Part shown: positions 1 through 64,000 of the stretch, in pieces
Numbering within the stretch: position 1 is the stretch's first letter
Layout: each line of letters opens with the position of its first letter
Source of the DNA: Candidatus Omnitrophota bacterium
Lineage (GTDB): Bacteria > Omnitrophota > Gorgyraeia > Duberdicusellales > 4484-171
Reading direction: 5' to 3'
Assembly: GCA_021735655.1 (NCBI GenBank)
Contig: JAIPGM010000007.1
Location: 6,125-70,124, forward strand
DNA: 64,000 nucleotides
Notes under the pieces: generated by a model
The model's database searches: none
Seen by the model: the letters and a program-made list of their open reading frames with translations, nothing else
What the model was told of the DNA's origin: nothing
Position numbers and translations under genes: made by a program

Positions 1-781
1 GGGCTAAGCCCAATGATTTATCCTGAACGTCACGGAGACTAAAAACTAAATCCTTATTTTTAGCTATTTTAACCTTTGCTCCAAGATAGACTTTTTTTAA
101 CTGACCAGACCCATAGTCAACAATGAAGCTTAAACCCAATTTACGGCTAAAGTTCCAGCGGCCGTATAGACTAATAATCTTTTCCCTTTTTAAATCACCC
201 ACCCCAATCCCTAAACGGTATTTTATGGCTCCCTTTTTAGGATAAATGTTAGGCGATTCAACCTGAACTTTAAAATTAAAAACACTCCCTCGGCCTCCCG
301 ATAAAATATACTTAAGTCTATTACGTTCGTTAATCTGCCAAAATCCATCAAAAACAATAGACTCTTTTACCCTCTTTTTTGTCTTAAGTTTTGCCTTCTC
401 ATAAGAGTAAACTATTTTCTGCTGCTTGTTTAACTGCCAAATACCACCGAAAGTAAGCGTCTCGGGATTTCGCTTTCTTTTAACTTCAAAGCTAAGACGA
501 TTAAATTTATCAGCCCGCCACAAGCCCTTCAACTTCAAAAAAGAAACTATCTGCTTATTCTTCTCTGACTTGGTTTTAACTTCAAAGGTTATAAAATCAG
601 CTCCGGCCTCAGTAATCTTTCCCTTTAGAGTTAGCTTATTATCTATGGAACTCTTATCTTCCTCGGCCTTAAAAACTAATTCATGGTTTGAAGTTAGCTT
701 CCAACGACCATCAAAAGCAGAATTTCCAATAAACAAAAGATTATCCTTATCTAAAGAAAGTTTTGATTTAGTTTTACTCAT
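1..781 (-). CDS. hypothetical protein with internal ~45-aa repeats (partial; C-terminus lies beyond window edge)
   Basis: Open minus-strand frame from ATG at 779-781 runs without a stop to position 1, and is missing from the ORF track because it has no in-window stop. Repeated motifs FDGRW, FGGIW, FDGFW, LYGRW recur about every 45 aa. No clear SD. Confidence 0.4.
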   Translation of the reverse strand, partial: MSKTKSKLSLDKDNLLFIGNSAFDGRWKLTSNHELVFKAEEDKSSIDNKLTLKGKITEAGADFITFEVKTKSEKNKQIVSFLKLKGLWRADKFNRLSFEVKRKRNPETLTFGGIWQLNKQQKIVYSYEKAKLKTKKRVKESIVFDGFWQINERNRLKYILSGGRGSVFNFKVQVESPNIYPKKGAIKYRLGIGVGDLKREKIISLYGRWNFSRKLGLSFIVDYGSGQLKKVYLGAKVKIAKNKDLVFSLRDVQDKSLGLA

Positions 782-837
782 CTTAGCTAACTAAAATACC
801 TTAATCTAACTAAATTTGGTTTGATTTAATTAATTGA

Positions 838-1644
838 CTATAACTTACTATTTTCCAATAGGTTATGTAAAAGGGTCCTATTGGAGGCGCAGATAAATCC
901 GGGGTTTTTCAAGCTTTCCTTGTTGTAACTAAAAGGAGTCCCGTCTAGGTTAGCAACAACTGCTCCTGAAGCCTCAGCTATCGCTTGTCCAGCAGCCGTA
1001 TCCCACTCCATAGTTGGACCACTACGCAAATATAAATCAGCTTGGCCTTCGGCAACTCGGCAAAATTTTAGTGAACTTCCAGCATGAATAACAACAGGAT
1101 TAGTAAATGAAGAAATCATTCTATCCTCTTCCTTGCTACTATGCGAACGGCTTCTAACCACGGTTATTTTATCAAGCAAAGGTTTCCTGGTTCTGATTGG
1201 TTTAGATTTACCGCCCTTATCTTGCCTAAAAGCTCCTTTGGATTTTAAGCCAAAATATAGTTGATCATAAGCCGGTAGAACAACTACCCCAAAAACAGGA
1301 ATGGTTTTTTCAATTAAAGCAATATTAACCGTAAACTCGCCGTTTTTTTGGATAAACTCTTTAGTCCCGTCCAAAGGATCAACCAACCAAAAACTATCCC
1401 AACCGCTTCTTTGAGAAAAAGGTATTTCTTTAGCCTCTTCTGAAATAATCGGAATCTCAGGAAAAGCTTCTTTTAAACCAGCGGCGATTACTTCTTGAGC
1501 TAGTCGGTCAGCTAAAGTTAAAGGGCTATTATCTTTTTTTAAATTAACTTCGAAATCTGAAGATTTGTATACTTCTACTACTCTTTGTGAGGCAAGTGAG
1601 GCTATCTCGAGGATTTTTTCAATCTGAGAATCAGAAAAGTTCAT
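838..1644 (-). CDS. cysQ: 3'(2'),5'-bisphosphate nucleotidase (CysQ/inositol-monophosphatase family; PAP phosphatase)
   Basis: 268-aa ORF with IMPase-family motifs (WLVDPLDGT, WDTAAG); sits directly downstream of the sat/cysC genes. Confidence 0.75.
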   Translation of the reverse strand: MNFSDSQIEKILEIASLASQRVVEVYKSSDFEVNLKKDNSPLTLADRLAQEVIAAGLKEAFPEIPIISEEAKEIPFSQRSGWDSFWLVDPLDGTKEFIQKNGEFTVNIALIEKTIPVFGVVVLPAYDQLYFGLKSKGAFRQDKGGKSKPIRTRKPLLDKITVVRSRSHSSKEEDRMISSFTNPVVIHAGSSLKFCRVAEGQADLYLRSGPTMEWDTAAGQAIAEASGAVVANLDGTPFSYNKESLKNPGFICASNRTLLHNLLENSKL

Positions 1645-1648
1645 GCTT

Positions 1649-2260
1649 TTAGATATAACCTTTTTGAGATAAATAATTTAAAATGCTCTTTGCTGCTTCT
1701 TCCTTGGTTAGCTTACCAGTATCAATAACTATTTCAGCCTGCTCTGGTTCTTCATAGGGAGCAGAAACCCCGGTAAACTGCTTAATTTCACCACTGCGAG
1801 CCTTTTTATAAAGCCCCTTAGGGTCTCTTTGTTCGCAAATTGCAAGATCAGCCTTAACAAAAACTTCAATAAAATCACCTTGCTTCATAAGGCTCCGGGC
1901 CTTATCTCTGTCTTTTCTGTAAGGAGAAATAAAAGCAGTTATAGCTAAAGTTCCGGCTTCAGAAAATAATTTTGCCACCTCACTAATTCTTCGAATATTT
2001 TCTTGGCGATCTTCCGGAGAAAAACCCAAGTTACTATTTAAGCCGTGGCGAACATTGTCACCATCTAGAAGATAAACCTGGTGTTCCTTCTCAAAAAGCA
2101 TTGCCTGAAGCTCAACAGCAACTGTAGATTTACCGCTTGAAGGTAAACCCGTAAACCAAATAACTGCCCCCTTGTGCTTATTGCGCTTTTCTCTGTCCTG
2201 TTTAGATATCCCTGATTCATGCCATGTAATATTTGTGCTCTTTCTTTGTTCTTGATTCAT
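1649..2260 (-). CDS. cysC: adenylylsulfate (APS) kinase
   Basis: P-loop GLPSSGKST, typical APS-kinase length of 203 aa, adjacent to sat. Confidence 0.9.
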
Positions 2261-2263
2261 TTT

Positions 2264-3523
2264 TTACCTCTTACTATAATATTTAGCTAATATTTCAGAA
2301 ACTGGTTTACGCATTACTCGCTCGTCAACTACTTCTTGATTTTGTAATTTTTTTCTTAATTCTTTTCCGGAAATTAAAATCTGTTTATATCCTTTACCTT
2401 TAGACTCTTCAACTAAACCAACTCGACCTAACTCTTGAAAGTAAGCAGCAAATCCAACCTTAATCGGCTCTATTATCAGTGCTCCGTTTAGGTTGGAGAA
2501 TTTCTCTTGGGCGTCGAAATCACCCCAAGCCGGAGCTCCATCATCGAAAGGAGCGTCAGCGTGCTTGCGACCAATAATAATATTACTAAAGCCATAGTTC
2601 TGACGATAGATAGCATGCATTATTGCTTCTTTTGGTCCGGCATAAAACATCTTCATATCCAGACCAATCAGCATAAGTTGCTGACCTAAATCATAACCCT
2701 TGCTCTTCCAAAGTTCTGAATCCTTATCACCCTGGCCTAGAAGTTTATTCTCGATTAAAACCTCATAAGTTTTCATTCTTATGTCCGCTGGAACATCATC
2801 AGATTTAGTAGCGCCAACCAAAGGATTCAAAACAACTCCGGTAAAAAACCCTTCTCGAGTAAGTTCCTCAGCTCCGTGGACCAAGGCATATTCGTGAGCC
2901 CGGTGTAAAGCATTCCTGGTTTGAAAAGCAACTATTTTTTGCCAGCCCTTCTTTTTAAATATTTCTCTGGTTTCAGAAGGAGTAAGCATGTATTTTCCAT
3001 ATTCAGGATGTAATTTCTGAGGTAAGGCTAAAATCTTGCCGCCTAAAAGATAATCACGCTGATCATCGCTAAATATACGCGGACCAGGATGATCAATGCG
3101 TTCAGTTCCATATACTGACTTATTGTAAGCGGTTTTGTCAAAAGGATAAATATCAGATATCTCTAGAGACCCAATTATTTCCTGAGACTCATTCCTAACT
3201 ACTACTGTCTCACCAACTTCTAAATTATCAGCCTCGGACTTAGATATTGCAAAAGCTAAAGGTATAGTCCAGGCATAAGGCTTACCATTTCTTTCTATAT
3301 ATTCATCAGCTAAAACTTTATTGAACTCAAGCCTAGCCATCGGACCTTCAAGCGGAGATAGACCACCGTCAGCAATTCGATAAAATATTGATAAATCAGC
3401 ATTAGAAATATTATAAACTTTTAATCTAGATATCTTATCGAGAAAAACTTCTCTCTCTAATTTAGGAATAAATCGATCAATTAAGCCGCAACCACCATGA
3501 GCTAAAATACTATTGCCATCCAT
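2264..3523 (-). CDS. sat: sulfate adenylyltransferase (ATP sulfurylase)
   Basis: QTRNALHRAHE motif and ATP-sulfurylase fold length. Start moved to the internal ATG (MDGNSIL...), which is preceded by a GAGGGGG SD. Confidence 0.9.
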   Translation of the reverse strand: MDGNSILAHGGCGLIDRFIPKLEREVFLDKISRLKVYNISNADLSIFYRIADGGLSPLEGPMARLEFNKVLADEYIERNGKPYAWTIPLAFAISKSEADNLEVGETVVVRNESQEIIGSLEISDIYPFDKTAYNKSVYGTERIDHPGPRIFSDDQRDYLLGGKILALPQKLHPEYGKYMLTPSETREIFKKKGWQKIVAFQTRNALHRAHEYALVHGAEELTREGFFTGVVLNPLVGATKSDDVPADIRMKTYEVLIENKLLGQGDKDSELWKSKGYDLGQQLMLIGLDMKMFYAGPKEAIMHAIYRQNYGFSNIIIGRKHADAPFDDGAPAWGDFDAQEKFSNLNGALIIEPIKVGFAAYFQELGRVGLVEESKGKGYKQILISGKELRKKLQNQEVVDERVMRKPVSEILAKYYSKR

Positions 3524-3584
3524 TATTTTCTTCCCCCTCAATTCGCCTATTCTTTCTTAAGATATAGTCAAATTGGTTGTTCTT

Positions 3585-4313
3585 TTAACTTAAAAATTTA
3601 TTAACTTCTAAATATTTTATTATTTTCTTTGCTGCTTCCTCAGGTGAAATATCTTTGGTGCTAAGAGTAATTTCGGGGTTTTGAGGCGGCTCATAAGGAT
3701 CATCAATACCAGTAAAAAGTTTCAATAATCCCTGCCTTGCTTTTTTATAAAGACCGCGAGGATCTCTCTTTTCACACTCCTCAAGCGGTGTATCAACATA
3801 TACTTCAATAAAATTATTACACATTTTCCTCACAAAACTTCTTGATTCTTGATAAGGTGAAATAAAAGAAGCTATAACAATAACTTTATTTTTCTCAAGC
3901 AAGCTAGCTAATAACCCTACTCGCTTGATATGTCTATCTCTCTCAGACTTAGTAAAACCGATCTTAGGAAATATTGCTCTGATTTTTTCACCGTCTAAGC
4001 GTTCAACATTAAAAGACTTAGCCGTAAGTATCCGATAAAGATTCTCAGCAATGGCTTTTTTCCCTGCGGCAGAAAGTCCGGTTAACCAAATCACACAAGG
4101 AATCGCCTCTCTACGACCAAAAGAAATTTTATCCCAAATTCGTTCATGAAAAAAATAAATCGCCATCTTGCTAACAAATTCCAAAAAACCAACCGTAAAG
4201 GCTAAACTTATTTTTCTTGTAAAAATAAATACAATGATTGATGTGGCTATAGTGCCGGCTGATCTCCAAGTAATAGCCTTAAGTATCGAACGTGCCTTTG
4301 TCTCTCTAAACAT
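3585..4313 (-). CDS. APS kinase paralog with N-terminal ~70-aa hydrophobic (membrane) extension
   Basis: C-terminal 170 aa are a canonical APS kinase (GLSAAGKK P-loop). The N-terminus carries two predicted TM segments. Confidence 0.8.
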   Translation of the reverse strand: MFRETKARSILKAITWRSAGTIATSIIVFIFTRKISLAFTVGFLEFVSKMAIYFFHERIWDKISFGRREAIPCVIWLTGLSAAGKKAIAENLYRILTAKSFNVERLDGEKIRAIFPKIGFTKSERDRHIKRVGLLASLLEKNKVIVIASFISPYQESRSFVRKMCNNFIEVYVDTPLEECEKRDPRGLYKKARQGLLKLFTGIDDPYEPPQNPEITLSTKDISPEEAAKKIIKYLEVNKFLS

Positions 4314-4316
4314 AAG

Positions 4317-5459
4317 TTATTTATTAAAAAACCTTCTAGTTGTTGATATTACATAGTTTATTTGCCGGTCAGTTAGCCAAGGATGGATCGGAAGGCTCAA
4401 AATTCTAGTAGCCATACTTTCGGCAACTTTAAGCTTACCACTTATCTTTACCCTCTTAAAAGCCTTCATCTTATGAAGACAAACCGGATAATAAATTCGT
4501 GAATGTATACCCTTGGAATTCAAGTAGTTAAGAAGTTTATCTCTTTTTGCCGAAATTCTCAAGGTATAAAGATGGTAAACATGTCTACAAGCCTTAGATT
4601 CACTGGGAATTTTAAGCTCTTTAATATCTTTAAAAGCATTGTTATATTTTTGAGCGACACTTCTTCTTAAATCATTAAACTTATTAATATGTTTTAACTT
4701 AGCTAAAAGTACTGCTGCCTGCATTGAATCAAGGCGCGAGTTATAGCCGATATAAGCAGCTCTATACTGGCTAGTTTGACCGTGATTGCGCAAGATAGTT
4801 AAAAAAGAAAACAACTTGCTATCATTAGTTGCAATCAAGCCACCGTCACCAAAAGCACCGAGATTTTTAGAAGGAAAAAAACTAAAAGCTCCACAATCGC
4901 CCAGAGAACCTGCTTGTTTGCCATTAAACTTTGCACCAAAACTTTGAGCCGTATCTTCAACCACAAATAAGCCACGGCTTTTCGCTAATTTTGTAATTTC
5001 GCTCATATTAGCTGCCAAACCATATAAATGCACCGGGATAATACCTACTGTATTCTTATTAATCGCTTTTTTTATTTTTAAAGGATCAATATTGTAACTT
5101 TCCGAATCAATATCAACAAATACCGGCGTGGCCCCTGAGTGTACAATACTTTCAGCAGTAGCAATAAATGTAAAAGGCGTAGTGATAATCTCGTCTTTCT
5201 TATCGAAATGCTCCTTACCTTTTATCTTTAAAGCCAAAGCCTTTAAAGATAAAATTAAAGCATCGGTTCCTGAAGCAACACCAAGGGCATGCTTTGTTCC
5301 TAAATAGTCTTCGGCCTTAGCTTCAAAATCCGAAACTGCCTTGCCTAAAATCCATTGCTGAGACTTAAGGCACTGTTTAATATTCTGATCAATCTCTTTT
5401 TTTAAAAAAGAATACTCTTTCTTTAAGTCTAGGAGTGGTATATTAAAATTTTTCTTCAT
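4317..5459 (-). CDS. DegT/DnrJ/EryC1/StrS-family PLP-dependent sugar aminotransferase
   Basis: 380 aa with conserved aminotransferase class motifs (SGTDAL, PLP-lysine region SFFPSKNLGAFGDGG). Confidence 0.85.
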   Translation of the reverse strand: MKKNFNIPLLDLKKEYSFLKKEIDQNIKQCLKSQQWILGKAVSDFEAKAEDYLGTKHALGVASGTDALILSLKALALKIKGKEHFDKKDEIITTPFTFIATAESIVHSGATPVFVDIDSESYNIDPLKIKKAINKNTVGIIPVHLYGLAANMSEITKLAKSRGLFVVEDTAQSFGAKFNGKQAGSLGDCGAFSFFPSKNLGAFGDGGLIATNDSKLFSFLTILRNHGQTSQYRAAYIGYNSRLDSMQAAVLLAKLKHINKFNDLRRSVAQKYNNAFKDIKELKIPSESKACRHVYHLYTLRISAKRDKLLNYLNSKGIHSRIYYPVCLHKMKAFKRVKISGKLKVAESMATRILSLPIHPWLTDRQINYVISTTRRFFNK

Positions 5460-5467
5460 TTGCTATC

Positions 5468-8394
<2,927 letters not shown>

Positions 8395-8398
<4 letters not shown>

Positions 8399-9351
8399 TT
8401 ATAAGCCTCCCTAAACCAATCTACTGTCTTCTTTAGACCTTGGGCAAAATCGACCTTTGGAGAAAACCCTAATAATTCTTTTGCCTTTTGTATATCAGCA
8501 TGGGTCTTCCTCACATCTCCAAGTCGAATAGGACAATAGTTAGGCTCTAACTTGCTTCCGATAATCTCCTTTAAATTATTAAATAAATTATTCACCGAAT
8601 TAGGTATTCCTAAGCCAACGTTAAATGCTTCCGAACCAACGTTATCCTTCTCAAGACACCGAATATTCATATCAACCACATCGCTAATAAAAGTAAAGTC
8701 CCTCTCCTGATTTCCGTCTCCATATATCGGAGGACTCTTCCCTTCGAATAAACAATTTATGAACTTCGGAATAACAACTGCGTATTCATCCTCTAGAGAT
8801 TGACGCGGACCATATACATTAAAATACCTTAAATTTAAAATTTTCATATTATAAATTTTACTAAAAACATAGGAATATTGTTCAACGATCAACTTTGTGG
8901 CAGCGTAAGGTGAAATTGGTTTTGCAATCTCATTTTCTTTCTCTGGAAAATCATCCCTCTCTCCGTATATAGAGCTTGAAGAAGCACAAACTATCCTTTT
9001 TATACCAGCTTCTTTAGCCGCTAAAAAAAGATTTAAAGTTCCGCTAACATTAACTTTATGATAATCAAGTGGAGCCTCTACTGACTTCGGAACACTGCGT
9101 AAGGCTGCCTGGTGAGAAATAAGCTCTACTCCCGGTAAAACCTGATCCAATATTTTTTGATCGGCAAAGTCACTTTTAATAAACTTTATTTTACTAAAAC
9201 TTTGTTCCAAATTGTCAAGATTACCAGTTATAAGGTTATCTACTACAGTGACCTCAGCGCCTAATTTTACAAGTTTATCAACTATATGTGAACCAATAAA
9301 GCCAGCACCACCAGTAACTAAAACTTTTCTATCCTTAAGGCTATTAGACAT
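8395..9351 (-). CDS. NAD-dependent nucleotide-sugar epimerase/dehydratase (UDP-glucose/GlcNAc 4-epimerase-like)
   Basis: GGAGFIGSH motif, YxxxK (YAATK), 318 aa. Confidence 0.75.
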
Positions 9352-9353
9352 AT

Positions 9354-10655
9354 TTAAAGCACCTCCAAATTAAGATATTTTCTTTTATATACGTTGCGAG
9401 TATCAAAAACAAACTTTGAGTTCTTTCTAATAAGTTCATAGTCTAGATAAGAGTGATCAGTAACAATAACCACACAATTATATTTTTGCAAATTACTCTT
9501 ACTAAGAGCTACCGCTTTTAAATTAATTCCGTTTATCTTTAAGTATGGTATCAACGGATCATAAAAGCTCACCTTGGATTTTTTGCTTAGCTTTTCAATA
9601 ATATCTAAAGCCGGAGACTCTCTTAAATCTTTAACATCTTTTTTATAAGTAACCCCAACAATCAAAATCTTAGCTTTTCTTAAAGAAACGCCCCTAATTT
9701 TAAGTGATTTCTCAAGCCGCTCAACTACATATCTAGGCATAAAGTGATCAATGTAAGCAGCTGAATCAATCATCTTGGTCTTAAAACCCATCTTTTTTGC
9801 CTTCCAGGAAAGATACATTGGATCAGCCGGAATGCAATGGCCGCCAACGCCTGGCCCAGGATAAAAAGGCATAAAACCAAAAGGCTTTGTCTTTGCAGCC
9901 TCAATTACCTCCCAAATACTTATCCCTAGCTTATGAGCTACAATAGCAAACTCATTAACCAGGGCAATATTTACCAAACGAAAGGTATTTTCGAGAAGTT
10001 TTGCGCTTTCAGCTACCTCAGGACTAGATACTGAAAATACCTGTTTAATAATCTTAGAGTACAAAGCTTTGGCTAGACTGGTCGATTTAGGGGATAACCC
10101 ACCAACGACTTTTGGTATTTTTGCCAAAGTATGTTTTTTATCTCCCGGGTTTATTCTTTCAGGAGAAAAACAAAGAAAAAAATCTTTTTCGCTCTCCAAA
10201 CCAGACTTCTCAAGAATTGGTAAAACTACCTCTCGAGTAGTTGTCGGATAAGAGGTGCTCTCCAAAACGATTAGCTGAGACTTCCGTAAATACTTCTTAA
10301 TTAACTTACTAGCTGCAACTACATAAGAAATATCCGGTATCTTTACCTTACGCAAAGGCGTTGGCACGCAAATAATTAAAATATCAGAATCAGCCAAAAC
10401 TCGCCTTTCAGTGGTCGGTAAAAACTTCTTAGCTTTAATCAACGCTTTAATCGTCTTTGGGTCAATATCAACGATATACTGCTTTGCCTCTTTCAATTTG
10501 TTTACCCGTAAAAGATTATTATCGAAACCGTAAACAAAAAAACCTCGCTTTGCAAAATCTACCGCCAAAGGTAAGCCAACATAGCCCAGGCCGATAATAC
10601 AAATTTTAGCCTTTTTTTTAATTATTTTTTCTTTAAGTACCTGGTAGTTACTCAT
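9354..10655 (-). CDS. UDP-N-acetyl-D-mannosamine/glucosamine dehydrogenase-family protein (nucleotide-sugar dehydrogenase)
   Basis: UDPG/GDP-mannose dehydrogenase family with N-terminal Rossmann fold (IIGLGYVGLPLA) and catalytic Cys region. Start uncertain between 10655 and 10700. Confidence 0.8.
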   Translation of the reverse strand: MSNYQVLKEKIIKKKAKICIIGLGYVGLPLAVDFAKRGFFVYGFDNNLLRVNKLKEAKQYIVDIDPKTIKALIKAKKFLPTTERRVLADSDILIICVPTPLRKVKIPDISYVVAASKLIKKYLRKSQLIVLESTSYPTTTREVVLPILEKSGLESEKDFFLCFSPERINPGDKKHTLAKIPKVVGGLSPKSTSLAKALYSKIIKQVFSVSSPEVAESAKLLENTFRLVNIALVNEFAIVAHKLGISIWEVIEAAKTKPFGFMPFYPGPGVGGHCIPADPMYLSWKAKKMGFKTKMIDSAAYIDHFMPRYVVERLEKSLKIRGVSLRKAKILIVGVTYKKDVKDLRESPALDIIEKLSKKSKVSFYDPLIPYLKINGINLKAVALSKSNLQKYNCVVIVTDHSYLDYELIRKNSKFVFDTRNVYKRKYLNLEVL

Positions 10656-10674
10656 CTTGATTTTAAAAAGCAAT

Positions 10675-12015
10675 CTATCTTCCGATTCCGATATATTCAA
10701 ATCCTAGGTCACGAACCTTATCGCGATCAAACATATTTCTTCCGTCAACGATCAACGGATAACGCATCAACTTCTTAATCTTTTTTAAATCTAGCTTCTT
10801 AAACTCTTCCCATTCGGTCAACAAGCAAAGACAATCACTGCCCTTTACGGCCGCATAAGGATCTTTAGCAAACTTTAACTTAGCTGTTTTAAAGATATCC
10901 TTTGCCTCAGAATAGGCTTGGGGATCATAGGCTGAAATTATTGCTCCTTGTTTTAAGAATGAATTTACGATATCAACCGAGGGAGCAAAACGCATATCAT
11001 CGGTATCGGGTTTAAACGATAAGCCTAAAATTGCAATTTTCTTATTTTTTATAATCCAAAGCCGATCTTTTACCTTCTCGATGAAATTATGACGTTGACC
11101 TTGATTAATATTTTTAATCTCTTTCAATAAATTAAATTCATAACCTAACTTCTTAGAAATATAAAAAAATGCTTCGATATCCTTAGGGAAACAAAAACCA
11201 CCATAGCCTAAGCCAGCATCCAGAAAGTCTCTACCAATTCTCTTATCCATACCCATGGCTTGGGCTATTTTTTCAATATCGGCTCCGGCTAAATCGCAAA
11301 CTCGCGAAACCGCATTAATAAACGATACCTTGGTAGCTAAAAATGAATTGCAGGCATGCTTTATTAGCTCAGCCGTATTAATATCAGTAACTATAATCGG
11401 GACCTTAATTTTGGCATAGATATCTTTTAATATATTTTCAGCCTTCGTTGACTCAACCCCGATAACTATTCTGTCCGGAGAGAAAAAATCATAGATTGCC
11501 TTACCTTCCCTTAAAAATTCAGGGTTAGAGGCAATATCAAAGTCTCGGCTATTTTTTTTGTAGCGAGAAATAATATCCTTTATCTTCTTTCCGGTCTGAA
11601 CCGGAACAGTTGATTTTCCAACAATTAACTTATAAGAATTAAGATTATTAGCAACTACCCGAGCAACATTCTCTATGGCGCTAAGATCAGCTGAACCATC
11701 TTTCTGCGGTGGAGTACCGACAGCAATAAAAATCACTTGGCTCTTTCTAATTGCCTCAGTTAACGAGGCTGAAAAAACCAAGCCACCACTCTTAATACCT
11801 TTTTTAACCAAAGGCTCTAGATCCGGCTCAAAGAACGGTACTTTTTTGGCTTTTAAACTCTGGATTTTTTTCTTATCTTTATCAACACAAATTACCTTAT
11901 GCCCTAATTCACAAAAACAAGCTGCAGCGACTAAGCCAACGTGACCAGCCCCAACCACACAAAGATTATACTTTTTAACTGTTTTATTCTTTTGCTTGTT
12001 TGACTTTACTTTCAT
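10675..12015 (-). CDS. ugd: UDP-glucose 6-dehydrogenase
   Basis: VVGAGHVGL Rossmann motif and GGFCFPKD catalytic-Cys motif. Start probably the internal ATG (MKVKSNK...). Confidence 0.85.
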   Translation of the reverse strand: MKVKSNKQKNKTVKKYNLCVVGAGHVGLVAAACFCELGHKVICVDKDKKKIQSLKAKKVPFFEPDLEPLVKKGIKSGGLVFSASLTEAIRKSQVIFIAVGTPPQKDGSADLSAIENVARVVANNLNSYKLIVGKSTVPVQTGKKIKDIISRYKKNSRDFDIASNPEFLREGKAIYDFFSPDRIVIGVESTKAENILKDIYAKIKVPIIVTDINTAELIKHACNSFLATKVSFINAVSRVCDLAGADIEKIAQAMGMDKRIGRDFLDAGLGYGGFCFPKDIEAFFYISKKLGYEFNLLKEIKNINQGQRHNFIEKVKDRLWIIKNKKIAILGLSFKPDTDDMRFAPSVDIVNSFLKQGAIISAYDPQAYSEAKDIFKTAKLKFAKDPYAAVKGSDCLCLLTEWEEFKKLDLKKIKKLMRYPLIVDGRNMFDRDKVRDLGFEYIGIGR

Positions 12016-12028
12016 TAATACCTTTCTT

Positions 12029-14452
12029 TTAATAAGTAGTATAATATTGAGATTTAGCCCCCTCATGCGTCTTATCAAAAGTTATGCTCAAACTGGGAAA
12101 GGCCTTTAAAACAAATTCAAACCAAACAGTATAGTTTTTTCCGCCAACTGAGGCCCTCTTAACATCTAAACCGAGGTCAAGCCACCAACAATGCAAATCA
12201 GTTCTTACTTTATATTGCTGTTCAAATAAGTCGCCACGATTATATTCATAACGCAAATAACTTCCTAACTTTACCTTCGGGGTTAACTGATAGGAAAAAT
12301 CAAAAGTTCCCTGAGTGTCAGTTACCCGGGTATAGCGATGGCCATAGGTAAAAGAGTACCTTTCCTTCTCTACTTCTTCACCAGCTTCAAACACCTTATA
12401 TTTACCTTTGGTAGTAAAATCAAGATTAAAAGAAGTTATTCTTCCTAGCTTGTTACCGTCTGAATTAGCATCATAAGTAACGTTAGAGGTAAGTGATAAG
12501 CCCTCCTTAGGATAGATCTCTAAATCAGCGGTTATAGTAGTAATTCGACTATTAGCACCTTCAGGATTAATCGTATAGTTAAGAGCCGGGCTAAAATAAA
12601 CAAAGTCCCACTTCTCATTTTCCTTATTTTTAACCTGCAACTTATTGCTTAGAACAAAACTAACTGTCTCGGACCGACTTAAGCTATCAATTCCATCAAA
12701 TTGAAAAACATTAGCGTTAGCTACAGTTGGCTCATGAGCGTAACTATAAGTTATCTCAGGAGTTATAAGGTGGCGCACCTTATCTATCTCCTCGCCAAAA
12801 ATATCCCAATCCACATCAAAAACCTTATAAAGTCTGCTACTTAAAGATGTTCCGCTGGTAAAGCCAATTCGCCAAATATCCTCATCGCCAAAAGCATTCT
12901 TAGAGTAATATATTGAATTTAAACCAATGTTAGGTGAAATACTAAGCCACTTTATCTTATCCGAGTAGCTTAAGGTATTTTTACCGTAAAATCTAAAAGC
13001 ATCATCATCCAAATCAGAATTAGCATTCTTTTTAGCTAGATTAGATATCTTTTCACTAGAGTTAAAGTAAAGCTTACTGTTTCCTAACTGTTGACTGAAA
13101 AAATCATAGCTAAGCTCTGGAAGGTACTCACTCATGCTTTCGTAACGATTAAACCTTTTCTGAGTTAATAAAGATAAAGAAGAATTCTGAAAAGGATAAC
13201 GCATGAGAAGGTAACTCTTGGGGTTAGGGTTAAGCTCATACTCTTCCTCAAAGAAATCTTTAACAAAAAACTCATCGGAAAATTTATGAAACTCAGCAAT
13301 TATCGATAAGTTCTTTATCGGTTCACCGTCATAAGATAATTCTGCCTTGTAGCGATCGTCTTCTAAATATTTATCAGCCTTTCCTGAGCGATCACCGTGA
13401 ACTTTAAAAAGACTATTTCGCTTGCCGATTTGATAAAGCTTATCTTGAATCATATAGTAACGAGCCAAGGCTTTACCCATTTTTTTGCTCTCCATCTTAT
13501 GGGTTAAACCAAACCCCCAGCCTCTTTCCTCATACCAATCAATATTAAACCAATCCGTATGCTCTTCATTGAGTTGATAGCGCCAGCGAGTCAGTAAAAA
13601 GTAACCCAGCTCATCATTGTGCCCCGGAACTATCTCAGCCGGAAAAGAGGTATCCTTTAAAGACTGGGAAAAATAAGGAATATAGAATACCGGAACTTTC
13701 CCCACCTTTAAAGTTACTTTTCTGGCTACTACTTTATCGCCGGGATAAATGGTTACCTCTTTTGACACCATCCGGTAGTGCGGCTCAGCTAAATCACAAG
13801 TTGTCATGTAGCCGTTTCTCATTACCAATTTGTTTTTACCTATTTTTTCTCCTTCCGGAGCCTCTCCATAAAAAGGAGTACTCTCAAAACGAATATTATT
13901 TATATCAGCATTATAAGTATTAAAATCATAAACTGCTGTTTCACCATAGAGAACTGTTCCCTCTCTGATTACTTTAATATTTCCAGTAATATTAGCGATA
14001 TTAGTATTAACGTCAAAGATTCCCTCGTCACAGTAAAGCTCAACATCTTTCTGGACCATCTTCACATTGCCTTTAGCATAAATTTTACCCACACCGCGCT
14101 GAAAATCTATTTCATCAGCATCAACAATTACCGGTATTTTTTCACTACCAGAAGTGGCTTTTTGATCAGGCTTAGAGCTATCATCGGTCTTTTTGTCAGT
14201 TTTAGCTTCTTTAGCTTTTTCATCTTGTTTAACTTCTTGAACTAGAGCCTTATCTTCTAAAGGAGATACCTTTTCCTCTCTAGTTAAAGAAACCGCATCA
14301 AGAGTAGACTTAACTGTAGTCAATTTACTAACCAATATCCCTTTGTTTTTGGAAGCAGAAGATAGCGGCGTGGTTTCACTATTAGAAAAAGCAACCAGCG
14401 GTAAGAAAAAAACAACCAGTACAATCAGTTTTTTCATATTACTGTTTCTCAA
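12029..14452 (-). CDS. lptD: LPS-assembly outer-membrane protein LptD (OstA)
   Basis: 807 aa with signal peptide, N-terminal OstA/LptA-like domain and a large C-terminal beta-barrel with aromatic-rich C-terminus. Confidence 0.75.
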   Translation of the reverse strand: MRNSNMKKLIVLVVFFLPLVAFSNSETTPLSSASKNKGILVSKLTTVKSTLDAVSLTREEKVSPLEDKALVQEVKQDEKAKEAKTDKKTDDSSKPDQKATSGSEKIPVIVDADEIDFQRGVGKIYAKGNVKMVQKDVELYCDEGIFDVNTNIANITGNIKVIREGTVLYGETAVYDFNTYNADINNIRFESTPFYGEAPEGEKIGKNKLVMRNGYMTTCDLAEPHYRMVSKEVTIYPGDKVVARKVTLKVGKVPVFYIPYFSQSLKDTSFPAEIVPGHNDELGYFLLTRWRYQLNEEHTDWFNIDWYEERGWGFGLTHKMESKKMGKALARYYMIQDKLYQIGKRNSLFKVHGDRSGKADKYLEDDRYKAELSYDGEPIKNLSIIAEFHKFSDEFFVKDFFEEEYELNPNPKSYLLMRYPFQNSSLSLLTQKRFNRYESMSEYLPELSYDFFSQQLGNSKLYFNSSEKISNLAKKNANSDLDDDAFRFYGKNTLSYSDKIKWLSISPNIGLNSIYYSKNAFGDEDIWRIGFTSGTSLSSRLYKVFDVDWDIFGEEIDKVRHLITPEITYSYAHEPTVANANVFQFDGIDSLSRSETVSFVLSNKLQVKNKENEKWDFVYFSPALNYTINPEGANSRITTITADLEIYPKEGLSLTSNVTYDANSDGNKLGRITSFNLDFTTKGKYKVFEAGEEVEKERYSFTYGHRYTRVTDTQGTFDFSYQLTPKVKLGSYLRYEYNRGDLFEQQYKVRTDLHCWWLDLGLDVKRASVGGKNYTVWFEFVLKAFPSLSITFDKTHEGAKSQYYTTY

Positions 14453-15347
14453 GCTGCTCCTTAACCAGCAAGGCGGCTCCGACTATCCCCGGCTGTTTTA
14501 ACTGAGCCTTGAGAACTTTTAAATTCTTCACTTGAGGCCACATGGCCTGTTGTCTTATCACCTGTAAAAGATATGGTCTAAACAAACCTAAGGCTCCAGA
14601 CACCCCTCCACCTAGGATAATCGCCTCGGGGTTAAATACATTAACCATGCCCGATAAAAACTTACCTAAATTATATGAAAATTCCTTCCAAAGCATAATA
14701 GCCTGTTTTTCACCTTTTAGGCCCCTTTGAAATATCTCACTTACTTCCTTAATCTTAGTTTTATTTCCTTTGAGTTGCCTATAGCGCTTTAAGAGATAAC
14801 CATTACCAGTATAAGTCTCAATACAGCCTCTGGCTCCACAGCCACAAAGGTTTCCCTTTAAAGTTAAAGGTACATGACCTAACTCAGCAGCGCTGGTTCT
14901 CCCAGTTAGAAGCTTGCCATCAATTAATACTGCTCCGCCTAAGCCAGTGCCGAGAGTTAAAAAAATAGCTTGTTTAAACCCCCGACCAGCACCACAGCGA
15001 GCCTCAGCAAGACCAAAAAGATTAGCATCATTACCTATAGCTACCGGAAGCTTGAGCTGTTTGATAAGCACCTCTTTTAAGGGAAAGTTCTTCCAACCAG
15101 GAATGTTGGGAAGATAATAGATGAATCCTTTTTTTGTATCGATTATGCCGGGGGCACCAATACCAAGGCCTTTAATTGAAAAACCTTTAAAATCCTTTAA
15201 TAAAGATTTAAGGTTCTGGATAAAAACGGTTTTTTTTCTTAAGTCAGCCGATTGGTAAATTCTTTCTTTAACTACTACCCCCTTGGGGCTTACCAACCCA
15301 GCTTTTATATAAGTACCACCCCAATCAATGCCTAAAAAGACTGCCAC
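14439..15347 (-). CDS. ROK-family sugar kinase (glucokinase-like)
   Basis: N-terminal GIDWGGT motif and ROK signature with the Cys-rich Zn motif GHVPLTLKGNLCGCGARGCIE. Confidence 0.8.
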   Translation of the reverse strand: MAVFLGIDWGGTYIKAGLVSPKGVVVKERIYQSADLRKKTVFIQNLKSLLKDFKGFSIKGLGIGAPGIIDTKKGFIYYLPNIPGWKNFPLKEVLIKQLKLPVAIGNDANLFGLAEARCGAGRGFKQAIFLTLGTGLGGAVLIDGKLLTGRTSAAELGHVPLTLKGNLCGCGARGCIETYTGNGYLLKRYRQLKGNKTKIKEVSEIFQRGLKGEKQAIMLWKEFSYNLGKFLSGMVNVFNPEAIILGGGVSGALGLFRPYLLQVIRQQAMWPQVKNLKVLKAQLKQPGIVGAALLVKEQLEKQ

Positions 15348-15499
15348 TCCTACCTCTGATTTTTACTGATTTTATATATAAATATTATTAAATTATTTAT
15401 ATACCTAGTATATACTATAGCTGTTATTTTTCAATCAAAAAATGCCTAATTAACAAGGAATTTAAGGGTTAGATTAATTTTGAATGGGATTATTAAATA

Positions 15500-15577
15500 T
15501 GGTCGGGAGAGTGGGATTTGAACCCACGGCCTCAACGTCCCGAACGTTGCGCGCTAGCCAAGCTGCGCTACCTCCCG
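15500..15577 (-). tRNA. tRNA-Pro (anticodon CGG)
   Basis: Hand-folded cloverleaf: 7-bp acceptor stem CGGGAGG/TCTCCCG, D-arm GCGC/GCGC, anticodon stem CAACG/CGTTG with loop TTCGGGA (CGG, G37), T-arm GTGGG-TTCAAAT-CCCAC, encoded CCA. Confidence 0.85.
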
Positions 15578-15581
15578 AATC

Positions 15582-16157
15582 TTAATTCTTATTTTGCTTA
15601 AGTAAATAATCAAACTCTACATTAAGTTGGGCTCCCGGTTTCTTATCCTGTAGAGTCGTATCACGATAAGTAAAAGGAATAATATCTAAAGTAAAATACT
15701 TTGGGTAGATCTTCTTTACAGTTAAAGAAATTCCCTCAACAGCAATAGAGCCATTTTCTAAAACTTTTGACTTAAACCGGGATGGCAAATCTATCTCTAC
15801 CTGCCAATAATCACCTTTTTTAATTATTCGTCTTAATTTTAGTTCGGTGTCGACATGACCTAAAACAAAATGACCACCAAGTTTGTCTCCGGCTTTTAAT
15901 GCTGGCTCCAAATTAACTAGATCACCTACTTTGAGACGCTTAAGATTAGTATTAGCCAAGGTTGAGGCAACAGCCTCAAAAAAAAGATCATTCTTAGATT
16001 TCTTAGTCAAAGTAAGACAAACTCCGTTAATTGCCATACTGTCAGAAACCTCAGCTTCCGAGGCTAATTTTTTTGAACTAACCGCAATTACACTTAGCGA
16101 ACTCTTTTTGCTAAATGCAGTAACCTTAACAACTTCTTTTATTATTCCAGTAAACAT
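15582..16157 (-). CDS. ribE: riboflavin synthase alpha subunit
   Basis: N-terminal MFTGII motif and lumazine-binding repeats, 191 aa. Confidence 0.9.
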   Translation of the reverse strand: MFTGIIKEVVKVTAFSKKSSLSVIAVSSKKLASEAEVSDSMAINGVCLTLTKKSKNDLFFEAVASTLANTNLKRLKVGDLVNLEPALKAGDKLGGHFVLGHVDTELKLRRIIKKGDYWQVEIDLPSRFKSKVLENGSIAVEGISLTVKKIYPKYFTLDIIPFTYRDTTLQDKKPGAQLNVEFDYLLKQNKN

Positions 16158-16302
16158 AATATTTTAGTTTAAATATTTTTAAGTTAAAGCGATTATATCA
16201 CATATTTTTAAGTTACCCAAAAGAGAAAATAACTTAGTCGGGCTTTAAAAAATAGCTTCTCTAACTACCTGCTATATAGGCATTTATGAGTACAATCTTT
16301 GC

Positions 16303-16336
16303 AAAAAAATAACCCCGCGCCTATTGAAGCGCGGGG
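16303..16336 (-). terminator. rho-independent terminator (8-bp GC stem CCCCGCGC/GCGCGGGG, 8-nt loop, then TTATTTTTTT on the minus strand)
   Basis: Perfect GC-rich inverted repeat at 16313-16320/16329-16336 followed on the minus strand by a U-run, 68 nt downstream of the small Lys-rich ORF stop. Confidence 0.65.
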
Positions 16337-16403
16337 TCGAAATTTCATCGATGTTTTTATTCGTAAGAAGTTAAACAAAGGTTCTATTACCTTCGTCTAT
16401 CAC

Positions 16404-16475
16404 TTATTTCTTTTTTTTCTTTGCTGCTTTTTTCTTTGCAGGTTTTTTCTTCTTTGCTGCTTTCTTCTTTGCCAT
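16404..16475 (-). CDS. 23-aa lysine-rich peptide MAKKKAAKKKKPAKKKAAKKKKK (histone-H1-tail-like basic peptide; function unknown)
   Basis: ATG at 16473-16475 is preceded at optimal spacing by a strong SD AGGGGGGTG and an upstream TTGACA-17-TAAATT promoter, and is followed by an intrinsic terminator. Below the ORF-track size cutoff. Confidence 0.45.
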   Translation of the reverse strand: MAKKKAAKKKKPAKKKAAKKKKK

Positions 16476-16531
16476 GAAAATCACCCCCCTTTTTTATTCT
16501 CAACACTTTGTTAAGAAATACCTTATAATTC

Positions 16532-16560
16532 AATTTAACAAACTTATCACTCAATGTCAA
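16532..16560 (-). promoter_or_regulatory. sigma70-like promoter (TTGACA, 17 nt, TAAATT) for the Lys-rich peptide gene
   Basis: Minus-strand TTGACA (plus 16555-16560) and TAAATT (plus 16532-16537) with a 17-nt spacer, about 55 nt upstream of the ATG. Confidence 0.45.
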
Positions 16561-16676
16561 CACATTTTCGTGTTTTTTTTGATTTTTTAATGCGACTTAA
16601 ATTTTTTGAAATTGCTATTCCGAAAAATTATTAGTTGAATTATTTTTCAAAGTCATTAAAAATGACTAAAAAAATA

Positions 16677-17066
16677 TTAGTGGGGTTTTTTAGGCTGGGC
16701 TTTTATCTTTCGAGGAATTTTAACGGTAACTTTTTTTGCTTTATCCCATAACCGTTCAAGATTGTAATATTCTCTAGCTTCATCGGTAAATATATGCAAG
16801 ATGATATCGAAAAAATCAACCAAAACCCAATACGATGACTCATTAGCTTCAGAATGCTGAGCTCTCATATCACCTTCTTTGCAACTCCTGATAGTTTCTT
16901 CATGTATTGCCTTTACTTGCCGGGTTGAATCTCCGGAACAGATAATAAAATAATCACAAAGACCGCTAAAATTGTGCACATCTAGAATAACTATATCTTT
17001 AGCCTTTTTTTCACTAATAATTTCAACGATTCTAGCAAGCTTTTCTTTAATTTTTAAAGTAGTCAT
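16677..17066 (-). CDS. rsfS: ribosomal silencing factor RsfS (Iojap)
   Basis: 129 aa with Iojap family motifs. Confidence 0.9.
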   Translation of the reverse strand: MTTLKIKEKLARIVEIISEKKAKDIVILDVHNFSGLCDYFIICSGDSTRQVKAIHEETIRSCKEGDMRAQHSEANESSYWVLVDFFDIILHIFTDEAREYYNLERLWDKAKKVTVKIPRKIKAQPKKPH

Positions 17067-17068
17067 AA

Positions 17069-18328
17069 CTAACTAATCAGCCTCCTTATTTGACTATCTA
17101 AGCCTTCTTTGATATTGCCGACGCAAGAAACACAAACCCGATCAAAGCTAAATAAATCTTTAACTAGCTGCCTTATTTGACTGGCACTAACAGCTTCAAT
17201 CTTCTTTTTTAAAGCTAGAAAACTATCAATTTCTCCAAGATTAATATAACTCTGAGCAGCGTAGCCCATCCGCCCTTGCGACGTCTCAAGAGCCATGGCA
17301 ATCTGGCCCAACAAATAATCTTTAGCTCGTGACAACTCTTTAGCCGGCACCTCTTTTTGCTTTAAACGATTAAGCTGGGCTAAAATCACTTTAATTGCTA
17401 ACTCTACCTTACTGGCGTCTAGACCTAGATGAATTAAAAAACCACCACTATCCTTATAAGACCTAGCTTCAGTAGAAATATCGTAGCAAAGTGATCTTTT
17501 TTCACGTAATTCTTCAAACAAGCGACTACTCATGTTGGCACCTAAAATAACATTAAGCAAACGCAAAACCATCCGCTCCCGACTCATATAAGGAACCCCT
17601 CTAAAGCCCAAATAAAGATGAGCTTGCTCATAAGGTTTTTTCTCAATAGCAATGCGTACACCGCTTAAAGGCTTAGGTTTAGGGCTGGCTAAATTAACCT
17701 TAGCCTTTGAGCCCTTAGCTCTTGCCTTAATGATGTCTAAAACTTCCCGCCGGGGAAAAGCCCCAGAAAGCGATATAACTGTATTACTCGGAGCATAGTA
17801 TTTATTTCTAAAAGCCTTCAGATCGCTCTCTAGAACATTGTTAACTGTCTGGGTAGTACCAATAACATCTTCACCTAAAGCATGCCCCTTCCAAAGTAAA
17901 CTTTCAACAAGCATCCCTGCTCGAGCCGAAGGAAGATCGTTATACATCTTTATCTCTTGTAAAATTACTTTTCGTTCTTTCTGAATATCAAAAGGCCTAA
18001 ATAGTGGGTTTTGCACCATATCTAAAAGAATATCTAAGGTCTGAGTAAAGTTTTTCTTAAGAAAATTAGCATGATAAGCAGTTAACTCTTGGGAAGTAAA
18101 AGCATTCAGCAACCCGCCGCGACCCTCGATTTCCTGTTTTATCTTACGATGAGTATAGTTTTTAGTCCCCTTAAAAACCATATGTTCTAGAAAGTGGGCA
18201 ATACCTTTAAGCCTCTTTTCTTCAAAACGCGAACCAATACGTAAAAAAATCCCCAAAGATGCTGTCTCCATATTGTCTAAAGGGGAAAATACAAAGGTTA
18301 GGTTATTGACTGGAATTATTTCATACAT
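17069..18328 (-). CDS. M16-family zinc peptidase (insulinase/pitrilysin-like)
   Basis: Inverted zincin motif HFLEHMVFKGT (HxxEH), 419 aa. Confidence 0.85.
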   Translation of the reverse strand: MYEIIPVNNLTFVFSPLDNMETASLGIFLRIGSRFEEKRLKGIAHFLEHMVFKGTKNYTHRKIKQEIEGRGGLLNAFTSQELTAYHANFLKKNFTQTLDILLDMVQNPLFRPFDIQKERKVILQEIKMYNDLPSARAGMLVESLLWKGHALGEDVIGTTQTVNNVLESDLKAFRNKYYAPSNTVISLSGAFPRREVLDIIKARAKGSKAKVNLASPKPKPLSGVRIAIEKKPYEQAHLYLGFRGVPYMSRERMVLRLLNVILGANMSSRLFEELREKRSLCYDISTEARSYKDSGGFLIHLGLDASKVELAIKVILAQLNRLKQKEVPAKELSRAKDYLLGQIAMALETSQGRMGYAAQSYINLGEIDSFLALKKKIEAVSASQIRQLVKDLFSFDRVCVSCVGNIKEGLDSQIRRLIS

Positions 18329-19101
18329 AGGCTTGCTGTGTAACGCTCAAGACGCCTCAAAAAGTCTTTCTTGTCATAGTTTCCTTCGATAAACTTAACT
18401 ATACTACTGCCAACAATTGCTCCGTCTGAAAACTTATTAACTTCGGCAACCTGTTTTGCTGAATGTATCCCAAAACCAACACAAACCGGCAAGTTTGACA
18501 ATTTCTTTATGCCCTTTATCTGTTTAGTAATTGCACCATAAGCGATATCCTTAGGCCCGGTTATTCCAGTTATTGAAATATAATAAATAAATCCTTTAGT
18601 TGAACGAACTATTCTTTTTATCCGTTCTTTATCGGTCGTCGGGGTAATAAAAAAGATCGTATCGATATCATACTTCCTGGCTTGCTTTAGGTATTCATCC
18701 GACTCTTCAAGCGGTAAATCTACAACCAATACCGCTGAAACCTTATATTTTTTTAGTTGTTTAAAAAACTGACTTATTCCGAACTTAAAAATAGGATTAT
18801 AATAAGTCATAACCGCAACCGGTATGGTCAAAACCTTATCTAGACTTCCTAGGCAGCTAAAAAACTTATCGATATTTGCACCGTTAGCTAAAGCCTTAGT
18901 AGTTGCAGCCTGAATTATTGGGCCATCAGCCAAAGGATCAGAAAAAGGAATACCTAGCTCAATTACATCAGCACCACCACGCTCCAAGCTAAGACAGATA
19001 TTCTTGGTTGCCGAAGGATTAGGAAAACCGAAAGGGACATAAGCAATGAAAGCTCCCCGGTTTTCTTTTTTTAGTTGTTTAAATTTATCTTTTAGTCGCA
19101 T
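18316..19101 (-). CDS. trpA: tryptophan synthase alpha chain
   Basis: TrpA family, 261 aa, directly downstream of trpB. Confidence 0.9.
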   Translation of the reverse strand: MRLKDKFKQLKKENRGAFIAYVPFGFPNPSATKNICLSLERGGADVIELGIPFSDPLADGPIIQAATTKALANGANIDKFFSCLGSLDKVLTIPVAVMTYYNPIFKFGISQFFKQLKKYKVSAVLVVDLPLEESDEYLKQARKYDIDTIFFITPTTDKERIKRIVRSTKGFIYYISITGITGPKDIAYGAITKQIKGIKKLSNLPVCVGFGIHSAKQVAEVNKFSDGAIVGSSIVKFIEGNYDKKDFLRRLERYTASLCMK

Positions 19102-20288
19102 TACTTGCGCTGCTTTTTTTGATTATATTCTTTAATAATATCTAAATCCTTATCGCCGCGGCCAGAAAGGCAAACAATCACTGTTTTTCCCTTATTTTTT
19201 TTAGCCAAAGGCTTTAAGTAATAAATAGCATGTGCGCTTTCAAGAGCTGGGATTATCCCCTCTAGTTCAGAAAGAAACCTAAAGCCCTCAACGGCCTGAT
19301 CATCAGAAACAGCTTCATACTTAGCACGCTTACTTACCTTATAGTAAGAGTGCTCTGGGCCAACCCCGGGATAATCTAAACCAGGGGCTACTGAATGAGC
19401 ATTTTTAATCTGGCCAAACTCATCTTGCAAGACATAAGAAAGTGACCCTTGAAAAACTCCCGGTTCACCTTTAACTAGTGATGCTGAATGATACCCCCCC
19501 AAGCCAAAGCCAGCAGCTTCAACGCCAATAAACTTAACCTGTTTATCAGCAAAAAAAGGATAGAAAAGTCCGATTGAGTTGCTACCGCCGCCAACACAGG
19601 CAAGCAGATAATCAGGAAGCCTACCCTCTTTTTTCAATATCTGGCTTCTAGCTTCAATACCAATCGGAGCCTGGAAATCTCTAACCATCATCGGATAGGG
19701 ATGTGGACCAACTGCTGAACCTAAGAGATAATAAGTTGTTCGCACATTAGTTACCCAATCACGAAAAGCTTCATTGCAGGCATCTTTTAAGGTCTTTGAG
19801 CCGCTTTCAACCGGAATAACATTTGCTCCCAAAACCTTCATCCTCAAAACATTCATCTGCTGTCGCTTAACATCCTCAGCGCCCATATAAATATCACAAT
19901 CCAAAGATAAAAGCGAACAAACTGTAGCTACGGCAACGCCATGTTGACCAGCGCCAGTTTCAGCAATTACCCGATGCTTACCCATATGTTTTGCTAATAA
20001 AGCCTGACCGAGAGCATTATTAATCTTATGCGCTCCAGTATGTAAAAGATCCTCTCGTTTCAAATATACCTTAAGGCCCAGCTGTTTACTGATCCGCTGA
20101 GCAAAATATAAAGGCGTTGGTCTTCCGGCATATTCATTCAAGTAAAAGCTTAAGCTCTGCTTAAATTTGCTATCTCGCTTATAGCTATTGTAGGCATTCT
20201 CAAGTTCCTTTAAACAAACCGAAAGCGTCTCGGGAATATATTTTCCACCAAAAGCTCCAAAATATCCTTTCTTGTTCGGTAAGCTCAT
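19101..20288 (-). CDS. trpB: tryptophan synthase beta chain
   Basis: PLP-dependent TrpB motifs (HTGAHKINN), 395 aa. Confidence 0.95.
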
Positions 20289-20917
20289 CTTTTAACCTTC
20301 TCAATAAATTCTTTAATTAGCTGTTCATCCTTTTTACCAACCAACTTCTCAATGCCGCTAGCAACATCTATAGCATAAGGTTTAAGTTTTTTTATTTTAA
20401 TAACATTATTAACATTAAGGCCGCCGGAAATTATCACCGGTTCACCCCTTTTAATAAGCTTTGAAATGCCGGCTAAAATGCTTTCTGAAAGAAAGTTGAC
20501 CCCACTCTTTTTTTGTTCATATTTTACATCAAACATATTAGCATCTACCTTATAGCCTGATATTTTCTTCAAGTCAGCTGAATTTTGCGGAAAAAATACC
20601 TTTACCAATTTAAACTTTTTAGCGAAAAAACGACAGTAACTGGCTGATTCTGAACCATGGAACTGTAAAACATCCAGATTAAGCTTAGTGGCAATATCAA
20701 AAACTGCTTTTGGTTCCTGATCAAGAAATACCCCAACCTTGGTTAAGAAAGGATCAAGTCGAGTTATAATCTTCTTTGCTGCTGACTCACTTATATAGCG
20801 TGGGCTTTTCTTAGAAAAAATAAACCCCAAAGCATCAGCTCCTAAACTTGAAGCCAACAGCGCATCTTCTAAATTAGTAATTCCGCAAATTTTTACTTTA
20901 ACCATCTTCGGCGTCAA
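20285..20917 (-). CDS. trpF: phosphoribosylanthranilate isomerase
   Basis: N-terminal VKICGIT motif, 210 aa. Confidence 0.9.
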
Positions 20918-21686
20918 TATGCAGTTCTTTTAACTTCTCTTGGATATTTTCAGCACGCATTAAAGCTTCCCCAACCAAAACAGCATTAACCCCTAAGCCC
21001 TTAAGCACCAACATATCTTTTAAGGTTTTTATGCCGCTTTCACTAACCTTTACGATCCCTTCAGGAACAAACGGTATGAGTTTTTTAGGCCGCTCAATAT
21101 TAACTTCAAAAGTATGTAAGTTTCGACTATTTATTCCGATAATATCCACCCCTAGATTAAGGGCCTTCTTTAATTCTTTCTCGCTATGGACCTCAACTAT
21201 AACATCCATATTCAGCTCTTTGGCTAAATCATACAGCTCTTTTACTTTCACCTCATCGAGAATCGCCATAATTAATAAAATAGCGTCTGCACCGACTGTT
21301 CGTGACTCTAAAATCTGTACCTCTTCAATTATAAAATCTTTGCGCAAAATCGGCAGGCTAATTTGCTTTCTGATTTCTTCGATATAGTTGATCTTTCCCA
21401 AAAAGAAATCCTCTTCAGTAACTACTGAAAGCGCATTAGCACCCCCATCCTTAAATATCTTGGCTAGTTCTAAAGCTGAAAAGTCTTTACGCAATATTCC
21501 GGCTGAAGGAGAAGCTTGTTTGATTTCAGCAATAAACGAAACCTTATCTTTACGATTTATTGCATCTTTGAACGATAGCGGCTGAGGAGCTTTTTTAATT
21601 AAAGACTCAAAAACCTCACGGTTTTTGCGTAAAACTTGGACCCTTCTTTTTTTGGCCTCTAAGATAAGTGATAATGTCTTATGCAT
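20898..21686 (-). CDS. trpC: indole-3-glycerol-phosphate synthase
   Basis: TrpC (IGPS) fold with conserved FIAEIKQASPS motif. Confidence 0.9.
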   Translation of the reverse strand: MHKTLSLILEAKKRRVQVLRKNREVFESLIKKAPQPLSFKDAINRKDKVSFIAEIKQASPSAGILRKDFSALELAKIFKDGGANALSVVTEEDFFLGKINYIEEIRKQISLPILRKDFIIEEVQILESRTVGADAILLIMAILDEVKVKELYDLAKELNMDVIVEVHSEKELKKALNLGVDIIGINSRNLHTFEVNIERPKKLIPFVPEGIVKVSESGIKTLKDMLVLKGLGVNAVLVGEALMRAENIQEKLKELHIDAEDG

Positions 21687-22722
21687 TGGTTTCTAAAAAA
21701 TTCTTAAATTCAAGATATTTAGCCTTAGCTTTACCTTGATCTATCAATTGAGCAGCCTGGGCTACGCCCTGCTTAAAGTTATCTACCTTAGCTAAGATAT
21801 AAAGACAAGCTGAAGCATTAGCTAAAACAATATCCCGAGAAGCCCCCTTTTTTCCAGCCAAAACATCCCTAATCATTTGGGCTGAGATGTCAGGCCGATC
21901 AGCTAGAATATCAGAAACTCTGATCTTCTTTAAGCCAAAGCTAGCCGGTGATAAGGTTAATTTAGTTATTTTTTTATTATTCAAAAAAGCACTTTCAGTT
22001 TTTCCGGTAAGCGATATCTCATCTTTTAAATCTTTACCATAAACTACCATTGCTCTTTTTGAACCCAACTGTCTCAACACTTTAGCCAAAGGTACAACTA
22101 AATCCGGGCTGTAAACTCCGAGCAATTGATGGTTAGCTTGAGCCGGATTACAAAGCGGACCCAAAATGTTAAAAATCGTCCGAATCCCCATTTCTCTTCT
22201 TATCTTAGCTACCTCACCTAGGGCCGGATGATATAAAGGTGCATACAAAAATGCAATTCCACATTTTTTTAAAGCCTGCTCCATCACTTCCGCTTTAGCA
22301 GAAATATTGATACCTAAGGCCTCTAGAACATCGGCACTGCCGCAAGATGAAGACATTGCCCTATTACCATGTTTAGCCACGATTGTGCCCGATGAAGCTA
22401 TCACAAAGCTAACCGCAGTCGAAATATTAAACTTATTAAGGCCAGAGCCTCCAGTTCCACAAGTATCGATTATCGGCTGGCTATTTATGTCTTGGCCAAT
22501 GAGATCTTTTCCGATATTTATCTTATTGGCATGACTTCGGACAACAGTCGCAGCTGCTGATATCTCCGATTCTTTCTCACCCTTTATCTTTAAGGCTGTT
22601 AAAAAAGCCGCTATCTGTGAGCTCTCAGCCTTATGGTTAAATATCTGCTCAAAAACAGCCTTGGTTTGATCAAAACTTAAATCTTGGCCATTAACTAAAG
22701 CATTGATTGCTTCTTTAATCAT
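21679..22722 (-). CDS. trpD: anthranilate phosphoribosyltransferase
   Basis: DTCGTGG motif, 347 aa. Confidence 0.92.
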   Translation of the reverse strand: MIKEAINALVNGQDLSFDQTKAVFEQIFNHKAESSQIAAFLTALKIKGEKESEISAAATVVRSHANKINIGKDLIGQDINSQPIIDTCGTGGSGLNKFNISTAVSFVIASSGTIVAKHGNRAMSSSCGSADVLEALGINISAKAEVMEQALKKCGIAFLYAPLYHPALGEVAKIRREMGIRTIFNILGPLCNPAQANHQLLGVYSPDLVVPLAKVLRQLGSKRAMVVYGKDLKDEISLTGKTESAFLNNKKITKLTLSPASFGLKKIRVSDILADRPDISAQMIRDVLAGKKGASRDIVLANASACLYILAKVDNFKQGVAQAAQLIDQGKAKAKYLEFKNFLETNA

Positions 22723-23285
22723 AGCTTTAAGAAGTTTTTAAGTATTTTTTTACCTTCTTTAGTTAAAATAGACTCAGGATGAAACTGAACTCCATAAAGA
22801 GGAAAATCATCCATCTTAACTCCCATTATTATACCATCTTTAGTTTGAGCGGTAATAGTTAAATTTTCTGGCAAAGTCTTTTTATCAATCAAAAGCGAAT
22901 GATAACGAGTAGCTAAAAAGGGATTCTTAACTGCCTTAAAAATCCCCTTTTTGTTGTGATAAACTAATGAGGTTTTACCATGCATTATTTTTCTAGCTCT
23001 GACTATCTTAGCACCAAAACAAGAACCAATACATTGATGCCCCAAGCAAACTCCTAAAATTGGCACTTTTTTATAAAAATAGCTAATTAATTCACAACTT
23101 ATTCCGGCATCTTTGGGCTGGCCCGGACCGGGAGAAATAACTATTCGGTCGAATTTCAACCTTTTTAACTTTGACAAGCTAACAGCATCATTTCGAAACA
23201 CCTGGGTATCAGCGCCAAGTTCTTGTAAATATTGAACCAAGTTATAGGTAAAAGAATCATAATTATCTATGATCAGCACTTTCAT
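22719..23285 (-). CDS. trpG: anthranilate synthase component II / class-I glutamine amidotransferase (TrpG/PabA)
   Basis: GVCLGHQ catalytic-Cys motif and HPE, 188 aa. Confidence 0.88.
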   Translation of the reverse strand: MKVLIIDNYDSFTYNLVQYLQELGADTQVFRNDAVSLSKLKRLKFDRIVISPGPGQPKDAGISCELISYFYKKVPILGVCLGHQCIGSCFGAKIVRARKIMHGKTSLVYHNKKGIFKAVKNPFLATRYHSLLIDKKTLPENLTITAQTKDGIIMGVKMDDFPLYGVQFHPESILTKEGKKILKNFLKL

Positions 23286-24544
23286 TGTTTTTCTCGCTTT
23301 ATCTTTGCTCCAGCCTTTCTTAATTTATGCTCTATCTGCTCATAACCGCGATCAATATGATAAACTCTTGAAACTTCGGTCTTACCTTTGGCTGCTAAAC
23401 CAGCAATTACCAAGGCTGCCGAAGCCCTTAAATCAGAAGCCATAATTTCTGCCCCGTAAAGGCTGCCTTTGCCTTCAATAATGGCATAAGGTCCACTCCG
23501 CTGGATCGCCGCACCCATCCGATTTAATTCAGCCACGTGCATAAATCGATCAGGATAAATCTTCTCATTGATTAAGGATGTTCCCTTGGCTAAGCAAAGA
23601 CAAGCCATAAACTGAGCCTGAAGATCAGTGGGGAATCCCGGGTAAGCAAGGGTTGTTATATTTACCGGCTCTAGCCTTGCCTTAGGTTTAACCACTAGCG
23701 AAGAACCATCACAAATTGTAATCTGAGACCCAATACTTCTAGCTGTATCAATAACCGAAGTCAAATGAGTTGGGTTTACTCCCTCTATTTTAAGCTCAGA
23801 ACCAGTTGCTAAGCTCGCAGCAATAAAAGTTCCAGCTTCAATTCTATCCGGAATAACTCTAAATTTACAGCCACCAAGCTCCTTAACTCCTTTTATTCTT
23901 ATTAAAGGCGATCCTTCTCCTTTAATCTCTGCTCCCATTTTCCTTAAAAATGAAGCTAAGCACTCTATCTCTGGCTCGCAAGCCGCATACTCAATTATGG
24001 TTTCACCATCGGCCAAGGTAGCGGCCATTAATACATTTGCGGTAGCTAAAACTGAAGATCCAAAAGCTCCACCCAAATAAATATGCTCACCGTTTAACTT
24101 CTTAGCCTTAGCCTGACAATAGCCCTGTTCAATAAAAATATCAGCCCCGAGCTGTTTTAATCCTTTTATATGTAAATCTACCGGTCTTGGTCCAATAACG
24201 CAACCACCGGGCAAGGCTACTTTTGCCTTTTTGCGTTTAGCTAAAAGCGGCCCTAGACAACAAAAAGAAGCCCGCATTGTCCGAACCAAACGATAAGGAG
24301 CCACAAAAGACTTATTCGGCTTAGCCTTAATAACTAAATTACTATTTTCAAAGCTTATTTTTTTGCCCAAGCCTTCAAGAATTCCAATCATGGTTCGAAT
24401 ATCCCGAAGCTCGGGCACATTCTCGATTAGGCAATCTTGATCGGTAAGAATAGTTGCGGCCATTATCGGCAAAGCTGCATTCTTGGAACCGCTCACCTTT
24501 ATACTTCCTGAAAGTTGGGATTGATGAATTACAAACTTATCCAT
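23282..24544 (-). CDS. murA: UDP-N-acetylglucosamine 1-carboxyvinyltransferase
   Basis: 420 aa; N-terminus and catalytic-Cys region are typical of MurA. Confidence 0.92.
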   Translation of the reverse strand: MDKFVIHQSQLSGSIKVSGSKNAALPIMAATILTDQDCLIENVPELRDIRTMIGILEGLGKKISFENSNLVIKAKPNKSFVAPYRLVRTMRASFCCLGPLLAKRKKAKVALPGGCVIGPRPVDLHIKGLKQLGADIFIEQGYCQAKAKKLNGEHIYLGGAFGSSVLATANVLMAATLADGETIIEYAACEPEIECLASFLRKMGAEIKGEGSPLIRIKGVKELGGCKFRVIPDRIEAGTFIAASLATGSELKIEGVNPTHLTSVIDTARSIGSQITICDGSSLVVKPKARLEPVNITTLAYPGFPTDLQAQFMACLCLAKGTSLINEKIYPDRFMHVAELNRMGAAIQRSGPYAIIEGKGSLYGAEIMASDLRASAALVIAGLAAKGKTEVSRVYHIDRGYEQIEHKLRKAGAKIKREKQ

Positions 24545-24558
24545 CGGTTATATTTTGA

Positions 24559-25323
24559 CTACCTATTCTTTAAAACGATCCCTCGAAAATGACCAGAATA
24601 ATCTTTGATTGATTCAACTATTTCGTATGAGTTAAGCCGGTTAATATACTCATCAAGAATATTCTTATGTTTATAACCAATCTCAATGATCAGATAACCT
24701 TCATTCCTTAGGCAACCTTTAGCTTGCTTGAGAATCTTTTTAATAACCCCTAATCCGTCACTGCCGCCGGATAAAGCCGCACGAGGCTCATAGTTAAGTG
24801 TACCTCCTATGGCTTCATCTTCAACATAGGGAGGGTTGCTGACGATTAAATCAAAACTGTTTCGCTCAAAACCAGTTAATAAGTCTGTCTGAATGAAATT
24901 AATATTAACCTTATGCTTCTTAGCATTTAACTCGGCTACTTTAAGGGCCTCAAGGCTACAATCAGAAGCAACGATTGATAAATCCCTAGAAAGTGAATTC
25001 TTGATAGCTATTGCAATATTTCCCGAACCACAGCATAAATCTAGCACTGAGCTTAAATCTTGAGTATTAACTAATTCTATTGCCTTCTCAACAATTAGCT
25101 CAGTTTCCGGCCGAGGAATTAAAACATCCGGCGATATATCAAACTCATAGCCAAAAAACTCTTCTTTACCTAAAATATAAGCCAAGGGCATGCCTTGGGC
25201 GTAAGCCTTACATATTCTTTCCAATTCGGAATCATCTTTCCCCAAGCTATGCTTTAGGAGAAAGCGTAAGTCCCGATCATTGAAATCAGCCCGATACTCT
25301 TTAAGCCAATCCTTTAGCTTCAT
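24559..25323 (-). CDS. prmC: release-factor glutamine N5-methyltransferase (PrmC/HemK)
   Basis: NPPY motif (VSNPPYV) and SAM-binding motif (LDLCCGSG). Start probably the internal ATG at 25321-25323. Confidence 0.85.
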
Positions 25324-26371
25324 AAATTTTTTTTCTTTCCTCAGCAATTAAGCGATCAGTAACTTCATCGAGATTTCCCTCTAAGACAGCTTCAAGTTTA
25401 TAAAGAGTAAAATTTATCCGATGATCAGTGACTCTTCTCTCAGGAAAATTATAAGTACGTATTTTTTCACTACGATCACCAGTGCCAACTTGGGTACGAC
25501 GAGCCTCGGTCATCTTATTAGTTTCATCACGCATCATCTTTTCCATTATTCGAGCCTTAATAACTCGCAAAGCTTTGGCTCGGTTTTTAATTTGCGATCG
25601 TTCATCCTGACAAGTTACTATAACTCCACTCGGAATATGGGTCATACGTACTGCTGAGTCAGTAACGTTTACGTGCTGACCGCCGGCACCAGAAGCCCGA
25701 TAAGTATCTACTTTTAAATCTTCAGGGTTTATCTTCAACTCAACCTCTTTTGGCTCAACTAAAACTGCTACCGTAGCGGTTGAAGTATGGATTCTACCTC
25801 CGCTTTCAGTAGTTGGGACTCGCTGAACCCGATGTACGCCGCTTTCAAATTTAAGATGCTGCCAAGCTCCTTTTCCTTTTAGCGAAAAGTAAATTTCTTT
25901 AAGCCCGCCGATTCCGGTAAGATGCGAACTTAGAATCTCTTGTTTCCATCCTTTAGACTCAGCATACCTAGAATACATATTAAACAAAGTTGCGCCAAAA
26001 AGAGCAGCTTCATCTCCTCCAGCAGCCGAGCGTATCTCAATAATTACGTCACGGTCGGGCTGATCGGCTTCAAAAATCTTATCTTCAATTTCCCGATCAA
26101 GCTCAACTAGCTTTTGCTTTAACTCTTTTAACTCTTCACTAGCCATAGCTCTCATCTCTTCAGATTCCGAACTATCAGAAGAAATCTGGGAAAGATGTTC
26201 CTTCTCTTTAAGATGCTTGTCTCGAGTTTCCGAAAGCTTGATGATTTTTTCTAGGTAGGAAAATCTCTTAGCCAATTTAGTGTACTCTTCTCTCTTTTTC
26301 AGCAAATCCTGAGAAGAAAGTTCTTTAGCAATTTTCTTATGCTCTTCTTTTAATTTATCAAAGTTAATCAT
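25301..26371 (-). CDS. prfA: peptide chain release factor 1
   Basis: GGQ motif (SGAGGQHVN) and PxT-type decoding region. Confidence 0.93.
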
Positions 26372-26387
26372 TCGAAATTTCGACGCC

Positions 26388-26591
26388 TTATTTCTTTTTA
26401 CCGTATTTCTTCAAAAACTTATCGACTCTTCCTTCAGAATCAACAAACTTTTGCTTTCCGGTGAAAAAAGGATGGCAATTTGAACAAATCTCCACATTGA
26501 TTGATTTCCTGGTCGAACGAGTATGCACCACATTGCCACAAGCGCACATTACCGTTGCCTGCTCATACTTAGGATGTGTCTTTTCCTTCAT
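26388..26591 (-). CDS. rpmE: 50S ribosomal protein L31 (Zn-ribbon type, CxxC...CxxC)
   Basis: 67 aa with the HPKYE motif typical of L31. Confidence 0.92.
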
Positions 26592-26692
26592 TGCTTACCT
26601 CCGTTTTACTTAGATTTTACTTAAAATAATCACCATTTCAACCTCTCCTGGCCCCCTAAGGTCTTTGGGCTAAAAAGAGCTGTATTATATCA

Positions 26693-27994
26693 TTATTTAT
26701 TAAGAGTCAACAGAAATTCCACGTTGTTCTGAGTTTTGGCTAATCTCTGAAGCAAAAGCTCAAGAGCCTCTACTGAGCTTAGCTCATTTAAGGCCTTTCT
26801 CAGTATCCATATCCTTGGCAACTCATCAGGATGTATCAAAAGCTCCTCTCTACGAGTATTGGAACGCTTAATGTCAATTGCCGGATAAATTCTCTTCTGA
26901 AAGATGCTACGATCAAGGGTAATTTCCATATTACCAGTTCCCTTAAACTCTTCAAAAATTACATCATCCATTCGCGATCCAGTATCAATAAGCGCTGTTG
27001 CAATTATAGTCAAAGAACCGCCCTCTTCCTGAGCCCGAGCTGCACCAAAAAATCTTTTCGGCTTATGCAAAGCTCCCGAATCAATACCTCCCGAAAGAAT
27101 CCTTCCCGAATGAGGCTCAACAAGGTTATAAGCCCGAGCTAAACGAGTGATACTGTCTAGAAGTATAACCACGTCTTTCTTGTGCTCAACTAACTTCTTC
27201 GCCTTCTCGATAACCATCTCGGCGACTTGAACATGGCGCTGAGCCGGCTCATCAAAGGTCGAGCTAATAACCTCACCCCTAACCATCTTTTTCATTTCAG
27301 TTACTTCTTCCGGTCGTTCATCAATAAGCAGAACCATCAAAATAACCTCTGGATAGTTCTTAGCAATAGAATTCGCTACCTTCTGAAGCAGGACTGTTTT
27401 TCCGCTGTAAGGCGGAGCAACAATCAAACCGCGCTGGCCCTTACCAATCGGACAAAGAATATCCAATATCCGAGTCGAAGGTTCCTTAGGTTCAGTCTCT
27501 AAAATAAATCTGTCCTTAGGGTAAATCGGGGTAAGGTTGTCAAAAAGAATTCTATTTCGTGACTCATCAGGATGCTCAAGATTAACTGCTTCAACCTTAA
27601 GCAAAGCAAAATACTTTTCATTATCCTTGGGCGGCCTAATTTGACCGCTAACCGTATCTCCGGTCCGAAGAGAAAATTTTCTAATCTGAGAAGGAGAAAC
27701 ATAGATATCATCAGGTGAAGGTAAATAATTATAGTTTGTTGCCCTCAAGAACCCAAACCCTTCCGGCAGAACTTCTAATACTCCATCCCCAAACATTAAC
27801 CCTTGTTTTTCAGCCTGAGCTTGCAGTATCTTAAAAATCAAATCCTGCTTTTTTACTCCACTCATGCCATTAACATTAAGCTTTTTGGAAATTTTATTCA
27901 ATTCAGAGACCTTCATCTCCTTAAGCGTGCCGATGTCAATGGTGCCATCTGTTTGAGCTTCTTTAGCCTTTACTTTTGTTTTAGGTTTTTCCAC
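26693..27994 (-). CDS. rho: transcription termination factor Rho
   Basis: N-terminal RNA-binding domain plus RecA-like ATPase with P-loop APPYSGKT. Confidence 0.95.
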
Positions 27995-28566
27995 AGTAAA
28001 TCAACCTCCTTGGTTAATTCTTTAATCTTACCACTATTATCAATAACAAAATCTGCCCGTTTTATTTTTTCTCTCAAGGGGCAATAAAAAGACAACCGCT
28101 TGAGAGCTAACCCTTTAGAAAATCCATATATTTCATTAAGCCGCTTAAGACTGACTTTTAGTTTCAGTTTAACCAAAACAACTAAATCAAACCTGGCGGT
28201 TAGTTTTTTCTCGAAAAGAAGTGGGACTTCGGCGATGGCGATTTTCGACCTAGCCTGCCTACGACATTTCTTAATCCAATTAGTCAAATCTTTAATGACT
28301 AACGGATGAACCACTCTTTCAAGTTTTTTCAACTTAACAGGATCGGAAAAAACAATCTCAGAAAGCAACTTCCGATTAATCCGGCCACGGCTTAAAACTT
28401 CCGGAAACAAAGCTACTAACTTTTTATAAACTAAACCTTTACGATTACGATAATACTTATGAATCTGTTGATCACAATTAAAAGTAGGGGCTCCTTTAGC
28501 CTTGAGCAACTTAAGAACCGTTGTTTTTCCGCTTCCAATATTTCCGGTTAAACCAACAACTAGCAT
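27970..28566 (-). CDS. coaE: dephospho-CoA kinase
   Basis: [13 protein letters not shown]-loop, 198 aa. Confidence 0.88.
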
Positions 28567-28574
28567 AAACTTAA

Positions 28575-29954
28575 TTATTGAGTCAATAAAGACTCATAAA
28601 CCTCATAATAATGCTTAGCGGCTACTTCCCAGGAAAAATTATAGGTAACTATCTCATCTAAAATTTTCTGCCATTGATCTTTATGATCAAATACCTTCTT
28701 AGCTCGATCTAAGGTTAAAAGTAAGTCCTCGGCAGCATAATTTTTAAAAACAAATCCGCCACCGCCGCAAGAAGCATCGACAACCGTATCAACCAAGCCT
28801 CCAGTATGATTAACTATTGGTACAGTTGCATACTTATAACTGATCATCTGGGAAAGCCCGCAAGGCTCAAAACGTGAAGGCAATAAAAAAGCATCACAAC
28901 CAGCATAAATTTTATGAGCTAAACTCTCATTAAAAGTTAAATTAAGCGAAAAAGAATTTTTGAATTGTTCACTCTTAGCCTTAAGCATCTGATGATACTG
29001 CTCATCACCTAAACCAAGAATAACCAGCTGATATTTACCAAGCATTTCATCTAAAGCCTGATGAAGAATATCAACTCCCTTTTGTTCGGCTAAACGGCTA
29101 ACCATCCCAAGCAAAAAAATATCTTCATCAACCTTAAAACCAAGCTCTTTTTGGAGACCCTTCTTATTTATTTTCTTATCCGAAAGGGACTTTGGACTAT
29201 ATTTCTTATCGATAAGGTTATCTATTGCCGGGTCCCAAATATGATAATCAATAGCATTAAGAATACCAATTACCTTATCGCCTCTTTCGGCTAGCACGCC
29301 CTCTAGGCCACAGCCAAATTCAGGAGTTTTAATCTGTTTAGCATAGGTAGGGCTTACCGTATTCACTAGGTCGGAAAAAATAATCCCCCCTTTAAGTAAA
29401 TTGATCTTATCGTAAAACTCCAAGTATTCAGGACGAAAATATTTTTCAGCTATCCCTAAAAGAGAAAATTTATCCTTATCAAAAATACCCTGATAAGCAA
29501 CATTATGAATTGTTAAAACCGTCTTGGTTTTAGCATAAAAAGGATCGTCGCCGTGTTTTAGCTTAAGCGCAATATTAACCCAAGAAGTCTGCCAATCATT
29601 GCAATTAATTATATCGGGCTGGAAATCTATTTCCTTTAGAACTTTCAATACTTGATTACTAAAAAAAGTAAACCGTTCTAAATTATCAGGATAGTCTCCA
29701 GAAGGAGTGCCATAGATTCCGGAACGAAGGTAAAATTCGTCATTCTTGATAAAGAAAAACTCTAACTTACCCTTTCGGCTAATCCCAAAACCATCACCCA
29801 TTTGCTCAGGTTTTATGTTTTTATAAAGCGGTAGGAAAACTTTTACTTCACACCCAGACTCAACTAAGGCCGCCGGTAAAGCTGCAACGACATCAGCCAA
29901 TCCACCAGTCTTAGCAAAAGGGAAAACCTCAGATGAACAAAAAGCTATTTTCAT
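28575..29954 (-). CDS. glgA: glycogen synthase (ADP-glucose type, GT5)
   Basis: N-terminal KTGGLADV motif, 459 aa. Confidence 0.9.
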   Translation of the reverse strand: MKIAFCSSEVFPFAKTGGLADVVAALPAALVESGCEVKVFLPLYKNIKPEQMGDGFGISRKGKLEFFFIKNDEFYLRSGIYGTPSGDYPDNLERFTFFSNQVLKVLKEIDFQPDIINCNDWQTSWVNIALKLKHGDDPFYAKTKTVLTIHNVAYQGIFDKDKFSLLGIAEKYFRPEYLEFYDKINLLKGGIIFSDLVNTVSPTYAKQIKTPEFGCGLEGVLAERGDKVIGILNAIDYHIWDPAIDNLIDKKYSPKSLSDKKINKKGLQKELGFKVDEDIFLLGMVSRLAEQKGVDILHQALDEMLGKYQLVILGLGDEQYHQMLKAKSEQFKNSFSLNLTFNESLAHKIYAGCDAFLLPSRFEPCGLSQMISYKYATVPIVNHTGGLVDTVVDASCGGGGFVFKNYAAEDLLLTLDRAKKVFDHKDQWQKILDEIVTYNFSWEVAAKHYYEVYESLLTQ

Positions 29955-32464
29955 TGAATATTCTCCAAATCACCCCAATTATTACCAGCCTTTAAGTTAA
30001 CTTTAACCGGAATTTCTAAATCAACCGCTCCCTCCATCTGCTTTCGGACTAAAGCCGAAACCCGACTTAGTTCACTCTTAGGAAGATCAAAGATTAATTC
30101 ATCATGAATTTGAATAGTAAGTTTTGCCTGTAATTTTTCCTGCTTTAATTGATTGTAAATTTTAATCATCGCGACCTTAATAATATCAGCGCAAGAGCCT
30201 TGAATCGGAGCATTAACTGCTTGACGAAGGGCAAACTCTCGTAACTTAAGATTAGGACTCTTTACCTCTGGTATCCTTCTTTGGCGACCCAAAATTGTCG
30301 TAACAAAGCCTTGTTTGTTGGCTTGAGCTTTAACCTCTTCTGAATAAGCCTTAACTCCGGGGTAACGCTTGAAATAATCATCAATAAAATTTTGAGCTTC
30401 AATATTGCTAATTTTTAATTCACGAACTAGGCCGTATGAGCTCATACCATAAATAATCCCAAAATTTACTGTCTTGGCAACATTGCGTTCTAACTCCGAA
30501 ACCTTATCATTCTTCTTACCAAAAAGTAATGACGCAGTATAAGTATGAATATCTAAGTTATCTCTAAAAGCCTTAATTAGCTCTTTATCTTTAGAAAGAT
30601 GAGCCAAAATCCGCAACTCAATTTGTGAATAGTCTCCAGAAAGAATACAACCATCAGGGCTCTTTGGAACAAAGGCTCTTCTCAAGGCATTTGAAAACTC
30701 GCCCTTAACCGGAATGCTTTGCAAGTTAGGTCCTGAGCTTGAAAGTCGGCCAGTTTGAGCCTTGGTTTGATGAAATTGAGTATGTAACATTCCTTTATTG
30801 GCCTTAACTTCTTGAATCAACGGCATAATATAGGTATTTTTAAGCTTATTTAAATGCCGGTGCTCAATAATGTCCTTGGCTATTGAATGATCTAAAGAAA
30901 GTTTTTCTAAAACTTCTTCATTGGTTGAATACCCGGTCTTAGTTTTTTTTACTGGCGGTATGCCCAACTCCTGAAAAAGGACTAAACTCAGCTGTTTAGG
31001 AGAGTTTAAGTTAAACTCATGCCCAGCTGCTTTAAAAACCGCTGCCTGATGGGACATGACTTTTGCTTCAACCTCCTCTAATAACTTAGTTAACACCTTA
31101 GCCTGGACCTTAACTCCTTGAGCTTGCATCTGGCTTAAAACTTCAATTAGCGGCACTTCTACTTCAAAAAAAAGTTTATCCAAAGACTGTTTTTTTAATG
31201 TCTCTAAGAATAACTGATAAAGTTTATAGATAAAATAAGGTTTAAGCTCATCAGGTATTTGATTAGTATGCTCTCCTAAATAGTGATTAACAACTGCCTC
31301 TAGCTCATAATCAATGAGACTTGAATCTAAGAGATAAGCGGCTATTTTGGTATCAAACCAGACCCCTTGAAGTTTACTGATCGCCGACGCAGAATCAGCC
31401 ATCTTTTCCCTAAAACCATGAGATAACTTCTTAATTTTCTGATCAGTAAGAATATCTTCCGCTTCACTTAAAGCCAGTTTATAAATACAGTTTTTAAATT
31501 GATCAAAAATAAAAATATCATTACCGCTAACCACTAAAGGCAACGGCTCTTTAACCAAATTTTCTTTTGCCTTTTTATCTAAACTAGTTTTTACCGCTAA
31601 ATCTATTTCCAGCTTTGGCGCCGGAAGATCTTTTAAAAATGCCTTAAATTCAAATTCGCTAAACATATCATACAAACCTTTAGTATCAATCTGATCTATT
31701 TTCAAATCATCACAACTCAATTCAAGCGCCGGCGTCTCTAGGGTCACCAACTCTTTGCTTAAGAAAACAGTTTCTTTACTTTCTTTCAATATAGTTTGCA
31801 TTTTTGGTGAAACTTTATCTAAATTATTAAAAATATTCTCAACGGTTTTAAATTCTTTTACTAATTTGCTAGCGCCGACTTTTCCAATGCCTCTAGCCCC
31901 AGGAATATTGTCGCTGGCATCTCCGGCCAAAGCGAGATAGTCAATAATTTCTTCTGGCTTAAAACCATTTTCTTTAATAAAATCGCTACGGTTAGTAAAC
32001 TTGTCTTTGTGGTAACTATAAATACTTACCTCATCGTTCTCAAGAAGTTGATAAAGATCCTTATCAGAAGAAACAATTACAACTTGTTTTTTACGACTGG
32101 TTGCCTGTTTACAAAGAGTAGCAATAACATCGTCGGCTTCAAAATTTTTCTTTTCGACTATTTTAATACCCAAATAAGAAATTAGTTTTTTCACCAAAGG
32201 GATTTGAGTCCCTAGGTCATCGGGCATCGGCGGACGCTGAATCTTATATTCTTTAAACTTATCCTGCCGAAAGGTTTTTCGGGAAACATCAAAACAAACT
32301 CCCAAATATGACGGATTATACTTTGAGATTATCTTTTTTAAAGTTTGATACACTCCGTATACTGAACCGGTAGGCACTCCTTGTGAGTTTGAAAGTTTAA
32401 TTGCAAAGAAAGAACGATAACATAAGGACGTCCCATCAACGAGATAAACTGTTTCCTTGGGCAT
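29951..32464 (-). CDS. polA: DNA polymerase I
   Basis: 5'-nuclease domain plus family-A polymerase motifs (DYSQIELR, RRxAKxxNFGxxYG, QIHDELI). 837 aa, Taq-like size; the proofreading DTE motif is not evident. Confidence 0.93.
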   Translation of the reverse strand: MPKETVYLVDGTSLCYRSFFAIKLSNSQGVPTGSVYGVYQTLKKIISKYNPSYLGVCFDVSRKTFRQDKFKEYKIQRPPMPDDLGTQIPLVKKLISYLGIKIVEKKNFEADDVIATLCKQATSRKKQVVIVSSDKDLYQLLENDEVSIYSYHKDKFTNRSDFIKENGFKPEEIIDYLALAGDASDNIPGARGIGKVGASKLVKEFKTVENIFNNLDKVSPKMQTILKESKETVFLSKELVTLETPALELSCDDLKIDQIDTKGLYDMFSEFEFKAFLKDLPAPKLEIDLAVKTSLDKKAKENLVKEPLPLVVSGNDIFIFDQFKNCIYKLALSEAEDILTDQKIKKLSHGFREKMADSASAISKLQGVWFDTKIAAYLLDSSLIDYELEAVVNHYLGEHTNQIPDELKPYFIYKLYQLFLETLKKQSLDKLFFEVEVPLIEVLSQMQAQGVKVQAKVLTKLLEEVEAKVMSHQAAVFKAAGHEFNLNSPKQLSLVLFQELGIPPVKKTKTGYSTNEEVLEKLSLDHSIAKDIIEHRHLNKLKNTYIMPLIQEVKANKGMLHTQFHQTKAQTGRLSSSGPNLQSIPVKGEFSNALRRAFVPKSPDGCILSGDYSQIELRILAHLSKDKELIKAFRDNLDIHTYTASLLFGKKNDKVSELERNVAKTVNFGIIYGMSSYGLVRELKISNIEAQNFIDDYFKRYPGVKAYSEEVKAQANKQGFVTTILGRQRRIPEVKSPNLKLREFALRQAVNAPIQGSCADIIKVAMIKIYNQLKQEKLQAKLTIQIHDELIFDLPKSELSRVSALVRKQMEGAVDLEIPVKVNLKAGNNWGDLENIQ

Positions 32465-32527
32465 TGAAGTTAGTTTCTTTTAATCGCTAAAGAGGTTAAA
32501 CGGCTGGTACAATGAGCTTCTTATTCG

Positions 32528-33373
32528 TTACCGGGAAACACGAAAAACAGCGTCGAGAGCATCTTTGAGCCTCTCACCTGCAGACAAATAATCATTATTC
32601 TTTATATACTCTAAAGCACTCTTGGTGTTATTTAAAGCTTCCTGTTCTAAATAAAGCCTCTCTGCTTGTTGATAAAGCTTACGAGCGTGCTCTTTTAACT
32701 CTTGATCAGGAGGATTCAAGGCAAGAACTGTCTTAAATTCTCCTAGGGCCACTTCGGCATTGCCTTCTTTTAAAGCTCGATTACCAATATCAAAGTGAAG
32801 TTTTGCTTCCTCAGTAAGCATCAAGCGTTCCTGCTCACGCTTATAGATAAACTCTCTCGATAGACGGGCAGCTTTTTCTTCTAATAGCTCCTTACGTACC
32901 TCAGGATAAGTTCCTAACTTAAGTAAGTGCTGTCGGGAAACTTCCCACCAATAGTCGCCTTGCTGACCTAAGGTATATCTTTTCTTCCAATAAGTAGTAG
33001 CATTCCTTATATCGCCTTTTTTCTCATAAAGAAATGCTAAATTAGTATAAGCCGCTAAGTAGCTCGGATCAATCTTCAATACTTCCTTATAAGCTAGTAG
33101 AGCCTGATCTTCTTCGCCGATAGCCTCATAAATTACACCCAGGTCATTTTGAACCTCAGCATAATGAGGATCCATCTGAGCAGCCTTCTGATAATACATA
33201 AGCGCCGACTTTAAATCCCCCATCGACTGTAACCGATAGCCCTCTTCTCGATAATTACGGGCCTCTTGGTTAAGCGCACCAATTTTATCAAGATTCTCGG
33301 CCTGGGAAGTAAATAAAGGGAAGAGTAATAAAAGAGTGACTAGAAAAATCTTCATCAGTTTTAACTTTAACAT
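32528..33373 (-). CDS. secreted tetratricopeptide-repeat protein
   Basis: Signal peptide plus multiple TPR-like repeats. Confidence 0.65.
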   Translation of the reverse strand: MLKLKLMKIFLVTLLLLFPLFTSQAENLDKIGALNQEARNYREEGYRLQSMGDLKSALMYYQKAAQMDPHYAEVQNDLGVIYEAIGEEDQALLAYKEVLKIDPSYLAAYTNLAFLYEKKGDIRNATTYWKKRYTLGQQGDYWWEVSRQHLLKLGTYPEVRKELLEEKAARLSREFIYKREQERLMLTEEAKLHFDIGNRALKEGNAEVALGEFKTVLALNPPDQELKEHARKLYQQAERLYLEQEALNNTKSALEYIKNNDYLSAGERLKDALDAVFRVSR

Positions 33374-33421
33374 AAATAGATATATCTGTCAAGAAAATTC
33401 ATACTCGGCTTTGTATTTTAG

Positions 33422-33772
33422 CTATTCCTTAGAAGCCAAAGGATCGGGAATTTCCTTAGAAGATGACTTAACAGGTTGATCTAGCTTCTCTTTATCCACG
33501 TCACCACCGCCTGCATTTTCTGTACTCTCTTGGGAAAATAAAGATTTCCCCTGCTGCTTGGAAATATAGGCTAAAGAAATTGAAGTAACAAAGAAAAGAA
33601 TTGCTAAAACAACCGTCAGTTTAACAAAGAATGAACTGGTTTTTGTACCAAAAATAGACTCAACCCCACCTAAAGCCTCAACTAATCCGCCGCTTCTTCC
33701 CCGCTGGATAAGAATAGCTCCAATTAAACCAATCGCGATAATTACATGTAAAACTAATACTAAATTATACAT
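33422..33772 (-). CDS. secG: preprotein translocase subunit SecG
   Basis: Two TM helices; N-terminus LIGAILIQRG is typical of SecG. Confidence 0.85.
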   Translation of the reverse strand: MYNLVLVLHVIIAIGLIGAILIQRGRSGGLVEALGGVESIFGTKTSSFFVKLTVVLAILFFVTSISLAYISKQQGKSLFSQESTENAGGGDVDKEKLDQPVKSSSKEIPDPLASKE

Positions 33773-33791
33773 TTTACCTCACTCCGTTTAT

Positions 33792-34547
33792 TTATAGAGA
33801 ATTCTTAACTATTTGGGCAAATGAACTACTATCTAAAGATGCTCCTCCGACCAAAGCTCCATCAATATCAGCTTCTTGCATCAGCTCTTTAATGTTTGAT
33901 GGCTTAACGCTTCCTCCGTAAATAATTCTCAAATTAGCCGCTAGCTGATCAGAGTACTGTTTAGCTAACCAGTTCCGAATAAACTTATGGACTTCTTCAG
34001 CCTGTTGAGGGGTCGCTGTCTTTCCAGTGCCAATAGCCCATACTGGCTCATAAGCAAGAACTAACCTTTCGACACTTTCAGCTTCTAAGCCTTTAAGGCC
34101 TCCAGAAAGCTGCTCCTCGATCACCGAGATAGTCTTATTTGCTTCACGCTCCTCTAAGGTCTCACCAACACAAACAATTGGAATTAGATTTTCAGCTTGT
34201 GTGGCCTTTATTCGTTTATTAACCATCTCATCGGTCTCAAAAAAATATTTCCTTCGCTCTGAGTGACCAATGATAGCATAAAAACAACCAGCATCTTTAA
34301 GCATTGCTGCTGAAATTTCGCCGGTGAAAGCTCCGGAATTTTCCCAATATACGTTTTGGGCCCCTAACTTAATATTAGAATTTTGCAAAATATCAGAAAC
34401 TTCTGAAAGGGCTACGTAAGTCGGACATACTGCTACATCAATTGTGTCCACATCAACCAACTCCCGTTTTAAACTATTAACTAATTCTAAAGCTTCGGGA
34501 ATGGTTTTCTGCATTTTCCAGTTTCCGGCTATAAATGGCTTTCTCAT
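33792..34547 (-). CDS. tpiA: triosephosphate isomerase
   Basis: AGNWKM and IGHSERR motifs. Confidence 0.95.
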   Translation of the reverse strand: MRKPFIAGNWKMQKTIPEALELVNSLKRELVDVDTIDVAVCPTYVALSEVSDILQNSNIKLGAQNVYWENSGAFTGEISAAMLKDAGCFYAIIGHSERRKYFFETDEMVNKRIKATQAENLIPIVCVGETLEEREANKTISVIEEQLSGGLKGLEAESVERLVLAYEPVWAIGTGKTATPQQAEEVHKFIRNWLAKQYSDQLAANLRIIYGGSVKPSNIKELMQEADIDGALVGGASLDSSSFAQIVKNSL

Positions 34548-34612
34548 AATTAAATCTCCTTAATGAAACTTAGCTTTTTTGAAACCAAAGGCTCAAAAAA
34601 GCATTAGTTGAA

Positions 34613-35809
34613 TTATTTATCACTTAAGGCGGCTATTCCCGGCAAAACCTTTCCTTCTAAATACTCTAAGGATGCTCCGCCTCCGGTTGAAATGTGAGAC
34701 ATCTTATCACTTAAATTAAATTTAGCCACAGCTGCAGCAGTATCTCCACCGCCAATAACTGAGGTAACTTGGCTCTCGGCCGTTGCCTTAGCTACTGCTA
34801 AAGCTAATTCTTTTGTGCCTTGAGCAAACTTTTCATTTTCAAAGATTCCTGCTGGACCATTCCAAACAACTGTTTTACTTTGAGCTATTTTATCACAAAA
34901 TAATTTAATTGTCTTTGGGCCGATATCAACACCGATCCAGCCTTCAGCTATTGTTTGATCAGCAGTAACCTTTACATTTAAAGACTCTTTAATGTTGTCA
35001 GTAATTACGTGATCTAAGGGCAAGACTAATTCGACTTTACTTTCTTTTGCCTTAGCCAGTATCTTCTCAACAATCGGGATACTATCAAGCTCAACCCTTG
35101 AAGAACCAATTTCAACACCCTTTACCTTCATAAAGGTATAGGCCATGGCTCCGCCGATTATAATACAGTCAGCGCGTTCAAGCATATTCTCAATAACCGG
35201 GATCTTATCAGCAACCTTAGCCCCACCAAGAATGAACAAGAAAGGCTTCTCAGCTTGAGTTAAAACTTTCTGAAAATACTCTATCTCTTTTTGCACTAAA
35301 AAGCCTGAAACTGATTCAAGGTAATGAGTTACCCCTTCCGTTGAGGCGTGAGCCCGATGACAAGTTCCAAAAGCATCATTAACAAATACATCACCCAAAG
35401 AGGCTAACTGCTTAGCAAAATCAGGATCATTCAGTGTTTCTTGCTCATAGAATCTTAAATTTTCAAGCAAGACAACTTCGCCGACAGCTAAACTTTTAAC
35501 CTTGGCTTTTACATCCTCACCAATACAATCTGAAAGCATCTCAACTGGCTTAGCTAACAATTCACTAAGACGTTCAGCTACTGGTTTAAGGCTATACTCT
35601 GGTTTTTTCTGACCCTTTGGTCTTCCCAAGTGGCTCATTAAGACTAATTTTGCCTGCTTGGATAAACAATAGTTTATTGTCTCAAGAGCTGCCTTAATTC
35701 TTGAATCGTCAGTGATCTTCTGATGCTCATCTAGCGGCACATTAAAGTCTACTCGCATCAAAACAGTCTTGCCCTCTAGATTAATATCGGTTACTGATTT
35801 CTTATTCAT
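34613..35809 (-). CDS. pgk: phosphoglycerate kinase
   Basis: RVDFNVP motif, 398 aa. Confidence 0.95.
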   Translation of the reverse strand: MNKKSVTDINLEGKTVLMRVDFNVPLDEHQKITDDSRIKAALETINYCLSKQAKLVLMSHLGRPKGQKKPEYSLKPVAERLSELLAKPVEMLSDCIGEDVKAKVKSLAVGEVVLLENLRFYEQETLNDPDFAKQLASLGDVFVNDAFGTCHRAHASTEGVTHYLESVSGFLVQKEIEYFQKVLTQAEKPFLFILGGAKVADKIPVIENMLERADCIIIGGAMAYTFMKVKGVEIGSSRVELDSIPIVEKILAKAKESKVELVLPLDHVITDNIKESLNVKVTADQTIAEGWIGVDIGPKTIKLFCDKIAQSKTVVWNGPAGIFENEKFAQGTKELALAVAKATAESQVTSVIGGGDTAAAVAKFNLSDKMSHISTGGGASLEYLEGKVLPGIAALSDK

Positions 35810-35831
35810 ATTTTCCTTTTAAGTTAACTTC

Positions 35832-36827
35832 TTACTTAATCATATAGGGAATTAGATCAACCACTCGACATGAATATCCCCATTCATTGTCATACCAAGA
35901 AAGAAGCTTAAAAAATCCCTGACCTAACTTAATTATACTCAAAGAATCATAAACTGAAGAATGAGTATTCCCGATTACGTCTGCTGAAACTATTGGATCT
36001 TGGCAATACTCTAAAATTCCCTTCATCGGGCCATCAGCGGCTTTTTTCATGGCACTGTTAACCTCTTCTATCGAAGGATCTTTAACTAGCTTTACAGTTA
36101 AATCAACAATCGAACCGGTTGGAACCGGAACTCGCATAGCCAGCCCATTAAGCTTTCCGTCTAATTCAGGAATTACTAAGCCAACTGCCTTAGCTGCCCC
36201 GGTAGTAGTCGGAATAATTGAAAGACCGGCTGAACGAGCTCGTCTTAAATCCGAATGCGGAAAATCAAGAATTCTTTGATCATTAGTATAAGCATGTACG
36301 GTTGTCATCAAACCTTCGACGATTCCAAAATTATCCTGCAAAACTTTCGCTATTGGTGCAAGGCAATTAGTAGTACAAGATGCATTAGAAACGATCAAAT
36401 CTTCATCTTTTAAGCTTTCGGTATTAACACCCAAAACGATTGTGTTGTCAACTTTATCTTTAGCCGGCACCGTGAGGATAGCCTTTTTCGCTCCGGCTTC
36501 AATATGCATAGCAACCTGATCACGCTTTCTGAAAACTCCAGTTGATTCAACAACTAAATCTACCCCTAATTCTTTCCAAGGAAGATTCTTAGGATCTCTT
36601 TCAGAAAGTATCTTTATTTCCTTGCCATCAACTACAATTGCCCCTTCTTTTGCGCTCACTGATTTAGAAAACTTTCCATATACTGAGTCATACTTTAAAA
36701 GATGGGCTAAAGTTTTCGCATCAGTTAAATCATTGATAGCGACTACTTCAATATCTTTTCTTTCACTAATTACCTTAAAAACATTTCTACCAATTCTGCC
36801 AAAACCATTAATTGCTACTTTTACCAT
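35832..36827 (-). CDS. gap: glyceraldehyde-3-phosphate dehydrogenase
   Basis: INGFGRIGR and SCTTNCL motifs. Confidence 0.95.
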   Translation of the reverse strand: MVKVAINGFGRIGRNVFKVISERKDIEVVAINDLTDAKTLAHLLKYDSVYGKFSKSVSAKEGAIVVDGKEIKILSERDPKNLPWKELGVDLVVESTGVFRKRDQVAMHIEAGAKKAILTVPAKDKVDNTIVLGVNTESLKDEDLIVSNASCTTNCLAPIAKVLQDNFGIVEGLMTTVHAYTNDQRILDFPHSDLRRARSAGLSIIPTTTGAAKAVGLVIPELDGKLNGLAMRVPVPTGSIVDLTVKLVKDPSIEEVNSAMKKAADGPMKGILEYCQDPIVSADVIGNTHSSVYDSLSIIKLGQGFFKLLSWYDNEWGYSCRVVDLIPYMIK

Positions 36828-36881
36828 CTCAAAACCTCCTTTAATGAGACTGCCCCTTTAGGGGTCTAGTCAAATTACAAC

Positions 36882-37886
36882 TTATTTTATCTCTACTTTC
36901 TTCAAATAACTACTGGCTACCTCTGGCGAGGTAGGATTTATATAGAAACCAGTTCCCCATTCAAAACCAGCAATCTTACTCAATTTAGGCATAACTTCAA
37001 CATGCCAATGATACCATTCTTGACTTTCAGCTTTGTCAACGGGGTTGGTATGAATAATAAAGTTATAGGGTGGATTCCCTAAAACTAGTTTAATTCTAGT
37101 AAGCACCTCTTTCAAAATACGGGCAAAATTATCTATGGCTGCTTCGGAAATATCGGTAAAATCAGCCTGATGCTGTTTAGGCATAATAACTATCTCAAAA
37201 GGAGAACGCGAGGCAAAAGGACAAAAAGCAATAAAATCTTTGTTCTCACAAACCTCCCGATGTCGATGTTCAATTTCCTGTAAGATCATATCGCAGAATA
37301 TACAGCGCTCCTTATAGTCAAAGTGACGATGAGAGCATTTAAGTTCTTCATCTACCCTCCGGGGAACAATTGGCAATGAAATAAGCTGAGTGTGGCTATG
37401 CTCAAGTGATGCTCCGGCGACTAGACCGTAATTTTTAAAAATAAGAACATATTTAAATCGCTCATCTTTACTTAGAGCAATGCTTCGACGCTTATAAACT
37501 CCGATTACTTTTTTAATCTGCTCAATAGTTAGGTCAGCTAACTGCTTAGAGTGATCAGTTCCCTCAATAATAACTTCATGCTTTCCTACGCCGTTCATCA
37601 TATCAAAAATGCCTACGCCAGTTTTACCTAGGTTGTCTTCATCAGCTAAGGCCGGATATTTATTAGGTACGGTGCGTGTCTGCCAACCAGTAGTGTCGGG
37701 CTTGCTACCTTTCGGACGATCAGCGTCAACCTCAGGCGGAGTCATTTTTTCCTTTCCTTCACAAAAAGGACACATCCCTTCTTTAATATCAAGCTTCTCT
37801 ACCTCATAATTATCAGGGCCAAAGTTCTTTTCGGTGCTGATAATAACCCAACGAGCCGTAATCGGATCTAATCTTAATTCACCCAT
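36882..37886 (-). CDS. galactose-1-phosphate uridylyltransferase-like HIT-family nucleotidyltransferase (type-1 GalT-like)
   Basis: Zn motif CPFCEGKE and intact HSHTQ (HxHxQ) active-site motif. Start set at the ATG 37884-37886, which abuts the upstream paralog's stop. Confidence 0.75.
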   Translation of the reverse strand: MGELRLDPITARWVIISTEKNFGPDNYEVEKLDIKEGMCPFCEGKEKMTPPEVDADRPKGSKPDTTGWQTRTVPNKYPALADEDNLGKTGVGIFDMMNGVGKHEVIIEGTDHSKQLADLTIEQIKKVIGVYKRRSIALSKDERFKYVLIFKNYGLVAGASLEHSHTQLISLPIVPRRVDEELKCSHRHFDYKERCIFCDMILQEIEHRHREVCENKDFIAFCPFASRSPFEIVIMPKQHQADFTDISEAAIDNFARILKEVLTRIKLVLGNPPYNFIIHTNPVDKAESQEWYHWHVEVMPKLSKIAGFEWGTGFYINPTSPEVASSYLKKVEIK

Positions 37887-37887
37887 T

Positions 37888-38913
37888 TTAGAGTTTAACC
37901 TCGCGTAAAAATTTAGCAGCCTCCTCCGGAGAGGTAGGATTAATATAAAAACCGGTTCCCCATTCAAAGCCAGCGACTTGAGTCAAACGAGGAATAATTT
38001 CAATGTGCCAATGGTAATCTTGTTCTATTGTACCCCAATAACCTACCTTAGCCCGTCGATAGGGTGCTATATGCAACATATAGTTATAGGGCGGATCTGA
38101 AAGGGCAACCTTAATTCTATGTAAAACTTCCTTAAGTGTTTTCGCTAGGCTAGAAATATCTTTATCGCTTATTTTGCTAAAATCAGCACAATGCTCTTTA
38201 GGTAAAACCCAAGTCTCAAAAGGAAACCGTGAAGCATAGGGAGCAATTGCTACAAATCCGTCTTTATCTAAAATTAACCTTTGTTTATCGTTAACTTCCT
38301 GAGCAATAATGTCACAATAAACGCACCGATCTTTGTAGTCAAAATAACGTTTAGCTCCTTCTAGCTCCCCCTTTACGCTCTTGGGACAAGCCGGAAGAGC
38401 AATCAACTGACTGCGAGAATGTCCCGAGCCAATAGCACCAGCAGCAAGTTTATGATTTTTGAATATTAATACATATTTAAAACGAGGATCTTTTTCAAGA
38501 TCTAAAATCCTGGCCCGGTACATCTGTAAACTCTCAGCGATTTCATCCGGACTTAATTCATCTAAAGAACTTACATGTCTTGGGCTCTCGACAATAACCT
38601 CATGAGCCCCAACTCCATTCATCATATCGTAAATGCCGTGTGGCCGCTTGTCTAGCTCTTCGGCACTGTGCAAAAGCGGTACAATACTTGGGATAACTCT
38701 TGACTGCCAACCAGGTTTATTTGGTTTACTATTTTTTTCTCTGCTAGCAGCTACTTCTTCAGGAGTATATTCTTCATGGCCTTCACAAAAAGGACAACTC
38801 TCAGAAAAAGCATCAACTTGATCGTTAACCTTAAACTCTTTGGGACGTTTGGCTCGCTCGGTAGCAATAATAACCCAACGGCCGATGATCGGATCTTTTC
38901 TTAATTGAGGCAT
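37888..38913 (-). CDS. GalT-like HIT-family paralog with altered active-site motif (HSRSQ instead of HxHxQ)
   Basis: About 40% identical by eye to the adjacent paralog. CPFCEGHE Zn motif retained. The second His of HxHxQ is replaced by Arg. Confidence 0.7.
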   Translation of the reverse strand: MPQLRKDPIIGRWVIIATERAKRPKEFKVNDQVDAFSESCPFCEGHEEYTPEEVAASREKNSKPNKPGWQSRVIPSIVPLLHSAEELDKRPHGIYDMMNGVGAHEVIVESPRHVSSLDELSPDEIAESLQMYRARILDLEKDPRFKYVLIFKNHKLAAGAIGSGHSRSQLIALPACPKSVKGELEGAKRYFDYKDRCVYCDIIAQEVNDKQRLILDKDGFVAIAPYASRFPFETWVLPKEHCADFSKISDKDISSLAKTLKEVLHRIKVALSDPPYNYMLHIAPYRRAKVGYWGTIEQDYHWHIEIIPRLTQVAGFEWGTGFYINPTSPEEAAKFLREVKL

Positions 38914-38938
38914 AATTTTTAAACTTTACTTAATCTAA

Positions 38939-40138
38939 TTATAAAACAACCTTAAGAAACTTTTTCTTACCAACTTTTAAAATAAGCTCTGGAGAAGACA
39001 TCTCTAAAATTTGCTCACTCAAAACATGGTGTTTTTTAGAATCAGCGCCATCAACAACAGAGATAGCTCCTTGCTGCAATAGACGACGAACTTCATTCTT
39101 AGAAACAATCAACCCACTTTTCTGTAAAACTTCGGCAATATCAATCTTTGAATCTTTAACTCTGTAGGTCGGTATCTCCTCCGGTAAGCCGCCTTTTGAA
39201 AAAACTTTTTCAAACCCTAAGCGGGCCTTCTTAGCCAAAGACTCTGAATGATAAAACGAAACAATCGACTCAGCCAGAGTTAACTTTGCTTCCTTGGGAT
39301 GCATTACTTTTAAAGCCTCCCGATCACCATCATAAAGTAACTTTACATATTCAGCCATCAGCTCATCAGAGATGCTCATTACTTTTCCGAATATTGAATC
39401 AGGACTCTCGGTTATACCTATATAGTTACCTAAAGACTTAGACATCTTATTCTTACCGTCAGTACCAACTAAAAGCGGCATAGTTACTAAGCATTGAGGC
39501 GCCTGATTAAAATTTTCCTGAAGGTGCCGTCCAACGATTAAATTAAACTTCTGGTCAGTACCGCCAAATTCAATATCAGCCTCTAGTTTATAAGAATCAT
39601 AGCCTTGAATCAAGGGGTAGATTATCTCTAAAAGAGTTAGTGGCTTTCCTTGGCTCATTCTTTTTGAAAAATCATCCCGCTCAAGGACTCTAGCAATCGT
39701 ATAGGACCCCAACAGTTCTAGAAACTTCGAAAGATCCATCTTCTTGTACCAAATACTATTATAAATTATAGTAGTTTTCTTCTTATCAAGAATCTTGAAA
39801 GCTTGCTTAGTATAAGTTAAAGCATTAATCTTAATCTGTTTATCAGTTAAAACTGGACGAGTGGTTGTTTTTCCAGAAGGATCGCCGATTTTTGCCGTAA
39901 AATCACCGATAATAAAATAAACCTGATGTCCTAAATCTTGTAATTTGCGAAGTTTTTTAAGTAAAACTGTGTGTCCTAGATGAATATCGCAAGCCGTAGG
40001 ATCGAAACCAATTTTTAGTTTAAGCGGTTTATTTTCTTTGAGCGAATTTTTCAGCTTAGTAATCAGTTCACTTTCAGCAATTAGTTCAGCTGCGTTTTCC
40101 TTAATAATCTTGAGATGGTCTGATATGGTAGGATCCAC
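38939..40138 (-). CDS. tyrS: tyrosyl-tRNA synthetase
   Basis: HIGH-type motif (HLGH), KMSKS motif, C-terminal S4 domain. Confidence 0.93.
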   Translation of the reverse strand: MDPTISDHLKIIKENAAELIAESELITKLKNSLKENKPLKLKIGFDPTACDIHLGHTVLLKKLRKLQDLGHQVYFIIGDFTAKIGDPSGKTTTRPVLTDKQIKINALTYTKQAFKILDKKKTTIIYNSIWYKKMDLSKFLELLGSYTIARVLERDDFSKRMSQGKPLTLLEIIYPLIQGYDSYKLEADIEFGGTDQKFNLIVGRHLQENFNQAPQCLVTMPLLVGTDGKNKMSKSLGNYIGITESPDSIFGKVMSISDELMAEYVKLLYDGDREALKVMHPKEAKLTLAESIVSFYHSESLAKKARLGFEKVFSKGGLPEEIPTYRVKDSKIDIAEVLQKSGLIVSKNEVRRLLQQGAISVVDGADSKKHHVLSEQILEMSSPELILKVGKKKFLKVVL

Positions 40139-40226
40139 TTAATTTATCCTCACTAATTAAACCTTCTGCTGCGCTCTCTGAGTTATCCACAAAGACAATC
40201 CTCCTGATACCCTTAAAGGAGGGGTC

Positions 40227-41786
40227 TTATTCCGCGGAGGGTTCTTCGGTATTAGCTGACAAACCAATCTTAGCTGCCCCGGGGTCAATCTTTATTATTT
40301 TAACTTTAAGCTTATCCCCAGCCTTTAGATTCGTCATCAAATCCTTGTCTACTTCGCCTGAAAAAACCAAACCTTCTAACTCTTCGTCTATCTTGACGAA
40401 TACGCCAAAATTGGTCACTTTGACAACTTGGCCTTCAACTACCGTATCTACTGGAAACTTCTCAAGAATCTGAGGCCAAGGATCTTGCTCTAACTGCTTT
40501 AGACCCAAAATAACCTTTTTATTGCCGCGATCAATTCCTAAAATTTTCCACTCATAACCGTGTGAACGTTTTAGTATTTCTTGAGCTCGAGATATCCTCT
40601 TAGTCCAAGAGATATCTTCGTTGTAAATCACCCCTTCTAGACCGTTCTCAAGCTCAACAAAGGCACAACCTTCGCCAAACCCGGAAACCTTACCTTTAAT
40701 TGTATTATCAATTGTAATTAAGGTCTCAATATCTTCCCAAGGATCTTTCTCTAGCTGTTTAATACTCAAAGATATCTTTCTTTCGGCAGGATCAACACTT
40801 ATTACCTTTATTTCTATTGCATCGCCATGAGCAAAAGTATCCTGTAGGTTAATGAAACGTCTAGTCCAAGAAACCTCACTTATGTGCACTAACCCCTCAA
40901 TACCTTTCTCCAACTCAACAAATATTCCGTAGTTCTGGATATTGGTAATTCTTCCCTTAATTACCGAACCAGGAGGAAATTTTTTACCAATTTCCATCCA
41001 AGGGTCAGGTGTAGTCTGCTTTAACCCTAGAGAAATCTTACCTTTTTCTTTATCAAAACCGACAACCATAACTTGGATATCGTCACCAACCGCCACAATC
41101 TCCGAAGGATGAGTAATCTTTTTCCAGCTCATATCAGCGATATGCAGCAATCCGTCAACTCCGCCAAGATCAATAAAAGCTCCGAAGTTAGTTATACTCT
41201 TAACTCTCCCCTTCATCATCGTGTTCTTTTTTATTGTTTCCCAAACTTTCTTTCGAGAAACTTCTCTCTCAGCTCTAAGTGCATCCCGACGCGAGATGAT
41301 AAAGCTACTTTTAATCTTGTTCATCTTAACTATCTGGAATTTAAAAGTACCAGACATAACCTCATCTTCACTCGAATTCCTAAAAGAAGATAAACTTTGA
41401 GGTAAAAATCCTTCGACGCCAAAAACATTCACTATGTAACCACCCTTTACCTTACGGATAACTCTACCTTCGACTAAATCGCCCTCTTTGTAACTATTAG
41501 CTAAGGTTAGCCAACCTCTGGCTTCACGAGCCCGCCGGTAAGAAAGTACAATCTTTCCATCTTCATCTTCTACGGTCTCAACATAGACATCAATCTCATC
41601 CTGTTCTTTGACATCCGAACCCTTAAACTCATCACTCAAAATTATCCCTTCAGACTTATAGCCAACATCAATGATTACCTCACTAGGATTGATGCTGATA
41701 ATCTTACCCTTGATAATCTCGCCTTCGGCTATCTCCTTAATAGAAGCATAATAGGCATTCGCCAATTCTGTTGTATCAATAGTCAT
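40227..41786 (-). CDS. rpsA: 30S ribosomal protein S1
   Basis: Multiple S1 repeats. Start set to the ATG at 41784-41786 (MTIDTTELANAYY...), which is preceded by a GGAGGA SD; the longer track ORF lacks an SD. Confidence 0.9.
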   Translation of the reverse strand: MTIDTTELANAYYASIKEIAEGEIIKGKIISINPSEVIIDVGYKSEGIILSDEFKGSDVKEQDEIDVYVETVEDEDGKIVLSYRRAREARGWLTLANSYKEGDLVEGRVIRKVKGGYIVNVFGVEGFLPQSLSSFRNSSEDEVMSGTFKFQIVKMNKIKSSFIISRRDALRAEREVSRKKVWETIKKNTMMKGRVKSITNFGAFIDLGGVDGLLHIADMSWKKITHPSEIVAVGDDIQVMVVGFDKEKGKISLGLKQTTPDPWMEIGKKFPPGSVIKGRITNIQNYGIFVELEKGIEGLVHISEVSWTRRFINLQDTFAHGDAIEIKVISVDPAERKISLSIKQLEKDPWEDIETLITIDNTIKGKVSGFGEGCAFVELENGLEGVIYNEDISWTKRISRAQEILKRSHGYEWKILGIDRGNKKVILGLKQLEQDPWPQILEKFPVDTVVEGQVVKVTNFGVFVKIDEELEGLVFSGEVDKDLMTNLKAGDKLKVKIIKIDPGAAKIGLSANTEEPSAE

Positions 41787-41977
41787 TTTTCTGGATCCTC
41801 CTTGAAAAAGCAGGCAATTTACGGCCTCCAAAAAGGCTATAAACTGTGTTCTGATATTCAGAACGTCTACAAATTTCTCGCAATTATCTCCTAAATCCCT
41901 ATTTTTGTCAACAAAAAACAGACTAATTATCGAACGATAATAAACCGTCAATTAGCCCTAATCTCGACTATCTCAAT

Positions 41978-42547
41978 CTATAAACTTTCTATCGTAGCCA
42001 TAACTTTTTGAGTAATGGCCTGATAGTCATCGCCTTCTTTTACGGTATTGACCTTTGCAAAAATAACCTTTATTTTGCCCCGACGAAAAAACTTTGCCCG
42101 CTTAGGAAGGACTTTGTCAGTTCCATAAATTCTTGCCGCAATTACCGGAACCTTTGCTTTTCTAGAAAGAAAACCAACCCCTGAATTAGCTTCATTAAAA
42201 CTGCGCCCTCGAGTTCCTTGAGGAAAAATAAGTAAGGCCTTAGTTTTAAGCGTCTTTAAGGCCAACCGCATAATCCTTATATCAGATTTTCCCCGTTTTA
42301 TTGGAATTGCCCCTACGTCTTTTAAATACAAAGAAAGCAATTTATTAGTAAACAACTCCTCTTTAGCCATAAAAGCTATTCGCTTAGGACAAGAAACAGC
42401 CAAAACCGGCGGGTCTAAATTACTTAAATGGTTAGCAGCTAGAATGAAAGGTTGAGCGGCCGGGAAAACATCTTTTCCTTTTATCTCTAAAGCAAAAAAT
42501 GTTTTAAAAAAACAACCAGCTAAAATAACTGAAACTCTATAGAGCAT
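41978..42547 (-). CDS. plsC: 1-acyl-sn-glycerol-3-phosphate acyltransferase
   Basis: NHLSNLD (HxxxxD) and FPQGTR motifs. Confidence 0.85.
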   Translation of the reverse strand: MLYRVSVILAGCFFKTFFALEIKGKDVFPAAQPFILAANHLSNLDPPVLAVSCPKRIAFMAKEELFTNKLLSLYLKDVGAIPIKRGKSDIRIMRLALKTLKTKALLIFPQGTRGRSFNEANSGVGFLSRKAKVPVIAARIYGTDKVLPKRAKFFRRGKIKVIFAKVNTVKEGDDYQAITQKVMATIESL

Positions 42548-43928
42548 AGATCATTTTTGTACCAAAACTCATCAGCTTGTCAGATTGTTTTTTACTTTTA
42601 CTTTCAGCGTAAACTCTCACAATTGGTTCAGTACCTGACTTCCTGAACATAAGCCAACAGTCGCCGGCGATAAGTTTTATACCATCAAGAGTATTTACCC
42701 GTTCCACCTTCTTACCACAAATAGCCGTTGGCAACTTCATGTCGCTTAAACTTTTTTTAACGCTCTTTAAAGGAATTGATGCTCGACTATAGTAATAATG
42801 TCCGTATTGAGCGTAGAACTTAGACAGAAGCGTGTTAAATTTTTTCTTTTCAACAGCGAGCATCTCTAAAAGTAATAAAAAAGCTGCGGAGCCATCTCGC
42901 TCCGGGACGTATCCCTTGACGCCGATTCCACCGGCTTCCTCTCCGCCAATAGCAATAAGGTTCTGCTCGAATAAACTAGATATATATTTAAATCCAACTG
43001 GAGTCTCATAGCAAGCTACCCCTAAAGAAACAGCTACTTTATCGATGACATTACTGCCAACAACAGTTTTCCCAATTGCCCCTTGAGCTTTTCGGTTCTT
43101 GACCATATGTATCGCCAAAAGCGGTAAGATAACTTGAGCATTAATGTAATTACCGTGGCCGTCAAACATGGCAATTCTGTCAGCATCACCGTCAAGGACT
43201 AAACCCAAATCATACTTCCCTTTTTTCATTATCTTAGTCATTTCAACCAAATTACTCTCAATCGGCTCAGGGTTAATTACGCCGAAAGAAGGATTATATT
43301 CATTATGTAAATAGTCTATCTTTATTTTACTCGGATCTAACACTTGTTCAGCGAAGGTACCGGCGGAACCATACATATTGTCGACTAAAACTTTTAGTTT
43401 GAGATTCCTGATCTTATTTAAACCTACAAATTTTTTCAAAAAAGCTATGCAGTCTTTAGTTAAGTCTTTTATCTCTAACAACTTATTTTTTCTAGCTATC
43501 GCTTCATCAAGAAAGCGTACCTTTTTCTTAAACATCAATCGCTCAACGCTATCGGTTAAAGACTTATCGGCTGAACCGCCACGAGGTGTCTTTATTTTTA
43601 AACCATTAAACTTAGCCGGATTATGAGATGCCGTAATCATTATTCCTAAATCATATTTCTTATGTAGACAATGAAAACTTACTACTGGAGTGGGCACATC
43701 TTTATCGGAAAGTACAACTTTTATCTTATTTGCCCCTAAAACTAAACCTACTGTTTTGGCAAATTCGGCTGAAAGAAATCTACGATCATAACCGATTACA
43801 ACCTTTTTCTTGCCTTTTTTAGTTTTATTTAAATAGTCAGCTATTGCCTGTGAGACAACTTTTAGATTTTCAAAAGTAAAATCTTGGGCAATAACTGCTC
43901 TCCATCCATCGGTACCGAATTTAATCAT
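42537..43928 (-). CDS. phosphoglucomutase/phosphomannomutase (alpha-D-phosphohexomutase)
   Basis: Active-site TASHNP motif, Mg-binding DGDADR motif, sugar-binding GEEAGG motif. Confidence 0.88.
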   Translation of the reverse strand: MIKFGTDGWRAVIAQDFTFENLKVVSQAIADYLNKTKKGKKKVVIGYDRRFLSAEFAKTVGLVLGANKIKVVLSDKDVPTPVVSFHCLHKKYDLGIMITASHNPAKFNGLKIKTPRGGSADKSLTDSVERLMFKKKVRFLDEAIARKNKLLEIKDLTKDCIAFLKKFVGLNKIRNLKLKVLVDNMYGSAGTFAEQVLDPSKIKIDYLHNEYNPSFGVINPEPIESNLVEMTKIMKKGKYDLGLVLDGDADRIAMFDGHGNYINAQVILPLLAIHMVKNRKAQGAIGKTVVGSNVIDKVAVSLGVACYETPVGFKYISSLFEQNLIAIGGEEAGGIGVKGYVPERDGSAAFLLLLEMLAVEKKKFNTLLSKFYAQYGHYYYSRASIPLKSVKKSLSDMKLPTAICGKKVERVNTLDGIKLIAGDCWLMFRKSGTEPIVRVYAESKSKKQSDKLMSFGTKMIYAL

Positions 43929-43978
43929 TAGTTACTCCTTTTTCCTGAGACTTCCTCTAACATCTAAGATGTCTTAGG

Positions 43979-44545
43979 TCAGTCAAGTTGATATAAATTA
44001 TGTTTTTTTATGTACTCAAACACTCTGTCTTTGACTAAATGCTCTATGCAGTGCCCCTCTTTAAATAGCTGTCTTATCTGTGAAGAAGATATGTACAATT
44101 GAGCAATATCTAAAAGAATAAAATCGTCTTTTTCCTTTAAAGGATAGTTATTACGACAAGCAACCGCTATCTTTATCAACTTTTTAACTTCTTGATAATC
44201 CTTCCAGCTGGAAAAATCATTAGCCAGGTCTGAGCCAATAATAAGATAAAACTGATCATCAGGATATTTATCTTTCAACTCTTTAATCGTATCTATGGTG
44301 TAGGAAGTGCCACCTCTTTTGATTTCACAATCTTCGATTTTAAAACGCTTATCTTGTGAGAAGGCTAAGCTTATCATATCCAGACGCCTTGCAACTTCAA
44401 CCTTATCGTTTTGTTTATGAGGAGCTATATTAGTTGGAACCAAAAGAACCTTGTCGAGCTTAAGCTGTTCCATAGCTTCGATAGCTAAAACACTATGCCC
44501 TAGATGCGGAGGATTAAATGTACCGCCAAGAATTCCTATTTTCAT
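43979..44545 (-). CDS. nadD: nicotinate-nucleotide adenylyltransferase
   Basis: GGTFNPPHLGH motif. Confidence 0.9.
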   Translation of the reverse strand: MKIGILGGTFNPPHLGHSVLAIEAMEQLKLDKVLLVPTNIAPHKQNDKVEVARRLDMISLAFSQDKRFKIEDCEIKRGGTSYTIDTIKELKDKYPDDQFYLIIGSDLANDFSSWKDYQEVKKLIKIAVACRNNYPLKEKDDFILLDIAQLYISSSQIRQLFKEGHCIEHLVKDRVFEYIKKHNLYQLD

Positions 44546-45792
44546 GTACGTATTTGCCCTGTACCTTTAACTATCCATTTGTAGGTCGTTAGTTCCTCTA
44601 ACCCCATTGGTCCGCGAGCATGTAACTTATCAGTCGAAATACCGATCTCAGCACCAAGACCAAACTGATAGCCATCGCTGAAACGGGTTGAGATATTTAA
44701 AAAACAACAAGCAGAATCAACTTCTTTCAGAAACTTATTAGCATTTACCTTATTTCTAGTAAGAATACTCTCAGTATGTCGAGAACCATAGGTATTTATA
44801 TGCTCAATCGCCTGGTCAACGCTCTTAACAACTTTTATTGCTACGATTAAATCTAGGTATTCAGCACTCCAGTCACTCTTATTGGCCAGTTTTGAATTCT
44901 TAAGTAACTTATGCGTTTTATTATCTCCCCGAATCTGAACACCGTAGATATCGAATACTTTTTCAAGCAAAGGTAAGAATTTTGAAGCAACCTCTTCATG
45001 AACCAGAATAGTCTCAACAGCATTGCAAACTGAAGGCCGCTGGACTTTAGCATTAATACATATCTTTAATGCTTTTTTTAAATCTGCCGTGCTATCAACA
45101 AAAATATGGCATACCCCTTTATAATGTTTTATTACCGGAATAGTTGAGCTTTTTACTACCTTTCTGATTAAGGATTCTCCGCCACGCGGAATTACAATAT
45201 CAATATAGGCATCTTGCTTTAGAAGTTCAGCTACTGTACGGTGGTCTAACTTGTCAACTAGAAAGAAAGGCTTAAAATCAATACCACTGTCTCTTAAGGC
45301 CCGATAAAGAACAGTAGTAATTGCGCTATTTGAATTATAGGCGTCTCTGCCGCCACGTAAAATACCCAAGTTAGAAGTTTTAAACAGTAGGGCAATGCAA
45401 TCACTGGTAACATTCGGCCGAGCCTCATAAACTATTAAAACAACCCCCAAAGGAACCCTTACCTTCTGGACCTTAGCTCCATTGGCCATAGTATTCTCAT
45501 AAAAAACTCCACCAACTGGGTCAACTAATTGGGCTACCTGTTTTAAAGAGACACTCATTTCTTTAATCCGGGCGTCATTAAGAGTAAGTCGATCAATAAA
45601 ACTTTGCTTTTTGTTATTCTTTCTAGCTAAAAGAATATCTTTCTGATTCTCTTTCAAGATAAACTCACGTCCATCTAATAAAGCTTTGGCCATGGCTTTA
45701 AGTACCTTATTCTTTTGAACCGTGCTCAAATTAGCCAGCTTAAAACTGTTCTCTTTTGCCTGGGCTACTAGCTTTTTTACATAAACACTCAT
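44542..45792 (-). CDS. proA: gamma-glutamyl phosphate reductase
   Basis: Aldehyde-dehydrogenase fold with ProA-specific motifs, 416 aa. Confidence 0.9.
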   Translation of the reverse strand: MSVYVKKLVAQAKENSFKLANLSTVQKNKVLKAMAKALLDGREFILKENQKDILLARKNNKKQSFIDRLTLNDARIKEMSVSLKQVAQLVDPVGGVFYENTMANGAKVQKVRVPLGVVLIVYEARPNVTSDCIALLFKTSNLGILRGGRDAYNSNSAITTVLYRALRDSGIDFKPFFLVDKLDHRTVAELLKQDAYIDIVIPRGGESLIRKVVKSSTIPVIKHYKGVCHIFVDSTADLKKALKICINAKVQRPSVCNAVETILVHEEVASKFLPLLEKVFDIYGVQIRGDNKTHKLLKNSKLANKSDWSAEYLDLIVAIKVVKSVDQAIEHINTYGSRHTESILTRNKVNANKFLKEVDSACCFLNISTRFSDGYQFGLGAEIGISTDKLHARGPMGLEELTTYKWIVKGTGQIRT

Positions 45793-45802
45793 AATTTATA
45801 CT

Positions 45803-46891
45803 TTATTTATTAGGCTCAGAAGATATCGTACAGGAATGATAAGAAAAACCCTTAAGACTTTTAGTAAAATTGTCCCGATGAATTACTGCTTTGGCTAATT
45901 TCTTTTTTGTTTTATTCTTTAACTCCTCAATAGGATAATGAGTTAAACCGAAACCCAAAAGTTTGCCTTGTTCATCAACCACAGCTACCGCATCGTCCTT
46001 TTTAAAGCAACCCTCAACAGAAGCTATCCCTACATTTAAAAGACTCTTTCCTTTATTAAGCAAAGCATCTTTTGCTCCCTGATCAATAAAAATCTTGCCC
46101 CTTATTTTCTTGCTCACAATCCATTTCTTGCGTTCTCGCTCTGTGCTTTGAGAAGGACAAAATAGAGTGCCCAGAGTTTCACCGTTAATAATCTTTGAAA
46201 TAACACTTTTAATCGAACCTTTAGCAATAATTGTCCTGATCCCCGAAGATGTTGCCATTTCGGCTGCCTGAAGCTTAGTAATCATTCCGCCGGAAGTATG
46301 AGTTTTATCCTCTTTCTTAGCCAAAGATGTAATATCAGAAGTAACCTGAGAAACTTCTTTTATAAGTTTAGTTTTATCAAACAAGCCTTCGACATCTGAA
46401 AGCATAATTAACTTTTGAGCCCCAACCAATACTGCTACCCGAGCCGAAAGACTATCATTATCGCCAAACCTAATCTCCTCACAGGAAACTGCATCATTTT
46501 CATTAATTATCGGAACTATATCCATGGCTAGTAACTTATCAATAGTAGTTCGGATATTTACAAAGCGGGAACGTATATCAAAATCATCCCAACTAAGAAG
46601 AATCTGAGCACAACGTCGCTTATATTTTTTAAACTTACTGTTGAAAGTATCCATCAACACAATCTGGCCATATGAAGCTATGGCCATAAGCGAATGGATA
46701 TCGGCAGGCTTGCGCTTCAAACCCAAAGCATTCACCCCAGAGGCAATTGCCCCTGAACTAACTAAGACAACCTTATAGCCTAAACTTTCAGACTCAAGGA
46801 TATCTCTAACAATTTGGTTGACTAAAGCTGGGTTCAACTTACCCTTGGGAGCTATGACGCTGCTTCCTATTTTTACAACTATCTTTTTCAT
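45803..46891 (-). CDS. proB: glutamate 5-kinase (with C-terminal PUA domain)
   Basis: Amino-acid kinase fold (VVKIGSS) plus PUA domain. Confidence 0.9.
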   Translation of the reverse strand: MKKIVVKIGSSVIAPKGKLNPALVNQIVRDILESESLGYKVVLVSSGAIASGVNALGLKRKPADIHSLMAIASYGQIVLMDTFNSKFKKYKRRCAQILLSWDDFDIRSRFVNIRTTIDKLLAMDIVPIINENDAVSCEEIRFGDNDSLSARVAVLVGAQKLIMLSDVEGLFDKTKLIKEVSQVTSDITSLAKKEDKTHTSGGMITKLQAAEMATSSGIRTIIAKGSIKSVISKIINGETLGTLFCPSQSTERERKKWIVSKKIRGKIFIDQGAKDALLNKGKSLLNVGIASVEGCFKKDDAVAVVDEQGKLLGFGLTHYPIEELKNKTKKKLAKAVIHRDNFTKSLKGFSYHSCTISSEPNK

Positions 46892-46920
46892 GATCGTTAA
46901 ATTACTCTAATCTGTCTCAC

Positions 46921-47832
46921 TTAGAGGCTTTTTAGGATTATTTTCTTCAAAGCTTGGAGCTTTAACTTTTCTTTTGTTCCGATTAATAAGAATTCATCGT
47001 TGCCTGCTTTCTTATCTATTGTATCAATTTTAGCCAACAAGTAAAAAATTTTTTTTCCTTTTAATAATAACGAATCGTAACGCTCAACCTCTCGACGAAT
47101 ATCCTGAAAGTCGTTCTCATAATCACTTTGATTATCGCTTAAAAAAATAACTACCTTGCTACGCAGAATTTGTCCGAGGAAGTTATTTTTCGCCTCCTGA
47201 CTAGGTTTCTCAATCCTAGTAAGCGGCGGCGTATCTAATACCGTAAAATAATCAAACTCATAATCGCAGGGCGCCCAAACGCAAGAAGTGGTAGTAAAAG
47301 GATAATCGGCAACTTTTTGATTTTGGCCGCACAAACTATTAAAAAGACTAGTTTTTCCGCAATTAGGAAATCCAAGGATTGCTACATCATGAGGAATTCG
47401 GTAGTCAAGGACCACCTCACGAACCTGACCTTCCTTGGCTTGAGTTATATAATTTCGTTTATGATTACCTAAGCCACCGCTTCCTCCCCGGCATAATAAA
47501 ATCTGATCATCTTCCTTAATCAAATCAAATACTACCTTGCCTTGCTCGATGACTCTCGTGCCAAGAGGTACTCCAACTATTAAGTCTTCAGCATCCGGGC
47601 CTTTTTTATTTTTTTTTGATCCGGGTTCACCATTAAGAGCGCGAAACTTTTTATTGCCTTTAAAAGTTTTTAGATCATAAAGATGGAGGTTAACCTTTAG
47701 GATAACACTTCCGCCTTTTCCACCATCGCCGCCAATGCCAACACTTTTGCCTGAAGAAAGTTTAATAACTCCTCGGCTTCCTTGGCCACCGGAACCTGAT
47801 TGAAAAACTACTCTTGCTTTTGAAAAAATCAC
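46921..47832 (-). CDS. obg: GTPase Obg
   Basis: Glycine-rich Obg fold (GGDGGKGGSV) followed by a G domain (GFPNCGKTS). Confidence 0.85.
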   Translation of the reverse strand: MIFSKARVVFQSGSGGQGSRGVIKLSSGKSVGIGGDGGKGGSVILKVNLHLYDLKTFKGNKKFRALNGEPGSKKNKKGPDAEDLIVGVPLGTRVIEQGKVVFDLIKEDDQILLCRGGSGGLGNHKRNYITQAKEGQVREVVLDYRIPHDVAILGFPNCGKTSLFNSLCGQNQKVADYPFTTTSCVWAPCDYEFDYFTVLDTPPLTRIEKPSQEAKNNFLGQILRSKVVIFLSDNQSDYENDFQDIRREVERYDSLLLKGKKIFYLLAKIDTIDKKAGNDEFLLIGTKEKLKLQALKKIILKSL

Positions 47833-48167
47833 TTTGCTGAGCTTTGGCTCTGTGAAGAAGTTGCAACAATGCGGGTAATAGTAAGATTGGTAAGGATTTG
47901 ACGATGCCCTTGTTTTTTACGATATTTCTTTCGGCGTTTGCTCTTGTAAATGATAACCTTTTTGCTCTTTACTTCAGCATCAATCTGAGCCTCAACCTTT
48001 GCCTTATCTACATAGGGAGTGCCTACTTTAATCTTTTTATCATCAGCCAAAAGCAATATCTTATCAAAAACAATCTTGCCCTCTTTTTCCTTAAGGCGCT
48101 GGACCTTTATCCGATCCCCTTTTTTGACCAAATACTGCTTTTTGCTTATTTCTACTACTGCTAACAT
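47829..48167 (-). CDS. rplU: 50S ribosomal protein L21
   Basis: MLAVVEISKKQYLVKKGD is a typical L21 N-terminus. Confidence 0.9.
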   Translation of the reverse strand: MLAVVEISKKQYLVKKGDRIKVQRLKEKEGKIVFDKILLLADDKKIKVGTPYVDKAKVEAQIDAEVKSKKVIIYKSKRRKKYRKKQGHRQILTNLTITRIVATSSQSQSSAK

Positions 48168-48222
48168 AGGCTAAATATTAACATAGGCCCTAAATTACGT
48201 CAAGCGAAAAAGAAATTACCCC

Positions 48223-48693
48223 TCAAATGGCTGATTTTTTTAAATGTGACGGGGTCAAGTCAATTACTTCGCCAACCTTCATCTCAATAAGGTATTTAAA
48301 CTTAGGAAAACGCGACTCAGGATGCAATGAAGAACCTTTATCTTTCTGAATATTCTTAACTACCCGCTTGGACATCCGATCAATTAATCGCTTCTCCCAT
48401 TTCTTGATAACCGCTTCTTTTACATTTTTGCGTTCTACCATATAAGCAAGGCCTTTTAAAGCAAAACCAATAAATTGATGTTCGTCTATAGCGGTTATGG
48501 TTATGGTCGGGTTTTTTTCTAAATTAGAAAAAGTTTTCGCTTCGTATAGGTCAATCAAATATACCCTACTATGATCAACCCCGACGATTCCCTTGGCTGA
48601 AGAATGTATCTTATTATTTTGATCAAGAGTAGAGACAATAACAAAATCTTGATTATGGAAAAAATTAATTATCGAATCTGATAGCTTTTCCAT
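48223..48693 (-). CDS. hypothetical protein, pyridoxamine-5'-phosphate-oxidase-like FMN-binding split-barrel (tentative)
   Basis: 156 aa; weak resemblance only. Confidence 0.4.
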   Translation of the reverse strand: MEKLSDSIINFFHNQDFVIVSTLDQNNKIHSSAKGIVGVDHSRVYLIDLYEAKTFSNLEKNPTITITAIDEHQFIGFALKGLAYMVERKNVKEAVIKKWEKRLIDRMSKRVVKNIQKDKGSSLHPESRFPKFKYLIEMKVGEVIDLTPSHLKKSAI

Positions 48694-48695
48694 AG

Positions 48696-49604
48696 TTAAT
48701 GAGTAGAAATATATTTAAAGGCCGAAAGACAAGCTTTTGAGCCCTCGCCACAAGCAATAATAATCTGCTTCTCAGGAACATCAGTTACATCTCCAGCAGC
48801 AAACACACCTTCGATATTAGTCTTATTATTCTGATCAACAATAATCTCACCTTTCTGATTTTTTTTCAAAATTCCGGCAAAGCCAACATTAGGCGCTAGC
48901 CCAACTTCAATGAATACTCCCTCTAACTCTAGATTAACTACCCTTCCCTGCTGCTCAAATTCGATCCCCTTAACAAAGGTTTCACCATATATTTTTTTCA
49001 TCTGAGCATTATTATGAATCTCGACCAATTGAGACTGATCTAGCTTCTCAATCATTATTGGATCACCGGTAAGCTTTGGCCCAATATTAACTATGTGCAC
49101 TTTTGGTGAAATTTTAATCATTTGTAAAGCTGCCTCTAGTGCTGAATTGCCACCACCGATTATGGCAACCGATTTATCCTTAAAAACTGGGCCATCGCAA
49201 GTCGCACAATAGGTAACACCCTTATTCTTATACTCCTCTTCACCAGGAACATTAAGCATCCGTGGTTTTTTCCCGGTTGCAACAATGATCATTCTTGAGA
49301 TATACTCCGCTTTATCAGTAATTACCCTTAGCCGATCTCCCTCTTTCTTTAAATCCTTTACCGTTTCAGGTATATTTGTCTTAGTACCGAATGATTCCAT
49401 ATGTTTTTGAAATTTTAAAGTGAGCTCCGGACCAGTAATAAATTGATAACCGGTGTAATTTTCGATATCCCCGCTCCAAGCAGTTTGGCCGCCAATATCA
49501 AAACTAATTATTAAAAAATTTAGGCGCTTTCTCACTGCGTAAACCGCTGCAGTTATCCCTGCTGGACCAGCACCAAGAATTATTAAATCGTAAATTTTAC
49601 TCAC
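48696..49604 (-). CDS. trxB: thioredoxin-disulfide reductase
   Basis: FAD motif GAGPAG, redox CATCDG, NADPH motif GGGNSA. Confidence 0.92.
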   Translation of the reverse strand: MSKIYDLIILGAGPAGITAAVYAVRKRLNFLIISFDIGGQTAWSGDIENYTGYQFITGPELTLKFQKHMESFGTKTNIPETVKDLKKEGDRLRVITDKAEYISRMIIVATGKKPRMLNVPGEEEYKNKGVTYCATCDGPVFKDKSVAIIGGGNSALEAALQMIKISPKVHIVNIGPKLTGDPIMIEKLDQSQLVEIHNNAQMKKIYGETFVKGIEFEQQGRVVNLELEGVFIEVGLAPNVGFAGILKKNQKGEIIVDQNNKTNIEGVFAAGDVTDVPEKQIIIACGEGSKACLSAFKYISTH

Positions 49605-49635
49605 TTTTTATCCAAAAAGGTATATTTAGGTATGT

Positions 49636-49860
49636 TTATAGGAAAGAATCAATCTTATCTTTATCAAAACCAATAATAATTTTACCGTCGATAGAGATAA
49701 CCGGAACTCCCATTTGCCCTGAAATCTTTACCATTTCTTCACGAGCAGCAGCATCTTGAGAAACATCAAAATTTTGGTAAGCTATGCTCTTGGAAGTCAG
49801 GTAATCTTTCACCATCACGCAATAGGGACAAGTTTTGGTAGAGTATACTTTTACTTCCAT
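49636..49860 (-). CDS. glutaredoxin/NrdH-like small redoxin (CPYC)
   Basis: 74 aa with TCPYC active site. Confidence 0.85.
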   Translation of the reverse strand: MEVKVYSTKTCPYCVMVKDYLTSKSIAYQNFDVSQDAAAREEMVKISGQMGVPVISIDGKIIIGFDKDKIDSFL

Positions 49861-49866
49861 TGTAAT

Positions 49867-50349
49867 TCACTCCATCAGTTTCTTTTTAACAAGATTGAGT
49901 TTGGAAAGATGTTTCTTCTCATCGCCGACAATCTTATTAAAAATATCCAACTTTAAAGGTGTGATCTGATCTTTTAAAGTTGAATAGACCAGTATTACTT
50001 TAATCGTTATATATATCGCGAACTCAACCGCATCGAGATCCTTCTCAAATAACTCTCTGGTTTTTTTCTCAATCATCTCCTGGGCATAAAGAAAACTTGG
50101 AATAATGTCTTTCAAGTAAGGATCATACTCTCCCGAAACAAGTTCATAAACCACATAACCCTCAGGGTCATCCCGCATCTCACTAAGTACCTTGCTGTAC
50201 ATTAAATTGTCCTGTTCAAGATCAGCCCAAAGATCTCGTAATTCGCTATTTATTGTTTTCTGACCCAAAGCCTCATAAAGTTTTGCTAAATTATATTTAA
50301 CCTTAAAAGCTATTTCTAAAATTTTTTGAGGATTAAACTGTTCGGACAT
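49867..50349 (-). CDS. ferritin-like four-helix-bundle protein (degenerate di-iron motifs)
   Basis: Paralog of the next gene; only one ExxH motif (DEKKH) is retained. Confidence 0.5.
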   Translation of the reverse strand: MSEQFNPQKILEIAFKVKYNLAKLYEALGQKTINSELRDLWADLEQDNLMYSKVLSEMRDDPEGYVVYELVSGEYDPYLKDIIPSFLYAQEMIEKKTRELFEKDLDAVEFAIYITIKVILVYSTLKDQITPLKLDIFNKIVGDEKKHLSKLNLVKKKLME

Positions 50350-50362
50350 GGAATTCTTAGTT

Positions 50363-50842
50363 CTAAGTAAGTATGTGTTTTAGGTTTTTCAACTGTACAA
50401 GATGCTTCTCTTCTTCCTTAATGATCTTATCTAAAACAGCCAGCTTATCTTTTTTTATATATTCTCTTAAGGCAGTATAAGTAAGAATTGATATTTTTTC
50501 AACTGAGATGCCGAAGTCTATAGCCTGATTGCTGTTTTCAAAGCGCTGGCTAATAAACTTTTTAATTAAACCCTGGGTAAAAATATACTCAGAAGCAATC
50601 GCGCCAAGATAGGCTTGATGTTCTCCAGGAGAAAACTCAAATATTAAATAATCTTTCTGATTATCAAGCATCTTCTGAAATAGCTCTCGGTGAATCTCTT
50701 CCTGTTCTTTTAGATAAGACCAAAGCTGTTCAGTTTTTTCATCCTGGCTTTCTGAAGCCAAGGCTTCATACAAATCTTTACCGTTTTTTTCAACTTCAAC
50801 GGCTATTTTTAAAATTTCACCAGGGCTATACTGCTGCAACAT
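50363..50842 (-). CDS. ferritin-like/rubrerythrin-like di-iron four-helix-bundle protein
   Basis: Two ExxH motifs (EEIH, EEKH), 159 aa. Confidence 0.55.
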   Translation of the reverse strand: MLQQYSPGEILKIAVEVEKNGKDLYEALASESQDEKTEQLWSYLKEQEEIHRELFQKMLDNQKDYLIFEFSPGEHQAYLGAIASEYIFTQGLIKKFISQRFENSNQAIDFGISVEKISILTYTALREYIKKDKLAVLDKIIKEEEKHLVQLKNLKHILT

Positions 50843-50845
50843 AGA

Positions 50846-52027
50846 TTAATCATCCTTTATTTTATCCAGTATTTTTGGAATTATTTCTGAAAGCGAAGCT
50901 AATTCTTTCTCATCAGGAATATATTGAAAATACTTACCTTCGGCTATTAATTCTATGCCCGAAGCCTTTAAGCCTTCTTCTAAATCCTTAAAGCCAGCCT
51001 TAGACCATCCGTAAGAACCGAAGCTAAAGCCAAACTTGGCTTTCGGCTTTAGCCCTTTTAAATAGGTAAATAAAGCCCCTAGCGAGGGAAGGATTCCATT
51101 GTTCAGTATCGGACTACCGACGATAACCGCCCTAGCAGAAAGAATATCGGCTACGACATCAGAAGTATCCTTTGTCTGCAAATTAACTAGATCCACCGGA
51201 ACATTTTCTTTATCAATCAACTCATAAATTCTTCTCGCCATCTTCTCGGTAGAATGCCACATACTATCATAAATGATAACTGCCCGTTCTTCGCTCTTGG
51301 CATTAGCCCACTTATCATAAAGATCTATAATCGTTTCGATATTCTGCTTTTGTCGCCAAATTAAACCATGAGAGGGGCAAATTGCCTCTAAATTTAAAGA
51401 CTGTAAAGTCTCTAAGGCTTTTACCACTTGAACTCCATAAGGCATAACAATGTTGGCGTAATATTTAGCTGCTTCACGAAAAATAATATCAGCACCTATC
51501 TCGTCGACAAACCGCTCACTGCTGGCATAATGTTGCCCAAAAGCATCGTTAGAAAACAATATCTGTTGATCTTTAAGGTAAGTGACCATAGAATCCGGCC
51601 AATGAACCATCGGAGTTAAGTGAAATTGCAAAGTCCGTTTGCCTATTGAAAGTTTATCCTGTGAGTCAACAACTTTGAATTTCCAATCTTTCTTATAATG
51701 CCGTCCAAGAGCCTCTTTTCCTTTAGGAGAACAAACTACTTCAGCTTGAGGACAAAAATCAAGCAGCTTATCGATTGAGCCTGAATGATCCATCTCAGCA
51801 TGGTTTGAAATAATATACTGAATCTTAGACGGATGGATAATCTCCTTAATCCGGTTTAGCATGTCGTCCGATCCATAATGTTTCACAGTATCGATTAAGG
51901 TTGGCTTTTCATCCACGATAAGATAAGCATTATAGGTAGATCCTTTTGGCGTTGAATAACCATGGAAATTCTTTAAATCCCAATCAACATGACCAACCCA
52001 ATAGATATCATCATTTATTTTAATCAT
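50846..52027 (-). CDS. flavodiiron protein (rubredoxin:oxygen/NO oxidoreductase, FprA/ROO type)
   Basis: Metallo-beta-lactamase domain with HxExDH (NHAEMDHSG) plus C-terminal flavodoxin domain. Confidence 0.9.
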   Translation of the reverse strand: MIKINDDIYWVGHVDWDLKNFHGYSTPKGSTYNAYLIVDEKPTLIDTVKHYGSDDMLNRIKEIIHPSKIQYIISNHAEMDHSGSIDKLLDFCPQAEVVCSPKGKEALGRHYKKDWKFKVVDSQDKLSIGKRTLQFHLTPMVHWPDSMVTYLKDQQILFSNDAFGQHYASSERFVDEIGADIIFREAAKYYANIVMPYGVQVVKALETLQSLNLEAICPSHGLIWRQKQNIETIIDLYDKWANAKSEERAVIIYDSMWHSTEKMARRIYELIDKENVPVDLVNLQTKDTSDVVADILSARAVIVGSPILNNGILPSLGALFTYLKGLKPKAKFGFSFGSYGWSKAGFKDLEEGLKASGIELIAEGKYFQYIPDEKELASLSEIIPKILDKIKDD

Positions 52028-52051
52028 AATTTAATTTATTAACCTCTCTTT

Positions 52052-52216
52052 TTAATCAGCAGCCTTCTCAAACTGATCTTTACCTACACCACATTCAGGA
52101 CACACCCAAGAATCAGGAAGTTGTTCAAAAGCAGTCCCCGGCTCTATCCCCGAACTAGGATCGCCGACTGCCGGATCATAAATATAACCACAAACTACAC
52201 ATCGATATTTACTCAT
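52052..52216 (-). CDS. rubredoxin
   Basis: CVVCGY...CPECG motifs. Start set to MSKYRC, which is preceded by an AAAGGAG SD. Confidence 0.9.
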
Positions 52217-52467
52217 AGTTTCTCCTTTAGCTTCGATTTTACCACATTCATTACTCTTGTAAACCCTCAAAAACTAAGCCTTTAATATAATTAATCCACC
52301 CGTTAATTACAATCTAAAACAAACCAGCGAATATGAGAAAACAGGCACCAACAAGCAATAGAAGAGCCACTAAGCCTGATATTGATTCAAAACAAATCGG
52401 GCAAACGCTTTTAGTTAAAGCATGCACCTTACAGTGAAAAAGTCCTATTGTCTTCTCAATCTAAACC

Positions 52468-52914
52468 TTAGCACACCGTTTGATTTTGTGAAAAATCAAA
52501 AATTAAACCCTTGAGCCTGTCACGCACCGTCCGAAAAGCCTCTAATTTTTCTTGATCGCCAACTACTGCAGCCGGGTCCTCTAACGACCAATGTATTTTT
52601 TTATAAACTCCCGGAAATACTGGACATTCTTTAGCAACATTATCACAAACCGTAATCAAATAGTCAAACTCCTGACCAATGAATTCAGTTAAACTCTTTG
52701 AACGCTGGCTAGAGATATCAATGCCGATTTCGGCCAATACTTTAATTGCATAAGGATTTACCAATGATGGCTTAGAGCCGGCACTTTCTACTTTAAACCG
52801 TTCTTGAGCCATATGCCTAAAAAGACCCTCAGCCATTTGGCTACGAGCAGAATTCTGAGTGCACAAAACTAAAACTCTCTTTTTTTTCATTAAAAAATTA
52901 ATTTTTAGCAGCAA
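52468..52914 (-). CDS. low-molecular-weight phosphatase family protein, ArsC-type arsenate reductase-like
   Basis: P-loop CTQNSARS and downstream Cys pair (VCDNVAKECP). Confidence 0.75.
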   Translation of the reverse strand: MLLKINFLMKKKRVLVLCTQNSARSQMAEGLFRHMAQERFKVESAGSKPSLVNPYAIKVLAEIGIDISSQRSKSLTEFIGQEFDYLITVCDNVAKECPVFPGVYKKIHWSLEDPAAVVGDQEKLEAFRTVRDRLKGLIFDFSQNQTVC

Positions 52915-52934
52915 CCGCCACCTAAAGACTCCTT

Positions 52935-54065
52935 TTATTTTCTACACAACTCTTTTTCCTTAATGTCTATTGTTTGAAGCAACGAATCAAAAGAACCCTG
53001 AAAAGCAATAACTCCTTTTTCCAACAACTCTTGGCAAACCTGGTTTAAATCAATACCTAAACTTCCAAGACTGTCAACGATAGACTTAGCTCCTAAGATA
53101 TCACCGTCCAAAGAAATATTAGCTACCCCGTGGTCAAGAAAGGCTTGAAAGGTAGCCTCAGGCAAAGTGTTAACCGTATTTTTTCCAATCAATTCAGTAA
53201 CATATTTGATGTCGCTGTAGGCTGGACTTTTTGTCGAGGTTGAAGCCCAAAGAACCCTTTGTAAATTTGCCCCTCTTTGCTTTAACGATTTAAACTGATT
53301 GGATGAAAAAATATCTAAATATTCCTTATAAATTAACTTTGAGTTTGAAACGGCGGCTTTCCCTTTTAATAATTCTAAATTAACTTTTTCTTGATCGGAA
53401 CTATCAATTATCATCTCATCTAGAAACCGGTCAATTACGCTATCAATCCTACTTACGAAAACGCTGGCTACCGAATGTAGATTTTTTAACTGACCGCCGA
53501 TCTCTAGGAATCGCTTTAAACCATTCATATAAGAAGCAGCCGTTTTCTTATACTGCTCTAAAGAAAAAATTAGAGTCGCGTTAACATTCATGCCTTGAGC
53601 CAATATCTCCTCAATTGCCCTAAAGCCTTCTTCAGTCGCCGGAATCTTTAGCATTAAATTTGGCCGCTTAACCTTAGTCCAAAGCCGTTTAGCTTCTTCA
53701 ATAGTCTCTTCTGTGTTATAAGCAAGCTGAGGATTAACCTCTAGACTAACATAGCCATCCTTACGGTTACTTTCATTGTAGACTACGCTTAAAAGATCAG
53801 CGGCTTCCTGAATATCCTTTACCGTTAAATTATCATATATCTCAAATGTAGATAACCCTTGTGCTGCCGATTCTTTAATTTTCTGATCATAATCAGAACC
53901 TTTTGAAATAGCCTTATCAAATATTGTAGGATTGGAAGTAATTCCCTTTAATCCTAAGGCGATCATTTCCTCGAGCCCACCCTTTTCAATTAAAGGACGG
54001 CTGATCTGATCCAACCAGGCACTTTGGCCTGCATCATACAACTCAACAATTCTTGTCTTATCCAC
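52935..54065 (-). CDS. tal: transaldolase (long form)
   Basis: ITSNPTIF motif and Schiff-base Lys region, 376 aa. Confidence 0.85.
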   Translation of the reverse strand: MDKTRIVELYDAGQSAWLDQISRPLIEKGGLEEMIALGLKGITSNPTIFDKAISKGSDYDQKIKESAAQGLSTFEIYDNLTVKDIQEAADLLSVVYNESNRKDGYVSLEVNPQLAYNTEETIEEAKRLWTKVKRPNLMLKIPATEEGFRAIEEILAQGMNVNATLIFSLEQYKKTAASYMNGLKRFLEIGGQLKNLHSVASVFVSRIDSVIDRFLDEMIIDSSDQEKVNLELLKGKAAVSNSKLIYKEYLDIFSSNQFKSLKQRGANLQRVLWASTSTKSPAYSDIKYVTELIGKNTVNTLPEATFQAFLDHGVANISLDGDILGAKSIVDSLGSLGIDLNQVCQELLEKGVIAFQGSFDSLLQTIDIKEKELCRK

Positions 54066-54220
54066 CGCTTACTCCTTTTTAGTTAGATAACTTACCTATC
54101 TAATATCATAATACATTCTTCCCAAACGCTCTGTAAATGACCCAAATATAAAACCCAAAGTTAACAACCAATTTAAGTATAATTACTGAAATCGTTTAGT
54201 CTATTAATCCCTAAAACCGA

Positions 54221-54760
54221 TTAATTAGAAATCCTGATCTTTAATGGTCCCTTATAAATTGATATCTTGGGCTTAATTAACTCTTGATCTTCGGAAGTCC
54301 CTTTTTTCCCAGACAAAAATTCTTCAATGTCAACAAGGAAAACCGTTGTCAAATTATCTTCATCCATATTTTCGGCATCCGAATCTTCATGAATAACTAT
54401 TTTAATCGTATGCCAACTTCCTAATTTATGAGCTTCAACTCCCCCGACATAAGTTCCTTGCCCCAAATTATCAGCAAAAAAACTATAAGGAGACTTTCCA
54501 ACTCCAGCCATTGCTGAACCCTTTAATAACCAAACAGTATACAAGCCACGAGGCTCTAAACCCTTTGCCTTGAACTCAATCCTATTCTTTCCACCGTAAT
54601 AAATATTTTCGTTTAAAAAAACTTTCAACTCTGCTTTATGATGAACGCCCTGCCCCTTAGCTGTAATTTTAGACTCAGCAAAAACTCCAATCGATAAACC
54701 AAAAACAAAAATTAAGAATGCTACGATTTTAACCCAATGGCCATAAATTTTCATCTTCAA
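54221..54760 (-). CDS. secreted hypothetical protein
   Basis: N-terminal signal peptide, no recognisable domain. Confidence 0.5.
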   Translation of the reverse strand: MKMKIYGHWVKIVAFLIFVFGLSIGVFAESKITAKGQGVHHKAELKVFLNENIYYGGKNRIEFKAKGLEPRGLYTVWLLKGSAMAGVGKSPYSFFADNLGQGTYVGGVEAHKLGSWHTIKIVIHEDSDAENMDEDNLTTVFLVDIEEFLSGKKGTSEDQELIKPKISIYKGPLKIRISN

Positions 54761-54774
54761 ATCTCCTTTGACTA

Positions 54775-55941
54775 TTAAAATATTAGATTAGCAATAAATC
54801 CTAAAACAATTACCTGGGGAACAGTTACGATCGGAAGCCAAATAGCAACTCTCCGACCAACGTTATGCCAAAGAAGCCCAATCTCAGTATAGTCAATAAC
54901 TACCCCGGCCATAAGAAAAACAAAACTGTTTCCCAAAGCTCCGGTTTGTTTAAATATTTCAAAGGCTAAGGGAGCTGACCCCTCAGAACATACCTCAATT
55001 ACGGTGGCAACAGCCAAAGTGACTAAAAGCCCCAAAACCGTTGGGCCCATATAGTTACTAAAAATACTTGAAGGAATATAGGCTCCGGCTAAGCTAGCTA
55101 ATCCAGTACCGATTAGAATCCACCAAAGAACCATATTGCTTAGAGAAATGGCTCCTTTGTATATACCTTTTAAATCCGACTTGAAAATAGCAAAAGAAAA
55201 TTTTCGTCGCTTAATCCGCAGCTTTAAATCTTTAATTACCGAAAAATCTTCTGCAACATTTACAGTATTAGTATTACTCTCAATCAACCCCTGATTTTCT
55301 AGAAATTGAAAAATAAATCCGGTGATTATCGCAATGATAATCGCTGAAATAATTATAAATAGGGCTTTTAAACCAAAAAGCCCTATTAACATTATGGTTA
55401 AAACCATATTCGCCCAGGGACTCGCCAAGAGAAAAGCTACAACCGCTGGGTTTGAAGCTCCTTTTTTATGTAACTGGATTGAAATAGCAAGGATTCCGTG
55501 CGAACAAACACTCATTAAAAAACCGAGAAAAACCGAATAAAAAATTGTTCGCTTTCTAGGACGGGAAAGAAGCAATGAAATATAGTGACGAGGTATATAG
55601 TGCTCGATAACTCCTCCAACTAAAAGACCTAAAGCTATGGCCCACCAGAGGATTTTAAAATAATTAAATAAAGTTTTTCTAAATGGTTCAAGCAGAGGAA
55701 TAAAATAGGAAGCTAAACTCAAAATAGCCATGGCCAAGGCAACAATGAATGTTTTATTTTTATAAAAAGGGTTTTTTGCTACCGTTAGGCAACTCTTAAG
55801 TTTTAATTGAGGTATTTTATTGTCTTGAGCGAACTTTTCTAAACAGCTCTGGCTACAAAAAAAGAAAGTCTCACTCTCGTGATCAATCTGTAAGCTCTTT
55901 TTTTCGTTAACCTTCATTCCGCAAATAGGATCTTGAGCCAC
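54775..55941 (-). CDS. YHS/TRASH metal-binding domain fused to an ArsP/DUF318-like permease
   Basis: N-terminal DPICGMKV (YHS motif) plus CxxC, followed by about 8 TM segments resembling the two-repeat permease family found in ars loci. Confidence 0.6.
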   Translation of the reverse strand: MAQDPICGMKVNEKKSLQIDHESETFFFCSQSCLEKFAQDNKIPQLKLKSCLTVAKNPFYKNKTFIVALAMAILSLASYFIPLLEPFRKTLFNYFKILWWAIALGLLVGGVIEHYIPRHYISLLLSRPRKRTIFYSVFLGFLMSVCSHGILAISIQLHKKGASNPAVVAFLLASPWANMVLTIMLIGLFGLKALFIIISAIIIAIITGFIFQFLENQGLIESNTNTVNVAEDFSVIKDLKLRIKRRKFSFAIFKSDLKGIYKGAISLSNMVLWWILIGTGLASLAGAYIPSSIFSNYMGPTVLGLLVTLAVATVIEVCSEGSAPLAFEIFKQTGALGNSFVFLMAGVVIDYTEIGLLWHNVGRRVAIWLPIVTVPQVIVLGFIANLIF

Positions 55942-55951
55942 TGGGAGTCTC

Positions 55952-56389
55952 CTACTTTAAAAAATCAATATAAACAGCCAGTAATAATGCTAACCCGGAA
56001 AAAATAAAGATAAAAAAATAATTAATTTTATCCTTTTTTGAACTCAATTGACAAAGTAATGTTCCCAAAAGTTCATAGTCATGATCGGACAGTTCTTGCT
56101 TTGAAAGCAGCTTAGGAGTAAGCTGAGAATCCTTTAACTGACGATGCATCAAATTATGACGTCTGAATTTATAGATAAAAAATAAGGTAAACCCGCTTAT
56201 TCCAACATACCAAAATATCTTTGCCAGCATCGGATTAAAATCCAAAACTAAATTAACCGCCCTGACTGATATTGTTGCGATCAAAGCTATAGTAAAAAAC
56301 ACCCAAGCAATCGGTGATTCTTTGCAAGTTTTTAATCTGATACAGTCCTGGCAGATGAACTTTTTATCTTTCTTAAGTGATTTCGACAT
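55952..56389 (-). CDS. small membrane protein with N-terminal CxxC...C motif
   Basis: FICQDCIRLKTC followed by 3 predicted TM helices. Confidence 0.5.
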   Translation of the reverse strand: MSKSLKKDKKFICQDCIRLKTCKESPIAWVFFTIALIATISVRAVNLVLDFNPMLAKIFWYVGISGFTLFFIYKFRRHNLMHRQLKDSQLTPKLLSKQELSDHDYELLGTLLCQLSSKKDKINYFFIFIFSGLALLLAVYIDFLK

Positions 56390-56391
56390 TA

Positions 56392-56892
56392 CTACCTAAT
56401 AGACTTTAATAAATCTTGAAGCAAGCCCCTATGATTTTTCTCTTCACTGATAATTCTATCTAATTCTTTTTTAACTTTCTCAGCAGAAACTGAATTTTTG
56501 CAAAATTCATAGAAGGCAACTGTCTTACTCTCAATGACAACAGCTAACTCTATTGCTTTTTTGGTATCAGTAATAATCTTTTCTAGTTCTTCTTGTCTTT
56601 TAAGACCCTGGAAAATTCCAAAATCAATACTGCTTAATAAATCATTATCTTCGGAAATATCTTCGCCGTTCTTTCTTACTTCGCTTAGAAGATATTCAAA
56701 AATTCTCAAGTGTCGAACTTCCTCAGAAACTAAAAGCTCCAAGGTACTTTTAACCTGCAGCTCAACTACTTTGGCAGCTAATCTTTTATAAAAATCCACG
56801 CCATCTTTCTCAATTTTTTCAGCTATTCGATAAGCTTCAAATTCTGTAAAATCGGTAATTACCAGTTTATCATTTTTTTCTTCTATTTTCAT
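56392..56892 (-). CDS. rubrerythrin-like ferritin-family di-iron protein (no rubredoxin domain)
   Basis: ExxH motifs EEVRH and EEKNH, 166 aa. Confidence 0.65.
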   Translation of the reverse strand: MKIEEKNDKLVITDFTEFEAYRIAEKIEKDGVDFYKRLAAKVVELQVKSTLELLVSEEVRHLRIFEYLLSEVRKNGEDISEDNDLLSSIDFGIFQGLKRQEELEKIITDTKKAIELAVVIESKTVAFYEFCKNSVSAEKVKKELDRIISEEKNHRGLLQDLLKSIR

Positions 56893-57030
56893 AACCAGCC
56901 CTCCATTTGATCAATTATTCTAGCTATTATAAAATCATTATCAGTAAACCCCACGGAAACTAACAACTCTAAAAAAGGAAAAGGGCTTTCCTGAAATACC
57001 ACCTTTCGCATAGCAATGCTCCTTCAGAAA

Positions 57031-57165
57031 TTAAAGATTCCAACTTCCTTTTTCTTTAGTCGTCATCGTCTTATTACAACATTTTATCTTTTTGGTTGAT
57101 TTTTTACCCTTGCCACAAATAACACAAAGGTAAGCTTTTTTTTTATTAGTCTTTCTTTTCGCCAT
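57031..57165 (-). CDS. 44-aa Cys-rich basic protein MAKRKTNKKKAYLCVICGKGKKSTKKIKCCNKTMTTKEKGSWNL (putative small Zn-binding protein)
   Basis: ATG overlaps the upstream gene stop (TAATG), with an AGGAGA SD 5 nt upstream; C-x2-C-x13-CC motif. Below the ORF-track size cutoff. Confidence 0.5.
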   Translation of the reverse strand: MAKRKTNKKKAYLCVICGKGKKSTKKIKCCNKTMTTKEKGSWNL

Positions 57166-57638
57166 TATTTTCTCCTATTCAATAATCTAATTTTCGTCTG
57201 TAATGTCCCCATCGGACAAACCGCACACCAAGTGCGAGCCTGAAAAGGAATCCCGATGAAAATTGCAATCAAGGTAGTTACTAGGCACATTCTTACAAAA
57301 ACAAAACCTAGCGAATAAACATTTCTCTCGACCACAAAAAGTTGACTAGCAAAAAAAATCATAAAGATCGCAAATACCCCCCAACGAAACTTCTGGCTAG
57401 CAAAAATTCTTGGAAGCTGAGCTTTACGACTAACTCTGCTTAAAGCCAAATCCAAAAATGCTCCCCGCGGGCAAAGATGTGAGCACCAAAACCTCCCCTT
57501 AAAATAGGATAAACTTAAAAGAAAAATCATCATCAATAACACCAAGTAGCCTAAAAGAGGAAAAAATAACCCACCGACGATGATTAAAGGTAAAAACCAA
57601 ACCATTATCAACTGACTAAGTTTTACTTTTTTTCCCAA
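57165..57638 (-). CDS. membrane protein with two Cys clusters (4Fe-4S-binding, NapH/MauN-like fragment)
   Basis: CSHLCPRG and CAVCPMG motifs flanking TM helices. Confidence 0.55.
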   Translation of the reverse strand: MGKKVKLSQLIMVWFLPLIIVGGLFFPLLGYLVLLMMIFLLSLSYFKGRFWCSHLCPRGAFLDLALSRVSRKAQLPRIFASQKFRWGVFAIFMIFFASQLFVVERNVYSLGFVFVRMCLVTTLIAIFIGIPFQARTWCAVCPMGTLQTKIRLLNRRK

Positions 57639-57904
57639 AACTCTTCAGCCTCCTCTTCCATTTTTTCTAGCCGATCATAATAATCAGGAAATTCATTAAG
57701 ATGGGCCAAGGCAATTTTTCCGGTAGTTAAGGGATCATCGTTGCTAACATTGGTCTTTGAGTCTACCAAACCATGCTCTAACTCTACATCCATACCTGTC
57801 CTAAACTGATCAAGATCAAATTTATCCCATTTAATTCCTAATTGCTTGCCGATAGCTTTTGCTTCATCTGAGGTAAAATGTTCTTTTGTTGACACCCAGA
57901 CCAC
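57623..57904 (-). CDS. conserved hypothetical protein (DUF; ELEHG...DYY motif)
   Basis: 93 aa, acidic C-terminus, embedded in the rubrerythrin operon. Confidence 0.5.
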   Translation of the reverse strand: MVWVSTKEHFTSDEAKAIGKQLGIKWDKFDLDQFRTGMDVELEHGLVDSKTNVSNDDPLTTGKIALAHLNEFPDYYDRLEKMEEEAEEFWEKK

Positions 57905-57911
57905 CTCCTTT

Positions 57912-58490
57912 TTAATAATTTTCAGCTAAAATTTCGTAATAGCTCTGCGGATGGGCACAGGCCGGACACTTATCCGGGGCCTCTTTGCCTTCATGGACAT
58001 AACCGCAATTACGACATCTCCACTTAACTAATGTATCTTTTTTAAATACTTTTCCTTCCTTCACATTTGAAAGTAGCTTACGATACCTCTTTTCATGTTC
58101 CTCTTCAACCTCGGCTATCTCTTTAAATAAATCAGCAATTTCTAAGAAATCTTCTTCGCGGGCCACAGCTTCAGCTTCTTTATAAAGCTTAGTCCATTCT
58201 AGATTTTCTCCATCGGCCGCCCCTTCCAAATTAGATGCCGTATCTGAAACTATTCCTGCTGGGTAGCTAGCCTGAATCTCAACTTCACCACCTTCTAAAA
58301 ACTTAAAAAACTTCTTAGCATGTTCTTTTTCATTGTCAGCAGTCTCTAGAAAAATGGCTGCTATCTGTTCGTATCCGGATTTTTTGGCCACTGAAGCAAA
58401 ATAAGTATAGCGATTCCGGGCCTGTGATTCCCCGGCAAAAGATGCCAATAAATTTTTTTCTGTTTTAGTTCCCTTTATAGATTTGCCCAT
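57912..58490 (-). CDS. rbr: rubrerythrin (di-iron domain plus C-terminal rubredoxin-like CxxC...CxxC)
   Basis: ExxH motifs plus WRCRNCGY...CPAC. Start set to MGKSIKG, which is preceded by an AAGGAGGA SD. Confidence 0.9.
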   Translation of the reverse strand: MGKSIKGTKTEKNLLASFAGESQARNRYTYFASVAKKSGYEQIAAIFLETADNEKEHAKKFFKFLEGGEVEIQASYPAGIVSDTASNLEGAADGENLEWTKLYKEAEAVAREEDFLEIADLFKEIAEVEEEHEKRYRKLLSNVKEGKVFKKDTLVKWRCRNCGYVHEGKEAPDKCPACAHPQSYYEILAENY

Positions 58491-58509
58491 GACTGAATCC
58501 TCCTTAGAT

Positions 58510-58629
58510 TTATATTTTTTCCATCGGCTGCTCACAACAAACTAATTCTCCGCCTCCAGCCTTAGTCACCGTCACCTCATTACCACAAACATTACACTTA
58601 TATTTTTCACCAACCTGTTCAACTGCCAT
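58510..58629 (-). CDS. desulforedoxin (39 aa)
   Basis: Translation [39 protein letters not shown] has the Dx signature CxxC...GGG..VCC and an AGAGGAGG SD. Not in the ORF track. Confidence 0.8.
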
Positions 58630-58645
58630 AAATACCTCCTCTTAT

Positions 58646-59041
58646 CTACTCAAAACTCAATTCTTGAGAATTTTCCCAAAGTCCATGAATATTGCAATAA
58701 CTAGATACCAAAATTACCCCTGGCTTATCGGTTTTTAAACAAACTGTGGCTTTTGGACAAACATAAACTGTACTTGTATTCGGTCCTTGAACCGATGCTC
58801 CATGGGCACTAAATTCAAATCTTCCTAACTGACAAGGGAATTTCTCTCCTTGAGGCTTAAAATATAGCTCAATCCAAGAAATATGGTGCTCGGTTGTATT
58901 GGGATGGGCAATTTCTTTACCTACGGTTACAACAATGCTAACGCATTCGCCCCTTTTAACCGCGCCCTGAACCTCAATAACCGGAACATGTTTCTCAGAC
59001 TTCCAGTCAGCAGTTTGTAATAAATCTTTTATGCTAGCCAT
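58646..59041 (-). CDS. superoxide reductase (neelaredoxin/1Fe-SOR type)
   Basis: EKHVPVIE, HP...EHHI, and C..HG ligand motifs. Confidence 0.88.
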   Translation of the reverse strand: MASIKDLLQTADWKSEKHVPVIEVQGAVKRGECVSIVVTVGKEIAHPNTTEHHISWIELYFKPQGEKFPCQLGRFEFSAHGASVQGPNTSTVYVCPKATVCLKTDKPGVILVSSYCNIHGLWENSQELSFE

Positions 59042-59054
59042 ACCCTTCTCCTTT

Positions 59055-59288
59055 TTATGCTACCTGTTCAACTTCCTTAACCTCAGGTACCACTTCTTTT
59101 AGTTTCTTCTCAATACCCATCTTAAGAGTGTAAGTGCTCATCGGACAACAACCACAAGCGCCGGTTAAACGTAGCTTAACTACCGCCTCTTTGGTTACCT
59201 CGACCAATTCAACATCTCCTCCGTCGGCCTGAAGAGCCGGCCTTATGTCTTCTAAAGCTTTTTCTACCTTCTCTTTCAACATATGCAC
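59055..59288 (-). CDS. NifU-like (Nfu-type) Fe-S cluster scaffold domain protein
   Basis: GACGCCPMS (CxxC) motif, 77 aa. Confidence 0.8.
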
Positions 59289-59303
59289 CTCCTTAATCTC
59301 TAA

Positions 59304-60605
59304 TTATTTAATTACTTTATCCCCTAAAATAGATTTTAAATCTTCTTCAGCCGTAGTGATTGGTTTGATTTCAAATTTCTCAACCAGTATCTCTAACACC
59401 TTCGGTGAAACAAATGCCGGCAAAGTCGGGCCTAAGCGTATATTTTTAACTCCAAGATGAAGCAAAGTTAATAAAATTGCAACCGCCTTCTGTTCAAACC
59501 AAGATAATACTAATGACAGCGGCAATTCATTTACCCCACAGTTGAAAGCCTTTGCCAAAGCTAAGGCAACTTCTATCGCCGAATAAGCATTATTGCATTG
59601 CCCTAGGTCAAGCAATCTAGGTATGCCTTCAATCTCGCCAAACTCAAGTTTGTTGAACCGATACTTACCGCAAGCAAGGGTAAGAATAAGGCAATCAGCA
59701 GGAACCTTCTCGGCAAACTCAGTATAGTAATTTCGGCCCAGCTTAGCCCCATCACAACCCCCAATAAGAAAGAAATGACGGATCTTTCCTCGTTTAACCG
59801 CATCAACTATTTTATCGGCTAAACTTAGAATAGCCGTGTGATGAAACCCAGTCATTATTTTTTTACCCGGTGCTTCAATAAGTGCTGGAAGTTGTTTGGC
59901 TTTAGCAATCACTGACGAAAAATCTCTCGACTTAAGGTGATTTGCGCCAGACACCCCAGTAACGCCAATCGTAAATAACCTATCTAAATAAGTATCTTTA
60001 GGTGGTATCAAAACGCAATTAGTCGTTACCAATAACGCCCCAGGAAATTCTTTAAACTCCTTCTTTTGCTCTTGCCAAGCATTACCGTAATTACCAACCA
60101 AATGTTTAAACTTCCTTAATTCTGGATAGCCATGGGCTGGCAACATTTCGCTATGGGTATAAACATTAACTCCGGTACCCTCTGTTTGTTTAAGTAGTTC
60201 ATACAAGTCAAGCAAATCATGACCGGTAATTAAAATTCCCGGACCGGCCTTTGTCCCAGTTTCAACCTCTGCCGGAAAAGGATTGCCAAAACGATCAGTA
60301 TGAGCCTTATCAAGCAAAGCCATTACCTTTAAGTTCATCTCGCCACACTTTAGAACCATAGCTAGATAATCATTGAGATCAAAACTGACGTTAGTCACTG
60401 TCTTAAAAAGAGCCTCATGCATAAAGCCATCTACCTCTGGATCCACTGCGCCTAATTCCCGGGCATGAAAAGCATAGGCAGCTATTCCTTTCAATCCGTA
60501 AAGTAAAGTATCCTGCAAGCTCTGGATATCAGAATCTTTACCACAAGCGCCTACTTTCACGCATCCGCTGCCACCAATTGTCTGTTCGCATTGATTACAA
60601 AACAT
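59304..60605 (-). CDS. hcp: hybrid-cluster protein (hydroxylamine reductase), short class
   Basis: N-terminal CNQCEQT...C..VGACGK Cys cluster. Start set to MFCNQCEQ at 60603-60605; the longer track ORF is upstream read-through. Confidence 0.85.
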   Translation of the reverse strand: MFCNQCEQTIGGSGCVKVGACGKDSDIQSLQDTLLYGLKGIAAYAFHARELGAVDPEVDGFMHEALFKTVTNVSFDLNDYLAMVLKCGEMNLKVMALLDKAHTDRFGNPFPAEVETGTKAGPGILITGHDLLDLYELLKQTEGTGVNVYTHSEMLPAHGYPELRKFKHLVGNYGNAWQEQKKEFKEFPGALLVTTNCVLIPPKDTYLDRLFTIGVTGVSGANHLKSRDFSSVIAKAKQLPALIEAPGKKIMTGFHHTAILSLADKIVDAVKRGKIRHFFLIGGCDGAKLGRNYYTEFAEKVPADCLILTLACGKYRFNKLEFGEIEGIPRLLDLGQCNNAYSAIEVALALAKAFNCGVNELPLSLVLSWFEQKAVAILLTLLHLGVKNIRLGPTLPAFVSPKVLEILVEKFEIKPITTAEEDLKSILGDKVIK

Positions 60606-60621
60606 ATCGACCAAACCCCCT

Positions 60622-61332
60622 TTAATAACCGATGAAGCTTTCTGTTTTAACCTTATTTTTATCACAACCGGTTTTAAGGCACAAGTCATGCATCGCCTTA
60701 ACCATCGATGGTGGGCCAAAAACAAAAAAGGTTCTATCTTTCCATCTCTCTATCTTCTCAACTAACAACTCTTGACTAATCACACCGTTAATGCAGCTCT
60801 GATCCTTTGGTTCACAATCAGTCACCAGATAGAATACCTTTATAGTATCATTAGCCGCTTGCCAGTTATCCAGCTCTTCTTTAAAAGCAATATCTTCAGT
60901 CCGGTTAGAATAAAGCAAAATAACATTTGTCTTAAGCCGCTTATTTTCAATGTATTCAATAATTGAAATTACCGGGGTTATGCCAATTCCACCAATTAAA
61001 AATGCTACCTTCTTATTGTCATCACTGAATACACAGCTACCCATCGCCGGCTTTAAATCTACTTTATCACCCGGTTTCAGGTCTCTTAGCTTTTGAGAAA
61101 ATTCACTTTCGCTCAATCTTTTAGTGACCTCCAAATATTGTTTAGTTGGTGAAGAGGAAAAAGAAAGGTACTTATTCAGCTGATGATTCCTAAGATTATC
61201 GCTATCGAAAATAAGTTGTGTAAACTGTCCGGGTAAAAAATCTACCCTTACTTCCGGAAAAAACCGAAAACTCTCTATATCTTTAGTTCTCTTGATGCGT
61301 TCACTTAAACTTGCCTTAATTTTATTTTCCAT
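60622..61332 (-). CDS. FNR-family FAD/NAD(P)-binding oxidoreductase (putative Hcp/rubredoxin reductase partner, no Fe-S domain)
   Basis: KYLSFSS (RxYS-type FAD motif) and GGIGITP NAD motif. Start at the MENKIKA ATG, overlapping the fur-family stop by 11 nt. Confidence 0.7.
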   Translation of the reverse strand: MENKIKASLSERIKRTKDIESFRFFPEVRVDFLPGQFTQLIFDSDNLRNHQLNKYLSFSSSPTKQYLEVTKRLSESEFSQKLRDLKPGDKVDLKPAMGSCVFSDDNKKVAFLIGGIGITPVISIIEYIENKRLKTNVILLYSNRTEDIAFKEELDNWQAANDTIKVFYLVTDCEPKDQSCINGVISQELLVEKIERWKDRTFFVFGPPSMVKAMHDLCLKTGCDKNKVKTESFIGY

Positions 61333-61741
61333 TATTAACCTCCCGGCAGTTTTTACATGTACCATAGAAGTAACCCTGAAGCTCTTCGATGATATTACCG
61401 TCAACTTCTCGTTGTTCAAGAGCCTTGCAAGGCTTCATATTAAGATCCGAAATTTCATCACAGCTCTTACATAAAAAATGATGGTGGGGGTCAATTCTAG
61501 CTTCAAAGCAAGACTTATCAAACTGTATTCTTATCTCATTAATTACGTGCTTCTGCTTAAAAAGATCCAAAACCGTATAAACAGTAGCCAAAGATACTGC
61601 TGGCATTCTAAGCTTAACTCTCTCGTAAATCTGATCAGCAGTTAAATGCTTACCATTATTTAAAAGAACTCCATGGACCTCTAACCTCTGCTGAGTTGGC
61701 CTTATATCATGACCCCTTAATACCTTAAGACTGTTTTCCAT
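61322..61741 (-). CDS. Fur-family metalloregulator (PerR-like by context)
   Basis: N-terminal HTH region, HHHF.C..C metal-site motifs, C-terminal CxxC; heads the oxidative-stress cluster. Confidence 0.85.
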   Translation of the reverse strand: MENSLKVLRGHDIRPTQQRLEVHGVLLNNGKHLTADQIYERVKLRMPAVSLATVYTVLDLFKQKHVINEIRIQFDKSCFEARIDPHHHFLCKSCDEISDLNMKPCKALEQREVDGNIIEELQGYFYGTCKNCREVNNGK

Positions 61742-61750
61742 ATTAATCGA

Positions 61751-61779
61751 CTATACAACTTTTTCTCCTTATTGTCAAG
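61751..61779 (-). promoter_or_regulatory. sigma70-like promoter for the fur-family gene (TTGACA, 17 nt, TATAGT); implies a near-leaderless mRNA
   Basis: Minus-strand TTGACA (plus 61774-61779) and TATAGT (plus 61751-61756); the ATG lies only about 9 nt after the -10 element. Confidence 0.5.
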
Positions 61780-61794
61780 AATTATTTTTGATTA

Positions 61795-61807
61795 ATAATG
61801 ATTATTG
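61795..61807. promoter_or_regulatory. Fur/PerR-box-like perfect palindrome AATAATGATTATT
   Basis: 13-bp 6-1-6 perfect inverted repeat about 55 nt upstream of the fur-family ATG; resembles the PerR box TTATAATnATTATAA and the Fur box core. Confidence 0.5.
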
Positions 61808-61928
61808 TTAAAAGTCATAACCCTCTTTCCTCCATAAGGTTCTAGTCCAACTCATTAATCGGGTTAAAAAATGGGCATGAAAACAAGCTAAAAAATAATA
61901 GCGTTTTCAGATCAAAAGAAAAATACCC

Positions 61929-61958
61929 TTGAAAGGAAAGCTAAAACCATGTTATATT
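61929..61958 (+). promoter_or_regulatory. promoter module A (TTGAAA, 18 nt, extended -10 TGtTATATT), plus strand
   Basis: Part of a roughly 44-nt block repeated in inverted orientation at 62517-62545. Confidence 0.55.
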
Positions 61959-61964
61959 TATATG

Positions 61965-62067
61965 AAATAAGGGTAGCATAACAACTTAAACTAAAAAAGA
62001 GAGGGACTTCCGTTAAGGAAGAGGCTTCAAGAATAATCTTGTAAGCAGAAACCCCTCTCTTTTTTTA
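61965..62067 (+). ncRNA. candidate ~100-nt small structured RNA (orphan; promoter A to intrinsic terminator)
   Basis: No ORF. Short leader, then a multi-branch structure (outer stem AGAGAGGG/CCCTCTCT enclosing hairpins CTTCC-GTTAA-GGAAG and GCTTCAAGA-ATAAT-CTTGTAAGC) followed by T7. Confidence 0.4.
61993..62067. terminator. bidirectional rho-independent terminator (A6-stem...stem-T7)
   Basis: AAAAAAGAGAGGG...CCCTCTCTTTTTTT works on both strands, ending the plus-strand sRNA and the minus-strand pilZ transcript. Confidence 0.6.
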
Positions 62068-62123
62068 TAGAATTTTTAAACTATCTTTAAGCTGAAACGA
62101 TTGAAAAGGTTGGGTTTTTAAGG

Positions 62124-62453
62124 CTAAGTTGCAAAAACTTTCCCTAAAAAATGGGAAAGCGACTTCTTGCCTTTCTCATTTAACTCAATGAATTGAAGAC
62201 CAGCTGAATAACGATCAGCCATCCTATCTTTATTGCACCAAACAAGTTTGGCCTTTAAGTCGACCACTGCATCAACAAGGTTAACATGTAATTTTAAAAG
62301 ACTATCTCTAGGAATAAAGGTATTGCTTACTATCTTTACTCCAACCATACTTAGATCCTTGCAAACGGTATAAAAATACTTCTGAGAAGGAAGAGTTTTG
62401 CACTCAACCGGGAAAGATATTCCTACTCTGGGGTTATTTCTTCTTTCTTGCAT
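62124..62453 (-). CDS. single-domain PilZ protein (c-di-GMP receptor-like)
   Basis: RRNNPR (RxxxR) and DLSMVG (DxSxxG) motifs, 109 aa. Confidence 0.7.
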   Translation of the reverse strand: MQERRNNPRVGISFPVECKTLPSQKYFYTVCKDLSMVGVKIVSNTFIPRDSLLKLHVNLVDAVVDLKAKLVWCNKDRMADRYSAGLQFIELNEKGKKSLSHFLGKVFAT

Positions 62454-62464
62454 AATTGTCGGTT

Positions 62465-62510
62465 AAAAAAGAGTCCGAACCCGTGGCTTTAGAGACACAA
62501 GTTCGGATTT
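62465..62510 (-). promoter_or_regulatory. promoter-proximal hairpin plus U6 tract in the pilZ 5' leader (attenuator/terminator-like)
   Basis: Minus-strand RNA forms UCCGAAC-(20-nt loop)-GUUCGGA then CUC-UUUUUU, ending 11 nt before the pilZ ATG; no SD in between. Confidence 0.45.
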
Positions 62511-62516
62511 CATATA

Positions 62517-62545
62517 AATATAACATAATTTTTCTTACTTTTCAA
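62517..62545 (-). promoter_or_regulatory. promoter module B (TTGAAA, 17 nt, extended -10 TGtTATATT), minus strand
   Basis: Inverted copy of module A, including an identical 20-nt core ATGTTATATTTATATGAAAT. Confidence 0.55.
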
Positions 62546-62635
62546 GGTAAATAGGCAATATTTCTGAATTTTTTTCTCTTCTCTAACCGTCTGGCTGGTA
62601 AAAGGTAGGGGCATTTTGAAAATATAAAAAATACG

Positions 62636-62710
62636 TGGCTGCCCGGCTAGGACTCGAACCTAGGAAACAAGAACCAGAATCTTGCGTGTTGCCAATTACA
62701 CTACCGGGCA
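62636..62710 (-). tRNA. tRNA-Gln (anticodon CUG)
   Basis: Hand-folded: acceptor TGCCCGG/CCGGGCA (U1-A72, G73 as in bacterial tRNA-Gln), anticodon stem CAAGA/TCTTG with loop TTCTGGT, T-arm CTAGG-TTCGAGT-CCTAG, encoded CCA. G37 is atypical. Confidence 0.75.
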
Positions 62711-62718
62711 AAAAAATA

Positions 62719-62976
62719 CTATACCATCTTTAGGGCGCTAGCTAAAGCCTCTTTCAGGCGCGTTATCCCTTGGGCATCAAACTCAAAATGACGTGTTTCA
62801 CCACCAATTAAAGTGGTACTTTCTCTTATGACTACCCTCTTTTTACCGTGTTTTTCAATCAATAAAACATCGTACTTAAACTTAGCTATGCCTTTACGTC
62901 GCTCACTGACTAAGCCAAAATTTTTAATTACACTTTCCGGTGCAATAGCTGGTTTCGATTTTTTAAAAAAATTCAT
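62719..62976 (-). CDS. hypothetical protein (85 aa)
   Basis: ORF ends 9 nt before tRNA-Gln; no recognisable motif. Confidence 0.45.
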   Translation of the reverse strand: MNFFKKSKPAIAPESVIKNFGLVSERRKGIAKFKYDVLLIEKHGKKRVVIRESTTLIGGETRHFEFDAQGITRLKEALASALKMV

Positions 62977-63305
62977 TCATTGTCCTCCTCTAAAGTGCCA
63001 ACATCAGTACCTCTAAACCAATCTTTCACCTTCCCATCTTCAAGATAAAAAGTAATATTATCACCAACTAAAGTTATATCTAAAAATGTCATGTATTCTT
63101 GATTCCCGGATAGATTATAACTAAGTAACTTATCTTCACTAAACCCGACATTTCCTAAATTTTCCTTGGGCATTCCTCTAACAATAACTCCAACATCAGT
63201 AACCACTCTGCTTTTAATTTCAGTTGGGTTTTCGGCAACCGAAACCAGACTAAACAAAAAAGTTATTACAACGAAAAATAAAGCTGACTTCCGCATCTGT
63301 GACAC
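62973..63305 (-). CDS. secreted hypothetical protein (110 aa)
   Basis: N-terminal signal peptide (LFFVVITFLFSLVSVA). Confidence 0.5.
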   Translation of the reverse strand: MSQMRKSALFFVVITFLFSLVSVAENPTEIKSRVVTDVGVIVRGMPKENLGNVGFSEDKLLSYNLSGNQEYMTFLDITLVGDNITFYLEDGKVKDWFRGTDVGTLEEDNE

Positions 63306-63308
63306 AAT

Positions 63309-63554
63309 CTAATGCTTCTTTTGCTGTTGTCCATAAGGACCATAAAATATTTCAAAAAGGTACTGAGTGACAGCTGGAACAAGTATTATACTAACAACAG
63401 CAATCGAGATATAATACGCAAACATGCTCCAATTCAACACGACCTGAGTAATAATCATAACCGGCAAAACAATCAAAACATAAGCTAAGATAAGGCAGAG
63501 TTCTAAAAGCAAGAACTTCCATCCTCTTTTCCAATGTTGAATAAAGTTTTTCAT
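63309..63554 (-). CDS. small integral membrane protein (81 aa, 2 TM)
   Basis: Two hydrophobic helices; stop and start of neighbouring genes overlap. Confidence 0.45.
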   Translation of the reverse strand: MKNFIQHWKRGWKFLLLELCLILAYVLIVLPVMIITQVVLNWSMFAYYISIAVVSIILVPAVTQYLFEIFYGPYGQQQKKH

Positions 63555-63683
63555 GTAATACCTCCTTATTCAAGCAATTATTGACCGATTGACCCTGCCA
63601 TAAACTTAATTAAATTATCTATAGAATGATACTACTTTAGCTAAAAATGGTCAACTAAGGGTTAACGGTTAATTAACAACCCT

Positions 63684-63857
63684 CTACCAAGCATGTTCAT
63701 CGACCCACTCGTCAGCTTTAACCACTGATTTCCAAGCAGCCTTGGTATCTTTAGCTAATCCCTCACCAAAACCATGAACCGTATGGTAAACCGTAGAACA
63801 ACCGCTTAAAGCAATCAGCCCGATAAAAAAAATTGCTACAAAAGTTAACTTTCTCAT
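63684..63857 (-). CDS. entericidin-like small lipoprotein (57 aa)
   Basis: MRKLTFVAIFFIGLIALSGC lipobox followed by GFGEGLAKDTKAAW, matching the entericidin EcnA/B GFGEDIK core; AGGAGGGG SD. Not in the ORF track. Confidence 0.6.
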   Translation of the reverse strand: MRKLTFVAIFFIGLIALSGCSTVYHTVHGFGEGLAKDTKAAWKSVVKADEWVDEHAW

Positions 63858-64000
63858 GACCCCTCCTATGTTAATTGTCCAGTATATTCTACTCTCAAAA
63901 TATCAAGCCATTTATCGCAAGCCCTACATTAGGCTGGAGATAAATGGTAAACTTTTTTATCAGATTGTAATTTAAAATTACTAAAATCTTCAAATACCCA

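Follow-up and report, generated by a model that had tools for sequence, protein, structure and literature searches.

The window, a stretch of 64,000 nucleotides from a Candidatus Omnitrophota bacterium, carries on its minus strand a gene of 44 codons followed by a TAA stop (57031..57165), whose product, MAKRKTNKKKAYLCVICGKGKKSTKKIKCCNKTMTTKEKGSWNL, is a polybasic Cys4 mini-protein resembling a desulforedoxin (Dx) with a short loop. We found that this product belongs to a polybasic, short-loop, Dx-like protein family of Omnitrophota that is previously undescribed. The family lies outside the Dx family PF06397 as curated, failing both the gathering score and the x15 cysteine spacing, it differs from Dx in charge, loop and termini, and our searches found no paper or curated model that describes it. 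A role connected with metal or redox chemistry is the best reading of the small protein.

The small gene and its family

The ATG of the small gene (57165..57163) and the TAA stop of the gene directly upstream (57167..57165) share one base, forming a TAATG stop/start overlap (57163..57167, minus strand) through which translation of the two genes is coupled. An AGGAGA Shine-Dalgarno (SD) motif lies five bases 5' of the ATG (57171..57176, minus strand). A first-pass annotation had noticed an unannotated basic, Cys-rich frame of 44 aa here, its coupling to an upstream FeS membrane protein and the SD motif, and all three observations were confirmed; it had left the strand unstated. The upstream ORF (157 aa, 57165..57638, minus strand) encodes a polytopic membrane protein of the Fer4_5 family (PF12801, E 6.4e-15) with CxxxCP motifs and a weak likeness to NapH/CcoG. 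The cysteine spacing had been miscounted as C-x2-C-x13-CC; with cysteines at positions 14, 17, 29 and 30 the predicted metal-binding core (codons 14-30, 57076..57126, minus strand) reads C-x2-C-x11-CC. The product contains 14 Lys and one Arg versus a single Glu, which gives a net charge of +14 and a pI of 10.2. The other proteins of its operon contain 4-13% Lys, and the G+C content of the window is 37.5%. Elsewhere in the window a Lys/Ala-rich, histone-H1-like or Hc1-like frame (about 16410..16590, minus strand, KKAAKKKKPAKKKAAKKKK...) matches the small protein in composition.

A word-indexed single-sequence homologue search with the 44-aa protein returned only the protein itself. An exhaustive phmmer search of 1.84 billion cluster representatives recovered 11 small proteins (42-66 aa) of the same architecture, the other matches being eukaryotic C2H2 zinc-finger arrays aligned only at 'YVCxxCGK'. 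With a profile built from the phmmer relatives the family grew to about 69 clusters (40-71 aa), and a metagenome contig scan with a subset of the family alignment gave three loci. Column counts were based on an alignment of 66 members (A2), in which the four cysteines are invariant (66/66) and Met34 (65/66), Trp42 (61/66) and Gly40 (59/66) are nearly so. The family C-terminus is a KGSWNL-type motif, and columns 8, 10, 22, 26 and 39 are occupied by Lys or Arg in 83-94% of sequences. Across all ORFs of 65 loci a family HMM gave E <= 3e-15 for members and E >= 0.03 for the rest. Pfam and NCBIfam scans, suggested as a check by the first-pass annotation, gave no match for the 44-aa protein and no family member reached threshold, so its unannotated status stands. 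Named members are all listed as 'hypothetical protein' of Candidatus Omnitrophica/Omnitrophota (e.g. MDD5614178.1, MCM8773163.1, MFH1771728.1, MCP4652696.1), and the family is apparently restricted to Omnitrophota, its range being judged from members that carry source names. The best matches of the neighbouring proteins in the window were Omnitrophota-like as well.

Among 13 genes with available DNA the mean pairwise difference was 0.79 at synonymous sites, which is saturated, versus 0.31 at non-synonymous sites. Where dS was computable dN/dS ranged from 0.13 to 0.28, and third codon positions were the most variable. The family is under purifying selection. A GGAG-type SD motif was found 5-10 nt 5' of the ATG in 13 of 14 family loci, and in most loci the spacing between the small gene and its flanking genes lay between -8 and a few tens of bases. 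The syntenic copy in locus L006 overlaps both of its neighbours, with an ATGA overlap analogous to the TAATG of the window. Two observations that would have spoken against a gene had been named beforehand, namely a lack of conservation in relatives and a location in a terminator-bearing 3' UTR. About 69 homologous clusters share the frame, and no terminator-like site was found around the small gene (56300..58700); the 44-codon frame is therefore a real protein-coding gene.

Relation to desulforedoxin

The operon of the small gene also contains, 1.3 kb upstream, a canonical Dx gene (58510..58629, minus strand), which encodes an acidic protein of 39 aa with the spacing C-x2-C-x15-CC and matches PF06397 with an E-value of 1.5e-17 (63.3 bits) and 1CFW/1DFX with 9e-7. 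The two proteins have the signature Y-x-C-x2-C-G...CC-x3-M in common, and in a tblastn search of the window and related loci the canonical Dx ORF was the joint top non-self match to the small protein, with the same E-value (0.64) as an unrelated ORF. Against PF06397 (gathering threshold 23 bits) the window protein gave no match at E<=10, and 18 of the 66 members gave sub-threshold matches with a best E-value of 0.0074. Conversely, canonical Dx proteins were the best full-span non-members under the family HMM among the ORFs of the 65 loci.

Comparison of the family with an alignment of 34 Dx sequences by hhalign yielded a probability of 90.1% and an E-value of 1.6e-6 over 30 columns, this E-value being pairwise only and partly driven by the cysteines. 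The alignment took in both Cys pairs and the Met, with one four-residue gap in the loop. In a control with 11 rubredoxin sequences the alignment was confined to the seven residues of the first knuckle (Prob 51.5%). The fold of the small protein was predicted with moderate confidence, residues 1-10 having a pLDDT of about 60, and the top six PDB matches of this model were desulforedoxins or desulfoferrodoxin N-domains. For calibration, a model of the true Dx of the operon (pLDDT 87.6) placed the same six entries on top and itself reached an E-value of only 2.6e-3 to 1dxg_A, so that for proteins this small the rank carries information whereas the absolute E-value does not. A sequence-profile search of the PDB yielded mostly partial C2H2 zinc-finger and rubredoxin knuckles on 'EKxYVCxxCGK'; desulforedoxin was the sole match across both Cys pairs, at an E-value of 0.16 which makes it unusable alone. 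Near-full-length matches to positions ~52-92 of PF25031 SBSPON_C, a domain of a eukaryotic extracellular-matrix protein, occurred in 27 of the 66 members (including P0020, P0024, P0026, P0035 and P0041) and stayed below the cutoff (15-19 bits, cutoff 27). They are probably compositional, reflecting Lys and Cys content, and kinship with this family was set aside.

The hhalign result, the predicted fold and the signature Y-x-C-x2-C...CC-x3-M point to a divergent desulforedoxin-type Cys4 knuckle as the core of the family, which is probably homologous to Dx. The first-pass annotation had recognised no match to the protein among Zn-ribbon ribosomal proteins, and this distant tie to PF06397 can now be added. 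A literature search for a desulforedoxin-like protein in Omnitrophica or for a lysine-rich desulforedoxin found nothing relevant.

Gene neighbourhood

The placement of the small gene within a rubrerythrin/oxidative-stress operon, proposed in the first-pass annotation, was confirmed by its neighbours, all on the minus strand. The co-directional cluster is headed by a gene for a Fur-family regulator (61322..61741), followed by genes for an FNR-like NAD(P)H oxidoreductase module (NAD_binding_1) without Fe-S domain (60622..61419), a hybrid-cluster protein (HCP; Prismane, 59304..60725), a NifU-like (Nfu-type) protein (59055..59288) and a 1Fe superoxide reductase (SOR) with a Desulfoferrodox domain (58646..59041). 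The true start of the hybrid-cluster protein is probably near MFCNQCEQ, later than the listed ORF start. Between the SOR and Fer4_5 genes lie the canonical Dx gene, a rubrerythrin ORF (57912..58535) and a gene for an acidic DUF5661 protein of 93 aa with a net charge of -10 (57623..57904). The listed start of the rubrerythrin ORF falls within the canonical Dx ORF, with 26 bases shared; this overlap is likely an artefact because the first GTG was taken as the start, and the true start is probably a later ATG (MGKSIKGTK..., compare MSKSIKGTK in L006).

Downstream of the small gene the cluster encodes a ferritin-like, rubrerythrin-family protein of 166 aa without rubredoxin domain (56392..56892; PF02915, E 3e-9), in which the motifs E...ExxH...E...ExxH are retained as judged by eye. 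Its orthologues are located one or two genes 3' of the small gene in L055, L061 and L062. The ORF of 40 aa that separates the two genes in the window (56889..57011) is absent in L006. Its C-terminal half, GFTDNDFIIARIIDQMEGWL, matches the end (...GGLTENDFIMAGIIDEIGGS) of a 284-aa AhpC-TSA + Pterin_4a fusion whose gene follows the small gene in L060. Because of this match at the same position we rejected the ORF as a second novel small gene and consider it probably a 3' relic of a lost or replaced AhpC/pterin-4a-dehydratase fusion, outside the system. Further downstream follow a membrane protein of 145 aa (TM145) with an N-terminal CQDCx5C and no Pfam family (55952..56389), conserved in L006, L048 and L060, and a YHS-domain ArsP_1 permease, a predicted metal permease (54775..55941). 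In L006 and L048 the TM145 gene is directly 3' of the small gene, and in L060 the AhpC/pterin-4a-dehydratase gene intervenes. In all four loci TM145 is encoded directly upstream of the YHS-domain permease, and the two together resemble an uncharacterised metal or thiol transport module of two genes within the stress cluster.

We compared 15 distinct loci that carry the small gene (the window, L006, L048, L051, L053-L056, L058 and L060-L065). In 13 of them it lies co-directionally inside an oxidative/nitrosative-stress cluster, and in 14 it is located either in such a cluster or next to a metal permease gene of that kind of cluster. Regulators of the Fur family or Rrf2 head the clusters. FNR-like NAD(P)H oxidoreductase modules of 233-265 aa without Fe-S domain were present in 11 loci, as were ferritin-like/rubrerythrin-family proteins without rubredoxin domain or erythrin-VIT1; NifU-like proteins were encoded in ten loci and ArsP_1 permeases with a YHS or HMA domain in eight. 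Genes for SOR, HCP, rubrerythrin, rubredoxin, FprA, DUF5661, DJ-1 and AhpC varied between clusters. The direct upstream neighbour of the small gene varied too, being Fer4_5 in the window and L006 only, DUF5661 in L053 and L060, SOR in L061, NifU in L054, L055 and L065, and ferritin in L048, L062 and L063. The FNR-like gene adjoins the small gene in L051 and L063.

A role as dedicated partner of the Fer4_5 membrane protein was rejected. Among 47 loci of Fer4_5 relatives only L006 had the small gene within 4 kb of the Fer4_5 gene, and 13 other family loci lack Fer4_5; the translational coupling in the window is therefore real but local. Ordinary rubredoxin co-occurs with the small gene in the window, L006, L056, L060 and L062-L064, and canonical free-standing Dx in the window and L060 only. 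The small protein is therefore not simply a replacement for either, and a heterodimer with acidic canonical Dx was rejected as a general mechanism since free-standing Dx is confined to these two loci.

Three loci showed further arrangements. In L065 the small gene is paired only with the NifU-like gene, in the same direction (3733..4132), and pilus and radical-SAM genes flank the two; this minimal pair hints at a functional link with an Nfu-type Fe-S carrier. In L058, which is outside the classical SOR/rubrerythrin cluster, a regulator-like ORF of 227 aa (3244..3927) precedes the small gene, and about 400 nt downstream lies an ArsP_1-like permease gene (4538..5782) whose product has a C-terminal heavy-metal-associated (HMA, CGHC) domain. 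By eye, the 227-aa ORF looks like a Rex-type redox-sensing repressor. In L053 a fusion of transaldolase with a C-terminal rubredoxin domain (PF00923 + PF00301; 5125..6366) overlaps the 3' side of the small gene. This fusion is unusual and ties pentose-phosphate metabolism, which supplies NADPH, to the rubredoxin network.

Possible functions and comparison with known Cys4 proteins

For the small protein we tentatively propose, at somewhat less than an even chance, a function as one-electron shuttle or adaptor with a mononuclear Fe(Cys)4 site within the Fur- or Rrf2-headed oxidative-stress cluster; its metal, redox activity, partners and electron direction are those that we infer. The four cysteines (14, 17, 29 and 30) would hold one metal ion, most likely Fe judging from homology and context, and an iron site would make the protein a one-electron carrier. 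The core would consist of Y-x-C-x2-C, an 11-residue Lys-rich loop and CC-x3-M, flanked by a presumably flexible polylysine N-tail and the KGSWNL C-terminus. Electrons might be supplied by the FNR-like NAD(P)H reductase and in the window perhaps by the coupled Fer4_5 membrane Fe-S protein. They might be passed on to acidic terminal enzymes, above all ferritin-like/rubrerythrin-family diiron proteins without a rubredoxin domain of their own. The charge of about +11 could steer docking to acidic partners or to an anionic membrane face (Fer4_5, TM145 or the permease). The net charges of proteins encoded in the window cluster are -6 for the ferritin-like protein, -10 for DUF5661, -3 for rubrerythrin and -2 for SOR. 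A carrier or adaptor between the FNR-like reductase and a rubredoxin-less diiron protein would complete an NAD(P)H peroxidase chain. Rubredoxin-less peroxidases need external reductases, as in the example of ferriperoxin with FNR (PMC3317640).

The extreme basicity (net +14 in the window protein, a family median of +11), the flexible Lys-rich N-tail and the conserved basic columns would also suit a structural Zn(Cys)4 ribbon that binds a polyanion such as DNA, RNA, polyphosphate or acidic phospholipid and is not an electron carrier. Such a ribbon might be a nucleic-acid shield, a tether of ferritin-like proteins to DNA under oxidative stress, or a small regulator. The predominance of zinc-finger knuckles in the PDB profile search and the acidity of known Fe(Cys)4 carriers (canonical desulforedoxin has a median pI of 5.2) are in line with it, as are the Dps-type ferritins, in which Lys-rich tails mediate DNA binding. 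However, the likeness of the whole domain is to desulforedoxin and not to a nucleic-acid-binding Zn ribbon, no nucleic-acid-binding Pfam/NCBIfam family was matched, and the neighbours in almost all loci are genes for redox enzymes and not for DNA/RNA metabolism. We regard such a polyanion-binding zinc ribbon as unlikely.

We give a similarly small probability to a new functional class, in which the protein, unlike rubredoxin, would not be a soluble carrier. Attached to nucleoid DNA, RNA, polyphosphate or the inner membrane leaflet as its polyanionic surface, a polycationic, Dx-derived Fe/Zn-thiolate module would serve as a redox switch of local effect, or as an iron/electron donor that repairs oxidised Fe-S and di-iron centres with NifU-like and ferritin-like proteins. 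If true, this would make the small protein an unrecognised, Omnitrophota-specific component of anaerobe oxygen defence.

Somewhat more doubtful still is a role as iron/metal donor, chaperone or sensor, the last two having been suggested in the first-pass annotation. Here the protein would supply the NifU-like Fe-S carrier with Fe (or electrons) for repairing clusters or, alternatively, exchange metal with an adjacent ferritin-like, VIT1 or YHS/HMA-ArsP export module. The position of NifU directly upstream in L054, L055 and L065, in the last of which it is the sole co-directional neighbour, and its presence in ten of 15 loci argue for such a donor. So do the downstream genes, which often encode ferritin-like proteins, VIT1, erythrin-VIT1 (MbfA-like) or ArsP permeases with metal domains, and the conserved CQDCx5C membrane protein after the small gene in L006, L048 and L060. 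Yet adjacency to NifU or to any single transporter is not universal, and there is no likeness to known metallochaperone folds (HMA, frataxin, etc.). Cys4 sites of the rubredoxin and desulforedoxin types moreover bind metal tightly, and we know of none that acts as a donor.

A likeness to Zn-ribbon ribosomal proteins, seen in the first-pass annotation, holds in composition only, and a divergent ribosomal paralogue (for instance of the bL33, bL36 or bS14 types) is effectively excluded: no ribosomal Pfam/NCBIfam model was matched at E<=1 by the window protein or at E<=10 by the 66 members, none of the 15 loci lies in a ribosomal-protein operon (the sole nearby ribosomal gene, L21, is about 4.5 kb downstream in L053), and the adjacent CC pair is typical of desulforedoxin and not of ribosomal ribbons. 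Likewise effectively excluded, and least probable of all, is a chance ORF in the intergenic spacer or 3' UTR that follows the Fer4_5 gene, for although the frame is short, is neither annotated nor named in most source assemblies, and Lys-rich chance ORFs arise in AT-rich DNA, its 69 homologous clusters keep invariant cysteines and a conserved SD, pN is far under pS, a terminator is lacking, and the sequence is kept while the operon position differs between genomes.

Whether as the proposed electron shuttle or otherwise, the family is a conserved and unannotated addition to the oxygen-defence cluster of the Omnitrophota, a ubiquitous group of mostly uncultured and partly ultra-small bacteria. 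Since gene callers often miss the family and no Pfam/NCBIfam model covers it, a family model could be built from the A2 alignment. Its presence in an oxidative-stress operon is not very surprising; the unusual point is the charge reversal in a well-studied metal site. With its 44 residues the window protein is easy to synthesise and could serve to test how Fe(Cys)4 sites are tuned by charge and by the length of the loop.

Rubredoxins have two C-x2-C-G knuckles about 30 residues apart, a conserved aromatic core and an acidic character. Compared with rubredoxin (PF00301) and the rubredoxin-like domain of rubrerythrin (PF21349), the small protein has CC and not C-P-x-C-G as its second element, is much shorter, and is basic (pI 10.2) instead of acidic. 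It had no Pfam match that would place it among rubredoxins, and the hhalign alignment with them covers the first knuckle only. In its probable mode of action, however, it resembles Cys4 proteins of the rubredoxin type as well as Dx.

A second type of basic-tailed, Cys-rich, Dx-like mini-protein was found in other Omnitrophota, in L044 (6206..6361, MARKCGAKRKTAKKSKYVCEVCGLIVSVDETCGCVDTCDIICCGQQMKEKK) and also in L012 (~4158..4286) and L009 (~4378..4509). It shares with the small protein the phylum, the kind of operon, the polybasic N-tail and the pattern Y-V-C-x2-C-G...CC-G-x2-M; it differs in a longer loop with four extra cysteines and in lacking the KGSWNL tail. The L044 gene sits between those for rubredoxin and a rubredoxin-SOR fusion, and its product matched PF06397 below the cutoff (E 8e-4) and the family HMM at E 0.12. 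It may accommodate a cluster or more than one metal.

Desulforedoxin is among the smallest redox metalloproteins, a homodimer of small antiparallel beta structure with one Fe in a distorted tetrahedral Fe(S-Cys)4 centre. To our knowledge the physiological role of the free-standing protein is still unclear. The small protein resembles Dx (PF06397; 1DXG/1CFW) and the N-terminal Dx domain of 2Fe superoxide reductase (desulfoferrodoxin, 1DFX) in its tiny size (about 36-44 aa), the tetra-Cys site with a C-x2-C knuckle and adjacent CC, the aromatic residue two positions before the first Cys, the Met four positions after CC and the SOR/rubrerythrin oxidative-stress operon setting, and tentatively also in a beta-rich fold, which is predicted with moderate confidence. 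The inter-pair loop, by contrast, has 11 residues in the window protein and in 60 of 66 members versus 15 in all 34 Dx sequences, the spacing C-x2-C-x15-CC being the conserved centre I signature in SORGOdb (PMC3116461). This loop is Lys-rich in the small protein and takes the place of a hydrophobic/GGG hairpin in Dx. That hairpin was reportedly described by Archer et al. in 1995 (cited in PMC3116461) as the dimer core of Dx, and its replacement would disfavour a Dx-type homodimer, by inference only. The small protein further adds a polybasic disordered N-terminal tail and the KGSWNL C-terminal extension, and the median net charge is +11 (pI 10.0) in the family versus -1 (pI 5.2) in Dx. In some members Arg replaces Lys, with R/(K+R) reaching up to 0.5, which suggests that the conserved property is charge and not an AAA-codon bias. 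The family thus shows that the Dx knuckle can lose four loop residues and have its charge reversed by about 12 units, and that purifying selection has maintained this short-loop polybasic variant throughout a candidate phylum.

Follow-up and report, generated by a model that had tools for sequence, protein, structure and literature searches.

The elements closest to those that flank the pilZ gene described here belong to kinds known from other systems. Sigma-70/SigA promoters with an extended -10 element are one; the extended motif, TRTG-n-TATAAT, corresponds to the -16 region of Gram-positive-type promoters. A second is the independent small RNA (sRNA) gene that shares a bidirectional Rho-independent terminator with a convergent gene; such genes have their own promoter and specify a short noncoding transcript with a structured core and a U-tail. 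A third comprises promoter-proximal intrinsic terminators (leader attenuators) and 5′-UTR-derived short RNAs, where a hairpin and U-tract that are conserved with the gene separate its promoter from its start codon. Hairpins at the 5′ end can also stabilize an mRNA, as in the ompA and aprE leaders, and a U/A-rich stretch ahead of the start codon can enhance translation. The c-di-GMP riboswitches (GEMM-I and c-di-GMP-II) are conserved RNAs in the 5′ leaders of genes of the c-di-GMP network, and type I toxin-antitoxin modules combine a small gene with a nearby, opposed short RNA. For Omnitrophota, we found no regulatory RNAs described in Rfam or in the searchable literature, and we know of no experimental study of promoter specificity in this phylum.

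We analyzed a 64-kb stretch of DNA (the window) from a Candidatus Omnitrophota genome in which two inverted sequence blocks bracket pilZ. The original prediction described these blocks as near-identical promoter modules, arranged like the duplicated regulatory cassettes of type I toxin-antitoxin or sRNA/target systems. Sequences, conservation, structures, covariation, and synteny were computed directly. We consider it likely that each inverted block is the promoter of its own conserved unit, the two units being separate and convergent, and that the identity of the blocks arose by local homogenization in the genome to which the window belongs (W). The promoters and the sRNA-like unit of the original prediction held up overall; the duplicated cassette, the type I toxin-antitoxin module, and the pairing of an sRNA with its target did not. 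Neither the strong conservation of the pilZ leader hairpin nor the probable second use of the small RNA's outer stem as the 3′ terminator of pilZ was part of that prediction. The locus contains two conserved RNA elements, flanking pilZ in Omnitrophota, that are previously undescribed, although elements of both kinds are already known. Because sRNAs, attenuators, and extended -10 promoters are all familiar, the significance is modest. What the locus offers is two concrete, conserved RNA candidates in an uncultivated phylum and a clean, small case in which two functionally constrained, inverted promoters lost their differences along some 20 nt within a single lineage.

The protein encoded between the blocks matches the PilZ domain of Pfam (PF07238) with an E value of 6.7e-13 and 49.3 bits, against a cut-off of 22.5. 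The motif residues R5, R9, D33, S35, and G38 are invariant in eight PilZ orthologues, and by its domain and motifs the protein is a canonical c-di-GMP receptor. A search for the exact protein from W found no record; its homologues are encoded in MAGs assigned to Candidatus Omnitrophota, and a near relative of W encodes a protein (P0010) that is 97% identical over the 68% of the query that it covers. The window has a G+C content of 37%, and every long ORF in it is on the minus strand; the features around pilZ are listed in the order of that strand in Table 1. The product of the Fur-family gene has PerR as its best NCBIfam match, below the cut-off. For comparison, we used contigs carrying PilZ homologues of 50-81% identity, together with loci from one metagenome scan that was blind to pilZ; these related lineages, among them L007 (ERZ24794656) and L011 (JGI 3300009314), are designated by L-numbers. 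Homologues of 57% identity or less occur in a DHQ synthase-pilZ-pilZ-DUF4416 context without either RNA element and were left out as uninformative orthologues.

Table 1. Features of the pilZ locus, from high to low coordinates
Feature	Position	Strand	Description
85-aa ORF		-	
tRNA-Gln(CUG)	62710-62636	-	
P2, pilZ promoter	62517-62547	-	CCTTGAAA; -35 at 62545-62540; 17-nt A/T-rich spacer; extended -10 TGTTATATT at 62525-62517
20-nt core, copy 2	62507-62526	-	ATGTTATATTTATATGAAAT; inverted relative to copy 1
pilZ 5′ leader	62465-62511	-	GAAAU; hairpin 62506-62475 (CCGAACUUGUG..CACGGGUUCGG); U-tract 62470-62465; ATG 11 nt on
pilZ	62124-62453	-	109 aa; single-domain PilZ; RxxxR (R5..R9); DxSxxG (D33, S35, G38)
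Predicted small noncoding RNA, ~103 nt	61964-62066	+	Variable 5′ tail 61964-61992; conserved core 61993-62066
R1 core parts	61993-62066	+	Outer stem GAGAGGG/CCCUCUC; hairpin CUUCC-loop-GGAAG; hairpin GCUUCAAGA..UCUUGUAAGC; junction CAGAAA; U7 tail
R1 stem on pilZ strand	61993-62065	-	Then T6 at 61998-61993; likely 3′ terminator of pilZ
20-nt core, copy 1	61949-61968	+	ATGTTATATTTATATGAAAT; spans about -16 to about +5
P1, small-RNA promoter	61927-61958	+	CCTTGAAA; -35 TTGAAA at 61929-61934; 18-nt spacer; extended -10 TGTTATATT at 61950-61958
Fur-family gene	61741-61322	-	
FAD/NAD oxidoreductase gene		-	
Hybrid-cluster protein gene		-	

A consensus scan identified TTGAAA-18-TATATT at 61929-61958 (+) for P1 and TTGAAA-17-TATATT at 62545-62517 (-) for P2, each preceded by TG at the -10 and each with 10 of 12 matches. 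Both sites contain TG-T-TATATT, a TGn-type extended -10. The predicted starts are G61964 or A61965 (+) for P1 and G62511 or A62510 (-) for P2. Orthologues of P1, with the form TTGAAA/TTGCAA-18-TGTTACATT, were found in L007, L011, L017, L022, and L023, and orthologues of P2, TTGAAA-17-TGTTATATT or a near variant, in L007, L011, L015, L017, L019, L022, and L025. Across lineages, the spacer is fixed at 18 nt for P1 and 17 nt for P2, and nearly every orthologous site has a TRTG-like TATG or CATG. Elsewhere in the window, three intergenic sites combine a TGTTA-type extended -10 with a TTGAC(A/G) -35 at 17 nt (for example, TTGACA-17-TGTTAAnnT), suggesting that a -35 hexamer with ATGTTA is the ordinary strong-promoter consensus of this organism. 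P1 and P2 resemble sigma-70/SigA extended -10 promoters in their -35 TTGAAA, 17- to 18-nt spacer, (T/C)ATG-T-TATATT, and purine start 6-7 nt downstream; they differ in that the identity between them runs 10 nt beyond the -10, which the consensus does not explain. The scan and the conservation in relatives thus confirm the consensus-like -35 and extended -10 elements proposed for both sites, and the same placement in relatives supports the proposal that one promoter fires into a noncoding structured region and the other into pilZ. Judged by sequence, these are good sigma-70-type extended -10 promoters, presumably strong ones of the housekeeping type, which would account for the shared CCTTGAAA and ATGTTAYATT; transcription from both is probable.

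The leader that follows P2 folds into a 15-bp hairpin (dG -21.2 kcal/mol, z -3.4) with T6 at 62470-62465. We found this leader in eight lineages (W, L007, L011, L015, L017, L019, L022, and L025), with PilZ identity down to 59%. The layout starts with (C)CTTGAAA, followed by 14 A/T-rich nucleotides, TGTTATATT or a near variant, 10-24 nt, and the hairpin CCGAACUUGU..GCCACGGGUUCGG; a U-tract and then 10-32 nt lead to the ATG. The 14-nt 3′ arm of the hairpin, AGCCACGGGTTCGG, is invariant in all eight lineages, as is a tandem U.G. Since the tandem U.G would become A.C mismatches on the opposite strand, the hairpin is expected to act in the pilZ-sense RNA. The genes upstream vary (tRNA-Gln, a TPR protein, an OmpA/LysM protein, dCMP deaminase, and, in L019, a divergent gene), indicating that the leader element belongs to pilZ. 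There was almost no compensatory change in the hairpin, and the fold rests on conservation and energy. R2, a covariance model of the leader, scored 62.9 bits at the W leader and found one copy per locus.

Both the leader and the small RNA described below have the form of an intrinsic terminator, a G+C-rich stem-loop followed by a U-tract. A simple terminator scanner missed the two, as their loops or inserts exceed its limits. A hairpin and U-tract had been predicted 10-40 nt after each promoter site; both structures are present, but the spacing does not apply to P2, where the hairpin abuts the 20-mer. The pilZ hairpin and U-tract probably constitute a promoter-proximal intrinsic terminator or attenuator, resembling the known examples in lying between promoter and start codon and in being conserved with the gene. 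A transcript from P2 would meet this terminator ~47 nt from its start, such that pilZ would be made only by read-through and an RNA of ~47 nt would otherwise be released. Unlike known leader attenuators, this leader has only ~5 nt before the hairpin, too few to accommodate a ligand pocket, a leader peptide, or an alternative antiterminator. With no space for a competing fold, control of the hairpin would have to be exerted in trans, and the invariance of the 3′ arm suggests that the hairpin is recognized in a sequence-specific manner.

The main alternative for the leader, which we regard as possible though on balance doubtful, is that the hairpin stabilizes the 5′ terminus of the mRNA or functions in translation and does not terminate transcription. 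Its position fits this idea, as in six of the eight lineages only ~5 nt separate the hairpin from the predicted 5′ terminus, which is the geometry of known stabilizers. However, a G+C-rich stem base followed by at least six U residues is kept in 8/8 lineages, and invariance of a 14-nt 3′ arm is more than a generic protective hairpin needs. We also considered a c-di-GMP riboswitch. Like GEMM-I and c-di-GMP-II, the pilZ leader is a conserved 5′ leader RNA of a gene in the c-di-GMP network, but it consists of a single hairpin of ~35 nt, far smaller than either aptamer. Searches of 61700-62800 with the GEMM-I and c-di-GMP-II models at E values up to 10 gave no match, and this identity was rejected.

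On the other side of pilZ, P1 would drive synthesis of a noncoding RNA of ~103 nt that ends at its own terminator. The small-RNA unit is kept in five lineages (W, L007, L011, L017/L023, and L022/L024) whose PilZ proteins are 66-81% identical. Within the unit, 15 nt of spacer separate TTGAAA/TTGCAA from TGTTACATT; a 6- to 35-nt tail, the core, and T6-7 follow in that order, and the predicted RNAs in relatives are about 75-105 nt long. The consensus of the core is GAGAGGGGCUUCC-loop-GGAAG(A/G)GGCUCCAAG..CUUGnGAGCAGAAACCCCUCUC. The 5′ tail appears dispensable, being 6 nt in L007. An AUG precedes the core in L017 and L022 and a GUG in L007, with no start codon in W or L011; since start codons are not conserved, we regard the core as noncoding. 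R1, a covariance model of this RNA, scored 86.7 bits at the W site and found one copy per locus.

The unit is convergent to pilZ in all five lineages that have it. When metagenomes were scanned for a pattern based on the core of the RNA, with no use of pilZ, three loci were recovered, and at 3/3 the RNA was convergent with a pilZ orthologue. In L015, L019, and L025, in which the leader and pilZ are present, no R1-type RNA was found near pilZ, indicating that the two units are not obligatorily linked. In the rest of the 64-kb window, the R1 and R2 models detected no further copies of either element; R2 did give a 19-bit match at 16304-16345 (-), but this corresponds to the ordinary terminator of a tiny ORF rich in Lys codons. 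Among viral contigs, a scan for the small-RNA motif gave no matches, and a scan for a 13-mer of the leader gave 11, none of which R2 confirmed.

Searches of Rfam 15 with the window, at the gathering threshold and at E values up to 10, yielded only tRNAs above threshold, the rest being noise, and searches with seven related loci at E values up to 1 likewise returned only tRNAs and noise. The best non-tRNA matches were to microRNA models, far below threshold. Searches of the literature for the R1 RNA and the pilZ leader element found nothing, and membership of either in a known RNA family was rejected, as neither the window nor its relatives gave an Rfam match. The R1 RNA resembles independent sRNAs with a shared bidirectional terminator in having its own promoter, a short noncoding transcript, a structured core, a U-tail, and a convergent gene. 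It differs from known sRNAs in that conservation peaks in the stems and the CAGAAA junction, with no obvious single-stranded seed, and in matching no Rfam family. The structured RNA of the predicted sRNA-like module stands, while its pairing with a target was not found. This RNA may have a regulatory role.

The RNA was seen only where pilZ adjoins a stress cluster, so that its partner may be the cluster and not pilZ. In W, L007, L011, and L022 the adjoining gene is fur; in L017/L023 it is nifU-rubrerythrin. It is conceivable, but in our judgment unlikely, that the small RNA serves this oxidative/nitrosative-stress cluster (PerR-like regulator, flavin reductase, Hcp, NifU, and rubrerythrin) and that pilZ is a mere neighbor. 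Every RNA locus has pilZ beside the cluster, and the three lineages in which the leader and pilZ lie elsewhere (L015, L019, and L025) are without the RNA. However, P1 has no Fur/PerR-type box, the RNA in L017 stays beside pilZ in the absence of fur, the reductase, and hcp, and the association is drawn from a small sample in which the clusters examined all have pilZ.

We compared P1 and P2 directly. The 20-mer ATGTTATATTTATATGAAAT occurs in two exact, inverted copies in the window, and there are no further copies with up to three mismatches (0.03 expected by chance); none of 100 shuffled windows reached two copies. The inverted repeat comprises 26 nt at 92% identity (61943-61968 / 62507-62532), and CCTTGAAA is a second shared stretch (61927-61934 / 62540-62547). 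An exact search for the 20-mer in 185,579 species genomes (the source genome not among them) returned six chance matches in unrelated taxa, none in a homologous context, ruling out a genome-wide repeat family. The original prediction was therefore correct that an identical 20-nt core is present at both sites in inverted orientation (its minus-strand coordinates were off by one base) and that no other copy of the block exists in the 64 kb, the core having none even with three mismatches allowed; its query as to whether the block is a common genome-wide repeat is answered in the negative by the same six matches.

In relatives, P1 and P2 have in common just the -35 hexamer TTGAAA and ATGTTAYATT. 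Over the 10 nt after the -10, the two promoters match at 10/10 positions in W, compared to 5, 1, 4, and 1 positions in L007, L011, L017, and L022, respectively. TGTTACATT is found at every P1 site outside W, and TGTTATATT at most P2 sites; the sites in W are of mixed type, as P1 has the P2-type T and P2 has the P1-type TATAT. Among the genomes compared, the 20-base identity is specific to W. The duplicated regulatory cassette is not borne out, since P1 and P2 of relatives match at only 1-5 of 10 positions after the -10 and TGTTA-type -10 elements also occur elsewhere. An ancient duplication of the whole unit was likewise rejected, as R1 misses the leader and R2 misses the small RNA. From these comparisons, P1 and P2 appear to be old and independent and to have been homogenized locally, over about 20-26 nt, in the W lineage. 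The simplest cause of the identity would be gene conversion of a short tract, the two inverted copies being 540 nt apart. Such homogenization would give both RNAs the same core promoter and initial transcribed sequence.

Alternatively, a shared operator could underlie the identity that extends across the start site. In this explanation, which we consider improbable, the 20-mer covers the -10 and start of both promoters, and the small RNA would be repressed or activated together with pilZ. The identity does continue 10 nt past what sigma needs, the 20-mer is unique to these two sites in the 64 kb, and it contains a tandem TTATAT-TTATAT. Against an operator, the 10 nt past the -10 are unlike between P1 and P2 in every relative, and the 20-mer lacks dyad symmetry. 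A single clear palindromic box, AATAATGATTATT, occurs in the vicinity, ~120 nt away and unlike the 20-mer; this perfect box, at 61794-61806, is upstream of the Fur-family gene only. A Fur/PerR operator on P1 or P2 was rejected, as neither promoter has a Fur/PerR box (a 7-1-7 inverted repeat) within two mismatches. We therefore favor homogenization of two independent promoters.

The region from 61993 to 62066 folds into a three-helix structure followed by T7, with a dG of -32.9 kcal/mol and a z of -4.6. In the R1 consensus, an outer stem encloses two internal hairpins; 28 pairs are formed and 97% of cells are paired, compared to 44-67% in slid controls. Five pairs show compensatory changes, and the covariation score exceeded those of all 500 shuffles (six sequences). 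We regard this covariation support as modest, the set comprising five to six independent sequences with an invariant outer stem and a helix 2 that is for the most part invariant. The R1 stem would be the RNA's own intrinsic terminator and, on the other strand, would also end pilZ transcripts in W, making it a probable bidirectional terminator there.

That the structure 3′ of pilZ is just an elaborate bidirectional terminator, with P1 promoter-like in sequence but no dedicated RNA, seems quite improbable to us. On the pilZ strand of W, T6 comes directly after the stem, no other terminator is present for pilZ, and R1 still gives 21-32 bits on the reverse strand. The direction of the signals, however, points to the plus strand: its tail is T6-7 in all lineages, whereas L007 and L011 have a poor tail on the pilZ strand, and six G.U cells in the alignment favor the plus-strand reading versus one for the other strand. 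In addition, the two internal hairpins and CAGAAA are kept, with compensatory changes, although a terminator does not need them, and P1 (-35, 18-nt spacer, and TRTG-n-TACATT) is intact in five lineages despite diverging surroundings. These features argue for a dedicated RNA transcribed from P1.

A more elaborate proposal, to which we give little credence, joins P2, the leader, pilZ, the small RNA, and P1 into a single RNA-based control circuit, in which a trans factor acts on the AGCCACGGGUUCGG arm, the convergent RNA is its ligand or decoy, and the promoters are homogenized. In such a circuit, recognition of the invariant AGCCACGGGUUCGG arm by the trans factor would gate read-through into pilZ. 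The factor could be a protein, conceivably PilZ or a partner acting in a c-di-GMP-dependent manner. The three-helix RNA would serve as a second ligand or a decoy of the same factor, and the homogenized promoters would keep both RNAs in strict proportion. We favor the simpler explanation of two separate units.

Pairing between the small RNA and pilZ was examined with windowed duplexes, as whole-length duplexes between the sRNA and the leader were uninformative. No conserved pairing was found with the pilZ leader or the 5′ coding sequence; the windowed duplexes fell within the range of shuffled RNAs, the best sRNA-leader sites differed from lineage to lineage, and pairing with the leader was rejected. 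The small RNA ends at 62066, 57 nt short of the pilZ stop at 62124. Between 61700 and 62700 there is no small (<60 aa) hydrophobic ORF of the toxin type, pilZ being the sole conserved ORF, and the neighboring genes called in relatives are those for PilZ and Fur/NifU. A type I toxin-antitoxin or cis-antisense pair, in which the plus-strand RNA would repress pilZ or a hidden toxin by pairing, is therefore scarcely credible: the convergent layout and the short structured RNA beside a small gene are reminiscent of such modules, but there is no conserved toxin-like ORF, the R1 core is noncoding, the RNA stops before the pilZ stop codon with no antisense overlap of the coding sequence, the protein is a canonical 109-aa c-di-GMP receptor, and the best duplexes are no better than shuffles and vary in site, so that the likeness to these modules originally proposed is not sustained.

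The convergent position beside pilZ is occupied in another way in L025, which has a different promoter-plus-terminator unit at the equivalent site.

Every real-looking ORF of at least 90 aa in the window (1-64000) lies on the minus strand, and plus-strand GC skew is uniform across these 64,000 nt at about -0.19. The predicted small RNA, a three-helix RNA encoded convergently to pilZ, would be the sole plus-strand transcription unit in the 64 kb.

On L025, a contig carrying a PilZ homologue, the position of the three-helix RNA is occupied by a different unit that is likewise convergent to pilZ (see table). The only sequence it has in common with our elements is GGAAGAGGC, found in the small RNA core, and AGCCACGG, found in the arm of the pilZ leader hairpin. 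This unit may correspond to the three-helix RNA, either as a diverged form or as a replacement.

In a second contig, L015, PilZ is annotated in the database as a 147-aa protein (P0005, 4001-4444) that takes the TTG of the -35 hexamer TTGAAA as its start codon and whose reading frame spans the promoter and the leader hairpin. Translation most likely begins instead at the ATG located at ~4106, and the protein would then have ~112 aa, a length like that of the orthologues.

More distant PilZ homologues (50-57% identity) occur on five contigs, L021 and L027-L030, within another conserved gene block, ordered DHQ synthase, pilZ, second pilZ, DUF4416 and a radical SAM gene. An ORF of 49-50 aa separates the first and second pilZ in three of the five loci. 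Both the small RNA and the pilZ leader are absent from these loci, which suggests that Omnitrophota have a second, paralogous line of PilZ proteins.

Beside the small RNA region, the Fur-family (PerR-like) gene has only 8 nt between the end of its -10 hexamer, TATAGT, and its ATG (61741-61778, minus strand), with no Shine-Dalgarno sequence before the ATG. As the spacing is the same in the PilZ-bearing contigs L007 (4632-4671) and L011 (about 4612-4651), the sequences suggest a leaderless mRNA conserved in all three. Immediately 5' of the -35 hexamer is a perfect 7-1-7 palindrome, AATAAT-N-ATTATT (61794-61806), which is kept in L007 and L011 and probably serves as a Fur/PerR box for autoregulation. 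Another perfect copy (32587-32599) lies within or adjoins the ORF at 32528-33373.

Upstream of the predicted pilZ promoter, P2, tRNA-Gln(CUG) is 90 nt away in the window (gap 62546-62635) and 430-570 nt away in L007 (3344-3908) and L011 (3473-3906), where the gap contains a called ORF of 50-53 aa with no Pfam match. Either this segment was lost in the window's lineage or it was gained in those of L007 and L011.

Elsewhere in the window, a 23-codon ORF has its own promoter and terminator and a strong Shine-Dalgarno sequence, AGGGGGG. Together these look like an independent unit encoding a very small, highly basic peptide.

Table. Positions of the L025 unit and of the small-peptide unit
Feature	Position	Strand	Description
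L025 alternative unit	2950-3080 (L025)	-	TTGAAA-17-TATACT, then about 70 nt, then strong terminator
23-codon ORF	16404-16475	-	encodes MAKKKAAKKKKPAKKKAAKKKKK
Promoter of 23-codon ORF	16560-16532	-	near-consensus TTGACA-17-TGTTAAATT
Terminator downstream of 23-codon ORF	about 16339-16305	-	clean

Follow-up and report, generated by a model that had tools for sequence, protein, structure and literature searches.

Genes and features at the locus

The analyzed stretch of DNA, hereafter called the window, comprises 64,000 nucleotides from a member of the Omnitrophota. Nearly all of its open reading frames (ORFs) of at least 100 aa lie on the minus strand. A candidate small RNA (sRNA) element is located in a 382-bp gap between two minus-strand genes, pilZ and a PerR-like gene of the Fur family, and its strand, the plus strand of the window, is antisense to all neighboring genes. 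The region had previously been described as devoid of ORFs, and no plus-strand ORF of at least 30 aa was detected in 61742-62123. Relatives of the locus were found using the Fur and PilZ proteins as anchors. They provided five lineages (the window itself, L002-L007, L008-L011, L020/L024 and L021/L022) and six distinct sequences in alignment A5. The locus contains the following features, with coordinates referring to the window.

61322-61741, minus strand: PerR-like Fur-family gene (perR), followed by genes for an NAD-binding oxidoreductase and hcp
61929..61934, plus strand: -35 hexamer of the predicted sRNA promoter, TTGAAA, from a promoter scan; CTTGAAA block conserved
61950..61958, plus strand: extended -10 of the predicted sRNA promoter, TG-T-TATATT (TG-T-TACATT in relatives)
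61965..61992, plus strand: predicted 5' end of the sRNA (putative start at ~61964-61966, ~7 nt after the -10) and variable 5' segment
61993..62005, plus strand: 5' strand of the predicted stem P1, A6 and GAGAGGG, the latter invariant in all lineages
62007..62021, plus strand: hairpin P2, CTTCC-loop-GGAAG, with an invariant base CUUCC/GGAAG and two covarying upper pairs
62022..62023, plus strand: junction J2/3, AG (GG in L020/L021), from alignment A5
62024..62046, plus strand: hairpin P3, with a single bulged base (T) on the 3' side, three compensatory pairs and a variable loop sequence
62047..62051, plus strand: junction J3/1, AGAAA, invariant and unpaired
62052..62066, plus strand: 3' strand of P1, CCCCTCTC, and T7, the predicted intrinsic terminator of the sRNA; CCCCTCTC(T/C)TTTTTT invariant in five lineages
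62067..62123, minus strand: spacer separating the element from the pilZ stop codon and forming the proximal part of the pilZ 3' untranslated region (UTR)
62124..62453, minus strand: pilZ, encoding a single-domain PilZ protein of 109 aa (Pfam PF07238, E 6.7e-13; RxxxR and DxSxxG motifs)
62507..62465, minus strand: pilZ leader hairpin (UCCGAACUUGUG...CACGGGUUCGGA) and U6, upstream of the pilZ ATG at 62453
62545..62517, minus strand: pilZ promoter, TTGAAA-17-TATATT with TG

Several further features were noted. A 122-aa plus-strand ORF without a Pfam match occupies 426-794, in a gap between minus-strand genes; it could be a second plus-strand unit, contrary to the remark in the earlier note that the sRNA was the sole one. 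Upstream of pilZ, a tRNA-Gln(CTG) gene is present in three lineages (window 62636-62710, minus strand; L002 1750-1824; L008 1601-1675), with an interval to pilZ that is ~350 nt longer in L002 and L008 than in the window and holds a called ORF of 50-53 aa. On the perR side, the promoter of this Fur/PerR-family gene (TTGACA-17-TATAGT) adjoins a palindrome, AATAAT-G-ATTATT (6-1-6; 61794-61806, plus strand), which is located upstream of the perR -35 (61778..61773, minus strand), does not vary among the window, the L002 group and the L008 group in alignment A1 and is probably a PerR/Fur box for perR autoregulation. The perR mRNA may be leaderless, since its -10 lies only ~8 nt before the ATG.

Predicted fold and promoters

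On the plus strand, 61965-62067 folded with a minimum free energy of -32.9 kcal/mol, compared to -17.8 ± 3.1 kcal/mol for 200 dinucleotide shuffles (z -4.9), none of which (0/200) was as stable as the native sequence. The same fold agrees with the long outer stem, two hairpins and T7 that had been proposed for this segment. The outer stem, P1, comprises 13 bp between 61993-62005 and 62053-62065 (AAAAAAGAGAGGG / CCCTCTCTTTTTT) and encloses the P2 hairpin CTTCC-GTTAA-GGAAG (62007-62021) and the P3 hairpin GCTTCAAGA-ATAA-TCTTG(T)AAGC (62024-62046), with AGAAA(C) unpaired at 62047-62052 between P3 and the 3' strand of P1 (all plus strand). While the T7 was thus found as described, the previously given end at 62067 needs correction, since T7 spans 62060-62066 and 62067 is an A. 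P1 offers a GC-rich core of 7-8 bp followed by an invariant T6-7, the arrangement that an sRNA gene with an intrinsic terminator should have.

The opposite strand folded as well as the plus strand (-31.7 kcal/mol, z -5.3). A T6 comes after this fold, so that it can terminate pilZ in this window. Equally good folding of both strands, each with a subsequent T-run, and an A-run/T-run symmetry that is typical of bidirectional terminators would also suit an element that makes no functional RNA and is instead an elaborate bidirectional terminator insulating pilZ from the downstream operon, the plus-strand promoter match being incidental or an RNA polymerase roadblock. We consider this explanation improbable, on evidence from the promoter, the inner hairpins and the two U-runs given below.

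The predicted sRNA promoter consists of TTGAAA-18-TATATT with an upstream TG (61929-61958, plus strand). Its -35 block, CTTGAAA, is invariant in the window, the L002 group, the L008 group and L020 and reads CTTGCAA in L021/L022; for the hexamer, this corresponds to TTGAAA in three of the four further lineages and TTGCAA in L021/L022. The extended -10, ATGTTAYATTT, was retained in all five lineages with a spacer of 18, and a promoter scan in sRNA orientation returned TTGAAA-18-TACATT with TG in L002, L008 and L020. This conserved promoter lies on one strand, 35-65 nt upstream of the element. Between the -10 and P1, the distance ranges from ~5 nt (L008) to ~35 nt and the sequence is not conserved, and the -35/-10 spacing is fixed; the region thus behaves as a promoter with a free 5' end. 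At the sequence level, the element has a predicted promoter of its own, with fixed -35/-10 spacing in five lineages. That this spacing persists amid diverged flanks argues against an element that serves solely to terminate transcription.

A 26-nt inverted copy of the -10/+1 part of the sRNA promoter, 92% complementary, was identified at 62507-62532, where it forms the pilZ promoter; a 20-mer of this repeat has only two sites in the 64 kb, with 0.03 expected. The earlier note had placed the sRNA under a 'promoter module A'. This plus-strand promoter is present and conserved, but a special regulatory module was not supported, the sequence being near-consensus sigma-70 with an extended -10. A special operator was not supported either: both promoters fit a near-consensus sigma-70 promoter, and it is only in this genome that they resemble each other beyond the -35 and the extended -10.

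A further conserved motif, AACGYTTYCA (window 61900-61911; L020 2502-2530), precedes the sRNA -35 by 17-18 nt. On the gene strand, this motif reads as the -35 (TTGAAAACG) of a divergent promoter in back-to-back arrangement. The divergent promoter is complete in L020 (TTGAAA-17-TACAAT with TG) and belongs there to the nifU operon, while that of the window appears decayed because no -10 follows TTGAAAACG.

Conservation and covariation in relatives

A search of genome contigs with PilZ recovered one relative only, L020. Compared to the window, the PilZ proteins of the four further lineages are 65-81% identical. Intergenic alignments had a mean column identity of 59-74%, with large indels and unalignable stretches, and contained a series of invariant or near-invariant blocks: CTTGAAA, ATGTTAYATTT, GAGAGGG-R-CUUCC, GGAAG-RG-G, CAGAAACCCCUCUC and T6-7. 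The four further lineages keep the -35, the extended -10, the three-way junction and the T-run, in the same orientation and convergent to pilZ, and the junction bases RG and AGAAA are invariant across lineages. Homologous loci without the promoter and the structure had been named beforehand as an observation that would speak against the sRNA; the opposite was found, as both were kept in these four lineages.

The three-way junction was the minimum-energy structure on the plus strand in all five lineages, and the opposite strand takes a different fold in L002 and L021. Across alignment A5, with its six distinct sequences, 97% of cells were paired. We examined the homologous loci for covariation, as suggested in the earlier note, and observed changes on both sides in five base pairs, all of which are located in P2 and P3. 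Three of these compensatory pairs belong to P3, where G.U pairs also occur in L008 and L020/L024. Examples are GCUU/AAGC, which changes to GCUC/GAGC and to GUUC/GAAC, and the upper P2 pairs, with UC/GA in L008 versus AG/CU in L020. The covariation score of 0.152 exceeded those of 500/500 shuffles and all slid controls. Since only five lineages (six distinct sequences) contribute, these statistics are weak, and the P1 core, which never varies, is silent on pairing, for or against. We therefore regard the covariation evidence for the fold as supportive rather than conclusive. Over the six sequences, the region combines a lack of ORFs with a covarying structure, as an sRNA gene should, and its 5' segment is variable or absent. 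Two compensating inner hairpins and invariant junction bases are not needed by a terminator, which further argues against a purely terminating role.

Strand preference

Six G.U cells are readable only on the plus strand, being C.A mismatches on the gene strand, and one A.C cell favors the gene strand. Canonical cells numbered 161 on the plus strand versus 156 on the gene strand, of 166 in total, which makes this a modest strand test. The T6-7 after P1 is invariant on the plus strand, and the gene-strand U-run is degenerate, with GTGGTTTG in L002 and ACTTTCAT in L008. The promoter is conserved in plus orientation. Base pairing (G.U), the U-run that never varies and promoter orientation thus agree in favoring the plus strand of the window. 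Decay of the very U-run that termination of pilZ requires, next to an invariant U-run on the plus strand, is a third argument against a terminator without an RNA product. These data also refine the earlier proposal that the sRNA and pilZ share a terminator, which is clear in three of the five lineages (window, L020 and L021) but compromised by poor gene-strand U-runs in L002 and L008.

On these sequence features, we consider it likely that the element specifies a real, strongly promoted sRNA of 75-105 nt, with P1 and U7 as its own terminator. Its predicted length is best read as ~100 nt in the genome studied here, with a range of 75-105 nt among relatives.

Distribution and possible origin

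The convergent layout with pilZ, described earlier for the window, was borne out in 5/5 lineages. On the other flank, also in 5/5 lineages, the sRNA promoter is positioned back to back with an oxidative-stress operon, perR-oxidoreductase-(hcp)-nifU-rubrerythrin, which is reduced to nifU-rubrerythrin without perR in L020. In L020 and L021, the gene on the non-pilZ side is nifU instead of perR, and the sRNA remains.

The element was not found in L023, with a PilZ that is 67% identical, or in the loci of more distant PilZ orthologues (L025-L035). For this purpose, 12 more distant PilZ loci were scanned with covariance model R1, filters off; the best match, at 15 bits, was a plain terminator in L031. 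No element was present at perR loci without a pilZ neighbor (L012-L019). It is missing where pilZ and the oxidative-stress operon are not adjacent (L012/L029, L015, L019 and L023). The 64-kb window contains no second copy. A pattern scan of viral contigs yielded 0 matches and, thus, no sign of a phage or mobile origin. An exact-pattern scan of metagenome contigs likewise gave 0 matches, that collection evidently being without element-bearing contigs.

At the equivalent position, L031 carries a plain bidirectional terminator (AAAAUAGGGGC...GCCCCUAUUUU), which suggests that elaboration of a terminator of this type gave rise to the element in one subclade. A plain bidirectional terminator would apparently have become an RNA gene through the addition of inner hairpins and a promoter, a useful case of sRNA birth. 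As a plausible ancestor in the same position, the L031 terminator also fits the view that the element is still no more than a terminator, which we judged improbable above.

Among the distant orthologues, the context of PilZ is different and possibly operonic. In L025, L027, L033 and L035, the PilZ gene is followed downstream by a small lysine-rich ORF with CxxC...C (..KRKKNC..C.K.LKR..WYYR....FC.K.CF..). After this ORF, L033 and L035 carry a second PilZ gene and then DUF4416 and a radical-SAM gene.

Search for known RNA families

The Rfam search proposed in the earlier note was performed with Rfam 15 and gave no match to the element; at gathering thresholds, the whole window contained two tRNAs only. 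With E values up to 10, 61742-62130 returned sub-threshold miRNA and snoRNA noise, the best at 31 bits versus a gathering threshold of 77. Searches of the literature for RNA motifs in Omnitrophota or for antisense pairs involving PilZ retrieved nothing relevant.

We also compared the element to individual RNA classes. The hammerhead core consists of CUGANGA in the segment joining stems I and II, with GAAA preceding stem III. In the element, neither strand contains CUGANGA, the junction between the hairpins is only RG, and Rfam gave no match. Other ribozyme readings were rejected since core motifs are missing on both strands. For SRP, 6S and tRNA-like RNAs, there was no model match, and the element is confined to one subclade. 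A riboswitch was dismissed because no aptamer family matched, no plus-strand ORF follows downstream and L008 has no anti-terminator sequence. The OxyS family (RF00035) gave no match at E up to 10, and the neighboring regulator belongs to the Fur/PerR family. A type I toxin-antitoxin system was discarded as well, the partner being a 109-aa PilZ-domain protein and not a small (<~60 aa) hydrophobic toxic peptide.

The pilZ leader and a possible signal-gated terminator

A second structured segment precedes pilZ. The leader hairpin, with a U6 ending 11 nt before the ATG, is kept in eight PilZ lineages including three without the sRNA (L023, L029 and L031). Its two tandem U.G pairs, invariant or nearly so, can be read on the gene strand only; it also shows C-G/U.G swaps consistent with that strand and has no Rfam match. 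We propose this hairpin as a separate candidate attenuator or cis-regulatory RNA.

Twin near-identical promoters thus bracket pilZ, each followed by a conserved hairpin and a U-run. Such symmetry raises the prospect of a signal-gated terminator, in which the junction of the element would bind a small molecule or protein and the stability of P1 would set T7 read-through antisense to pilZ, with the conserved terminator hairpin in the pilZ leader as a second gate. The combination of invariant unpaired junction bases and variable loops resembles a binding pocket, and, read by eye, GGGGCUUC could pair alternatively with GAAACCCC, with one mismatch, to give a second conformer. However, no known aptamer matched at E up to 10, neither pseudoknot nor loop-loop conservation was seen, and P1 with U7 looks like a strong constitutive terminator. 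Furthermore, L008 has no room for an anti-terminator, as only ~5 nt lie upstream of P1. Gating of this kind is, in our view, very unlikely. We give equally little credence to its specific form, a sensor composed of the junction (RG and AGAAA) and P1 that responds to a metabolite or protein, possibly c-di-GMP or PilZ itself, and tunes termination at T7. If such a sensor were real, two small structured RNAs with twin promoters would gate pilZ, one at each end, and control of a c-di-GMP receptor by this design, here in an uncultured phylum, would not have been described before.

Possible functions of the sRNA

The reading we put first, tentatively and at slightly under an even chance, is that the sRNA is real and serves as an antisense partner of pilZ in cis. 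Transcription would begin near 61965, driven by a strong promoter of the sigma-70 type whose -10 is extended, and the RNA would fold into a three-way junction in which P1, GAGAGGG(G)/(C)CCCUCUC, encloses P2 and P3 and leaves RG and AGAAA unpaired. The GC-rich P1 and U7 would then act as the sRNA's intrinsic terminator. From the opposite direction, the pilZ mRNA would enter the mirror image of this fold at its 3' end, and it should end there because pilZ is convergent and no other terminator-like site precedes the element; in the window, none was detected from the pilZ stop codon up to the element. With a shared terminator, the sRNA core and the pilZ 3' UTR would be perfectly complementary over ~70 nt, and each would show two hairpin loops matching those of the other. 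Loop-loop contacts could start an sRNA/pilZ duplex and thereby alter the fate of the pilZ mRNA 3' end, through either double-strand RNase cleavage or protection from exonucleases. The outcome would be a tuned level of the c-di-GMP receptor. We infer transcription of the sRNA, its 3' overlap and its pairing with pilZ mRNA from the sequence features, and the antisense regulatory effect on pilZ from the layout only.

The antisense model explains that the loops drift and the stems covary. The invariance of P1, the P2 base and AGAAA is unexplained by it and suggests a protein, ligand or trans-RNA partner. Part of this invariance may reflect the folding of both strands, because G.U intermediates on one strand are mismatches on the other. 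As both RNAs are very stable (~-33 kcal/mol), duplex formation would be slowed. In L021, a small hairpin, CCCGAT-AGTA-ATCGGG, is located between pilZ and the element and might end pilZ transcripts earlier.

A real sRNA could also function independently of the pilZ overlap, acting in trans on mRNAs or binding or sequestering a protein, and it may then belong to the PerR oxidative-stress regulon in an OxyS-like arrangement. We rate this alternative as possible, if rather unlikely. P1 (GAGAGGG/CCCCUCUC), CUUCC/GGAAG and the unpaired AGAAA are invariant while P3 has changed at many positions, and such sequence-level constraint is typical of a conserved partner. The constant back-to-back position of the sRNA promoter and the oxidative-stress operon (5/5 lineages), together with absence of the element from L012/L029, L015, L019 and L023, where pilZ and this operon are not neighbors, would also fit. 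Conversely, no conserved single-stranded seed exceeds 5-7 nt, the loops and 5' segment being variable, and no conserved complementarity was found to the pilZ leader or the start regions of the operon. Membership in the PerR regulon is further opposed by the sRNA promoter, which has no PerR-box-like palindrome and a nonconserved spacer, and an OxyS-like role by the lack of Rfam similarity to OxyS or any other sRNA.

Target searches gave little additional guidance. RNAduplex, run on all start regions, allowed long loops and was uninformative. Contiguous complementarity between the sRNA and the pilZ leader was limited to a low-complexity purine/U-run that is not conserved in L020/L021, and complements of the invariant blocks did not recur at any site close to the start codons of operons. 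For the invariant GCAGAAACCCC of the sRNA, a perfect complement of 11 nt, GGGGTTTCTGC, was noted at window 1761-1771 (minus strand), deep in ORF 1649..2260; this match is probably due to chance.

To our knowledge, the Omnitrophota have no cultured representatives, and we found no described regulatory RNA for this phylum in Rfam 15 or the literature. The locus provides a well-delimited RNA family, with promoter, fold, terminator and comparative support, that is tied to a c-di-GMP receptor gene and located beside a PerR oxidative-stress operon. If the cis-antisense model is correct, the output of c-di-GMP signaling would be set post-transcriptionally via the 3' end of the PilZ mRNA. With covariance model R1, built in this study, further assemblies can be annotated for this family.

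Comparison with known systems

OxyS is a ~100-nt sRNA with three stems that is encoded back to back with the peroxide-stress regulator gene oxyR. The sRNA promoter studied here is similarly divergent from the perR operon. However, a regulator of the PerR/Fur family takes the place of OxyR, the sRNA promoter has no operator in common with it, and the L020/L021 locus lacks perR, yet the sRNA is present. Like bidirectional intrinsic terminators, the element has a GC-rich stem, usable from both strands, with an A-run on one side and a T-run on the other; in contrast to them, it adds two conserved inner hairpins, invariant junction bases and its own conserved promoter.

The proposed layout resembles that of the type I toxin-antitoxin pairs SR4/bsrG, RatA/txpA and SR6/yonT of Bacillus subtilis, in which convergent RNAs share 3' sequence that includes the terminator stem-loops. 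Pairing of SR4 with bsrG involves the 3' ends of both, makes first contact via the SR4 terminator loop and results in mRNA decay (PMC3834814). Unlike in these pairs, the partner here is a 109-aa PilZ protein with canonical motifs and not a small hydrophobic toxin, and nothing points to toxicity or to a prophage or mobile context. In Escherichia coli, GadY of the GadY/gadX pair is likewise an sRNA of ~100 nt; it has a promoter of its own, is encoded on the strand opposite the 3' end of a neighboring gene, pairs with the 3' UTR of the mRNA and alters mRNA stability. GadY stabilizes the overlapping gadX mRNA (PMC7373196, citing Opdyke et al. 2004). For the sRNA described here, pairing of this kind is a proposal. 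The two systems differ in that Rfam indicated no similarity in sequence or structure, the organism is another one, the proposed target is a PilZ receptor and the overlap would be the shared terminator itself. Judged by its sequence, the RNA family is therefore new and its kind is familiar: a predicted promoter-to-terminator sRNA gene that overlaps the 3' end of a convergent neighbor.

Follow-up and report, generated by a model that had tools for sequence, protein, structure and literature searches.

The pilZ gene in the 64-kb stretch of DNA analysed here (the window) is preceded by a compact, conserved leader element in which a near-consensus promoter, P2, is followed at once by a stable hairpin and a U-rich tract. 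The same promoter-hairpin-U-tract unit is present upstream of pilZ in nine Candidatus Omnitrophota lineages, the window having been placed in this group by the protein names attached to PilZ homologues, and its conservation in related genomes shows that the arrangement is selected and not accidental. We conclude that this is very likely a genuine conserved leader element that limits or gates pilZ transcription, and very likely a new one, undescribed, unannotated and without an Rfam match. With moderate confidence we interpret it as an intrinsic (Rho-independent) terminator, conserved and located at the very 5' end of the pilZ mRNA, which would act as an attenuator. Its interest lies in the fact that a compact conserved leader RNA motif of an uncultivated phylum, Omnitrophota, one that is not in Rfam, is tied to a single c-di-GMP receptor gene.

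The features of the locus are listed in Table 1. The pilZ start site, which we infer at a predicted position of about 62510 on the minus strand, 7 nt past the -10 element, leaves three unpaired A residues before the hairpin begins. The U-tract ends only 11 nt short of the AUG in the window, which leaves no room for another promoter, and pilZ must therefore be transcribed through the hairpin. An earlier note on this DNA had given the parts in the order promoter, hairpin, U-tract and AUG, and both its coordinates and its order are correct when read on the minus strand. That strand also carries 60 of the 61 large non-overlapping ORFs of the window, an unusually long co-directional run.

Table 1. 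Positions of the pilZ leader, pilZ and neighbouring features in the window
Feature	Coordinates	Strand	Description
tRNA-Gln(CUG)	62636..62710	-	Same direction as pilZ; leader hairpin 125 nt downstream of the tRNA
pilZ promoter P2	62517..62545	-	-35 TTGAAA, 17-nt spacer, TG-extended -10 TATATT; 10/12 match with TG
Leader hairpin	62474..62507	-	Fold and covariation over nine lineages
U-tract CUCUUUUUU	62465..62473	-	CUC (62473-62471), then U6 (62470-62465); abuts 3' side of stem
Spacer AACCGACAAUU	62454..62464	-	11 nt, without Shine-Dalgarno; between U-tract and AUG
pilZ AUG	62453-62451	-	
pilZ	62124..62453	-	109 aa, single-domain PilZ; PF07238, E = 6.7e-13
P1 RNA	~61965..62066	+	About 100 nt, three-way junction and U7 tail; convergent to pilZ
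Promoter P1 of the P1 RNA	61929..61958	+	Near-consensus; near-copy of P2 in the window

The hairpin, UCCGAACUUGUG-U-CU-CUAA-AG-C-CACGGGUUCGGA (62507 to 62474), consists of a 12-bp stem with two tandem U·G pairs, a 1x1 mismatch, two further pairs and a 4-nt loop, and its minimum-energy and centroid structures agree. Its folding energy is -18.2 kcal/mol, compared with -8.6 +/- 2.3 kcal/mol for shuffled sequences (z = -4.17), and none of 200 shuffles is as stable. The 7-bp stem and 20-nt loop of the earlier note are replaced by this fold of 12 + 2 bp with a 4-nt loop, and the proposal that the 20-nt loop is a binding site falls with them: most of that stretch is paired within the longer stem, the loop proper measures 4-8 nt and is not the same from lineage to lineage, and the invariant portion of the hairpin is the upper stem, not the loop.

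Seven hairpin plus U-tract elements at -12 kcal/mol or below are present on the two strands of the 64-kb window, and the pilZ element is the second strongest of them. The strongest, at 16304-16345 (minus strand, -20.3 kcal/mol), has a canonical terminator shape, showing that the organism possesses hairpin-plus-U elements. It lies approximately 330 nt downstream of the nearest ORF, and the region 16160-16676 on the minus strand provides 500 nt without a long ORF that could represent a long 3' UTR or a non-coding RNA. A simple terminator scan of the window, which allowed loops of 3-8 nt and counted only uninterrupted pairs, did not list the pilZ hairpin.

The gene behind the leader has the features of a PilZ-domain c-di-GMP receptor, with a match to PF07238 together with both the RxxxR motif (RNNPR, residues 5-9) and the DxSxxG (D/NxSxxG) motif (DLSMVG, residues 33-38). 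Residues R5, R9, S35 and G38 are invariant among 34 PilZ homologues, and an exact look-up of the PilZ protein of the window showed that it is not on record. This match and the conservation described below bear out the earlier description of a promoter followed by a terminator-like hairpin and U-tract before a genuine PilZ gene.

The translation start is well defined. An in-frame TAA at 62463-62465, 12 nt upstream of the AUG, the alignment of the N-terminus MQERRNNPR with the orthologues, and the position of the RxxxR motif, which begins at residue 5, together exclude an alternative in-frame start with a Shine-Dalgarno sequence; the earlier note had raised such a start as a possibility, and none exists. 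The best anti-Shine-Dalgarno duplex within 20 nt upstream of the AUG has an energy of +0.4 kcal/mol, confirming that pilZ has no Shine-Dalgarno sequence in the window. This absence had been taken as part of the mechanism, a role it does not keep, because it is not conserved among the orthologues and genes lacking a Shine-Dalgarno sequence are frequent in the window. AAGGAG or GGAGG precedes the AUG in three of the eight close lineages (L008, L011 and L014) and such a sequence is lacking in the other five, and 29 of the 61 large ORFs of the window have no start with a Shine-Dalgarno duplex of -6 kcal/mol or better. A leader-peptide attenuator was also considered, and is rejected for want of a conserved leader peptide: the only start-like codon opens a three-codon UUG frame inside the stem, without a Shine-Dalgarno sequence and with neither frame nor length conserved.

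Two further observations concern starts at related loci. The fur-family gene downstream of pilZ has the promoter TTGACA-17-TATAGT (61739-61778, minus strand) with its ATG 8 nt past the -10 element, and its mRNA is probably leaderless; a Fur/PerR-like box, AATAATCATTATT, lies just upstream and is also present in L002 and L005. For L008, gene call P0005 of the public annotation (147 aa; position 2001) starts at the TTG of the -35 element and translates the promoter and hairpin, and the real pilZ start is an ATG 105 nt downstream of the start of the call, behind AAGGAG (L008-L010).

To define how far the unit extends among relatives, the loci of 14 homologues and one genome hit were compared. All of the orthologues at 59-81% identity carry it (the window, L001, L002, L005, L008, L011 and L014), and its shared parts are TTGAAA, 17 nt, TGnTAnnnT, a 5' arm CCGAACUUGUYG, a 3' arm GCCACGGGUUCGG and a U-rich tract. 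The 13-nt 3' arm is 100% identical in these seven lineages, which were reached through protein similarity alone, and the third codon positions of pilZ average 44% identity across the same seven. The gene neighbourhoods of pilZ differ in most lineages that carry the unit. The window, L002 and L005 have tRNA-Gln upstream and the fur-family gene downstream, the tRNA lying at a distance of about 600 nt in L002 and L005 and being absent from the remaining lineages; L001 has a 407-aa ORF upstream and a 75-aa ORF downstream, neither with an assigned identity; L008 has a TPR-repeat gene upstream; L011 has a divergent gene upstream and a MarR gene downstream; and L014 has a GGDEF-HD gene and a deaminase gene upstream.

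Searches that began from the RNA led to the same gene. A metagenome scan with the 3' arm and tail gave 25 matches, five of which also have the 5' arm and promoter, and all five of these precede pilZ; two of them, L036 and L044, together add a single new lineage. The 5' arm is missing from the other 20, which have no pilZ after them and are taken as chance matches. A covariance model built from eight sequences recovered a ninth, diverged copy in L048, where the hairpin precedes a pilZ-like ORF that is followed by pilZ. Every true copy found thus precedes pilZ, an exclusive association with one gene function. The covariance model finds no second copy of the hairpin within the 64-kb window, and a search of viral contigs with the upper-stem pattern gave 70 pattern matches and no true copy; the single partial match there that the covariance model kept lacks both the lower stem and the U-tract and is attributed to chance.

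The hairpin is absent in the more distant pilZ orthologues (50-59% identity; L016-L020 and L046), which retain the promoter type, and this marks the hairpin as a derived trait of a single pilZ clade. The pilZ AUG comes only 9-10 nt after the -10 element in L016 and L019, giving the appearance of a leaderless gene, and L017, L018 and L046 have longer leaders without the hairpin. These distant orthologues lie in a conserved cluster of genes for peptidase M50, DHQ synthase, PilZ, a second PilZ, DUF4416 and a radical-SAM protein, and a Cys-rich ORF of about 50 aa is often found between the two pilZ genes.

Comparison of the nine lineages supports both the fold and its strand. The P2-type -35 TTGAAA, the 17-nt spacing and TGnTAnnnT are common to all nine, and the distance from promoter to hairpin is fixed in seven. 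Standard pairs make up 98.2% of the pair cells across the nine lineages, a value that falls to 20-50% when the partner is slid by 1-3 columns; the nine-lineage alignment was fitted to the model, so that its pair count leans that way, and the count from eight sequences is unfitted. Three hairpin pairs have changed on both sides, and the covariation score obtained is not attained in any of 500 column shuffles. The basal pair is U-A, U·G or C-G depending on the lineage, L011 has one extra inserted pair, L005 replaces C-G, U·G, U·G with U·G, U·G, C-G, and L048 has CUGGAC/GUCCAG in place of CCGAAC/GUUCGG, representing two compensated pair changes. All of the 5'-arm substitutions preserve pairing through G·U, and because the pairing relies on G·U the fold exists only in the pilZ-sense RNA; the covariance model gives 61.7 bits on the sense strand versus 24.9 bits on the antisense strand.

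The two halves of the stem behave differently. The lower stem covaries, whereas the upper stem with its tandem U·G pairs and U·C mismatch is constant: C-G, U·G, U·G, G-C, U-A, the U·C mismatch and G-C are identical in eight of the nine lineages, with the mismatch one position higher in the window than elsewhere. The true loop differs between lineages in both length and sequence.

Several properties point to termination. In all nine lineages the stem has an energy of -14 to -20 kcal/mol and a G+C-rich base, and is followed directly by 7-8 U residues within 9 nt. The U-tract always adjoins the stem but lies anywhere from 9 to 59 nt before the AUG, indicating that it belongs to the hairpin and not to the ribosome-binding region. 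From these features we infer termination at the U-tract, and with it any regulation, as follows. RNA polymerase would initiate at the strong conserved promoter and transcribe the three unpaired nucleotides and the 34-nt hairpin, reaching the U-tract at about +37 to +46, where a large share of the transcripts would end as an RNA of about 46 nt. Only read-through transcripts would carry pilZ, and these would retain the 5' hairpin, which may also stabilise them. The level of read-through could be set by weaknesses built into the stem and tract (in the window the two U·G pairs, the U·C mismatch and the C-interrupted proximal U-tract), by a factor acting in trans that reads the invariant upper stem, or by a combination of the two.

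Conditional control of pilZ termination is plausible, and its form is constrained by the position of the hairpin. Seven of the nine lineages have only 3-5 nt between the predicted start and the stem (the exceptions are L008, with about 7 nt, and L014, with about 17 nt), which makes an antiterminator in cis impossible, and neither the single-sequence fold nor the consensus fold contains an antiterminator alternative, a single helix dominating in both. Any control would then have to be exerted in trans, by a factor that acts on the hairpin. Such a factor is suggested mainly by the invariance of the upper stem, which far exceeds what termination needs; a stem so nearly invariant is more than a plain terminator requires, suggesting that something else is also selected. 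Should the upper stem serve to modulate the terminator, the signalling pathway would be controlled through the abundance of its receptor as well as through the level of c-di-GMP; if it is simply leaky, it would be an ordinary throttle on a strong promoter.

The pilZ leader resembles known leader terminators and attenuators in having a promoter and then a hairpin with a U-tract before the coding region, in the predicted expression of the gene by read-through, and in the short RNA expected as a by-product. Short RNAs derived from 5' UTRs by premature termination have been seen widely by Term-seq and 3'-end mapping. The leader differs from these systems in having no upstream antiterminator sequence, leader peptide or recognisable aptamer, in the location of the hairpin 3 nt from the start, and in the near-invariance of the stem sequence. 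The B. subtilis pyrG attenuator is closer in layout, with a short leader, a terminator near the start and no conventional encoded antiterminator; its antiterminator arises from reiteratively added 5' G residues, and it depends on transcription starting at GGGC and on a C/U-rich complementary 5' arm. The pilZ start is instead AAA or AAG, and poly(A) would have no target in the 5' arm, so that nothing supports a reiterative mechanism of the pyrG type. The c-di-GMP-I and c-di-GMP-II (GEMM) riboswitches are likewise RNA elements acting in cis before c-di-GMP-related genes, but the pilZ element, one 34-nt hairpin, is much smaller than their aptamers. Rfam searches yielded no match to the leader at the gathering threshold, nor at E values up to 10 in 61900-62640, where only tRNAs and noise were returned; neither c-di-GMP class was matched, in keeping with the earlier statement that the leader is too short for a known GEMM riboswitch.

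The strongest rival to attenuation is that the hairpin is a 5'-terminal stabilising stem-loop that protects pilZ mRNA from 5'-end-dependent decay of the RNase E, RNase J or RppH type and causes little termination, the U-tract being incidental or else an S1 or standby site for translation without a Shine-Dalgarno sequence. Stabilising hairpins work only very near the 5' end, as in the ompA leader of E. coli and in B. subtilis model mRNAs, and the pilZ hairpin, a stable stem-loop within a few nucleotides of the predicted mRNA 5' end in seven of the nine lineages, would have exactly the placement that such a hairpin needs. Termination could also be weak in the window, where the tail starts with CUC and the stem is interrupted by a mismatch and contains two wobble pairs, and a U-rich leader might aid initiation in the five of eight close lineages in which pilZ has no Shine-Dalgarno sequence. 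However, L014 and L008 keep the hairpin behind longer unpaired 5' tails, and the conserved U-tract, which ompA-type stabilisers do not need, tracks the stem rather than the AUG; together these argue against stabilisation as the full explanation. Nor does a stabiliser require a specific sequence, yet the upper stem is invariant. Stabilisation is compatible with attenuation and the two roles are not exclusive, but as the principal function it seems to us rather unlikely.

A more elaborate possibility, which we regard as unlikely, is that the hairpin is a minimal terminator-embedded sensor, with the upper stem docking a specific partner that, once bound, would fix the level of read-through by stiffening or melting the stem. 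The partner might be PilZ itself, with or without c-di-GMP, giving feedback, or another RNA-binding protein, or a small molecule. Such a sensor would provide an RNA-level control loop for a c-di-GMP receptor and would be among the smallest terminator-embedded switches. A precedent is the HMP-PP (thiS motif) 'terminator-embedded aptamer', which resembles a plain terminator and for which unusual conservation and association with one gene function were among the flags used (PMC6478431). The pilZ hairpin shares with the thiS motif the unusual conservation and the exclusive gene association described there (PMC6478431). The thiS RNAs have a conserved loop and an alternative fold, with P1 and a pseudoknot, that uses sequence 5' of the stem and competes with the base of the terminator (PMC6478431), whereas the pilZ loops vary in all lineages, only 3-5 nt precede the stem, and we found no alternative fold. 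The pilZ hairpin therefore lacks the structure of an aptamer of the HMP-PP type, and this assignment is rejected.

It is improbable that the main product of the locus is the RNA of about 46 nt, acting in trans through an Hfq, ProQ or FinO type protein or another partner, with pilZ expressed by read-through. The element does have its own strong promoter, a terminator and conserved sequence, as an sRNA gene would, and the locus holds a second unit built alike, the P1 RNA, with a promoter, a structured RNA and a U-tail. It has almost no conserved single-stranded seed, however, with 3 nt at the 5' end, a variable loop and its conserved nucleotides paired, and it is never found apart from pilZ. We also considered pairing in trans between the P1 RNA and the pilZ leader, and rejected it since the duplex energies are near or weaker than those of shuffled controls and the predicted sites are inconsistent.

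Highly improbable is a DNA-level element, either an inverted-repeat operator for a transcription factor downstream of the start or the terminator of an upstream co-directional gene: CCGAAC...GTTCGG is an inverted repeat in DNA and the window has a same-strand tRNA gene 125 nt upstream, but 26-28 bp lie between the half-sites, pairing of the inner half is possible only in the sense RNA (U·G would be C·A on the other strand, and the bit scores are strand-asymmetric), and the observed substitutions keep RNA pairing through G·U and not DNA symmetry, on which grounds an operator is rejected, while a terminator of tRNA-Gln is rejected because the hairpin stays locked to its promoter where the upstream gene is different, divergent (L011) or far, and in the lineages, the majority, that have no tRNA.

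The P1 RNA is itself a conserved structure. Its fold has an energy of -32.9 kcal/mol (z -5.0), and its promoter, junction and tail are conserved in five lineages (the window, L001, L002, L005 and L036), with six pairs compensated; it has no match in Rfam. The RNA is antisense to the pilZ 3' UTR, and the same DNA also serves as the terminator region for pilZ. On the P1 strand the U7 tail never varies, whereas the U-tract read in the pilZ direction is eroded in L002 and L005, indicating that the structure is first of all the P1 RNA's own terminator.

The promoters of the two units are related in the window by a 26-nt inverted repeat (61943-61968, plus strand, and 62507-62532, minus strand; 92%, with a 20-nt exact core), which spans the spacer, the -10 element and the start region of both, so that two promoter copies flank pilZ. 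The 20-nt exact repeat occurs only at those two sites in the window, compared with 0.03 expected by chance. In other lineages the P1 and P2 promoters share consensus elements only, and the repeat therefore looks like a recent copy or conversion in the genome of the window. Two short motifs lie upstream of these promoters. One, at about 1985-2000 in L008 and about 1404-1417 in L048, is a perfect palindrome, GTAAACGTTTAC, that directly adjoins the -35 hexamer of pilZ's promoter, and a related sequence, RRCGYTTYCA, is found 19-28 nt upstream of the P1 -35 element in the window (61901-61910), L001, L002, L005 and L036; the two may represent a shared transcription-factor site.
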